Assembly: GCA_902602135.1 (NCBI GenBank)
Contig: CACKQA010000003.1
Location: 1 to 38,345 of the forward strand
DNA from: an uncultured Alphaproteobacteria bacterium
GTDB taxonomy: Bacteria > Pseudomonadota > Alphaproteobacteria > HIMB59 > GCA-002718135
DNA length: 38,345 bases
Direction: 5' to 3'
Under the pieces are notes generated by a model, which was not told the DNA's origin, did no database searches, and worked only from the letters and a program-made list of their open reading frames with translations. Shown here piece after piece: positions 1-38,345 of this stretch (positions are counted from its first letter, which is position 1; the number at the start of each line of letters is the position of its first letter). The translations under genes were made by a program, and so were the position numbers.

Positions 1-1487
1 TTATAATAAATCATATCTCTAATTCTTTCTCCAATATGAACTCTTTCAATTTTTATATTATCACTATTACCATTGCTAACTTTATTTGGGGTTGTGATGT
101 TTTCATCATTGTAGTCAAATTCAAAAAAATAGAGAGATTCATCCTTCATTGATGCTACTACGTAACTATTATCTTTATCTAAACCAACTATTTGAGAAAT
201 CCCAATAGATGGATTAAAGTAAATTAGAGGTTCAATAAAATTATATTCAGAGTGAGATTTATGAAGTGGATATTTTACATACTTTTTTTTGTTATAGGGT
301 GCATTTTTTCCTCCATAATGTTCTCCATATGATGAAATAGCCCATCCATAATTAGGTATTTTATTAATATTGAAATCTATTAAATTAATTTCATCACCAC
401 CCTCTGGGCCATGCTCCGCCTCTAATAGGAAATTATTTTTTTTATTGTAATATAATCCTTGAGGATTTCTATGACCCATACTTACAACCTTGTAATCTTT
501 TGTGGTTTTATTAATTTCAATTATTTTACTAAATATACTATCTTCTTTTTGCGCTCTAAATCTACTTCTAAAATCACCAGTAGAAAAAAATAGATTTAGA
601 TCATCTACGTTAATTATTCGCCCTCCAGATTGATGTGCATTAAACTCACCGTCAATATTATCATAAAAATGAACACATTCATCTGACGTGAAAAGATTTT
701 CAAAAATAATAAGCTTTAAATTCATTTTTCCATGTAATAAACTTGTATTCCAACAATTTGCTTTCACTTCTCTTGTATAAGATACGTAAATTTGATCTTT
801 GTAAATATTTACATCTTTAATTGAGAACCAACCACCTTCTAACCAATCAAAATCATGTATTCTTGATTTTCTAAACTGTTCTCCCCCTATAAATTTACTA
901 ATATTTGTTTTAATTTGTTTAAAATATAAATCATTTGTATTATTTTTAATTTGATTAGAATACGCTAATACACCACTTGCCGAGATTAAAATTAAATTAT
1001 TATTATATTTTTCTAAATAGCCGCTTGCAGGAAATTGATTGGCTATACCATATAATAATATATTTTTATGTGGGCTATAAATTCTTGCTTTGATTTTATT
1101 ATTTGAAAAACTGTGCTCAGCATTAATTGAATATTCTAAATTCTTATTATTTCTTTTGATATCTAAATCAAATTCGTAAGGATCAAATTGCTCAAGTATT
1201 TTTACTAATATTTGAGAATTATATTCAGTTTCAATACTATCATCATATAAATCTTTGAATGCTTCCTCAAATAATTCTTTTTGTGCTCTGAATTGATTAC
1301 GTTCTTTTTTAAGATCTTTGATTTGAGTTTTTAAGTTTGTCGTATTTTTATGAAATAAAATATACTTATGTACAAATTCATTTAAATTATTGTTAATTTG
1401 CTTATTTATATATTTGAAATCAAATAAAAAATTGAATGAAAGAAAGGCAAATATCAAAACTACAATAAAGTTTCTAAAAATTTTCAT
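1..1487 (-). CDS. PQQ-dependent glucose/sorbosone dehydrogenase-family beta-propeller protein with N-terminal membrane anchor and coiled coil; 3' end runs off the window
   Basis: Not in the ORF track. Manual translation from ATG at 1487 (MKIFRNFIVVLIFAFLSF...) stays open to base 1 and contains HQSGGRI, SMGHRNPQGL, EHGPEGGDEIN, NYGW and GERIRD. Confidence 0.85.
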   Translation of the reverse strand, partial: MKIFRNFIVVLIFAFLSFNFLFDFKYINKQINNNLNEFVHKYILFHKNTTNLKTQIKDLKKERNQFRAQKELFEEAFKDLYDDSIETEYNSQILVKILEQFDPYEFDLDIKRNNKNLEYSINAEHSFSNNKIKARIYSPHKNILLYGIANQFPASGYLEKYNNNLILISASGVLAYSNQIKNNTNDLYFKQIKTNISKFIGGEQFRKSRIHDFDWLEGGWFSIKDVNIYKDQIYVSYTREVKANCWNTSLLHGKMNLKLIIFENLFTSDECVHFYDNIDGEFNAHQSGGRIINVDDLNLFFSTGDFRSRFRAQKEDSIFSKIIEINKTTKDYKVVSMGHRNPQGLYYNKKNNFLLEAEHGPEGGDEINLIDFNINKIPNYGWAISSYGEHYGGKNAPYNKKKYVKYPLHKSHSEYNFIEPLIYFNPSIGISQIVGLDKDNSYVVASMKDESLYFFEFDYNDENITTPNKVSNGNSDNIKIERVHIGERIRDMIYY

Positions 1488-1528
1488 AAAAAAAAATTAT
1501 CAAAAAAGAAAACTAATTACAATATGTT

Positions 1529-2407
1529 TTAGTATCTAACTTTGTTTTTTAATTTTTTTGAATAAAGATAATTTGATATATTTTGTGAGCTTATCTTAGC
1601 CATTCTCAATCTTGTCTCAAAAGTAGCACTTCCATTATGAGGGGATAACAAAACATTTTTTAATTTTAAAAATTTATTGTTAATTTTTGGCTCCAGTTTA
1701 AACACATCTAATGCAGCACCAGCTATTGAATTTTTATTTAAAGCATCCAATAAATGAACTTCATTAATTACAGATCCTCTTGAAACATTTACTATTATAG
1801 TAGAAGGCTTCATGAGTTTTAAAATAGTTTTATTTATTAAGTCTTTTGTTTTGCTTCCACCAATACATGTAATTACCATTACATCGATTACACTGACCAT
1901 ATCTTTTAAATTTTTGAAATATTTATACTTTAAATTTTTTTTATTTGGTCCAAAATAAACAATTTTCATAGAAAGAGATTTTACTCGTTTAGAAAATGCT
2001 TTACCTATTTCACCCATACCAACAATTCCTACTGTTTTGTTAGTAAGACTAGTTGTTAATTCAAACGGTTTTTTGCTCCATTTTTTTTTCAAAATAAAAT
2101 TATGGGCTTCATTTATTCTTCTTGATAAAGACATCATTAGACCAAGTGCTAAATCAGCAACATCATCAGTAAGAACTTTAGGTGTATTTGTTATAACTAT
2201 TTTATTTTTTTTACAATAATTCAGATCAACACCATCATATCCAACACCAAATACTGAAACTATTTTTAGATTTTTAAATTTTTTAAGAAATTTTTTATCA
2301 GTTTTAAAACCACCGGTGACAACTATTCCTTGGTATTTATTAAAATCAATTTTACTCTCAAATTTCCACAAACAATCAACACTGAAATCTTTTTTATAAA
2401 CATGCAC
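1529..2407 (-). CDS. D-isomer-specific 2-hydroxyacid dehydrogenase (glyoxylate/hydroxypyruvate reductase-like), apparently missing its first ~15 aa
   Basis: GVGYDGVD, NTPKVLTDDVAD, Rossmann GIVGMGEIG, NVSRG, LDVF and SPHNGS motifs. The GTG start has no SD and the first beta-strand is absent. Confidence 0.85.
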   Translation of the reverse strand: MHVYKKDFSVDCLWKFESKIDFNKYQGIVVTGGFKTDKKFLKKFKNLKIVSVFGVGYDGVDLNYCKKNKIVITNTPKVLTDDVADLALGLMMSLSRRINEAHNFILKKKWSKKPFELTTSLTNKTVGIVGMGEIGKAFSKRVKSLSMKIVYFGPNKKNLKYKYFKNLKDMVSVIDVMVITCIGGSKTKDLINKTILKLMKPSTIIVNVSRGSVINEVHLLDALNKNSIAGAALDVFKLEPKINNKFLKLKNVLLSPHNGSATFETRLRMAKISSQNISNYLYSKKLKNKVRY

Positions 2408-3597
2408 AAAGAAAAGATTTAAATTATGGTTACGATGGACGTTTTAATATCTACGATGATAATTTAAGTGTTAAATTTTATACTCCCATAGGTGATACTT
2501 TACTATACGGAATAACGAATACTACTCCTGGAAGTGGTTATTTAGATATTCATCAAGATAATCTAATTCTTGTTTCATCTAGCGGCATTATTGGGCATTC
2601 AAAAAAACCATTAAATAAACCGAAATTTGGAATATCGCTCAAACAGATTCAAAATAATCTTAATAATTTTATTGATGTTAACCAATTTAAAAAATCAAGA
2701 CACTTCGATGATCCAAAATACTCATGGTTAAAAGGAGGTTGGTACTCAATAAAAGACGTAGAAATCTTTGGTAGTAATATTTATGTCTCCTACACAAAAG
2801 AAGTTAAAGAAAATTGTTGGAATACTAGCTTGCTTTCTGGAAAAATGAATTATGTTTATATTCATTTTACAACTTTGTTTACATCTGAAGAATGCGTAAA
2901 TGAATATAATAATATTGATGATGAGTATAATGCACACCAGTCAGGTGGGAGAATTATTAATTTAAATAATGAAACAGTTTTATTTTCACTTGGTGATTTT
3001 AGAAGTCGCTATCGGGCACAAACAGAAAATAGTATTTTTGGTAAGATTCTTAAAATTAATAAGAAAAATAAAAGTTATGAAATTATCAGTATGGGTCATA
3101 GAAATCCTCAAGGTCTTTTTTATAATGAGGATGAAAATTTTCTTTTAGAGGCAGAACATGGGCCTCAAGGTGGAGATGAAATTAATGTGATAAAACTTGA
3201 TTTCAATACCATACAAAATTTTGGTTGGGCCATTTCATCTTATGGAGAACATTATGGAGGTAAAAATGCACCTGAAAATAAAAATAAGTATGAAAAATAT
3301 CCACTACATAAATCACATTCTGAACATGGATTTATAGAACCATTAAAATATTTCAATCCATCAATAGGAATTTCACAAATTATTGGTTTAGATAATGAGT
3401 ATCAATATGTTGTAGCTTCTTTAAAAGCCCATTCTCTATATTTTTTTGAATACAATTATAATAACAAAAAAAATAATTTTAATATTGTAAAAAAATTAGA
3501 TATTGGTGAAAGAATAAGAGATATGATTTATTACAATAATAAATTATATTTATATCTGGAAGATACTGCTTCTTTAGCAGAAATATCTTTTAATTAA
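2401..3597 (+). pseudogene. 5'-truncated paralog of the glucose/sorbosone dehydrogenase-family gene at 1-1487
   Basis: The frame is open from 2386 with no ATG/GTG/TTG until 2830. The 2401-2830 translation (LLYGITNTTPGSGYL, WLKGGWYSIKDV, NCWNTSLL) matches the paralog. GHRNPQG and EHGPQGGDEIN are present. Confidence 0.7.
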
Positions 3598-3598
3598 A

Positions 3599-4561
3599 TT
3601 GATAAAACTTAAAGAAAAATGGCTTTGGGATTTTTGGATAAGTAATGATAAAGACATTTGGTATTGTTATTTTCTTCAAGCTGATAAATCTCTAAAAGAT
3701 CCTGATCTAAGACATAATAACGTTACTCATGGATTAGCTACCTCAAAAGATTTAATTAATTGGGAATATCATGGTACAGTTTTTACTCCTTCTAAAAATG
3801 AAAATTTTGATGATTATACAACTTGGACAGGATCAATAATTAAAAATAAAAATAAATGGCACTACTTTTATACAGGTAGAAATAAAAAGGAAAATGGTAG
3901 TAAACAAAGAATTGGTCATGCAATAGGTGACACACCCTATTCTTTTAATAGATATGGAAATGGATTAGCTCTCGATTTAGATAAAAATATTTACCAAGAG
4001 TTAGAGAGTGATAATTATTGGCAAGATCGTGCTATGCGTGATCCATGGGTAATGAAGCATCCTTATGAAAATAAATTTATAATGGCATACACAGCTAGAG
4101 CATCAATCCACAATAATCCTTATCAGTGTGGGGTAATTGGAATGGCTGAGTCAGATGACCTTTATGAATGGAAATCTATTCAACCTTTATTTGGAGGATT
4201 ATTTAGTCAGTTAGAAGTTCCTCAAATATTTACAGTAAAAAATAAATGGTATTGTTTATTTTGTAACCATCCCGAAGACTGGTCTAATGAATTCAAAAAA
4301 AATTATAATGGGCCGAATAAGCGAGGAACACATTATTTAATTGCAGATAAATTTGAAGGTCCATGGAATCTGGCACCAGGCCCCTACTTTACAACAAGTT
4401 CTGAAATAGAACTTTATGCAGGTAGAGTTATAGAAAAAGATAATAAATTTTTCTTTATGGCTTTTTTACATGATGATCAAAATGGTAATTTTATTGGAGA
4501 AATATCAAATCCAATTCCAATTAGTTTTAATAAAAATGGTTTAATGAGTTTGGAAATTTAA
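3599..4561 (+). CDS. Glycoside hydrolase clan GH-J (GH32/GH68-like beta-fructofuranosidase/levansucrase-like), single beta-propeller
   Basis: WLWDFW (nucleophile Asp), WTGS, MRDP and QLEVP (acid/base Glu) motifs. Confidence 0.8.
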   Translation: MIKLKEKWLWDFWISNDKDIWYCYFLQADKSLKDPDLRHNNVTHGLATSKDLINWEYHGTVFTPSKNENFDDYTTWTGSIIKNKNKWHYFYTGRNKKENGSKQRIGHAIGDTPYSFNRYGNGLALDLDKNIYQELESDNYWQDRAMRDPWVMKHPYENKFIMAYTARASIHNNPYQCGVIGMAESDDLYEWKSIQPLFGGLFSQLEVPQIFTVKNKWYCLFCNHPEDWSNEFKKNYNGPNKRGTHYLIADKFEGPWNLAPGPYFTTSSEIELYAGRVIEKDNKFFFMAFLHDDQNGNFIGEISNPIPISFNKNGLMSLEI

Positions 4562-5412
4562 TTAATATTTTTCCAAGAATATTCTGGTTTAAATCCTAAA
4601 ATTTTTTTAGCTTTCTCATTACTTAGCAATGTTTTATTTTTTCCAATTTCACCTTTAATTTGAATATTTGGAAATACTTTATCAAGAAGAGATTTATTAT
4701 CTTCTTCCATAACAGTATCATCTGCGGCTATAATAAAATTCTCAGCACCTTTTAATTTACTTTTCATTGCTAATAAACAAGCTTGAGCTACATCTCTAGC
4801 GTCAATATAGCCCCAAAAATTCCATTTTCTTAAAAATGGATCTTTTTGGAATGATTGGAATTGTTTGTAATCTTTCTCTTCCATTATATTTGAGTAGCGA
4901 AGTCCAAATATTTTCATTTCAGGATTTCTCCTGCAATATTGTCTAGCCATTTCTTCACCCATTACCTTTGATAAGGAATAGCTAGATTCAGGACGAGGAT
5001 AATATTCTTCATCAACTGGGACATATGGCGGATATGTGTCAAAAGGTAAACCAAGAACAGTTTCACTTGAAGCCCATACAATATTATTAATTTTTAAAAC
5101 TTTAGCTGCCTGAAAAATATTGTAAGTACTCAAAGTATTCATTTTAAAAGTTTTATGATTGGTTTCTAAACCTGGAGCAGGAATAGCTGCTTGATGAATA
5201 ATTGCATCAATTCCATTAATACGGTCATCTATTTCAGATACAGACTCCATTGCATCACCAAAATTTTCTAAATTAACTTTTGAAAAAGGGACATTCAATT
5301 CAGAATGATTGGCTAAATCTACATTAAACACATTATAGTTATTTTTTAATAGTAAATTTATTGTTGCTCTTCCCGCTTTACCAGAACCACCTGTGACTAA
5401 TATATTTTTCAT
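4558..5412 (-). CDS. NAD-dependent epimerase/dehydratase (extended SDR)
   Basis: VTGGSGKAG Rossmann motif, ASS, and catalytic YSLSK (YxxxK). Confidence 0.85.
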   Translation of the reverse strand: MKNILVTGGSGKAGRATINLLLKNNYNVFNVDLANHSELNVPFSKVNLENFGDAMESVSEIDDRINGIDAIIHQAAIPAPGLETNHKTFKMNTLSTYNIFQAAKVLKINNIVWASSETVLGLPFDTYPPYVPVDEEYYPRPESSYSLSKVMGEEMARQYCRRNPEMKIFGLRYSNIMEEKDYKQFQSFQKDPFLRKWNFWGYIDARDVAQACLLAMKSKLKGAENFIIAADDTVMEEDNKSLLDKVFPNIQIKGEIGKNKTLLSNEKAKKILGFKPEYSWKNIN

Positions 5413-5485
5413 TTTAAATTACTTTAATAATTTTTTTATAAAGAATCATTAATAATTTGATAAGTATTTTTATAAAGGAGATTTT

Positions 5486-5917
5486 ATGGCTGAATATATT
5501 CTAGAAGCTGGAGGTACAATGGCGTTTACATTCCATGTTTTATTCATGCTTTTTAACTTATTTATTATTTATCAGTTTTATTTTAATGATAAATTTTTTA
5601 ATGAATTAGGCTTTTCTAATGAGGAACCAAAATTGGTATTTAGAGGTCCTTTAGGTGCAGTTTTTTTAACAATGTTATTAATGTCTATATTGTTAACATT
5701 TGATGTTACTGGGAACACCTATGAAGAAAATGTAGTACAATATAAATTCTGGTATTCATTTTTGTTTATGCTTATGGCAATAGCTTTAATTAGCTCTGTT
5801 GTTAGATATTTTAATCTTGTAAATAACTACGGCATTACTCCTAATATTAGAGGAGTTATGTTTCCATTAATTGGATTGATTTTAATTATCCTTCGAACGA
5901 TGTTTGAGGCTTATTAA
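5486..5917 (+). CDS. Hypothetical membrane protein (~4 TM)
   Basis: AAGGAG SD upstream; hydrophobic segments. Confidence 0.75.
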   Translation: MAEYILEAGGTMAFTFHVLFMLFNLFIIYQFYFNDKFFNELGFSNEEPKLVFRGPLGAVFLTMLLMSILLTFDVTGNTYEENVVQYKFWYSFLFMLMAIALISSVVRYFNLVNNYGITPNIRGVMFPLIGLILIILRTMFEAY

Positions 5918-5926
5918 TATAGATTT

Positions 5927-5952
5927 GCAAGCGGTTTAATAGCCGCTTGTTT
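5927..5952. terminator. Probable (bidirectional) intrinsic terminator between convergent genes
   Basis: Hairpin CAAGCGGTT-TAAT-AGCCGCTTG followed by TTTT, in the short gap between two convergent stop codons. Confidence 0.7.
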
Positions 5953-6350
5953 TAATTAAAATAACTTCTCATTTTTTTTCTTGATGCAAAATGTAAGATT
6001 ATAGAAACTATAAATAAGAAAAAAACAAAATAGTATTCTCTAAATTCAACTTGACTAGTATAAAAAACAAATAAACAACAAATTGTAAATGATTTAATAT
6101 AAATTTCTAAAAACTGAATAGGATAAAGTTTTTCTGATTGAAGGAAAAGATATCTAAACCCAAAGTAAGCAAAAGTAAGAAAAACAGCTAATCTGACTGA
6201 AGTAATTCTATGATATGGTATTTCTTGTTTTTCAACAATAGTGAAGGGAAAATAGATAGTTACACCCATTATCTCTGCAATTATAAATGCTACTGCCCAT
6301 AAACTTAATAAACCAACTATAAATTTAGCTAATGTTCTTACCATAATCAA
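5952..6350 (-). CDS. Hypothetical membrane protein
   Basis: 132-aa ORF with ~4 hydrophobic helices; the true start may be the ATG at codon 3. Confidence 0.7.
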   Translation of the reverse strand: MIMVRTLAKFIVGLLSLWAVAFIIAEIMGVTIYFPFTIVEKQEIPYHRITSVRLAVFLTFAYFGFRYLFLQSEKLYPIQFLEIYIKSFTICCLFVFYTSQVEFREYYFVFFLFIVSIILHFASRKKMRSYFN

Positions 6351-6467
6351 ATTTATGGTCTTTTTTTTACAAGGGTTTTGACCGAACCTATTTATATATT
6401 CTAACTAAATTTTAATAAAAAATACATAAATATTGATTTCATTGCAGAAAACTAAGTTATTTTTTAT

Positions 6468-6860
6468 TTAAAAATTATCTTTAATTGGAGAAAAATATAA
6501 AAGAATCAAAATTGCTCCACTAATTAATCCACCAATTTGATCAAGCATACCACTAAAGGCAGTATAAATAACAGAACCACTAAAATAATTTAGAACTATG
6601 CCAGCTACTACTAAAAATAAATACAGTGATTTTCCATAAGAGATAAATCGATAAAGTAGATTTAAAGTTAATAGATATAAAAAAAATAAGCTAATCGATA
6701 CTATTCGGGCAAAATTTTCAAAATTAGATAATAGTCCATCATTTAAATCCTCATAAAGATTGGAAATTTCTGATGGTTGATACATAGAAGATATCACCAT
6801 TAATATAATGACAATAAAGTCAGCTAAAATTAAATTTTTAAAAATTTTTTCAATTTCCAT
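6468..6860 (-). CDS. Hypothetical membrane protein
   Basis: 130-aa ORF with ~4 hydrophobic helices. Confidence 0.7.
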   Translation of the reverse strand: MEIEKIFKNLILADFIVIILMVISSMYQPSEISNLYEDLNDGLLSNFENFARIVSISLFFLYLLTLNLLYRFISYGKSLYLFLVVAGIVLNYFSGSVIYTAFSGMLDQIGGLISGAILILLYFSPIKDNF

Positions 6861-6970
6861 AATAGCTATAAATTAAATAAATATGGTATTTAACTTAGAT
6901 ATGTAGTTTGAATATTACAATAAGATTATTAAAATCTATTTAAAAATAAATTAGATATTAAAAATTATAT

Positions 6971-7333
6971 TTACCACATTGAATGGATAATATCGGAACT
7001 GTTAATTTTTACTAAATTCTCACATTTACTTTCAAAATCACTAAAATCATCTCTAAAAGATGCGCCATTGTTTTGTGCTTGCTCAAAATGATTATCTATT
7101 CCTGCTTGACTTTCATAAAGCTCTGTTAAGATTAGAGACATATTGCCTGTTTTATTTCCATCTTTAAATTCAGGGCCTATAGACCAATTTAACATTAGGA
7201 GTGCTTTTTCACCTTCCTTTGTATGTGTTTCCTTCATCCATTTTGTATGATCTTCTGCAATTCTTTTTGCAATATCATTAAGTTCAGGTTTAAAAATCCA
7301 TAAATACTGAAGTTGTTTTTTATTTTGAAACAT
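6971..7333 (-). CDS. Hypothetical protein, possibly dimeric alpha-beta barrel (ABM-like)
   Basis: Strong AAGGAGG SD. HxxWMKETH and LTELYESxAGIDNH resemble ferredoxin-like barrel proteins (fold is inferred). Confidence 0.65.
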   Translation of the reverse strand: MFQNKKQLQYLWIFKPELNDIAKRIAEDHTKWMKETHTKEGEKALLMLNWSIGPEFKDGNKTGNMSLILTELYESQAGIDNHFEQAQNNGASFRDDFSDFESKCENLVKINSSDIIHSMW

Positions 7334-7388
7334 ATTTCCTCCTTTTTTTAAAATAATACTAGTAAGTTAAGAAAATATTTCAAACAAA

Positions 7389-8228
7389 TTATTGTTGAGA
7401 ATTATTTTCCAATGTTTGTACATGAATATCTAGGTTTTCTATCAAAGAATCATTATTAATATTTCCATAAAAAACACCTTTAATAGGTGATGCGTAACTT
7501 GCATCAAGTCCACAAGAAACACGTACGTATCTTTCATCTGGACTGCACTTATTTGTAGGATCAAATCCCACCCAACCTAAGTCATTTATATAAAATTCTG
7601 CCCAGGCATGTGTAGATTGAAATTCTGAAGAATGGGAATTGTTATGCATATAACCATTTACATATCTAGCAGGTATTCCTAAAGTTTTTGCTGCGGCAAT
7701 CATAATATGTGCTTGATCCTGACAGACTCCCTTTTTCTGATTAAATGCCTCAATGGCTGTAGTTTGATTATTTGTCGTTAAAGGTTTGTATTCAATTTTA
7801 TCAGCTACTAAATTCATAAGATTATGAGATGTTTCTAGATTTTCATTTTCATTAAAACCATTTTTAGCTTCAATAGCTAGATTTTTTATATCCGCATTTG
7901 CTTTTGTTAAATTTGATTCTCTTAAGTAAACTAATGGATCTATTTTATCAGAAGTACTCTGGTAAATTCCTTTTGTATCAAATGTTTCAACTTTTCCAAG
8001 AACTGTAAATTGTATTTTTTTCACCTTGTTTGTATTTGTAAAACTTTGAATATTATTAGCCTCACCATCCTTATAAATTTTTGATTTTTTAGCTGAGTCG
8101 TTATGGACATTCCACTCTAAAATTTTAAGACCATTATATTCTGAAGGATGCAGTTTAGTAGTTTGAATTAATCCAGCAACTGGATTTTTATACTCATACT
8201 TAGTTGTGTGTTCGATGATTAGTTCCAT
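7389..8228 (-). CDS. Bacterial transglutaminase-like protein (Bact_transglu_N + transglutaminase core)
   Basis: N-terminal IEHTTKYEY; catalytic triad motifs GVCQDQAH, HAWAE and GFDPTN. Start moved to the ATG at 8228, just after the alpha-E stop. Confidence 0.9.
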   Translation of the reverse strand: MELIIEHTTKYEYKNPVAGLIQTTKLHPSEYNGLKILEWNVHNDSAKKSKIYKDGEANNIQSFTNTNKVKKIQFTVLGKVETFDTKGIYQSTSDKIDPLVYLRESNLTKANADIKNLAIEAKNGFNENENLETSHNLMNLVADKIEYKPLTTNNQTTAIEAFNQKKGVCQDQAHIMIAAAKTLGIPARYVNGYMHNNSHSSEFQSTHAWAEFYINDLGWVGFDPTNKCSPDERYVRVSCGLDASYASPIKGVFYGNINNDSLIENLDIHVQTLENNSQQ

Positions 8229-8229
8229 A

Positions 8230-9165
8230 TTAATTAAAAAACTCCTTATGTATTTCGTTATCAACACTAGATATTTTTCTAATAAATTGTGTTACAAATT
8301 GATGAAGTCCATATTCAACAATAGTTTCTATTTTTTCTTCCTGAATTTTAGTATTTAGATCTTTTAAATTATCATAAATTCTTCCAACCTTTGCTGGACT
8401 ACATGTTAGGTTAGTTAAATGCTTAACAATATTCTGAATACAAAAACTTAAAGATCTAGGGCAATTATTATTTAAAACTAAAAAGTCAGCAATTTTAGTT
8501 GCGGTAATATTACCATCGTATGCCCATCTAAAAGCTCTAAAAGAAGATAAAGAGCGAAGCAATATACTCCATTGCATATTATCGATATTACCACCTACAT
8601 ATTGAGGCTTAGGTAATAAAACAAAATACTTCACATCTAACAATCTGGCAGAATTATCAGCCCTCTCAATAAACAAACCAAGAAAAAGAAAATTATAACC
8701 ATCATTTCTAAGCAAAGAATTTAATGATCCTCTAAATAAGTTTACTTGTTCTATTGTCCACTCAGTCAGATCAGGTAAATCAGATTTTGTAAATTTTTTT
8801 TCTTTTAAATTTAGTATCTCTTGATAAGTTTTATTAATTGCTAACCAAGACTCAGGGGTAAAGGAAGTTCTAACTACTAATGCGTTATTTCGTGCATTAA
8901 GAATACAATTGTAAACAGATGAAGGATTACTTTCATCAAAAAATAAATAATCTTCCACATTTTTCTGTTCAATTGTATCATATTTATTTTTATATCCCTC
9001 AATTGCTCCAGCAGCAGATAAAACTGATTCCCATTCATTATTATAACCACTTGGATTTGGAAAAAGAGACATTCTATAACCAACATCCAAAAGCCTGGCT
9101 GTAGTTTCAGCTCTTTCCATATAACGACTGATCCAATATAGATATTCAGCAGTTCTACTTAACAT
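8230..9165 (-). CDS. Alpha-E domain protein (DUF403 type)
   Basis: MLSRTAEYLYWISRYMERAE, second ER motif FIERAD, and CPRSL. Confidence 0.92.
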   Translation of the reverse strand: MLSRTAEYLYWISRYMERAETTARLLDVGYRMSLFPNPSGYNNEWESVLSAAGAIEGYKNKYDTIEQKNVEDYLFFDESNPSSVYNCILNARNNALVVRTSFTPESWLAINKTYQEILNLKEKKFTKSDLPDLTEWTIEQVNLFRGSLNSLLRNDGYNFLFLGLFIERADNSARLLDVKYFVLLPKPQYVGGNIDNMQWSILLRSLSSFRAFRWAYDGNITATKIADFLVLNNNCPRSLSFCIQNIVKHLTNLTCSPAKVGRIYDNLKDLNTKIQEEKIETIVEYGLHQFVTQFIRKISSVDNEIHKEFFN

Positions 9166-9174
9166 TTTTATTAC

Positions 9175-10581
9175 TCATTCAGCCAAAACCCATGTGTCTT
9201 TCACACCGCCTCCTTGGCTAGAATTTACAACAAACGAACCTTCATTCATTGCAACTCTAGTTAAACCACCAGAACTTAATTGAGCCTGCTCTCCAATTAA
9301 ACAAAATGGACGTAAATCTACCCTTCTTCCCTCAACTTGATTTTTGATTAGTGTTGGTGAAAATGAAAGATCAAGTAAAGGTTGAGCTATATATCCTTTT
9401 GGATTTGTTGACAGTTTTGTTTTAAATTCATCTATAGAGGATTTAGAAGATTTTGGACCTATTAACATCCCATAACCTCCAGATCCATCAACCTCTTTTA
9501 CGACAAGTTCATTTATATTATCTAAAACATATTTTAATTCTTGTTCCTTTTCGCAATTCCATGTTTCAACATTATCTAAGATTGGTTGTTCACCTAAATA
9601 AAATTTTATCATCTCAGGCACATATATATAAATTGCTTTATCATCGGCTATACCTGCTCCAGGAGCTGAACAAATATTAACACCTCCGGTTCTATAAACA
9701 TCCATAATTCCTGGAATGCCAATTACAGATTGAGGATTAAAACAGAGAGGATCTAAAAAATCATCATCTATTCTTCTATAAACAACATCTACTCTCTTTG
9801 GGCCATCTACTGTTTTCATATAAAGGTATTTACCTTCGACAAATAGATCGGTTGATTCAACCATTTCAATACCCATTTGATCTGATAAAAAACTATGTTC
9901 GTAATAAGCACTATTCAATGGACCAGGTGTAAGTAATACGCATACAGGTTCTGGATTTTCGCATTTAATAGGAGCCAAGCTCATCAAAGTTTGTAAAAGT
10001 CTTGTAGGATAATCATCTATTGGCGTTACTCTATTGTTATGAAATAGATCAGGAAACATTCGCATCATTATTTCTCTATTTTCTAGCATGTAGGAAACAC
10101 CACTTGGCGTTCGACAATTATCTTCCAAAACAAAATACTCGTTTGGACCTGTTCTAACTAAATCAATACCAATTATAGGACTATAAATGTCTCTAGGAGG
10201 TGAAAAACCAAACATTGAAGGTTCAAAAGATTTTTTTTTGTAAATAATTTCTTTAGGAATTATATTGGCTTTTATTATTTCACCTTGATTATAAATATCA
10301 GCAAGAAACGCATTAAGTGCTTTAGCTCTTTGGATTACTCCTCTTTCTAGCCTTAACCATTCTGTATAAGTAAATATCCTTGGAATTAAATCAAACGGAA
10401 TAATTCTTTCTCTTGCAGTTTCGTTATTTGTAGAAAATGTAATTCCAATATTTCTAAAATGAGATTCAGCTTCAGCATTCTTTTCAAGAATAACTTTTGA
10501 AGTCATTTGATCCAACCAATCATTAATATTGTTATAATGTTTTCTTATAACTGACTCAGATTGATACATTTCATTAAACAT
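9175..10581 (-). CDS. Circularly permuted type 2 ATP-grasp protein (peptide/amide ligase)
   Basis: ERIIPFDLIPR, LEDNCRTPSGVSY, YRRIDDDFLDPL, DGSGGYG and VVNSSQGGGVKDTWV. GAGG SD precedes TTG(10584)/ATG(10581). Confidence 0.93.
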   Translation of the reverse strand: MFNEMYQSESVIRKHYNNINDWLDQMTSKVILEKNAEAESHFRNIGITFSTNNETARERIIPFDLIPRIFTYTEWLRLERGVIQRAKALNAFLADIYNQGEIIKANIIPKEIIYKKKSFEPSMFGFSPPRDIYSPIIGIDLVRTGPNEYFVLEDNCRTPSGVSYMLENREIMMRMFPDLFHNNRVTPIDDYPTRLLQTLMSLAPIKCENPEPVCVLLTPGPLNSAYYEHSFLSDQMGIEMVESTDLFVEGKYLYMKTVDGPKRVDVVYRRIDDDFLDPLCFNPQSVIGIPGIMDVYRTGGVNICSAPGAGIADDKAIYIYVPEMIKFYLGEQPILDNVETWNCEKEQELKYVLDNINELVVKEVDGSGGYGMLIGPKSSKSSIDEFKTKLSTNPKGYIAQPLLDLSFSPTLIKNQVEGRRVDLRPFCLIGEQAQLSSGGLTRVAMNEGSFVVNSSQGGGVKDTWVLAE

Positions 10582-10708
10582 CAATGAGTAAACCTCTTGA
10601 GATTTGAATAGAATAATTTTTTATTATCTAACTTTTTAACCATAGTTATAACAAACCTTTCATATCCGTTACAATTCATGCTTAGCTATGGAAATTAATT
10701 ATAAGATC

Positions 10709-10761
10709 CGCGTTCCTTCGGCTTTAGCTTACTTCCGATCTGTTAATACAGATTGAACGAT
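10709..10761 (-). ncRNA. Glutamine riboswitch aptamer (glnA RNA motif), gene-proximal copy
   Basis: Minus strand reads AUCGUUCA-AUCUGU(AUUA)ACAGAU-CGGAAGUA-AGC(UAAA)GCC-GAAGGAACGCG: P1 CGUUC/GAACG, P2 hairpin, conserved CGGAAGUA and GAAGGAACGC. Confidence 0.9.
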
Positions 10762-10774
10762 TTAATAACTTGCA

Positions 10775-10828
10775 TGCGTTCCTTCAACTTTCGTTTACTT
10801 CCGTTTTGAATTATTCAAAATGAACGAT
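10775..10828 (-). ncRNA. Glutamine riboswitch aptamer (glnA RNA motif), gene-distal copy
   Basis: Minus strand reads AUCGUUCA-UUUUGAA(UAA)UUCAAAA-CGGAAGUA-AAC(GAAA)GUU-GAAGGAACGCA: same core with different but fully paired P2 and P3. Confidence 0.9.
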
Positions 10829-10930
10829 GAATTTTTAATAATAAAATTTATTTATTTTTAAAAATGAATTTCATACTTATTTGATATGCGTTTTTTGCAT
10901 ATACAAAATAATATTGAATTACTTACGCTT

Positions 10931-11638
10931 TTAATAGTCTTTTATCGATCTAAGAAAACAAATATAAATAAAATAACCCGTACAAATTAGCCATATTAAA
11001 AGAACAATTGTATCATTTATAATTAAGTTTATTTCTGATTTTGTTACTAATCGTAGTGTTGTTGCTGCCCAAACAACAGTAAAAAAAATCGTTAAATTTC
11101 TAAATGATTTTACTCTTAGTGGATGAACAAACTTCCATGGAACGAATGTCAATACTGATAGAACAATTATCACAATTAAGTTTATCCATTCATTTGTATT
11201 TAATATAAAGAAATATAAAACCACAACATTCCAGACTGCAGGAAAACCTTGGAAATAATAATCATCCGTTTTCATATTCACATTGATAAAAGTGTACAAA
11301 GAAACTCCAAATATAAGAGCAGGCATAATCATTTCAAAACCTGATGGTACCATCTGAAACCAGTAAATCATTAAAGCTGGGTTAATAACGTAATTCAGAT
11401 AATCAATAATGGAATCTAAAATAATTCCATCTAGATTTGGCGCCTTTTCCTCAACACCAACCTTCCTGGCTAAAGTTCCATCAACTCCATCTACAAGTAA
11501 GGCCATACCAAGCCATAAAAAACTACCTACTTGATCATTATTTAATATTGATATTAAGGCAAGAAAACCAAGTATAGCTCCAGAACCAGTGAAGGCATGC
11601 ACACCCCATGCGGATATTTGATCTTTATCAACTTTCAT
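10931..11638 (-). CDS. pcs: Phosphatidylcholine synthase (CDP-alcohol phosphatidyltransferase)
   Basis: VHAFTGSG, DGVDGTLAR...DGIILDSIIDYLNY, KTDDYYFQGFPAVWN and FVHPLRV. Confidence 0.85.
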   Translation of the reverse strand: MKVDKDQISAWGVHAFTGSGAILGFLALISILNNDQVGSFLWLGMALLVDGVDGTLARKVGVEEKAPNLDGIILDSIIDYLNYVINPALMIYWFQMVPSGFEMIMPALIFGVSLYTFINVNMKTDDYYFQGFPAVWNVVVLYFFILNTNEWINLIVIIVLSVLTFVPWKFVHPLRVKSFRNLTIFFTVVWAATTLRLVTKSEINLIINDTIVLLIWLICTGYFIYICFLRSIKDY

Positions 11639-11734
11639 AAATGTTTTTGGTCTTTATCATTAAAATAAAAGAAAATAAAATTTTTGAAAAAAGAGTAGAA
11701 AAATTAAGGTTTTAAGGGATTTTTTAAATTATAT

Positions 11735-12112
11735 TTATAACAAGTTTATAATATCACTATCTCCTTCAGCAAAATTATAATTTTTAAAATCATTTTTTGT
11801 AACCCAAGCAGAATTCTCGTGTTCATTCAAAATAATTTCACCATTAACATGAGAGCATATAAAATAATGTAATTTCACATTTATTTTGTCATCTTGATAA
11901 TTTTCTTCACCTAATTTGTTTTTTATATTTATTTCTATATTAAGTTCTTCTTTTATTTCTCTTTTTAATGCTATGTCAAAAGTTTCCCCTTTTTCCACTT
12001 TTCCACCTGGAAACTCCCAACTTAATCCCATATGTTTATTTCTATTTCTTTGCGCAATAAAATATTTGCCATTTTTTACTATTATTGCTGCAACAACATC
12101 GAATTTATCCAT
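11735..12112 (-). CDS. NUDIX (deoxy)nucleoside triphosphate pyrophosphohydrolase, MutT/NudG-like
   Basis: Nudix box WEFPGGKVEKGETFDIALKREIKEEL. Confidence 0.88.
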   Translation of the reverse strand: MDKFDVVAAIIVKNGKYFIAQRNRNKHMGLSWEFPGGKVEKGETFDIALKREIKEELNIEINIKNKLGEENYQDDKINVKLHYFICSHVNGEIILNEHENSAWVTKNDFKNYNFAEGDSDIINLL

Positions 12113-13590
12113 TAATTGGTATTATCAATAATAAACTGATTTGCTTTTTTTATAATATGATTTTTTCTCTCTGTATTCATTTTATCATAGATATTAACCA
12201 TCATATTTAAACGTGGATTAGATTGAAAAAATTTTCTATTTTTATTAATAAAACGCCAATACAATCCATCCATAACATCATTCCAATTACCTTTTTTAAA
12301 ATTCATCATTTTCATAAAATAACTTGAACCACAAATATATGGTTTGGTACTAAATATACCTCCATCACTAAATAATCCCATACCATAAACATTAGGTGAC
12401 ATTACCCAATCAGAACTATCTACAAACATTTCCATGAACCAATTATAAACTTCATTGGGTTTAATTTCACATAAGTTCATAATGTTACATAAAACCATTA
12501 ACCTCTCAATGTGATGTGTGTAACCATATTTTTGAGCATTTTTAATTGAGTGATCTAAAGGATCTAATCCGGTTGTACCGTCATACCATTTTTTAGTAAG
12601 GGAATTTTTATGTTGAAAGAAATTATTTTCTTCTAATTGTTGATCATAATTTTGGTAAATTCCCCTAATGAATTCTCTCCATCCAATAATTTGCCTAATA
12701 TAACCTTCGTAAGAATTAATTTTAATTCTATTTTCAACTTTTCTTATCCTCTCAATAATTAGATCTGGTGTTAATAAACCTAAATTAATCATGGGGCTTA
12801 GAACACTATGAAATAAAAAGTTATTATTAGTATCAACAGCATCTTCGTAATCACCAAATAAATTAAATTTTTTAATAATAAAATAATCTAACCATTTAAC
12901 TGCATCATCATAAGTTGTAGGTAGCCAAAAATTATCAACTTGGCCAGGGTGATTTTTAAAAATTGTGTTTATTTGTTGTTTTAAAGCTTTTGTATGCTTT
13001 GTTTCTTTTGCAGTAATCATTTCTGGAATTTTAATATCTTTAGGGAGTTTTTTTCTGTTATCTTCATCAAAGCTCCATTTTCCACCCTTGGGCTTATTAT
13101 TTTCCATCAAAATATCTATTTTTGCACGGGCAATTTTATAAAAATTTGCCATAAAGGGTTTTTTTGTTTTACTTAAATAATTTTTAAATTCATCTCTTGA
13201 ATTTAAAAACATGGGTGATTGTATAAAAGTTAATTTAATTTTATTTTTTTTACATAAGGTGCTTATTTTTTTTTCAAAAAATTTATCTTCAATTTCAAAA
13301 GAAATTAATTCTTCAAATTTATTTTTTTTTATAAAATTTTCTAATTTTTTTTTGTAGGATATTTTAAAATCCTTTTTTAAATCAATATAATTTACTTGAA
13401 ATTTATTTTTTTTTAGTTCATCAGCATAAGATCTCATTGATGACAGAAAAAGAATGAGTTTTAATTTATGATGTTTTTGAAAAGTACAAAGATCAAAACT
13501 TTCACACATAAAAATAGTTGAGTCTTTATATTTTCTTAGGTGTTTATGCGGAAATAATTGATTTCCAAGAATTAAAAATACACTTTTCAT
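12112..13590 (-). CDS. phrB: Cryptochrome/photolyase-family bacterial (6-4) photolyase (PhrB/CryB clade), lacking Fe-S cysteines
   Basis: ILGNQLF, HKLKL, GGKWSFDEDNR, FGDYEDA, RQIIGWRE, HHIERLM and TKPY motifs. Confidence 0.85.
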   Translation of the reverse strand: MKSVFLILGNQLFPHKHLRKYKDSTIFMCESFDLCTFQKHHKLKLILFLSSMRSYADELKKNKFQVNYIDLKKDFKISYKKKLENFIKKNKFEELISFEIEDKFFEKKISTLCKKNKIKLTFIQSPMFLNSRDEFKNYLSKTKKPFMANFYKIARAKIDILMENNKPKGGKWSFDEDNRKKLPKDIKIPEMITAKETKHTKALKQQINTIFKNHPGQVDNFWLPTTYDDAVKWLDYFIIKKFNLFGDYEDAVDTNNNFLFHSVLSPMINLGLLTPDLIIERIRKVENRIKINSYEGYIRQIIGWREFIRGIYQNYDQQLEENNFFQHKNSLTKKWYDGTTGLDPLDHSIKNAQKYGYTHHIERLMVLCNIMNLCEIKPNEVYNWFMEMFVDSSDWVMSPNVYGMGLFSDGGIFSTKPYICGSSYFMKMMNFKKGNWNDVMDGLYWRFINKNRKFFQSNPRLNMMVNIYDKMNTERKNHIIKKANQFIIDNTN

Positions 13591-13686
13591 CAGTATTTAA
13601 ATAGTAAGTTATTATAAAATTTATATGATTTATTAAAATTAATTGCTTATTTTAGACAATTTTTAACTATAATAATTGATAAATTA

Positions 13687-14196
13687 ATGACCAAATTAGT
13701 AAATTTATTTGTAATTCCGCTTATAATTAGTTTTGCACTAATCTCTTGTAATACAACATCTCCAAATAAGGTAAAAAAATCTGATGCACAAAAAGTAACT
13801 AATATTGAATATGGAACAATTAAAACCTCTCTTCCAGTAAAAATTGAAGGTGAAAGTGATTGGATTGGAGCAACTGCTGGAGCAATGATAGGAGGTCTTT
13901 TAGCATCTCAAATATGTGGAGAAGAAGAAATATTAGGAACAAAGTGTCAAGATATAGCAATAGTATATGGAACTATTGGAGGAGCTGCTATGGGCTCTGT
14001 AATACAAGCTAAAATTGGCAATCATGATGGCTTCCAATATATAGTGAATATTGATGAATGTGGTAATAACACTTCTAATTGTAAAAATGATCAAGAAAAG
14101 GCTTTTGTACAAGGAGATAATAATGCCCTTCCGAATGGGCAAAGAGTTGTAATTATTTACGGTGATGTAATAAGAGTTATGCCTTATGAAGAATAA
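13687..14196 (+). CDS. Glycine-zipper outer-membrane lipoprotein (SlyB/Pcp-like)
   Basis: Lipobox LISC; GATAGAMIGG and GTIGGAAMG zippers; C-terminal VQG...GQRV. Confidence 0.75.
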   Translation: MTKLVNLFVIPLIISFALISCNTTSPNKVKKSDAQKVTNIEYGTIKTSLPVKIEGESDWIGATAGAMIGGLLASQICGEEEILGTKCQDIAIVYGTIGGAAMGSVIQAKIGNHDGFQYIVNIDECGNNTSNCKNDQEKAFVQGDNNALPNGQRVVIIYGDVIRVMPYEE

Positions 14197-15043
14197 TTTA
14201 GTAAAATTAATTTTTAGTATTTTTTTATTATTACCATTTCACCTGAATGCAGAATTAATATTTGAAGATAATTTTCCAAAAGATATGCAAGGTATTTGGA
14301 GTGATGATTGTGACGCAGAATATCAAGTATTTATAATATCAAATAATACAAGTATGTGGATTGACGAGACATATGTTGGCTTTAATGTGTCCAAAACCTC
14401 AAAGGTACAAGATTGGTCAGCTTATAAATGGGGAGAATTAGATGGAAGTTATTATTATTTTTTAAAAAAAGATGGTGATAATTTACTTGAAGTTACTGCT
14501 CCTGACGGTTGGGATGGTATAGATTATTCTTTTTTAAATTCATCAGAGTATTCTGTTTATGAAAAATGTGAATCAATCCCTAGTGTCTATCAAATTATTT
14601 ATGGAGAAATTATTAACTTAATGAATTCTCAATTAATTGAAACATGTAATAATGATAGCAATCCCGCAAATTGTATTAATGAAACTTTTTCATTTTTAGA
14701 TGTATCACAAGATGATGAATTATCTGTAGCAGAATTAACACGTGCAGCAAGAATAGCTATTTATTTTACCTTTATTGACAAAAGACAAGACGAAGACAGA
14801 GAAATAGGATTTGCAACTTATACAACTACATCTCTAATATTTCCTACATTATCAAAAATATTAATTGGGAATTATGATTATGATAATTCAAATACAATTT
14901 CTTTAAAAGAAATTTATACGGATCGTATTGATACGTTAGACTATCAAAATTTATTTAAAGAAAATTTAAAAGGACTAAATCCAGAAGAGTTAAGACGATT
15001 AATTGAAAACTTAGATTTCCTAAAATCATTAATGCTAAATTAA
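14186..15043 (+). CDS. Secreted hypothetical protein with two EF-hand-like loops
   Basis: Signal peptide; loops DVSQDDELSVAE and DYDNSNTISLKE. Confidence 0.65.
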   Translation: MKNNLVKLIFSIFLLLPFHLNAELIFEDNFPKDMQGIWSDDCDAEYQVFIISNNTSMWIDETYVGFNVSKTSKVQDWSAYKWGELDGSYYYFLKKDGDNLLEVTAPDGWDGIDYSFLNSSEYSVYEKCESIPSVYQIIYGEIINLMNSQLIETCNNDSNPANCINETFSFLDVSQDDELSVAELTRAARIAIYFTFIDKRQDEDREIGFATYTTTSLIFPTLSKILIGNYDYDNSNTISLKEIYTDRIDTLDYQNLFKENLKGLNPEELRRLIENLDFLKSLMLN

Positions 15044-15087
15044 TTTAGTGTCTTGACTTTTAAGTATAATTTTAATTATAAATAGAT

Positions 15088-15171
15088 ATGAACAAAAGAA
15101 ATTTATACGCGGCTATTGCGATAGTATTTATCTTCGCTGCTTTAAATTTAACTATATATTTTTTCTATTAA
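15088..15171 (+). CDS. Putative 27-aa single-pass membrane peptide
   Basis: MNKRNLYAAIAIVFIFAALNLTIYFFY, below the ORF-track cutoff; TTGACT-N18-TATAAA just upstream. Confidence 0.45.
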   Translation: MNKRNLYAAIAIVFIFAALNLTIYFFY

Positions 15172-15174
15172 ATT

Positions 15175-15378
15175 ATGGTTATCAGAAGAAAATCTAGTAT
15201 TTATAAAAAATTGTATGAAATTAATGGTCAAAAAATGATGTTTGGTCACGATAATATACATTTCAAAACAATAAACTTACCTGCAAAACAGAGATACAAA
15301 AATCTATGTAGTAAATTTGGTTTAAAAAAAATTAAATCTTCAGTTAAAAAAAATTTTCAAATAATAAATATTAATTAA
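15175..15378 (+). CDS. Small basic hypothetical protein
   Basis: 67-aa ORF that fills the gap and abuts the next gene's GTG. Confidence 0.5.
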   Translation: MVIRRKSSIYKKLYEINGQKMMFGHDNIHFKTINLPAKQRYKNLCSKFGLKKIKSSVKKNFQIININ

Positions 15379-16356
15379 GTGAAAAATATTGCAATAATTG
15401 GAGCTGGGATGACTGGCTTGTCTCTTGCTTATAATCTTCAAGAACATAATATTTATATTTTTGATAAATCATGGAGACCAGGAGGAAGAGTCTCTACTAG
15501 AAAGCATGATAATTATCTTTTTGATCATGGCGCACATTATTTATCGACAAATCATTCTGTAAATCAATTAAATGAAGTAGTAACTAAATATAACTTGGGA
15601 CAAATAATAGAAATAGATTTTGCAACAGATTATTTAAAAAATAAAAAAACTAGAAAAAAAATTATTATTGGTCAAAATGGAATGAATTCTATTCCAAAGT
15701 CTATTTTTGATAATATTAAAGTAAATAGTTATTTAAATTCAAAAATAATTAAAATTTCAAAAAATAGTAATGATCTCTTCTCACTATTTTCTGAAAAGGA
15801 AGAAATTAAAGATTTTGATTATGTTTTAATTTGTATACCTTATTTACAATCAAAAGAACTTTCAAAAGATTTAATTGATTTTACTCAAATTGTTAACGAG
15901 CCATCTTATGACCCCATACATACTGTAATGTTAAGCTATAAGGATAATAATAACATTAATGTTAAAGCTGGATTAAATCTTCATAAAGATATTAGTTTCT
16001 TTATGAATCAAAATATTAAATTTAAAGAATTATCCCATGATTGTTGGGTATTAAATATGAGTTCTGAATATACGAATAACAATATTAACATTGATAAATC
16101 TGATCTAGAAAAATACGCTCAATCAATATTTGAAAAAACATTTGGTATAAAAAATGAGATAAGATTTATTAAATCACACAGATGGCTATATGCACAAACA
16201 AAAGTAAGTTATAATAGTATTTCAAAAAAAAATTGGATTAATTCTAAGGATAATAAAATATTTTTAAGTGGAGACTGGGTTCTAGGAAAAAGTCTAAGCG
16301 ATGCCTGGGATGCAGGTGAAAAATTATCACATTATATTAAGATTTTATCAATTTAA
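15379..16356 (+). CDS. Renalase-like NAD(P)/FAD-dependent oxidoreductase
   Basis: IIGAGMTG, DKSWRPGGRVSTR, FDHGAHY, HRWLYA and GDW. Confidence 0.85.
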   Translation: MKNIAIIGAGMTGLSLAYNLQEHNIYIFDKSWRPGGRVSTRKHDNYLFDHGAHYLSTNHSVNQLNEVVTKYNLGQIIEIDFATDYLKNKKTRKKIIIGQNGMNSIPKSIFDNIKVNSYLNSKIIKISKNSNDLFSLFSEKEEIKDFDYVLICIPYLQSKELSKDLIDFTQIVNEPSYDPIHTVMLSYKDNNNINVKAGLNLHKDISFFMNQNIKFKELSHDCWVLNMSSEYTNNNINIDKSDLEKYAQSIFEKTFGIKNEIRFIKSHRWLYAQTKVSYNSISKKNWINSKDNKIFLSGDWVLGKSLSDAWDAGEKLSHYIKILSI

Positions 16357-16358
16357 TA

Positions 16359-17549
16359 TTAATTATTAAAATATCTTTTAATATTTTTAGCTGCCTGTCT
16401 TATTCTTTGAGTATTTTCTACTAGACCAATACGAACAAATCCCTCGCCTCCTTTTCCAAAAGCTAAACCAGGAGCTACTGCAACGTCGGCATTTATCATT
16501 AAATTTTTGGCAAACTTCATAGAACCCATTTTTTTATATTTTTTTGGTAAAGGAGCCCATACAAACATTGATGCTTCAGGCTCTGGAATTTTATCCCAAC
16601 CAGCCCTTTCAAAAGATTCAATTAAAACATCTCTTCTTTTTTTATAAATCTCTCTTATTTCTTCTACACATCTTTGAGATCCATTTAAAGCTGCAGTGGC
16701 TGCTACTTGCACAGGAGTAAAAGCACCATAGTCTACATAAGATTTAATTTTTGTTAATGCTTCAATTAATGTTTTGTTTCCAACAGCAAAACCTATTCTC
16801 CATCCTGCCATTGCATAAGTTTTAGATAAAGTCGTAAATTCAACAGCTATGTTCTTAGCTCCATTAACTTCTAATATTGATGGAGGTGGATATTTACCAA
16901 AATAAATTTCAGAATAAGCTAAATCAGATAAAATATAAACTTGATATTTTTTTGCAATTTTTACTAATTCTTTATAAAAATGTAAATCTACTATTTGAGC
17001 TGTTGGATTAGAAGGAAAAGAAACAATAATAACTTTTATTGAAGAGTATTTTTTTAAATTATTAACAATATTTGATAAAAATTTGTTTCTATCGAATTGT
17101 CCATTATAAAATGTTCTTAAAGGTGTTAATTTTGCTCCGGCAATCATAAAACCATATGGATGAACAGGGTATGATGGATCAGGGCATAATATCCTGTCTC
17201 CTCTTGAAGTTATAGCTTGTGCTAAATTTGCTAAACCTTCCTTTGAACCAATTGTTACTATAATTTCACTTGATGGATTTAGATCAACATTAAATCGTTT
17301 TTTATAATATTTAGCTTGAGCTTTTCTTAATCCATTAATGCCTTTTGAAACTGAATAACGTCCAACACCTGGTTTATCTACAACTTCTTTTAATTTCTGT
17401 CTTATGTGAAGAGGTGTTGGCATATCAGGATTGCCCATGCCAAAATCAATAATATCCCTACCTTCTGATCTCAGTTTCATTTTTAATGAATTTATCTCCC
17501 CAAATATATATGGGGGAAGTCTATTAATTCTTTCAAATTTAGATTTCAC
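16359..17549 (-). CDS. alaC: PLP-dependent class I/II aminotransferase, AlaC/LL-DAP aminotransferase-like
   Basis: LPPYIF, DFGMGNPD, GSKEG, FPSNPT, DLAY and PLP lysine in TLSKTYAMAGWRIG. Confidence 0.75.
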   Translation of the reverse strand: MKSKFERINRLPPYIFGEINSLKMKLRSEGRDIIDFGMGNPDMPTPLHIRQKLKEVVDKPGVGRYSVSKGINGLRKAQAKYYKKRFNVDLNPSSEIIVTIGSKEGLANLAQAITSRGDRILCPDPSYPVHPYGFMIAGAKLTPLRTFYNGQFDRNKFLSNIVNNLKKYSSIKVIIVSFPSNPTAQIVDLHFYKELVKIAKKYQVYILSDLAYSEIYFGKYPPPSILEVNGAKNIAVEFTTLSKTYAMAGWRIGFAVGNKTLIEALTKIKSYVDYGAFTPVQVAATAALNGSQRCVEEIREIYKKRRDVLIESFERAGWDKIPEPEASMFVWAPLPKKYKKMGSMKFAKNLMINADVAVAPGLAFGKGGEGFVRIGLVENTQRIRQAAKNIKRYFNN

Positions 17550-17632
17550 TTTTTAAGCAATAATTAATTATTGATAATAATACTAGTTTAAATAAAATTG
17601 ATTTTTAATAATATTATTCCTATTTTTATATT

Positions 17633-18337
17633 GTGATTAAATTTTTTTACTATTTTTTGCCATTTATTGTAATGTTTCTACCAAGTTTATGGGTAAATTA
17701 TATTTTAAAAAAATATAATAAAATTTTACCTGATATGCCTTTCACTGGTAGAGAACTTGGAAAAAAAATACTTGAAGAAGAAAAAATTACCAATGTATCA
17801 ATTAATCCTATTCAGCAATTAGATCATTACAATCCTAAAGAAAAAAAAATACATATCGCTACAGATAAACTTGATAAAAAAAGTATTACAAGCATTGCGG
17901 TTGTTGCACACGAAATTGGTCATGCAATTCAAGATAAAGAAAAATACAAACCACTTATTCTTAGGCAATCATTAATTGAAAAAACAATGATCTTTCAAAG
18001 AATTGGCTCGTTTTTATTAATTATAGGAATACCATCAATATTTGCCTTCACTAAAAGTCCATTTATCACCCTTATTGCTGCGATAATAATAATGGGATGT
18101 TTGTCTACAAATGTGCTAATCCATTTGATTACTCTTCCTGTAGAATTTGATGCAAGTTTTAAGAGAGCGTTACCAATACTCAAAAGATTTGTTCCTAGAG
18201 AGAATATGTACCAATGCAAATCTGTTTTAAGAGCTGCTGCATTGACATATTTAGCTCAATCCATTGTAAGTATATTTAGATTAAAAATAATACTGTTATC
18301 TTTTATCAATATTTTTAAGTCAATTATAAGAAGATAA
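17633..18337 (+). CDS. Membrane neutral zinc metallopeptidase (YugP/Zn_peptidase_2)
   Basis: DHYNP, AHEIGHAIQ, TLPVEFDASxRA and VLRAAALTY. Confidence 0.88.
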   Translation: MIKFFYYFLPFIVMFLPSLWVNYILKKYNKILPDMPFTGRELGKKILEEEKITNVSINPIQQLDHYNPKEKKIHIATDKLDKKSITSIAVVAHEIGHAIQDKEKYKPLILRQSLIEKTMIFQRIGSFLLIIGIPSIFAFTKSPFITLIAAIIIMGCLSTNVLIHLITLPVEFDASFKRALPILKRFVPRENMYQCKSVLRAAALTYLAQSIVSIFRLKIILLSFINIFKSIIRR

Positions 18338-18385
18338 TATTTTTCTCTTTAAAAAAAATGGGAAATTTATTAAGTTAGATAATTA

Positions 18386-20998
18386 ATGAATTTAAGTGAA
18401 AAAATATCTTTAATACTTGTAGATAAAGGTTTTTCTTTGTCTCCAAAAAAAAATACTGAAGATTTAATCAATTCTAGCACAGAATTTCACAAAAGTAATG
18501 AAGACATCAAAATTGCAGAACAGCATGGTATTGCAGATCAAATTTTTATTCTTTTAAAAGGTGAAGCTGAATATGTAAAATATCATAATAATGTTTTTTA
18601 TAAGTTAGCAACATTAAAGAATGCAGGGTCACCTCTTGGTATTTCAGGCTTAAATGCGCCAGGTAGATATATGTCAGATATATTTATTAAAGGTAATTCA
18701 GAATATATTTCTATCAAAATAGAAAAGTTAAAAGAATTGGAAGAAGTAGATCCGGACTATGCAAGTTTTTTTTATTCTTTTTTATTATTTGAATCAATTA
18801 ATTTAATATGGTCATCTCGCAATTTAGAAAAACCTATTGAACACAAAAACATTAATTTAGCAGATGGTGTTAAAACTGGTGGAGATATTGTAAATACCAA
18901 AAGAATTAAAAATTCAGCATTTTTAGCTTTTCTTGATGATAACGATTTAGATGAATTAATACATTACGCAAACGTTAGATTATTTTCATCTGGTGAATTT
19001 ATAACATTAGAAGGTAAAAATTCTGATGGAATAAATATTTTGTTAAAAGGTAAGGTTGAAGCCTCTTTTACAAATTTAAAAGATGACCAATTAGAAAACA
19101 ATTCAAGATCAATAGCTAGACCAGGAGTAGCATTATCCTTATCTTCAGGATTACATGAAATTGAATCACCCTACTCCTTAAAAGCAACAAGAGATACAAC
19201 GATATTAAAATTCTCAAATGAATTTATTGATAATTTAATCAAAACTAATCCAGAATTGGCAATCAAATTTTTTAAAAGACAATTATGGCAATTAGGACGC
19301 TATATTCAAAGTTCAACAGGCTTAACAACCTATCCAGCTAAAAATGAAAAAGAGTTTTTTCAATATTTATTAAATGATAATTCTGCAACAATACCAAGTA
19401 ATTCCAAACTTTATACAATACCTCATTTATTAGAAAATCATTTAACTCATTCGTTAGCATTCGATACAATTTATGATTTAATTATCGCAGGTAATGATGA
19501 TGAAAAATCTATAGCTAGTTTAATGATTGATGCATTGAGTGGTATAGAAAGAAAAAATAGATTTTTCAAACAACTAAACAAAATATACAACAGAGTAGCA
19601 AATTCATATGATTCAATAAATAAACAAGCATTACAAAAATTAACAAATTCAGATTTTATAAAAGCTTTTGATCAAGTACCTTATGTTATTAAAGGAATGG
19701 AGAATTTACCTGATGAAGCCACAAACATATTTTTTTATAATCATTTGGCAAGCATTGAAGAAAATGGTTTAGCTAATGGACATCAATTTAGTATAGATAG
19801 TCACTTTATAAGTGCAAAAATTTTATTTCCAAAATATGGTGATGGTGGTCAAAGAATTGCTCGATATTCTAGAAATACAGAATTCTGGAGATATAATTAT
19901 TATGAGAATTTAGATTATATTTTCGTCCATACACCAGAATCAGATTATTTAAATGAAACTCAAGAACAAAAAAAGAAAAGAAAAAATAAATTATTTATCG
20001 AAACTCAAAATATTTTTGACCAAAACAGACCTTTAGTTATAGCACCAGAAGGTACATCTGAAACTGAAAATAATTTAACTCCAAATTCCCCAGGCCCATT
20101 AAAACCAGGTGCATTTTTATTAGCAAATCAATTAAAACCAGAGCCCCTTCTTGTTCCAATTGCATTAGCAAATTTTGATTATTCAATTTCTGATACTATT
20201 TATTCAGCAGTTATTAAAGAACCAATAAAAATAAAAGATTTTGTAAATGATATGAAAAATAAAAAAGAGTTAGAAAATTTTTTATCTAAATATAGAAAAA
20301 CTTTTAGAACATATGTTGAGGAAGCAATTGAATTAGCAAAATCTGCTTCAAAAAATAAAATTAATTATGAAGATGTGGTTAGTAACTTAAATTTAGTAAG
20401 CCCTATTGAAGAAGAATTTGAAGCAGACGTGAGAGAATTAGAAATTAAATTACATTCAGATCAATATAAAAATAACAAAATAGTCTTATTTGGAAGTTCA
20501 ACATTTAGAGATTGGGAAAATGCAAAAACTGATTTGTCATTTAATAGTTTATTAAATTTAGGATTTGGTGGTTCCACATTAGTATCATGCCGAACCTATT
20601 TTAATAGAATAGTAGTCCCAAATAATCCTGACAAGATGATTTTTTATGCAGGTGATAATGATATAGGAAGCGGAATGAGTGCTGAAGATCTAGAAAATGA
20701 ATTTTTATTATTTGCTTCTGAAGTTAATGAAAAATTACCTCATACCTTATGTTTTTTTGTTTCTATTAAGCCAAGTGTATTTAGGAATAATTATTTAAAT
20801 ACAATATTAGATGCAAATGAACGAATTAAAAACAAAATTGAGAATTTTAGTCAATGGCGCTATATTGATCTTTGCTCTCCTATGCTTGATGCTGGATTTG
20901 AAAAATTTTATTCAGAAGATCCATTACACATGAATGTACTTGGTTACAGTCTCTTAAGTAAATTAATTAGAGATGAAATCTCGAAATTTACAATTTAA
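18386..20998 (+). CDS. Multidomain protein: 2x cNMP-binding domains + PlsC-like acyltransferase + SGNH/GDSL hydrolase
   Basis: cNMP-like FILLKGEAE and NILLKGKVE; acyltransferase KGMENLP...YNH, APEGT and LVPIA; SGNH blocks FGSST, NLGFGGS, YAGDND and DPLH. Confidence 0.75.
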   Translation: MNLSEKISLILVDKGFSLSPKKNTEDLINSSTEFHKSNEDIKIAEQHGIADQIFILLKGEAEYVKYHNNVFYKLATLKNAGSPLGISGLNAPGRYMSDIFIKGNSEYISIKIEKLKELEEVDPDYASFFYSFLLFESINLIWSSRNLEKPIEHKNINLADGVKTGGDIVNTKRIKNSAFLAFLDDNDLDELIHYANVRLFSSGEFITLEGKNSDGINILLKGKVEASFTNLKDDQLENNSRSIARPGVALSLSSGLHEIESPYSLKATRDTTILKFSNEFIDNLIKTNPELAIKFFKRQLWQLGRYIQSSTGLTTYPAKNEKEFFQYLLNDNSATIPSNSKLYTIPHLLENHLTHSLAFDTIYDLIIAGNDDEKSIASLMIDALSGIERKNRFFKQLNKIYNRVANSYDSINKQALQKLTNSDFIKAFDQVPYVIKGMENLPDEATNIFFYNHLASIEENGLANGHQFSIDSHFISAKILFPKYGDGGQRIARYSRNTEFWRYNYYENLDYIFVHTPESDYLNETQEQKKKRKNKLFIETQNIFDQNRPLVIAPEGTSETENNLTPNSPGPLKPGAFLLANQLKPEPLLVPIALANFDYSISDTIYSAVIKEPIKIKDFVNDMKNKKELENFLSKYRKTFRTYVEEAIELAKSASKNKINYEDVVSNLNLVSPIEEEFEADVRELEIKLHSDQYKNNKIVLFGSSTFRDWENAKTDLSFNSLLNLGFGGSTLVSCRTYFNRIVVPNNPDKMIFYAGDNDIGSGMSAEDLENEFLLFASEVNEKLPHTLCFFVSIKPSVFRNNYLNTILDANERIKNKIENFSQWRYIDLCSPMLDAGFEKFYSEDPLHMNVLGYSLLSKLIRDEISKFTI

Positions 20999-21012
20999 AC
21001 TTAAATAAAAAA

Positions 21013-22035
21013 TTAAATTTTAATTTCTTTTCTTAGTTTATCTGATTTATATGAATTGAAGACTAATGATAAACTCTTTATGTTATCTTCACCACTGGTG
21101 TCGTGTTCAATATTATTTATTAGTGAATCAATGAAATGTTTGTGCGTATTGATTACACTTTCTTGAATTTGATCCCAAGGTTTTGAAATCCATTTATATT
21201 TCTTTGGTTTTCCATCATAAATCTTCTTCTTATTATTTTTGTGAAGAGTAATTTTGTAATTATAGTCCAAATCAATTGAGCCGTTAGAGAATTCTAAATT
21301 AACTAGTGTTTGAGCAAATCTGTCTGGTTTTTTTATTGAAGAAATAGATGCATCAACAATAGTAATGCTGTTATTTTTATTTTTTATCAGGGATATAAAA
21401 TCGGTTTCACCTTTAAATTTATTATTTGTATTTTGATTTACTGTATAAATACTTTTTGCTTCTCCCATAAAAAATCTACTTAAATCAAATAAATGGATTC
21501 CTACATCTAGGGTTAAATACTCTTTTAAATCGTATAAATATGTTTGATTGGTATATCCAACAGGATTTGCATGTCTAAAAGATATCTTGGCATAATGTGG
21601 TTTCGTTAACTGCTCTTTATTTATAATTTCTTTTAATTTTAATAGAGGGCTTTGCCATCTAAAATTCTCATGAACCATAAGTGGGGTTTTGTTTTTTTTA
21701 TATAAAGAAACAATTTTTTTTGCATTTGATAAATTTTCAGCAAATGGCTTTTGTATAGAAGTTGGAATTTTATACTTAGATAAAATTTTTCCAATATTTA
21801 AGTGTGTCTCCATTGTTGTGACAACATCAACAAAGTCAATTTTATGTTTTTTTAACATTTCTTCTATAGATGAATAAGAATGCAAAATGTTAAATTTAGA
21901 TTTAAATTTATTAGCTTTTTTTATATCTAAATCACAAACACATATTATTTCAATATTTCTTAATTCTTTCCAAGCTAAAATATGATTTTCAGCAAAGAAA
22001 CCACAACCAATTAATGCTCCTTTTAATTTTTTCAT
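21013..22035 (-). CDS. apsD: Gfo/Idh/MocA oxidoreductase, D-apiose dehydrogenase-like
   Basis: LKGALIGCGFFA, QKPFA, LMVHENFRWQ, PWDQIQESV and TSGEDN resemble rhizobial ApsD as I recall it; adjacent to an apnL-like gene. Confidence 0.7.
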   Translation of the reverse strand: MKKLKGALIGCGFFAENHILAWKELRNIEIICVCDLDIKKANKFKSKFNILHSYSSIEEMLKKHKIDFVDVVTTMETHLNIGKILSKYKIPTSIQKPFAENLSNAKKIVSLYKKNKTPLMVHENFRWQSPLLKLKEIINKEQLTKPHYAKISFRHANPVGYTNQTYLYDLKEYLTLDVGIHLFDLSRFFMGEAKSIYTVNQNTNNKFKGETDFISLIKNKNNSITIVDASISSIKKPDRFAQTLVNLEFSNGSIDLDYNYKITLHKNNKKKIYDGKPKKYKWISKPWDQIQESVINTHKHFIDSLINNIEHDTSGEDNIKSLSLVFNSYKSDKLRKEIKI

Positions 22036-23846
22036 TTATCTTCTATAAATTTTATTTCTAATGGCTCAAACGCATATGGATTTGTATCTTTTTTAAAGTT
22101 AAAAAAAGAAAAATCATTATTAAAAATTTCAGTATAATTTTTTAAATTAAGCTTATATTGATTACTAAAATTTATTTCAGGAATATTAATTTCCTTTTTT
22201 TGTTTTGATGAATTTACAAATAAATAATAATTTTTATCTTTTAGTACAATTTTTAGTCCATACACTTCGTTAACTGGATTAAATTTAAAAATTTCTGAAT
22301 TTGATAATGAAATAAGAAAATTATTTAAATGATACAATGGTCTTTTGGCATTATCTTCATTTAATATTCCGTGATACCCATAAATAGAATTAAAAGTAAA
22401 AAATTTTGATTCTTTATTTATTGATTGAATAAAAATTGCCAGTGTCCAAGTTAGTGAAAATAATTGATCATGCCTTGGATCGCTATCAGCCATTTCTAAT
22501 CTTATTTTCTTTTTATTCCTTACAAGACTTTCACCATACGGATTGAAATGCATACCAATAGAAATTGGACCAATATGAACATCGGTACTATTAGAAAAAT
22601 TTTTTAAAGTTTTAAGAATATGAGGTATAGTTTCAGGTGTATTTAACACACCAAAATCACTAGAATCATGAACAATAGGAGTGAAAGAAAAACTGACCAA
22701 ATCATAAAACATTTTTGGTCTCTTTCTATTTAATTCTGTAAAATTAGTGACCATTCCAGAAACAATTTGACTATTAGAAAATATCTTTTTCGCTATTTTA
22801 TAGTATTCATTTAATTCTGGTACTTTAGGCCATTCACCAGCTGGTTGAAAACTATTCAAATATATTTTAGGACAAATTAAAATTTTATCTAAATTAATAG
22901 TATTTTCAGCTATAAAATTATAAATTTTTGTTAACTCTTCTTCAGGATCATTAGCATGATCAACTAAAGCTACAAGAAACATATTTTTGTCAGATCTTGA
23001 AGTTACATTCTTAAAATCTTCAGTAAAATCAATAAGATAGTAATAAAAATCAAAGTTTTTTATTAAATTATCATCAGGAAGAATTGGAGAATCAATTTTT
23101 ATACCAATTTTAGGGAATTTATAGGAATTAGTATGATCAATTTTTACAATATTCTTAGATGGAAATGATCTTTGCTTTTTATTTTCTACATCTATTTTAA
23201 CAGTTTGAGAGAAATTAAACCCTCTTTTTTCTAAATATGGAAAAGGATCTAGTAAAGAACCGCTATATATTTTGTAAGAAGCATCACCCCAGTTTCTTTG
23301 ATCTTCCATTTCAAATAAAATACCCTCAAAATTAATATTAACCAACAAACTATTGTCTAAAGTATAAGTAAGGTTTTTAAATTTGAAAAATGGTTGGTCA
23401 GGTTTTATATTTTCTGGAAATTTTTTTTTCTCTTTTAAATCGTTCCCTTTTGTTACAATGATGTTTGAGCCAACATGATTTTGTAATGGAATTAATAAAT
23501 TAAAACCTATTCTATTAGTCCAAAAATCAGTTAAAAATTCTCCTTCAGAGGATAGAGTGATAGAATTTTCAGAAAATAATATAGTATTTCTTGTTTTAAG
23601 AATTTCATCTATACCATATTCTAAATCGAATATATATTCTAAAGATGTATCAAAGTTCTCTTCATAATTTATAATTTTAGGATCATAGTTATTCCAATTT
23701 TTGTCTCTTACCAAAAATGATATCATCTTTAAAATTTGAAAATTTTGAAAAGTTATATTTCGAAAAAAAAGATTATCTTTTAATAAGGTAAAATTATTAT
23801 TTGAATTTTTTATAAATTTTTCTTCTAATAATTTAGAGTTATACAT
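22032..23846 (-). CDS. apnL: D-apionate lactonase-like protein
   Basis: ISFLVRDKNW, TNRIGF, FEMEDQRNWGDASYK, FTELNRKRP, IVH and NPYG. Start moved to the ATG at 23846. Confidence 0.75.
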   Translation of the reverse strand: MYNSKLLEEKFIKNSNNNFTLLKDNLFFRNITFQNFQILKMISFLVRDKNWNNYDPKIINYEENFDTSLEYIFDLEYGIDEILKTRNTILFSENSITLSSEGEFLTDFWTNRIGFNLLIPLQNHVGSNIIVTKGNDLKEKKKFPENIKPDQPFFKFKNLTYTLDNSLLVNINFEGILFEMEDQRNWGDASYKIYSGSLLDPFPYLEKRGFNFSQTVKIDVENKKQRSFPSKNIVKIDHTNSYKFPKIGIKIDSPILPDDNLIKNFDFYYYLIDFTEDFKNVTSRSDKNMFLVALVDHANDPEEELTKIYNFIAENTINLDKILICPKIYLNSFQPAGEWPKVPELNEYYKIAKKIFSNSQIVSGMVTNFTELNRKRPKMFYDLVSFSFTPIVHDSSDFGVLNTPETIPHILKTLKNFSNSTDVHIGPISIGMHFNPYGESLVRNKKKIRLEMADSDPRHDQLFSLTWTLAIFIQSINKESKFFTFNSIYGYHGILNEDNAKRPLYHLNNFLISLSNSEIFKFNPVNEVYGLKIVLKDKNYYLFVNSSKQKKEINIPEINFSNQYKLNLKNYTEIFNNDFSFFNFKKDTNPYAFEPLEIKFIEDK

Positions 23847-25086
23847 ATAATTTTGAAACTGATTTATAATCATTATATTCTGATATTAAATCTGATTTAT
23901 TTTTTTCATATTTTGTATTTTGGATTAAACTTAAAAAAATAAGTTCTCTTTGAGCAAAACTACCTCCAAGGTATTTAAATTGTGATTTAATTATATTTTC
24001 GTTTAATGATTCATTTGTTTTTATACTGTGAATGATTGGCTTTAAGTAATTAATATAATTTTCTTTAAAAGAATTTTCTAAATAATTTTCTTCCATTCTC
24101 TCTTCAAGTTGCTGAATATAATCTTGGTCATTATAGTATAAGTAATAAAAAATAAGATGATAATCAATGAATGGAAGTATGTGTTGATTTTTAAAATATT
24201 CAGCATAATCTTTTAATTTATCCATTCTTTCTTTAACATTCACCCCTTTGTAATGAAGTCTTAATAAAAAAGAACAAGCATTACAAAAATCTAAATAAAA
24301 AATTTCTGAAGAAGAGAAATAATTATCAAATAGTTTTAAACTTTTCTCATATTCTTGATTGTAGAATAATATTAATGATTGGTGCCACCATATATGTCTT
24401 TTTATTGGCCCGTAAATTGACCAATTAATTTTATTAAAATTATCATTGTTGTTTATTGAGTCGTTATTTTCATTATCGTGTACATGCAAAAGGGCATGCC
24501 AACTCCACAAATCATTTGATGATTGTTTTAGTGAATTTAAGGCTAAAAGCTTAGCTTTATCAATTATATTATTTTCTTCAAAAGCATAGCTAGTCATCCC
24601 TAATAGTAAATTATAATGCTGATCATTTTCAGACCACTTACTTAGTATTTCCTCATGTTTATTTAAAAATTTACTATCAATACCCAAGAAAATATTATTA
24701 AAATGAAATAATCTAATTGCAAAAATATCTTTGGGATTATCTTTTATGATTAATTCCAATTTAATTAATAAATTTTTTAAATCATTTTTAATCCATAGAT
24801 TTACTATCTCTAAATATTGATGAAAATAATCATTTACTTCATCAGTGGAAATTGATTTGAATGTTTCTCTAGCTAATGAAATTTTTTGTACATCTCTAGA
24901 AAAAAGCAATAAAACTATTTTTAATAATTTTGGAGCATTAAATTCTGGTTTTTTTTTAATTAATTTGTTAGTTTTATAAAAAGCATCTTTCTTAAAATAA
25001 ATATATGAATCGATACATTCTTTGAAACTATTTATTTCATCATCTTTATTACTATCTATCCATTTATAAAAATAATTATTTTGCAT
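23839..25086 (-). CDS. TTC38-like tetratricopeptide-repeat protein
   Basis: WSWHALLHV, HIWWH, LLRL and GGSFAQRE motifs. Confidence 0.7.
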   Translation of the reverse strand: MQNNYFYKWIDSNKDDEINSFKECIDSYIYFKKDAFYKTNKLIKKKPEFNAPKLLKIVLLLFSRDVQKISLARETFKSISTDEVNDYFHQYLEIVNLWIKNDLKNLLIKLELIIKDNPKDIFAIRLFHFNNIFLGIDSKFLNKHEEILSKWSENDQHYNLLLGMTSYAFEENNIIDKAKLLALNSLKQSSNDLWSWHALLHVHDNENNDSINNNDNFNKINWSIYGPIKRHIWWHQSLILFYNQEYEKSLKLFDNYFSSSEIFYLDFCNACSFLLRLHYKGVNVKERMDKLKDYAEYFKNQHILPFIDYHLIFYYLYYNDQDYIQQLEERMEENYLENSFKENYINYLKPIIHSIKTNESLNENIIKSQFKYLGGSFAQRELIFLSLIQNTKYEKNKSDLISEYNDYKSVSKLYV

Positions 25087-25128
25087 TTACTAATAATACA
25101 CATAATCTAACGATGTTAAATATTAATA

Positions 25129-26019
25129 TTATGAATTAATATTTAATCTCTTTCTTGTAATTTCTTTATTTAATTGAAGTTCTCTGTATGAAATTAGAAG
25201 CACACCACAAAAAATTACAGAAGCACCTAACCAGGTATAAAAATCAGGTTTATCACTAAAGACAAAATATCCAATTATTGATGAAACTACTAATCCTAAA
25301 AATGAATAAGGTTGAGTCATAGTTACATCAACTAATTTATATGCATGATTTAATGCAATATGTAATATAGTTCCTGACATTGCAGCACATAATATAAAAA
25401 TAATTGTTTTTAAGCTTGGCTGATCCCAAAAATATATAACTAATGGAAATGAAAAAAGACTCATATAAACATACTGGTGTGATAATATTGTTATAGCACT
25501 ATCATCCTTAGATACTTTTTTAGTTAAAATTATAACTACTGACCAAATTAGCGATGAAATAAGCGCCATATATATTCCAATAGAAATATCTATAATACCG
25601 GGTCGCAATATTATTAACATTCCTAGAAAACCCATCACTAATGCAATTGACCTATACAAATAGATTTTTTCTTTTAAAAATATCACAGCTAAGATTGTAA
25701 CAATGATAGGAACTATAAAATGAATGGCTGTCATTTTCTCTAATGGAAGCATAGCTAAAGCTGCAAAACCTAGTAGCATTGCAGGTAAGTTTAGTGCTGA
25801 CCGTAAAATATGAATTTTTAAATTTTTTGTACTAAATACTTCAAATTTTGTTTTTAAAATGTAGGGGATGATGATTAAAAATCCAAAGAAAAAACGTAAA
25901 AAACCAGTTGTAAATACATTTAATTCTTCTTGAGCTAATTTTATAAATGTACCCATAAGAGTACCAAAAATAATTGATATAATAATTAAAAAAATTGCAA
26001 ATTGATTATTGTTTAACAA
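25129..26019 (-). CDS. DMT/EamA family transporter
   Basis: About 10 TM helices; FLKEKI and ILRPG. Confidence 0.85.
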   Translation of the reverse strand: MLNNNQFAIFLIIISIIFGTLMGTFIKLAQEELNVFTTGFLRFFFGFLIIIPYILKTKFEVFSTKNLKIHILRSALNLPAMLLGFAALAMLPLEKMTAIHFIVPIIVTILAVIFLKEKIYLYRSIALVMGFLGMLIILRPGIIDISIGIYMALISSLIWSVVIILTKKVSKDDSAITILSHQYVYMSLFSFPLVIYFWDQPSLKTIIFILCAAMSGTILHIALNHAYKLVDVTMTQPYSFLGLVVSSIIGYFVFSDKPDFYTWLGASVIFCGVLLISYRELQLNKEITRKRLNINS

Positions 26020-26114
26020 ATAATATTCCTAGTTAAAAAGAATTAGGATAATCATAACACAATTTTTCCTTATTTATATCTCTATTAAAACAAAATTTGA
26101 TTATATTTAAAAGA

Positions 26115-26192
26115 TTGTGGCACTTATTAAAAGAATAGTTCTTTTTTTCATATCTTTAATTTTCATTATAATTCTCCTTGTAGGTGCCACGA
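26115..26192. repeat. Inverted repeat / long-loop hairpin element 1 (GTGGCAC...GTGCCAC)
   Basis: TTGTGGCACTTA (26115-26126) pairs with TAGGTGCCACGA (26181-26192), using two G-U pairs on the plus strand; 54-nt loop. Confidence 0.65.
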
Positions 26193-26212
26193 CTTCATTT
26201 TAAGATTAGAAA

Positions 26213-26632
26213 ATGTTAAATCTACAAGATGAATTGATAATTTCTAATAATGGACAGGGAATGTATGAAATTACAAATAATGTTCATGATTGGATTCTAA
26301 AAAATAATATAATTAAAGGTCAGCTAAATTTATTTATACAACACACTTCTGCTTCATTAACAATAATGGAAAATGCTAGCCCTGATGTATTAGATGATAT
26401 TAATTCTTTTTTTCAAAGAATAGTTCCTGAAGATGCTTCATTATATAAACACGGTTATGAAGGAGATGATGATATGCCTGCTCACATAAAATCTATGCTT
26501 ACTCAAACTTCATTAACAATTCCTATAAACAATAAAGAAATGCAACTAGGTATGTGGCAAGGATTATATCTAATTGAACACAGGTACAGTAAATACAAAA
26601 GAAAAATAATTCTTAGTTATATAGGTGAGTAA
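26213..26632 (+). CDS. yjbQ: YjbQ/UPF0047 family (secondary thiamine-phosphate synthase)
   Basis: HTSASL, ENASPDV, EGDDDMPAHIK and LGMWQG. Confidence 0.9.
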   Translation: MLNLQDELIISNNGQGMYEITNNVHDWILKNNIIKGQLNLFIQHTSASLTIMENASPDVLDDINSFFQRIVPEDASLYKHGYEGDDDMPAHIKSMLTQTSLTIPINNKEMQLGMWQGLYLIEHRYSKYKRKIILSYIGE

Positions 26633-26633
26633 A

Positions 26634-27821
26634 TTATACTCTTACATTTTTTAAATTACTTTGATCTAAAATAATTTTTGATAAATTATTAGGTATAAAG
26701 AATGAAGCGATTAAAGATAGAAGAGCAAAAAAAGAACCGATTAAAAAAACTATTGAGTGAGAATTAATCCAAACAAATCCTAAAATTACTGGGATAAATA
26801 CTGCAGCTATGTGATTGATAGTAAATGAAACGCCTGCAGTACTTGCAATATCTTTTGGGTCAGCAATTTTTTGAAAATATGTATTAATTGCAATAGCTAA
26901 TGAAAAAAACATATGATCAATAATATATAAACCTGTTGCAACATAAGCATTAGTCACGAATGCATAAGATGTAAAAACAATTACGAGTCCAATATATTCA
27001 AATATTAGACATTTCTTCTCACCAAATATATTTATTAACTTTCCAATACGTTCTGCAAAAAACCAATTGAAAATATAATTAACTAAAAATAGTAAAGTAA
27101 CTTGCGATGCTGAATATCCAAATTTTTCTACCATTAAAAAAGCTGCAAAAACTACAAAAATTTGTCTTCTAGCACCTGATAAAAAAATTAAGATATAGTA
27201 AAGAGAATATTCTTTTTTTAGAATTATTTTTTTATGTTGCTTATTTCTGATTTCAAAAAAAGGAAAAGAAATAAACAAGTAAAAAGAAATAAAAATACAA
27301 ATTAATCCTGCAATTAAAAATATGAACTTATAATCTAAATTAAAGATTTCTAATAAACTCCAAATAATACAATACAAAAATAAGGACGTAATTGAGCTAA
27401 CAGCTAATAATTTTCCTAGAACTGGTGGAGCTTCTTCTTTTGAAAGCCATTGTAAACTCAAAGAATTTTTGGCTGTTTCACAATAATGAAAGCCAGTACT
27501 CATAATAATTGTTGTAAAATACAAACCATAAACAGTTGGTAAGAAACCTGTAATTGCAACACCAAAACCAGTTAAGGCTAAAGAAAAAATAGCAAAATAT
27601 TGTTCTTTAAAATAGAACAATAAAAAAATAATAGTAAATGCTAGGAAGCCAGGTATCTCTCTTATACTTTGAAGTATTCCAATTTCAACTCCAGTAAAAC
27701 TTGCTCTTTCAACTGAGAAATTATTTAATAAAACCATCCAAGTACTAAAAGCAATAGGCATGGCTATTGATGATAAAATTAGTAAAGTTATTGGATTTTT
27801 ATTATTTAATAAATTTTTCAT
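26634..27821 (-). CDS. MFS transporter
   Basis: About 12 TM helices; QSIREIPGFL, GARRQIF and FTINHIAAV. Confidence 0.85.
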   Translation of the reverse strand: MKNLLNNKNPITLLILSSIAMPIAFSTWMVLLNNFSVERASFTGVEIGILQSIREIPGFLAFTIIFLLFYFKEQYFAIFSLALTGFGVAITGFLPTVYGLYFTTIIMSTGFHYCETAKNSLSLQWLSKEEAPPVLGKLLAVSSITSLFLYCIIWSLLEIFNLDYKFIFLIAGLICIFISFYLFISFPFFEIRNKQHKKIILKKEYSLYYILIFLSGARRQIFVVFAAFLMVEKFGYSASQVTLLFLVNYIFNWFFAERIGKLINIFGEKKCLIFEYIGLVIVFTSYAFVTNAYVATGLYIIDHMFFSLAIAINTYFQKIADPKDIASTAGVSFTINHIAAVFIPVILGFVWINSHSIVFLIGSFFALLSLIASFFIPNNLSKIILDQSNLKNVRV

Positions 27822-27876
27822 AATAATTTTATGCTATTAAAATATTATCACAAAGTTTTGATTTATAATTATTAAT

Positions 27877-28788
27877 TTAGTGACCTCTATTAAATTGGTC
27901 TCGAAATCTTGAATCTTCTTTAATATATGGTCTAACCCCTATTTTTGTTTCTCTAATTATTATATAAATTCCACTTCCAACAATAATTAATGACCCTATA
28001 ATTTCATAAATATCTGGAATATCTGCAAAAAATAAATAACCTAAAATTGCTCCAGAAATTAATTGTGTATATTGAATAGGAGCAAAAACACTAGACTCTA
28101 AAAATTTTGAGGCGATTGTTAAACAATTACCCCCTATTCCACAAATAATACCGCAAAAAACAAGTATCATTAGATCATTAAATGATAATCCGATGTGGTT
28201 ATTAAAACTAAGTAATCCATTTAAAATAGTTGCTGATAAAAAAGCATAAAAAGTAAATGCTATTGATGATTGATTATTTGAATACTTTCTTACTAAAGTA
28301 ATATTTATCGCCATTAGTAATGCAGAAAAAAATAAACCAAATAGACTTAATGAAAAATGAATAGTGCCAGGTCTACTAACTATTAATACGCCAATAAATC
28401 CAACTGTTACCGCTGACCATCTTCTAATACCAACTTTTTCATCTAAAAAAAAATGGGATAACATTGTTATCATTAATGGAGCACTAAATAATATTGGGTA
28501 AATTTCACTAAATGCATGTTCTCTAAATGAATAAACTACTAAAGCTCCTGAAATTAATCCAAATAATCCTCTAAGAAGCTGTATATGAATAATATCATTT
28601 TTTAGTGAGCTCCATTTGTTTAAAAAATAAAGAGTCAATAATGTTGGTATAAAACTAAAAAGACAAATATAAAAATTTATTTGAAAAACAGAATATTCAT
28701 TAACTAGGTATTTTTTAATTATTGTATCTAAAATGACAAATATCGTGTAACCAATAAATCCAATACTAATTCCAGATAAAACATTCAT
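27877..28788 (-). CDS. DMT/EamA family transporter
   Basis: LDEKVGIRRW, SRPG and APIQY. Confidence 0.88.
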   Translation of the reverse strand: MNVLSGISIGFIGYTIFVILDTIIKKYLVNEYSVFQINFYICLFSFIPTLLTLYFLNKWSSLKNDIIHIQLLRGLFGLISGALVVYSFREHAFSEIYPILFSAPLMITMLSHFFLDEKVGIRRWSAVTVGFIGVLIVSRPGTIHFSLSLFGLFFSALLMAINITLVRKYSNNQSSIAFTFYAFLSATILNGLLSFNNHIGLSFNDLMILVFCGIICGIGGNCLTIASKFLESSVFAPIQYTQLISGAILGYLFFADIPDIYEIIGSLIIVGSGIYIIIRETKIGVRPYIKEDSRFRDQFNRGH

Positions 28789-28850
28789 ATGATTTGATTA
28801 AATTGAAGTTAATTTTTAGATGTCTTATTTCAGATTCTGATAAATAAATA

Positions 28851-29630
28851 TTAATTTTTTCTTATTGTTTCATTATAATGATTATTTAATACTAAAAGAT
28901 GTTGATAAGCTTCATGATCAAAGTCATCTTTAGCTACTTGATCTGTCTTAAAATTTTTATACTTATCTTCTCCTCTTACACAAATAGCACTATCACTTTT
29001 GCTTTTTAGTTGTTGCATATCAGTAGAAATAAATTGAAAATTTAATCCTATTCTTCTGTCATTACTAAAATTAGGTTGAGATGCGTGTAATGTTAGACCA
29101 TGATGAAAAGAAACTTCACCGGGTTCTAACGGACATGATACTGCTTTATTTATATCAATATCTTTTACAGTTTGACCTCTAGATAAAACATTATTTTTAT
29201 CTTCAGTTGAATGATGTTCAAAAAATCCATTTTTATGGGAACCTGGAATCATTTTCATACAACCACTTTGATCATTAGCTTTGGATAAAGCTAACCATGC
29301 ACTTACTTGTTTTTCATTATTATCAAAACCCCAATAGGTAAGATCTTGATGCCAACTTACGTGTGTTTTAGTGTTTGGTTCTTTTATTATAAAAGTTGCA
29401 TTATATAACAATATATTTTTACCAATTATTTCTTCGACAAAATCAAGCAATATTTTATTAGTTGCTATTTCATACACCCATTTCATTATTGTATAAGTTT
29501 TCACAATATAATGAAGTTTACCTAATTTTTTTTCTGAGTCTTCTAATTTATTTCTAAAAAAATTTGCTTCTTTTGCATTATAAATTTTTAATGGTGAAAA
29601 ATAGCCATTTAGATCATAAAAATCTTTCAT
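28851..29630 (-). CDS. PhyH-family Fe(II)/2-oxoglutarate dioxygenase
   Basis: WHQD, GCMxMIPGSH and HASQPNFSNDRR (HxD...H...R). Start moved to the ATG at 29630. Confidence 0.88.
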   Translation of the reverse strand: MKDFYDLNGYFSPLKIYNAKEANFFRNKLEDSEKKLGKLHYIVKTYTIMKWVYEIATNKILLDFVEEIIGKNILLYNATFIIKEPNTKTHVSWHQDLTYWGFDNNEKQVSAWLALSKANDQSGCMKMIPGSHKNGFFEHHSTEDKNNVLSRGQTVKDIDINKAVSCPLEPGEVSFHHGLTLHASQPNFSNDRRIGLNFQFISTDMQQLKSKSDSAICVRGEDKYKNFKTDQVAKDDFDHEAYQHLLVLNNHYNETIRKN

Positions 29631-29739
29631 TCTTAAAATATTATTTAAATTGATTATTAATTCAATAAAAATTGACAATAAAAAAACCAATTAAACAAAT
29701 AATTAATAAATCAAATATTAAAACAAATTCCATATTGGT

Positions 29740-29815
29740 TGTGACACTAATTCTTTATGGATAGAATACATTTACTCACTAAATATATATTGGTAGATTA
29801 GTGCCACATAATCTA
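29740..29815. repeat. Inverted repeat / long-loop hairpin element 2 (GTGACAC...GTGCCAC) with an alternative local hairpin
   Basis: TGTGACACTAAT (29740-29751) and ATTAGTGCCACA (29797-29808) form a 12-bp stem with one G-U on the minus strand. Competing hairpin TAGATTA-N8-TAATCTA at 29794-29815. Confidence 0.6.
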
Positions 29816-29862
29816 TGTACAAATTAATTTTGGCATAAATTGAGTTAAAAAGAGGCAAATTT

Positions 29863-30771
29863 ATGAAAAAAATCAGTTGGGTAACACACGAAGATTATGA
29901 CATTCCTCTGCCTGAAAATCATAAATTTACTGCCAGTAAGTTTTCAGATTTATATAATGAATTAAAAACTTCAGATTTTTATCATCGTGCAAACATTCTA
30001 AGTCCTCAAAAAGCAAGTGTTGATGAGGTTTCTATATGTCATGATTTAGATTACGTATTAAAAATTAAAAATGGTACTTTATCCGATAAAGAAATAAGAA
30101 GATTGGGTTTTAAATGGTCAGAAACACTTTCTAATCGTTCATTTTTAGCAATTAATGGAACTCTATTAACATGTAAAGAAGCAATTAAGAATGGTATAGC
30201 AAATCATTTAGCTGGTGGTACACACCATAGTCATAGAGATTTTGGTTCAGGATACTGCGTTTTTAACGACTTGGCTTATGCTTCATTACATTTAATAAGA
30301 ACGCATCAAGTAAAAAAAATATTAATTTTTGACACTGATGTGCATCAAGGAGATGGTACAGCTTCAATCCTTAAAGATAATGATAAAATTTTTACATGTT
30401 CTATTCATTGTAAAAATAATTTTCCATTTAGAAAATCAATAAGTGACATGGATGTTGAATTAGATGATAATTTAGAAGATAATGAATATTTAGAAATATT
30501 ATATCAAACTCTTAATAGTTGTATAAAAAATTTTAATCCTGATTTAGTAATTTTTGATACGGGAGTTGATATTCATAAGAATGATAAATTAGGAAATTTA
30601 AATATAACATCTGAAGGAGTATTAAAAAGAGACATTACAGTGTTAGAATTTTTTAAAAATAAATCAATTCCTATAGCGACAGTTATAGGTGGCGGATATT
30701 CAAATGATAAATTAGAATTAGCTAAAAGACATAGTTTAATTTTTAAAGCAACATCTATGGTTTTTAATTAA
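29863..30771 (+). CDS. Histone deacetylase family protein
   Basis: AGGTHH, GYCVFND, DTDVHQGDGT, D and GGGY zinc-site motifs; AGAGG SD. Confidence 0.9.
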   Translation: MKKISWVTHEDYDIPLPENHKFTASKFSDLYNELKTSDFYHRANILSPQKASVDEVSICHDLDYVLKIKNGTLSDKEIRRLGFKWSETLSNRSFLAINGTLLTCKEAIKNGIANHLAGGTHHSHRDFGSGYCVFNDLAYASLHLIRTHQVKKILIFDTDVHQGDGTASILKDNDKIFTCSIHCKNNFPFRKSISDMDVELDDNLEDNEYLEILYQTLNSCIKNFNPDLVIFDTGVDIHKNDKLGNLNITSEGVLKRDITVLEFFKNKSIPIATVIGGGYSNDKLELAKRHSLIFKATSMVFN

Positions 30772-31175
30772 TTACATTTAGTAATAACTACTTGTATAGA
30801 CATGTCATTATAGAGATATTCAAAACAAAAATTTTTAAACGAATTAAAATGATTATTTATAATTTTTAAATTTTTTTTATTGTGATCAGAAAAAATATAT
30901 TCAAATATAATTTTTTCAACAATATCCTTAGAAAAAATTGGCATTGTAATTATTTCGCCATCATTAAATATTGATTTTAAATAAAATATATCTGAGTCAT
31001 TATTTACTTTAGAGAATGAATTCTTTTTTATCAGAAAAAGAACATTTTCATTCCAATCATTCTTTTGAAGATCAAAAAGTATTTTTAAATCATCAAGGTT
31101 TATTAATTTATTTGAATCTAAGGCATGAGTATTTAGTGATAAAAAAATAAAACATAAAAAAAGTAATTTTTTCAT
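30768..31175 (-). CDS. Secreted hypothetical protein
   Basis: Signal-peptide-like N-terminus MKKLLFLCFIFLSLNTHA. Confidence 0.6.
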   Translation of the reverse strand: MKKLLFLCFIFLSLNTHALDSNKLINLDDLKILFDLQKNDWNENVLFLIKKNSFSKVNNDSDIFYLKSIFNDGEIITMPIFSKDIVEKIIFEYIFSDHNKKNLKIINNHFNSFKNFCFEYLYNDMSIQVVITKCN

Positions 31176-31243
31176 AAAAACAAGTGTGAATTAAATAACG
31201 ATACTGATAGATATATTAATAATCTATTTATTTTCAAACATTT

Positions 31244-32098
31244 ATGAAAACAAGAAATAAGGGTCTTATACTATCATTTGTTGGGGTTTTAATACTTAGC
31301 CCTGATAGTTTATTTATTAGATTAGTAAATTTAGATGATTTTAGTTTAATATTTTATAGAAGCTCTCTACCAATTGTTACGATATTAATTTTTCTCATTT
31401 ATACTTACAAAAGATCTTTTCTTAAATCATTTTATCTAATTGGTGTACCAGGGATAATCTATGCTATTCTCTATGCTATAACTCATATTTGTTTTGTATA
31501 TTCAATTCAAAATACTGCAGTAGCTAATACATTGGTTCTAATTGCATCAGCTCCCATTTTTGCTGCATTATTTTCAGTTTTTATACTTAAAGAAATACCT
31601 AGTCTTTTTACATGGATAGTGATTTTAATTGCTATGCTTGCAATGATAATCATTGGAATAGGAAGCTTTACAACTACAGGATTATATGGAGATATTATGG
31701 CTCTAATTGTAGCAATAGGAATGGGCTTTAGTATGGTTCTTGTTAGATTATTTAAAAATAAAGATTTGGTACCGGCATGTTTATTAGGATGTTTAATATC
31801 AACTCTTTACGCTCTACCATTTGGAATTAACTTTGATTTAAATAATGATCAAATTTTATTTCTTTTCATAATGTGCTTATTAATACTACCAATTCCATTT
31901 ATGATTTTAACAATTTCTCCTAAATTTGCTCCTGCACACGAAGTAGCTCTAATATTTTTATTAGAAAGTGTTTTAGGTACTGCTTGGGTTTGGTTTGTTA
32001 TAAACGAAATACCTCCTCTAAATACAATTATAGGGGGAGCCCTACTGCTTGGATCTGTTACAATATTTATTTATCAAACAACTAGAAAAACTAATTAA
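31244..32098 (+). CDS. DMT/EamA family transporter
   Basis: About 10 TM helices; ILKE and LLESVLG. Confidence 0.85.
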   Translation: MKTRNKGLILSFVGVLILSPDSLFIRLVNLDDFSLIFYRSSLPIVTILIFLIYTYKRSFLKSFYLIGVPGIIYAILYAITHICFVYSIQNTAVANTLVLIASAPIFAALFSVFILKEIPSLFTWIVILIAMLAMIIIGIGSFTTTGLYGDIMALIVAIGMGFSMVLVRLFKNKDLVPACLLGCLISTLYALPFGINFDLNNDQILFLFIMCLLILPIPFMILTISPKFAPAHEVALIFLLESVLGTAWVWFVINEIPPLNTIIGGALLLGSVTIFIYQTTRKTN

Positions 32099-32945
32099 TT
32101 TTTTTAATCTCTTTTCTTTCTCTAGTAAAAATATAAATACCACTAAATACAATCAAAAATAACCCTAGATAGATCCAAATATCAGGCAAATCACCAAAAA
32201 AAGCATATCCAACTAGTATATTTGTGGAGATCTCAAAATAGCCTAAAGGAGCTAGTTTAGAAGCTTCTCCAAGTCTTAAAGAAAGAATTATTAAAAAATG
32301 TCCTAAAGTTCCTATTGAAGCTAATGAGATGAGTAATAATAATTGTCTTAAATCTAAATTTATCCAGTAAAAAGGAACAATAAGAGATATTAAAATACAA
32401 CCTACGATACCTGTAAAAAGCAAAGTAACAACAGCACTATCTGTAAAAGATAATTTTCGAGTATAAATGATATAAAAAGCGTATGAAATTCCTGCTGCAA
32501 TAGCTGAGAAAGATGCGAAATTAATTTCTATAAAACCTGGTCTTATGATGATCATGACACCAAAAAACCCAATCAAAACTGCGATCCATCGGTGAATTCC
32601 AACTTTTTCTTTTAAATAAAAAATTGATAATATTGTCACTATTATTGGAGAGATAAAGGCAAGGGTTAAAGCTTCTGCTAAAGTTATAACTGAAATTGCA
32701 TAAAAGAAAAAAATGGTAGATAAAAATAAAAAAAAACTTCTAAATAGCTGTACTGAAATTGTTTTAGGAAAACTAATTTCTTTTCTAAAAAATATAAATG
32801 CTAATGGAAAACTAACTAAAAGCATAAAAAAATATCTACCCCAAACAACTTGTATGAAATGTATTTCTGAAGATAGATATTTTGCAATACCATCCATGAA
32901 AGGTAATAATAGCCAACCTGATATATTAAGAATATATGCTAACAT
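32091..32945 (-). CDS. DMT/EamA family transporter
   Basis: LKEKVGIHRW, IRPG and LAPLGY. Confidence 0.88.
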   Translation of the reverse strand: MLAYILNISGWLLLPFMDGIAKYLSSEIHFIQVVWGRYFFMLLVSFPLAFIFFRKEISFPKTISVQLFRSFFLFLSTIFFFYAISVITLAEALTLAFISPIIVTILSIFYLKEKVGIHRWIAVLIGFFGVMIIIRPGFIEINFASFSAIAAGISYAFYIIYTRKLSFTDSAVVTLLFTGIVGCILISLIVPFYWINLDLRQLLLLISLASIGTLGHFLIILSLRLGEASKLAPLGYFEISTNILVGYAFFGDLPDIWIYLGLFLIVFSGIYIFTRERKEIKKIN

Positions 32946-32950
32946 TAATT

Positions 32951-33352
32951 TTATTTAAAAGATGATGGATCGCAAATCTTACAAATTAAATCTCCAATTG
33001 ATTTTTTAGGATTATAAGTTTGATAGAAAATATCTTTTGTAGAAATATTATTTTCAGATAAATATTTTTCTATTTCCCAATAATACCTTAAACATTTTGA
33101 ACATTGTGCAGCATTTACTTTATGTGATGGTTTATATATTTCATTCCAAAGTTTGGACATTTCATTTTGTTTATCAGATGAAATATTTTCTGAAATAATT
33201 GATGGAATATCCACAAAACATTTAGCGCATTGAATTTCGGATGTTACATTCTTATATGGTCCATCTTTATAATTTTTTCCTATAGTGGTTTTACCAATAT
33301 ATTTATTTGAATTACAATTTGGACAAAAAAAATTGATTTGATTGCTATGCAT
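32951..33352 (-). CDS. Hypothetical protein with four CxxC motifs (double zinc ribbon)
   Basis: CPNC, CAKC, CSKC and CKIC. Confidence 0.65.
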   Translation of the reverse strand: MHSNQINFFCPNCNSNKYIGKTTIGKNYKDGPYKNVTSEIQCAKCFVDIPSIISENISSDKQNEMSKLWNEIYKPSHKVNAAQCSKCLRYYWEIEKYLSENNISTKDIFYQTYNPKKSIGDLICKICDPSSFK

Positions 33353-33416
33353 TTTATTCTATGAATAAATTTTCATAACATTTATAAATAAAGATTAGTA
33401 TTATTATTTATTTATA

Positions 33417-34292
33417 ATGAACCTATATCTTTCGTATCTATTTATTTTTTTTTGGAGCAGTGCTTTTATCAGTGGTCAATTTATAGTTCAATCAGCAAGC
33501 CCTTTTGCTGCATTATGTTTTAGATTTTGTATTGTAAGTGCATTTTTTTTAATTTTTTCTATTATTCTGAAGGAGAAAATAAGAATTAATCAAAAATTAA
33601 TTATTCAAGCTATGTTTACAGGAATTCTTTTTCATGGATTATATCTAGGAGGAGTATTTTTTTCCTATTCTGTTGGACTTACAGCAACATTATCAGCTTT
33701 GATTGTGTGCCTTCAACCAATTTTAACTAACATTTTAAGTGGACCTATTTTAAAGGAAAAAGTTACTTTTACGCAATGGATAGGAATATTTTTTGGTTTT
33801 TTAGGTACTATATTGGTTATAGGCTATGAGATTGGAACTGAAATCCCAACAATAGGTGTTGTTGCATCTATTGTTGCACTTCTAGGAGCAACTTCAGCTA
33901 CTATTTGGCAAAAAAAATTTACTCATGAAGTAAGTCTTTCAGTTAATAATTTTTATCAAGCATTAAGTGCTGGAATTTTTTTATTTATAGCTTCAATGTT
34001 TTTTGAAAAATCATTTATTAATTTTGATACACGTTTTATTTTATCAATTTCATGGCAAATCATAATGGTATCATTTGGAGCGTATGCAATTCTAATGTAC
34101 CTAATAAAAAAAGGAACAGCATCTAAAACGTCCAATCTCTTTTTTCTAGTTCCTCCAACTACAGCTGTAATGGCTTGGTTTGTATTAGGTGAAAAATTAT
34201 TATTAATAGATATTATAGGGTTGTTAATTTGTACTTTTGGTGTTTATATAGCAACTCGAACTAATGTGAGTAAAAATGTACATAATTCTTAA
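33417..34292 (+). CDS. DMT/EamA family transporter
   Basis: WSSAF, LQPILT, LKEKV and LVPP...LGE. Confidence 0.88.
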   Translation: MNLYLSYLFIFFWSSAFISGQFIVQSASPFAALCFRFCIVSAFFLIFSIILKEKIRINQKLIIQAMFTGILFHGLYLGGVFFSYSVGLTATLSALIVCLQPILTNILSGPILKEKVTFTQWIGIFFGFLGTILVIGYEIGTEIPTIGVVASIVALLGATSATIWQKKFTHEVSLSVNNFYQALSAGIFLFIASMFFEKSFINFDTRFILSISWQIIMVSFGAYAILMYLIKKGTASKTSNLFFLVPPTTAVMAWFVLGEKLLLIDIIGLLICTFGVYIATRTNVSKNVHNS

Positions 34293-34623
34293 GACGTTAA
34301 TCAGTGCAATTATAATTGTTGCTGTTTCAGAAATAGCTAAAAAATATACGTGGACTGCAGCAATAATTGTTTCTTTACCATTAACTTCACTATTGGCATT
34401 TGTTTGGCTGTATTGGGATACAAAAGACTCTCAAAAAGTTATAGAGCTTTCTTATAGTACAATTGTTATGACAGTTCCTTCATTAGTCTTTTTTATTGTT
34501 TTACCTATTCTTTTAAAATTCAAACAAAACTTTATTTTTTCTTTAATTGTATCAATAATTAGTACTGCAATAGCTTATGCTATTTTCATGTTTATAATTA
34601 AAAAATTTAATTTTAATTTTTAA
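34276..34623 (+). CDS. DUF3147-like small membrane protein
   Basis: VSEIAKK...SLPLTS pattern; 4 TM helices. Confidence 0.7.
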   Translation: MYIILKTLISAIIIVAVSEIAKKYTWTAAIIVSLPLTSLLAFVWLYWDTKDSQKVIELSYSTIVMTVPSLVFFIVLPILLKFKQNFIFSLIVSIISTAIAYAIFMFIIKKFNFNF

Positions 34624-34798
34624 TAATATTCTCTTTATTCATTAAAATTGGTCTTCCATCATGGGCAGTATTTAATGGATAATAATCACCATTATATTTG
34701 ACACATAATGTTAAACCATTTCTTTTTTCTTTACCTAAATTTACCTCTAAATCGACTATTACTAACTCAGTTTTTTCTAAAACTTTAATAATTTTCAT
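34613..34798 (-). CDS. Small hypothetical protein
   Basis: 61-aa ORF with AAGGA SD upstream. Confidence 0.65.
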   Translation of the reverse strand: MKIIKVLEKTELVIVDLEVNLGKEKRNGLTLCVKYNGDYYPLNTAHDGRPILMNKENIIKN

Positions 34799-34858
34799 AA
34801 CTATCCTTTCAAAATATATAAATATATTTAGTAAGTACTATAAGATGTATCAAGTTTT

Positions 34859-35650
34859 ATGATTAGAGTTTTACTAATATTTATTTTAATATTTTTGATT
34901 AAGAGTGCTCTGGCAAATAAATATATAACCATAGCAAGCACAACTTCAACTCATGACACAGGTTTATTAGAATATCTCAATAAAGAATTTGAAAATAAAT
35001 ATAATATAAAAGTTAGGGCTCTATCCCTAGGAACAGGGCAGGCAATTAAAGTTGCAATGGATGGAAATGTTGAAATTTTATTAGTCCATCATAAAAAATC
35101 AGAACTAGAATTTATGGAAAATGGGTATGGCATCTTAAGACATGATTTAATGTACAATGATTTTGTCTTAATAGGGCCAAAAAAAGATAAAAAAAAATGT
35201 TCTTCAATTGAAAATAAAATGATTGAAATAAAACAATCTGAATTATTATTTATATCTAGAGGAGATGAAAGTGGAACACATAAAAAAGAAAAAGAACTTT
35301 GGGAATTATCAAATATAAATATACCAGTACAAGAAAATTGGTATCTCAGTGTTGGTCAGGGAATGGGATCGACATTATTAATAACTAACCAAAAAAAAGC
35401 TTATACCCTTAGTGATCGTAGTACCTGGATAGCTTTTAATGAAAAAGAAAATCTAAAAATTGTTTGTGAAAATTTACCGCCATTATTTAATCAATATGGA
35501 ATAATTTTAGTGAGTAATAAGATAAATAATAATTTAAATATTGAAACAGCTGAAATATATATTAATTGGATAACATCAGGAGAAGCAAAAAAACTAATTA
35601 ATAATTATAGAGTAAATGGCAGGCAACTTTTTTATTTTAATTATAATTAG
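34859..35650 (+). CDS. tupA: Tungstate ABC transporter substrate-binding protein
   Basis: Signal peptide; STTS (TTTS-like) motif, GTGQA, MYNDFV, SRGDESGTH and GQGMG. Confidence 0.85.
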   Translation: MIRVLLIFILIFLIKSALANKYITIASTTSTHDTGLLEYLNKEFENKYNIKVRALSLGTGQAIKVAMDGNVEILLVHHKKSELEFMENGYGILRHDLMYNDFVLIGPKKDKKKCSSIENKMIEIKQSELLFISRGDESGTHKKEKELWELSNINIPVQENWYLSVGQGMGSTLLITNQKKAYTLSDRSTWIAFNEKENLKIVCENLPPLFNQYGIILVSNKINNNLNIETAEIYINWITSGEAKKLINNYRVNGRQLFYFNYN

Positions 35651-36614
35651 TTAAATTCAACCAAGTTTTTTTATCAATATTTGAGCCACATAAAATTATC
35701 ACTGTATTTTTAGCTTTGATTTTATTGTTAATTTTATATTTTAATGCAGCAAGTCCAGCAACACATGCAGGTTCAAGAAATAATTTAAATTTTTTATAAC
35801 AAAAAACCATGAATTCTCTCATTTCATCATCAGAGACCGTTACCATTTCATCAATTACCTCTTTTGCCACATCAAAAGAATATTGCATATGTAAAGGTGC
35901 TGAAAGGCTGTCAGCAATACTATTTACATTAACATTATTTAGTGGTTTTTTAGCTCTAAAACTTTGATTTAAACCATTAGCATTTTCAGGCTCAACACCA
36001 ATAATTTTAATCTTAGGATAAAATTGTTTTACATACGATGAAACACCACTTATTAATCCTCCTCCTCCAACTGAAATTAATAAATTATCAATTTTAGTGT
36101 TAATTGATTTTAAATATTCTACAATTTCTAATCCCAAAGTAGCACTACCTTGTAATGTCAATGGACCGTCAAAAGGGTGAATAAAATAGTAACCTTCATT
36201 TTTAGCATTTTCAGCATCAATAAAAGCTTGTTTTGGATTTGTAAAAATAATGTTAGCACCATAATTTTTACAAGTCTGAACTCTATATTTATTTGCACTT
36301 TCGTATAAGAAAATTTTATTTTTCAATTTAAATTGGTTGGCCACAAATGAAGCAGCAATTGCATGATTTCCAGCACTAACTGCAGTAATTCCTTTTATAA
36401 ATTTATTCTGATCTTGAGAAATTATATTATTAACAGCACCTCTTGCCTTAAATGAACCAGATTTTTGTAAAAATTCGCATTTAAAAAATAAATTAGTAGA
36501 AAAATAATTATCAATATCATCAGGACACTTTAAAAAAGGGGTTTGATTAATAAATGGTTTAATTTTTTTATAAATTTTACTAATATTATCGACAGATAAA
36601 TCTTTAGGTATCAA
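35637..36614 (-). CDS. PLP-dependent threonine/serine dehydratase-family enzyme (fold type II)
   Basis: KCEFLQKSGSFKARG, SAGNH, VGGGGL and CGSN. Confidence 0.85.
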   Translation of the reverse strand: MIPKDLSVDNISKIYKKIKPFINQTPFLKCPDDIDNYFSTNLFFKCEFLQKSGSFKARGAVNNIISQDQNKFIKGITAVSAGNHAIAASFVANQFKLKNKIFLYESANKYRVQTCKNYGANIIFTNPKQAFIDAENAKNEGYYFIHPFDGPLTLQGSATLGLEIVEYLKSINTKIDNLLISVGGGGLISGVSSYVKQFYPKIKIIGVEPENANGLNQSFRAKKPLNNVNVNSIADSLSAPLHMQYSFDVAKEVIDEMVTVSDDEMREFMVFCYKKFKLFLEPACVAGLAALKYKINNKIKAKNTVIILCGSNIDKKTWLNLTNYN

Positions 36615-37354
36615 GAAATTCCTCTAATTTCTTTAATTTTATCGTAAGCAATATTAATCGCTGCTAACTCTTTATTAGATTGTTTAATAAATTCTTTTGG
36701 CATACCTTTGGCAATTAAATTGTCTGGATGATGTTCTTTATTTAATTTTATCCATTTTTTTCTTATCTCACTATCAGTGCTTGATCTATTTACACCCAAA
36801 ATTTTGTAAGGGTCAGATTCACTATTTTTTAAATTTGATTGGAAAATTCTTTGGAAATCCTTTTCACTAAATTTAAAAGATTTAGAAATTGATCTTAAAA
36901 AATCTATTTCGCTAATAGATATCTTTCCATCAGATGCAGCAATATAAAATAAATTATTTAATAATTCTTCCAATAAAATTTTATTAGCTGAAAATAAATC
37001 CCCTACTTGATTTGCTATTTGTTTATAGCCATACGTATCTTTTTTTGCCTCATTAAATATTTTTGCAACTTTAGGAATTTCAGATTTTGGAACTTTAAAT
37101 TTTTCTTTAAATGCCCTGATTTCATCATCTGATACAATGCCATCTGATTTAGCTAATTTTGCAGCTAAAATAACAAAACTTAATGTAAAAATTTGTTGTT
37201 TTTGATTATTATTTATTCGATTGAAGTTAAATGATGATTTTGATTTAGACCTTCTATCAAATGCACCGCCAGCCATTACACCTAAGATAGCCCCTATAGG
37301 TCCGCCTAAAGCAAATCCTGCTGCTCCTCCTATAACTCTACCCCAAATACTCAT
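36611..37354 (-). CDS. djlA: DjlA-type co-chaperone (TerB-like + DnaJ domain)
   Basis: Gly-rich N-terminal anchor, AKLAKSDG, DPYKILG and HPD. Confidence 0.85.
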   Translation of the reverse strand: MSIWGRVIGGAAGFALGGPIGAILGVMAGGAFDRRSKSKSSFNFNRINNNQKQQIFTLSFVILAAKLAKSDGIVSDDEIRAFKEKFKVPKSEIPKVAKIFNEAKKDTYGYKQIANQVGDLFSANKILLEELLNNLFYIAASDGKISISEIDFLRSISKSFKFSEKDFQRIFQSNLKNSESDPYKILGVNRSSTDSEIRKKWIKLNKEHHPDNLIAKGMPKEFIKQSNKELAAINIAYDKIKEIRGIS

Positions 37355-37599
37355 CTTAAAGATTCAATAATACCTTTTAATTCATTTATCTCATTTTGAG
37401 AAATTTTATTATCTTGATTTAGATCTATAATTTGAAAGAGTAGATTTAATGATTGTTCAATTTCTTCATATGAGATAACTCCATCATTATTTAAATCTAC
37501 AAAGTTAAAGTACATTTCTTCTTCTTCATTTAATTCAGAAGAATATGCATTTGGAGAATATAAAAATAAAAATATAAAGAATATTTTTATCCAAACCAT
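37351..37599 (-). CDS. Small secreted EF-hand protein
   Basis: Signal peptide; canonical loops DLNNDGVISYEE and DLNQDNKISQNE. Confidence 0.75.
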   Translation of the reverse strand: MVWIKIFFIFLFLYSPNAYSSELNEEEEMYFNFVDLNNDGVISYEEIEQSLNLLFQIIDLNQDNKISQNEINELKGIIESLR

Positions 37600-37814
37600 C
37601 TGTACATTCCTATAATACCTGCACCTGCGTAGAAAAATTGTAAAAACAATATTCCGTTGTGTTTTAATTTATAAGCCCACATTCCAATTAACAATGCTGA
37701 AAGCAATAATAATGAAAAGCCAATAAATTCTAATCCAATGTTAAATGCAACTAGTAGGGAATAAAGGATGGCTGTAGTTACACCAATCCATTCTAAAAGT
37801 TTGTTTGAATTCAA
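37587..37814 (-). CDS. Small membrane hypothetical protein (3 TM)
   Basis: Hydrophobic 75-aa ORF tightly packed between cspA and the EF-hand gene. Confidence 0.7.
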   Translation of the reverse strand: MNSNKLLEWIGVTTAILYSLLVAFNIGLEFIGFSLLLLSALLIGMWAYKLKHNGILFLQFFYAGAGIIGMYRWFG

Positions 37815-37821
37815 TTAAATA

Positions 37822-38025
37822 TTATTTTTTCTTAATATTAATAGCGTTTTCTTTTCCACGGTTTTCACCGATTTCAAATTCAACTGGCATACCTTCTTCT
37901 AAGGTATCAATACCAGCGGCTTCTAAAGCTGAGACATGAAGAAAAACATCTTTTCCTCCATCATCATTTTCTATAAATCCATAACCTTTGGTCGGATTAA
38001 ACCATTTAATTTTACCACTTGGCAT
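37822..38025 (-). CDS. cspA: Cold-shock protein
   Basis: KWFN, KGYGFI (RNP1) and DVFLH (RNP2); AAGGAG SD. Confidence 0.95.
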
Positions 38026-38151
38026 ATTATATTCTCCTTATTTATTATTGGGGGATTAAAATTATTTAACTTATATAAATATTGTATATTGATTAATTGA
38101 ATACTTTAAATAACTAATAAGAAATTAATTTCAAGAATTTTTTTTATTTTT

Positions 38152-38345
38152 ATGCTTAGCTATAAACACGGGTATCACGCTGGAAATCATGCAGATGTTA
38201 TGAAACACATTATTATGCTTTACCTATATAATCTTGAAAAAAAGGTAAATAATTCAATAAGTTATATTGATACTCATTCTGGTAATGGAATTTATAAATA
38301 TATATCAAAGTATATGGATAAAAATAAAGAGTATAAAGATGGAAT
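38152..38345 (+). CDS. rlmJ: 23S rRNA m6A2030 methyltransferase RlmJ, partial (runs off the window)
   Basis: Not in the ORF track. Manual translation gives MLSYKHGYHAGNHADVMKH...YIDTHSGNG. Confidence 0.88.
   Translation, partial: MLSYKHGYHAGNHADVMKHIIMLYLYNLEKKVNNSISYIDTHSGNGIYKYISKYMDKNKEYKDG

Follow-up and report, generated by a model that had tools for sequence, protein, structure and literature searches.

Tandem glutamine-riboswitch aptamers in the leader of an ATP-grasp, Alpha-E and transglutaminase-like operon of streamlined marine Alphaproteobacteria

Our analysis of a 38,345-nt stretch of DNA from a streamlined marine alphaproteobacterium (hereafter the window) identifies two glutamine-riboswitch aptamers, arranged in tandem, in the leader of an operon that encodes a circularly permuted ATP-grasp protein, an Alpha-E protein, and a transglutaminase-like protein. 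We consider it likely that this operon is switched off at high glutamine and translated at low glutamine, that is, under nitrogen shortage, with the ligand as well as the direction and level of control all being inferred. The same device is proposed to control glnA and two amt genes in the window's genome. This regulon places the enzymes in the low-nitrogen response, but their chemistry is not established, and the earlier suggestion that Alpha-E is glutamylated and that an amide transfer then yields glutamine finds no support in our data.

A cmscan search of the whole window at gathering thresholds returns exactly two Rfam matches, both to RF01739 (Glutamine) on the minus strand and both spanning model positions 1-53 of 53. 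Aptamer 1 (10773-10828) scores 66.0 bits (E 1.3e-12) and aptamer 2 (10707-10761) scores 60.6 bits (E 4e-11), against a cut-off of 35 bits. The original prediction, that these are glnA-type glutamine aptamers in tandem and that the covariance model would give two minus-strand matches, is thus borne out, and the helices are kept in relatives; the spacing between the copies, given earlier as 13 nt, is 11 nt between the RF01739 matches. The blocks said to be common to both copies, ATCGTTCA, CGGAAGTA, and GAAGGAACGC, are present, and the variable stems are indeed unlike yet paired, with the 5-bp stem being UUUUG/CAAAA in one copy and AUCUG/CAGAU in the other. In copy 2, one pair of the 3-bp stem is non-standard. 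Among the six aptamers of the genome, the 24 invariant columns correspond to the conserved junction blocks AUCGUUCA, CGGAAGUA, and GAAGGAACGC.

Covariation in relatives supports the helices of aptamer 1. We compared 50 aptamers from 25 related loci, which reduce to 33 distinct rows. In these rows, 98.6% of the helix cells pair, compared to 30-48% when the partners are slid by 1-3 columns. Both-sided changes occur in 5 of the 13 base pairs, and P1 never varies; by our criterion, the three RF01739 helices (P1, the 5-bp stem, and the 3-bp stem) are kept by compensatory change. Judged by sequence, both window aptamers are canonical RF01739 members, and glutamine binding itself is inferred.

The three genes downstream lie on the same minus strand. 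The first encodes the 468-aa circularly permuted ATP-grasp protein (9175-10581; Pfam CP_ATPgrasp_2, E 3e-153, and CP_ATPgrasp_1), whose closest solved structure is 3n6x, a 'putative glutathionylspermidine synthase' (E 1.8e-174). Its stop is separated by 9 nt from the start of the gene for the 311-aa Alpha-E protein (8230-9165; Pfam Alpha-E, E 2.4e-86), for which a sequence search found no relative of solved structure. The transglutaminase-like protein (7389-8228; Pfam Transglut_core, E 1.3e-24, and Bact_transglu_N, E 1e-11) matches PDB 3isr, a 'putative cysteine protease' (E 7.6e-14), and has a Cys, a His, and an Asp within the matched core region that may be the catalytic residues, their motif positions being assigned without a reference alignment. 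Its open frame reaches 8267; the start is most likely the predicted ATG at 8228, 1 nt past the Alpha-E stop, and the corresponding ORF of a relative begins at the same MEL residues. Since the three neighbouring genes share a strand and each of the three Pfam families scores above its cut-off, the operon qualifies as a CP-ATP-grasp/Alpha-E/transglutaminase-like triad. The ATP-grasp gene starts with the ATG at 10581, which lies 125 nt from the end of aptamer 2 and 247 nt from the beginning of aptamer 1, in keeping with the roughly 130-250 nt given earlier for this packed operon.

The triad, which is the Anbu operon minus Anbu, is widespread in bacteria, and solved structures exist, but we know of no function for it. 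We take it to be the peptide ligation-modification system of Iyer et al. In contrast to the Anbu operon, no Anbu (proteasome beta-like) gene lies beside the window operon, as no proteasome-family match was found among the six neighbouring ORFs scanned with Pfam; for the three ORFs downstream of the operon, no Pfam family was found.

The association of aptamers and operon is strictly conserved. The tandem pair is found at 25/25 loci with at least 86% ATP-grasp identity. In the window's genus, only 58 of 105 genomes carry the ATP-grasp gene; 54 of these copies match a strict adjacency pattern, three are cut at contig ends, and one (G029) has the tandem pair according to Rfam. The tandem pair precedes the operon in all 55 evaluable genus genomes. 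Surveying the regions upstream of orthologous operons, as had been suggested, therefore finds the aptamers adjoining the operon in every evaluable copy of the genus, and the claim that they control the three-gene module gains support from this strict adjacency at the 25 close loci, in the 55 genus genomes, and in 28/28 genomes of a second order described below. The regulon in the genus is small. The window's own genome has six aptamers, which form three tandem pairs ahead of the ATP-grasp operon, glnA, and amt, and better-assembled genus genomes have four pairs, ahead of glnA, amt1, amt2, and the ATP-grasp operon. Besides the operon, glnA and the two amt genes are the only riboswitch targets in the genus.

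Two contigs from RNA libraries cover parts of the leader. One of 573 nt covers 10190-10759 and so links aptamer 2 to the initial 390 nt of the ATP-grasp gene, and a second covers 10675-10853. Contigs of this kind cannot prove that one transcript spans the region or show where it starts, and RNA libraries may contain DNA.

The leader, read on the minus strand, has a fixed layout: aptamer 1, a linker, aptamer 2, and a spacer are followed by a segment that complements the linker, by a hairpin whose loop contains a Shine-Dalgarno (SD) sequence, and by a short leader ORF ending at the ATP-grasp start. The inter-aptamer linker (10765-10776, CAUGC-AA-GUUAU) is the 5′ strand of a predicted clamp helix, P0, and is complementary to the 3′ strand at 10677-10689 (AUAGC-UAA-GCAUG). 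Among 37 distinct tandem leaders, 35 allow both 5-bp segments of P0 to pair, and the other two pair only in a shifted register. In the RNAalifold consensus the outer segment is paired in 37/37, with four one-sided changes, and no compensatory changes in P0 occur among these 37 leaders. ViennaRNA predicts P0 in relatives' leaders, and its 3′ strand shows no variation in any ATP-grasp or amt leader, whereas glnA leaders have AUAAC-UAGA-GCAUG. Just before this strand is a UUUCC run complementary to GGAAGU in the aptamer core, and amt leaders, when folded without constraints, show the UUUCC:GGAAGU pairing.

Past P0, the hairpin at 10648-10672 holds the leader ORF's SD, GAAAGG (10656-10661), in its loop. 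Three diverged leader groups all retain its stem, with inner pairs varying among G.U, A-U, and G-C, and GAAAGG or a near variant is present in 26/26 distinct platforms. The leader ORF itself (10581-10643, 20 codons) ends in a TGA that shares bases with the ATP-grasp ATG (TGATG). Every one of the 26 platforms likewise has an ORF of 16-25 codons that starts 6-13 nt past the SD and stops from -9 to +5 of the main ATG. The chance of such an ORF is 5-9% per version, and the encoded peptides are not alignable between groups. An SD-like motif before the main ATG is missing in 12 of the 26.

We propose the following mechanism from these elements. Glutamine binding would close the P1 helices of both aptamers, and these, together with P0, which joins the linker to the segment past aptamer 2, would fold the leader into a compact state in which the ribosome-binding site of the leader ORF is not used. 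Translation of the ATP-grasp gene would be coupled to that of the leader ORF via termination-reinitiation. Without glutamine, the UUUCC run would pair with the core GGAAGU, the leader would open, and translation would begin. A caveat is that thermodynamic folding reveals no clear fold switch in the window leader: its SD hairpin is predicted whether or not P1 is enforced, and the z-score of the fold does not go beyond -1.56.

Our inference on the direction of the switch instead rests mainly on a second alphaproteobacterial order, in which a single aptamer, not a tandem pair, precedes an operon of the same three Pfam families. Of 42 genomes, 28 have both RF01739 and the ATP-grasp gene, the remaining 14 have neither, and the gap between aptamer and ATP-grasp gene is 0-46 nt in all 28. 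The platforms are 3-50 nt long and contain the SD. In two leaders the start codon (ATG) lies only 3 nt past the P1 closing helix, so that the aptamer's own GAAGGA serves as the ribosome-binding site, and most of the others have an anti-SD/SD hairpin. Because P1 closure would hide the GAAGGA in the former, and the anti-SD/SD hairpin forms once the aptamer is folded in the latter, glutamine is predicted to turn translation off. Folding calculations point the same way, but the shift is modest: with P1 enforced, the ribosome-binding site becomes less open in 22/26 distinct leaders (mean 0.47 to 0.36; in leader L105, the unpaired probability of the SD falls from 0.78 to 0.15), and the other four shift the opposite way. 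The original prediction that the switch is probably OFF is supported by inference only, namely by these platforms, by the leader that the operon has in common with glnA and amt, and by the NtrC-dependent cluster of Burkholderia cenocepacia discussed below.

The aptamers of the two orders probably became linked to the operon separately. In the ATP-grasp tree the window clade groups with riboswitch-less Pelagibacterales (support 100/99) and not with the second lineage, and the window protein is 61% identical to the second lineage versus 73-77% to Pelagibacterales. Because the two ATP-grasp clades are not sisters, we infer that the riboswitch-operon link arose twice. Aptamer carriers are 77 of 79 sampled genomes of one family, in a streamlined marine alphaproteobacterial order, and the 28/42 in the second order; among 150 other alphaproteobacterial families sampled, the aptamer is present in just one.

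The aptamers could instead be ON switches, as in the cyanobacterial gifB leader, with the operon expressed at high glutamine so as, for instance, to put excess nitrogen into storage or to get rid of it. ATP-grasp ligases are able to build nitrogen-rich polymers, and the window's own leader lacks a decisive fold. Moreover, the gifB riboswitch, the only glutamine riboswitch tested in vivo (PMC6212724), turns translation on when it binds its ligand. Still, we regard an ON switch as quite unlikely, because the same tandem module stands ahead of glnA and two amt genes, homologous clusters are induced through NtrC under nitrogen limitation, and the second-lineage leaders place the SD within the P1 3′ strand in two cases and in an anti-SD/SD hairpin beside a folded aptamer in most others.

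Glutamine might also turn the operon off mainly at the level of the transcript, by Rho-dependent or intrinsic termination or RNA decay, and not by blocking the ribosome-binding site. In the genus and in L099, the P0 3′ strand of glnA leaders is followed by hairpins with a U-run, and an untranslated leader ORF would expose the RNA to Rho. A search of the ATP-grasp leader found no terminator-like site, however, and the SD-in-loop hairpin, the leader ORF abutting the main start, and the missing SD before so many main ATGs all point to translation, as do the short, SD-containing platforms of the second lineage; we therefore think transcript-level control unlikely. Hardly credible, in our judgment, is the idea that the aptamers lie outside the operon mRNA, in a separate small RNA or serving leader-peptide control only, with the operon having its own promoter. 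Promoter-like hexamers are common in this AT-rich DNA, with 27 found, which is fewer than the 33.6 expected from shuffles, and while the RNA contigs are no proof of a single transcript, one of them does bridge aptamer 2 and the ATP-grasp gene. The unbroken adjacency in both orders, the perfect agreement of presence and absence in the second, and the start codon 3 nt from the aptamer in two leaders also speak against a separate RNA.

The glycine riboswitch is a tandem-aptamer riboswitch with two aptamers for one ligand in one leader. The window leader resembles it in this respect, but only window-type leaders have the predicted helix around aptamer 2 that borders on P1 of aptamer 1. A steeper response is the proposed benefit, noted for glnA RNAs in PMC2864571; the sharpened response put forward earlier for the window's pair would follow by analogy only. 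A closely related known leader is that of Synechocystis gifB (type 1, glnA motif, RF01739), which has the same aptamer, blocks, and helices, also in a 5′ leader on the gene's strand. The two differ in host (a streamlined marine alphaproteobacterium versus a cyanobacterium), in target (the triad operon versus the glutamine synthetase inactivating factor), in architecture, as the window leader has two aptamers, a predicted clamp helix, and a leader ORF, and in sign, predicted OFF versus ON (PMC6212724).

PMC6212724 places glutamine riboswitches only in cyanobacteria or unassigned marine sequences, and gives as unknown their effect on glnA-type targets as well as the taxonomic affiliation and effect of the metagenomic tandem glnA RNAs. 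The main text of PMC2864571 names PII, glutamine synthetase, glutamate synthase, ammonium transporters, and PMT1479 as targets, and the triad operon is absent from it. The marine metagenomic RNAs described there, ahead of glnA, amt, PII, and GOGAT, are likewise tandem, and the window genome uses the module before glnA and amt; they may well come from the window's lineage. Carriers outside cyanobacteria can now be assigned to one marine alphaproteobacterial family and a second order. We found no literature joining a glutamine riboswitch with the triad operon, which agrees with the earlier view that this pairing is undescribed, although supplements and Ames and Breaker (2011), possible sources of gene-context lists, were not covered.

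Links between the triad and nitrogen limitation have been reported. In B. cenocepacia H111, few genes depend on sigma54/NtrC under nitrogen limitation as strongly as those of the homologous cluster I35_5080-83 (PMC5491218), Anbu operon genes are reported to be up in nitrogen-limited P. putida (PMC5666114, PMC6376114), and across marine metagenomes the triad's domains vary together with domains for urea use (PMC3597751). The B. cenocepacia cluster and the Anbu operon of pseudomonads contain the families found here, DUF404/DUF407 (now CP_ATPgrasp), DUF403 (now Alpha-E), and a transglutaminase-like protein. There the signal passes through the NtrC and sigma54 proteins, whereas in the window it would be read directly by RNA.

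Taken together, these observations tie a triad of unknown function to the cell's nitrogen-shortage response, with glutamine sensing inferred. Because a riboswitch names the controlling metabolite, a vague link to nitrogen limitation becomes direct and testable. We offer only tentatively, and as a doubtful extension, the larger model that the triad is a dedicated glutamine-homeostasis device that is the main, and usually the only, set under a glutamine riboswitch in one whole order, that this link arose at least twice, and that the leaders are the first OFF-type glutamine riboswitches. If so, the triad's substrate or product would be tied directly to the glutamine pool, possibly in an ATP-dependent ligase/transamidase cycle by which amide nitrogen of proteins, peptides, or gamma-glutamyl compounds would be released or taken up whenever glutamine synthetase alone falls short. 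OFF-type control would then use three platforms, one with the SD located within P1, one with an anti-SD hairpin, and one with tandem aptamers, a clamp helix, and a coupled leader ORF. The regulon is tiny, comprising glnA, amt, and the triad operon in one lineage and almost only the triad operon in the other, and the two leaders with a start codon 3 nt past P1 represent a minimal natural construct for determining the sign of a glutamine riboswitch.

A 15-nt palindrome, ATGCA-N5-YGCAT (10886-10900, minus strand), is found some 60 nt upstream of aptamer 1 and is a candidate transcription-factor site, judged from sequence alone. The pattern has four sites in the 0.96-Mb genome compared to none for a reversed-pattern control; the other three lie before amt1, before a gene pair for a solute-binding protein and a creatininase, and inside moaA. 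It is conserved in relatives' ATP-grasp and amt1 leaders, which are also alike in linker, spacer type, and P0 3′ strand.

A scan of the whole window at curated thresholds returns only two Rfam matches, both to the glutamine aptamer family RF01739 and both on the minus strand: aptamer 1 at 10773-10828 (66.0 bits) and, 11 nt further on, aptamer 2 at 10707-10761 (60.6 bits). Each covers the full model, against a cut-off of 35 bits, as had been expected of this covariance-model check. On the same strand, downstream, lie three genes with unambiguous Pfam matches, encoding a circularly permuted ATP-grasp protein (9175-10581), an Alpha-E protein (8230-9165), and a protein with a transglutaminase-like core plus bacterial N-terminal region (7389-8267, probable ATG at 8228); they are separated by 9 nt and 1 nt. 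The original prediction, that tandem glutamine riboswitches control this operon, thus described the aptamers and genes correctly in substance; the core of its interpretation holds, and the finding is real. Lowering the Rfam threshold yielded no further credible element, only a sub-threshold Glutamine-II match over aptamer 2 (20.5 versus 33 bits) and a chance snoRNA. Across 50 aptamers from 25 related loci (33 distinct), standard pairs fill 98.6% of base-pair cells, compared to 30-48% when the partners are slid, and 5 of the 13 base pairs show changes on both sides among the distinct sequences.

Parts of the stretch turn up in four metatranscriptome runs, in the form of assembled contigs only. 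One contig of 573 nt (depth 24.5, 20 differences) spans 10190-10759; it therefore runs from aptamer 2 through the platform and the leader ORF to 390 nt into the ATP-grasp gene. A second, at 10675-10853, includes both aptamers and 25 nt of upstream sequence. These contigs fit a single transcript for aptamers and operon, but cannot prove one. Positions 10854-10982 are not covered by any contig in the four runs, a gap that is uninformative on the start site.

Surveying the regions upstream of orthologous operons supports the pairing. Among 80 relatives' loci, the tandem pair is directly upstream in all 25 with at least 86% ATP-grasp identity; it is absent from 17 Pelagibacteraceae/Pelagibacterales loci at 73-77% identity, for which a full Rfam scan was also empty, and from the remaining 38, mostly Rhodobacterales. 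Within the genus, 58 of 105 genomes hold the ATP-grasp gene, and 54 of them match a strict pattern linking aptamer 2's 3' strand with the first codons of the gene. Of the remaining four, three have the gene truncated at a contig end and the fourth has the pair according to Rfam, which gives 55/55 evaluable operon copies with the pair. The operon itself is accessory in the genus: of 6 genomes with a completeness of 90% or more, 3 have it. Tandem aptamers also precede glnA or amt in five genomes (84-93% complete) of other genera in the family, and the query used did not find the operon in these. By family within the order, aptamers are carried by 77 of 79 sampled genomes in one family and 0 of 71 in the other.

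When one genome was sampled from each of 150 other alphaproteobacterial families, the aptamer was present in only one (G193), where a single copy lies 38 nt upstream of an ATP-grasp/Alpha-E/transglutaminase-like operon. We scanned 42 genomes from 14 genera of this second order. Aptamer and ATP-grasp gene co-occur in the same 28 genomes and neither is in the other 14; the distance between them is 0-46 nt in 28/28, counting G355, a partial match at a contig end that has internal stops. Only two genomes of this order have extra aptamers, in one case ahead of an outer-membrane-like gene and an amt gene; the scan also gave three 50-bit matches in G344.

The ATP-grasp proteins of the window and the second lineage are 61% identical, and in the ATP-grasp tree the Pelagibacterales, which lack the riboswitch, join the window's clade (support 100/99), with the second lineage placed apart from both. 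On these two sequence-based grounds, the riboswitch-operon pairing was most likely assembled twice; or else it was lost in Pelagibacterales. A caveat to this analysis is that the tree was built from 15 hand-picked rows and that a long branch leads to the second lineage. The sampling for riboswitch plus operon also covered only two orders and the 150 families.

The platforms of the second lineage are short. In two leaders, the ATG falls 3 nt after the 3' strand of P1, the closing helix of the aptamer, and the aptamer's own GAAGGA is 6 nt before the ATG and must act as the Shine-Dalgarno (SD) sequence. Crystal-structure work on the glutamine aptamer reportedly indicates that glutamine binding favours P1 closure, which in these two leaders would hide the SD. 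In most other leaders, a pyrimidine run (UCUCUUUC-like) is able to pair with either the aptamer core GGAAGU or the SD (GAAAGAG-like). In predicted folds of locus L105, the unpaired probability of the SD drops from 0.78 to 0.15 when P1 is enforced. Among the 26 distinct leaders of the 28, the ribosome-binding site is less open under enforced P1 in 22, with the mean going from 0.47 to 0.36. From these platforms of the second lineage, we predict a translational OFF switch that responds to glutamine.

The leader in the window is longer. The linker between its two aptamers (CAUGC-AA-GUUAU) has a complement in the segment that follows aptamer 2 (AUAGC-UAA-GCAUG). Pairing of the two would form a helix, P0, surrounding aptamer 2 and adjoining P1 of aptamer 1. 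Of 37 distinct tandem leaders, which represent all four gene types and seven genera, 35 allow both 5-bp halves to pair, and variation falls within the internal loop. (Identical rows were collapsed and A or C was required before GCATGA, excluding G-bearing leaders such as that of L020.) ViennaRNA and RNAalifold both find P0 unprompted. The changes in P0 are one-sided only, so covariation speaks neither for nor against it. The P0 3' strand is followed by a hairpin with a covarying stem and GAAAGG in its loop. All 26 distinct platforms have a leader ORF of 16-25 codons whose stop lies at -9 to +5 of the ATP-grasp ATG, for which shuffling gives a chance of 5-9% per version. The leader peptides are completely different between leader groups, and in 12 of the 26 the main ATG lacks its own SD. 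We therefore propose that the aptamers would control whether the leader ORF is translated, with translation of the ATP-grasp gene coupled to it.

The switch itself does not show in the window's own folds, in which the same downstream hairpin forms with or without enforced P1, and the fold of the 226-nt leader has a z of -1.56. For the region after aptamer 2 alone, RNAalifold gives only a 5-bp local hairpin inside the P0 3' strand. The OFF step in the window's leader is instead inferred from the second lineage and from the leader shared with glnA and amt. No terminator-like site was found in the ATP-grasp leader, and promoter-like sites are not enriched in it (27 found versus 33.6 expected). 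Several other pairings were rejected as not conserved: CCAUAG with CUAUGG of the leader ORF is limited to a single leader group, the linker with the first ATP-grasp codons (the minimum-free-energy structure of the 226-nt fold) to two groups, and neither GGAUCU with the 3' strand of the aptamer-2 stem nor a third P0 segment (AAAU/AUUU) held.

The genome containing the window (0.96 Mb in 75 contigs, 59% complete) has six RF01739 matches, which form three tandem pairs. Besides that of the operon, one precedes glutamine synthetase, just after a PII gene, and one precedes an ammonium transporter. In better-assembled genomes of the genus there are four pairs, ahead of glnA, amt1, the ATP-grasp operon, and amt2, the last lying 2 kb downstream of amt1. 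Leaders of amt1 and of the ATP-grasp operon have in common an upstream 15-nt palindrome, the inter-aptamer linker, the spacer after aptamer 2, and then a 13-nt segment; by sequence, they look like copies of each other. A contig from one RNA-library run (X2), matching the window at about 10667-10698, continues into the amt1 leader's own hairpin sequence, so the amt1 copy of the shared module is also in the RNA libraries. In loci L088, L091, and L094, the order is amt1, a 125-142-aa ORF without a Pfam family, and amt2, with a separate tandem pair for each amt; the amt2 leaders have a 3-codon mini-ORF within a hairpin with an SD-like loop. In another genus of the family, a single aptamer (L100; G070 C6:5565-5624) lies ahead of a different Amt-family gene, and its P1 3' strand could alternatively pair with a UUCCUU run just downstream, a classic competing hairpin. 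In the glnA leaders (L002 1380-1500; L087, L090, L093; L099), a GC-rich or long hairpin and then a U-run come next to the segment downstream of aptamer 2, on its 3' side. Because of this arrangement, glnA may be controlled by transcription attenuation, whereas the ATP-grasp and amt leaders look translational.

A PII-type gene (L002 1664-1900, minus strand) ends about 45 nt ahead of the first aptamer of the glnA leader, and the lineage therefore possesses PII. We tentatively take the window's order to belong to the AEGEAN-169/HIMB59 clade, an assignment helped by a PII note for a SAR11-like lineage. PII genes have been noted in that divergent SAR11-like lineage, whereas Pelagibacter as described in the same paper has none (PMC3870248). 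A paper on the AEGEAN-169/HIMB59 clade mentions neither riboswitch nor glutamine (PMC10308909).

The aptamers themselves belong to a known class and are ordinary examples of it; the novelty lies in their target, their carriers, the predicted sign, and the three platform designs. The accessible text of PMC2864571 notes tandem copies of glnA RNA and lists as targets PII, glutamine synthetase, glutamate synthase, ammonium transporters, and PMT1479. PMC6212724, in the part available, describes the gifB leader as an ON switch, states that glutamine riboswitches are confined to cyanobacteria or marine metagenomes, and gives the taxon and effect of the glnA-associated ones as unknown. Later papers place the aptamer in marine phages and SAR86. 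We found no publication joining a glutamine riboswitch or glnA RNA with a transglutaminase or ATP-grasp cluster, and none naming both a riboswitch of any kind and DUF403/404/407 or COG2307/2308; because most subscription papers and all supplements, including the gene lists of PMC2864571, lay outside the search, an earlier mention cannot be excluded.

The pairing offers direct access to an operon whose function is unknown, which matters to riboswitch and nitrogen-metabolism specialists. In Burkholderia cenocepacia H111, the homologous cluster I35_5080-83 (DUF404/DUF407, DUF403, and two transglutaminase-like proteins) is among the sigma54/NtrC targets under nitrogen limitation, with table values of -6.0 to -9.4 in the ntrC mutant, according to the accessible portion of PMC5491218. 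Induction in nitrogen-limited Pseudomonas putida is cited in the available text of two Anbu papers (PMC5666114, PMC6376114), and these domains co-vary with urea-use domains in marine metagenomes, as far as the accessible text of PMC3597751 goes. Whereas the Burkholderia cluster relies on an NtrC/sigma54 protein cascade, a glutamine OFF switch would give the same logic without one. The enzymology proposed for the three proteins, glutamylation of Alpha-E followed by amide transfer, is speculation. The closest solved structures, 3n6x and 3isr, are structural genomics entries with no assigned function, and Alpha-E has no solved structure among its sequence relatives. A 120-aa ORF without a Pfam family above threshold (6971-7333, minus strand) follows the transglutaminase-like gene after 55 nt and has a strong SD (AAAGGAGG).

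The palindrome upstream of the aptamers, ATGCA-N5-YGCAT (10886-10900, minus strand), has only four sites in a pattern search of the genome and none in the control. Three precede genes related to nitrogen, namely the ATP-grasp operon, amt1, and a gene pair for a solute-binding protein and then creatininase, and moaA contains the fourth. (The sites outside the window are C25:1196-1210, C37:7708-7722, and C10:14891-14905 of genome G000.) The palindrome looks like a site where a nitrogen-responsive regulator would act in addition to the riboswitch. On our reading it does not fit a sigma54 promoter, having no GG and the wrong spacing. The riboswitch-less Pelagibacteraceae copies (L031-L048 except L046) have a conserved GTCAATTTGGCA followed by GCAT about 45-75 nt before the ATP-grasp start. 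This motif, present in most of the 14 loci shown, inverted in L043 and altered in L031, may be a regulatory site of the Pelagibacteraceae operons' own.
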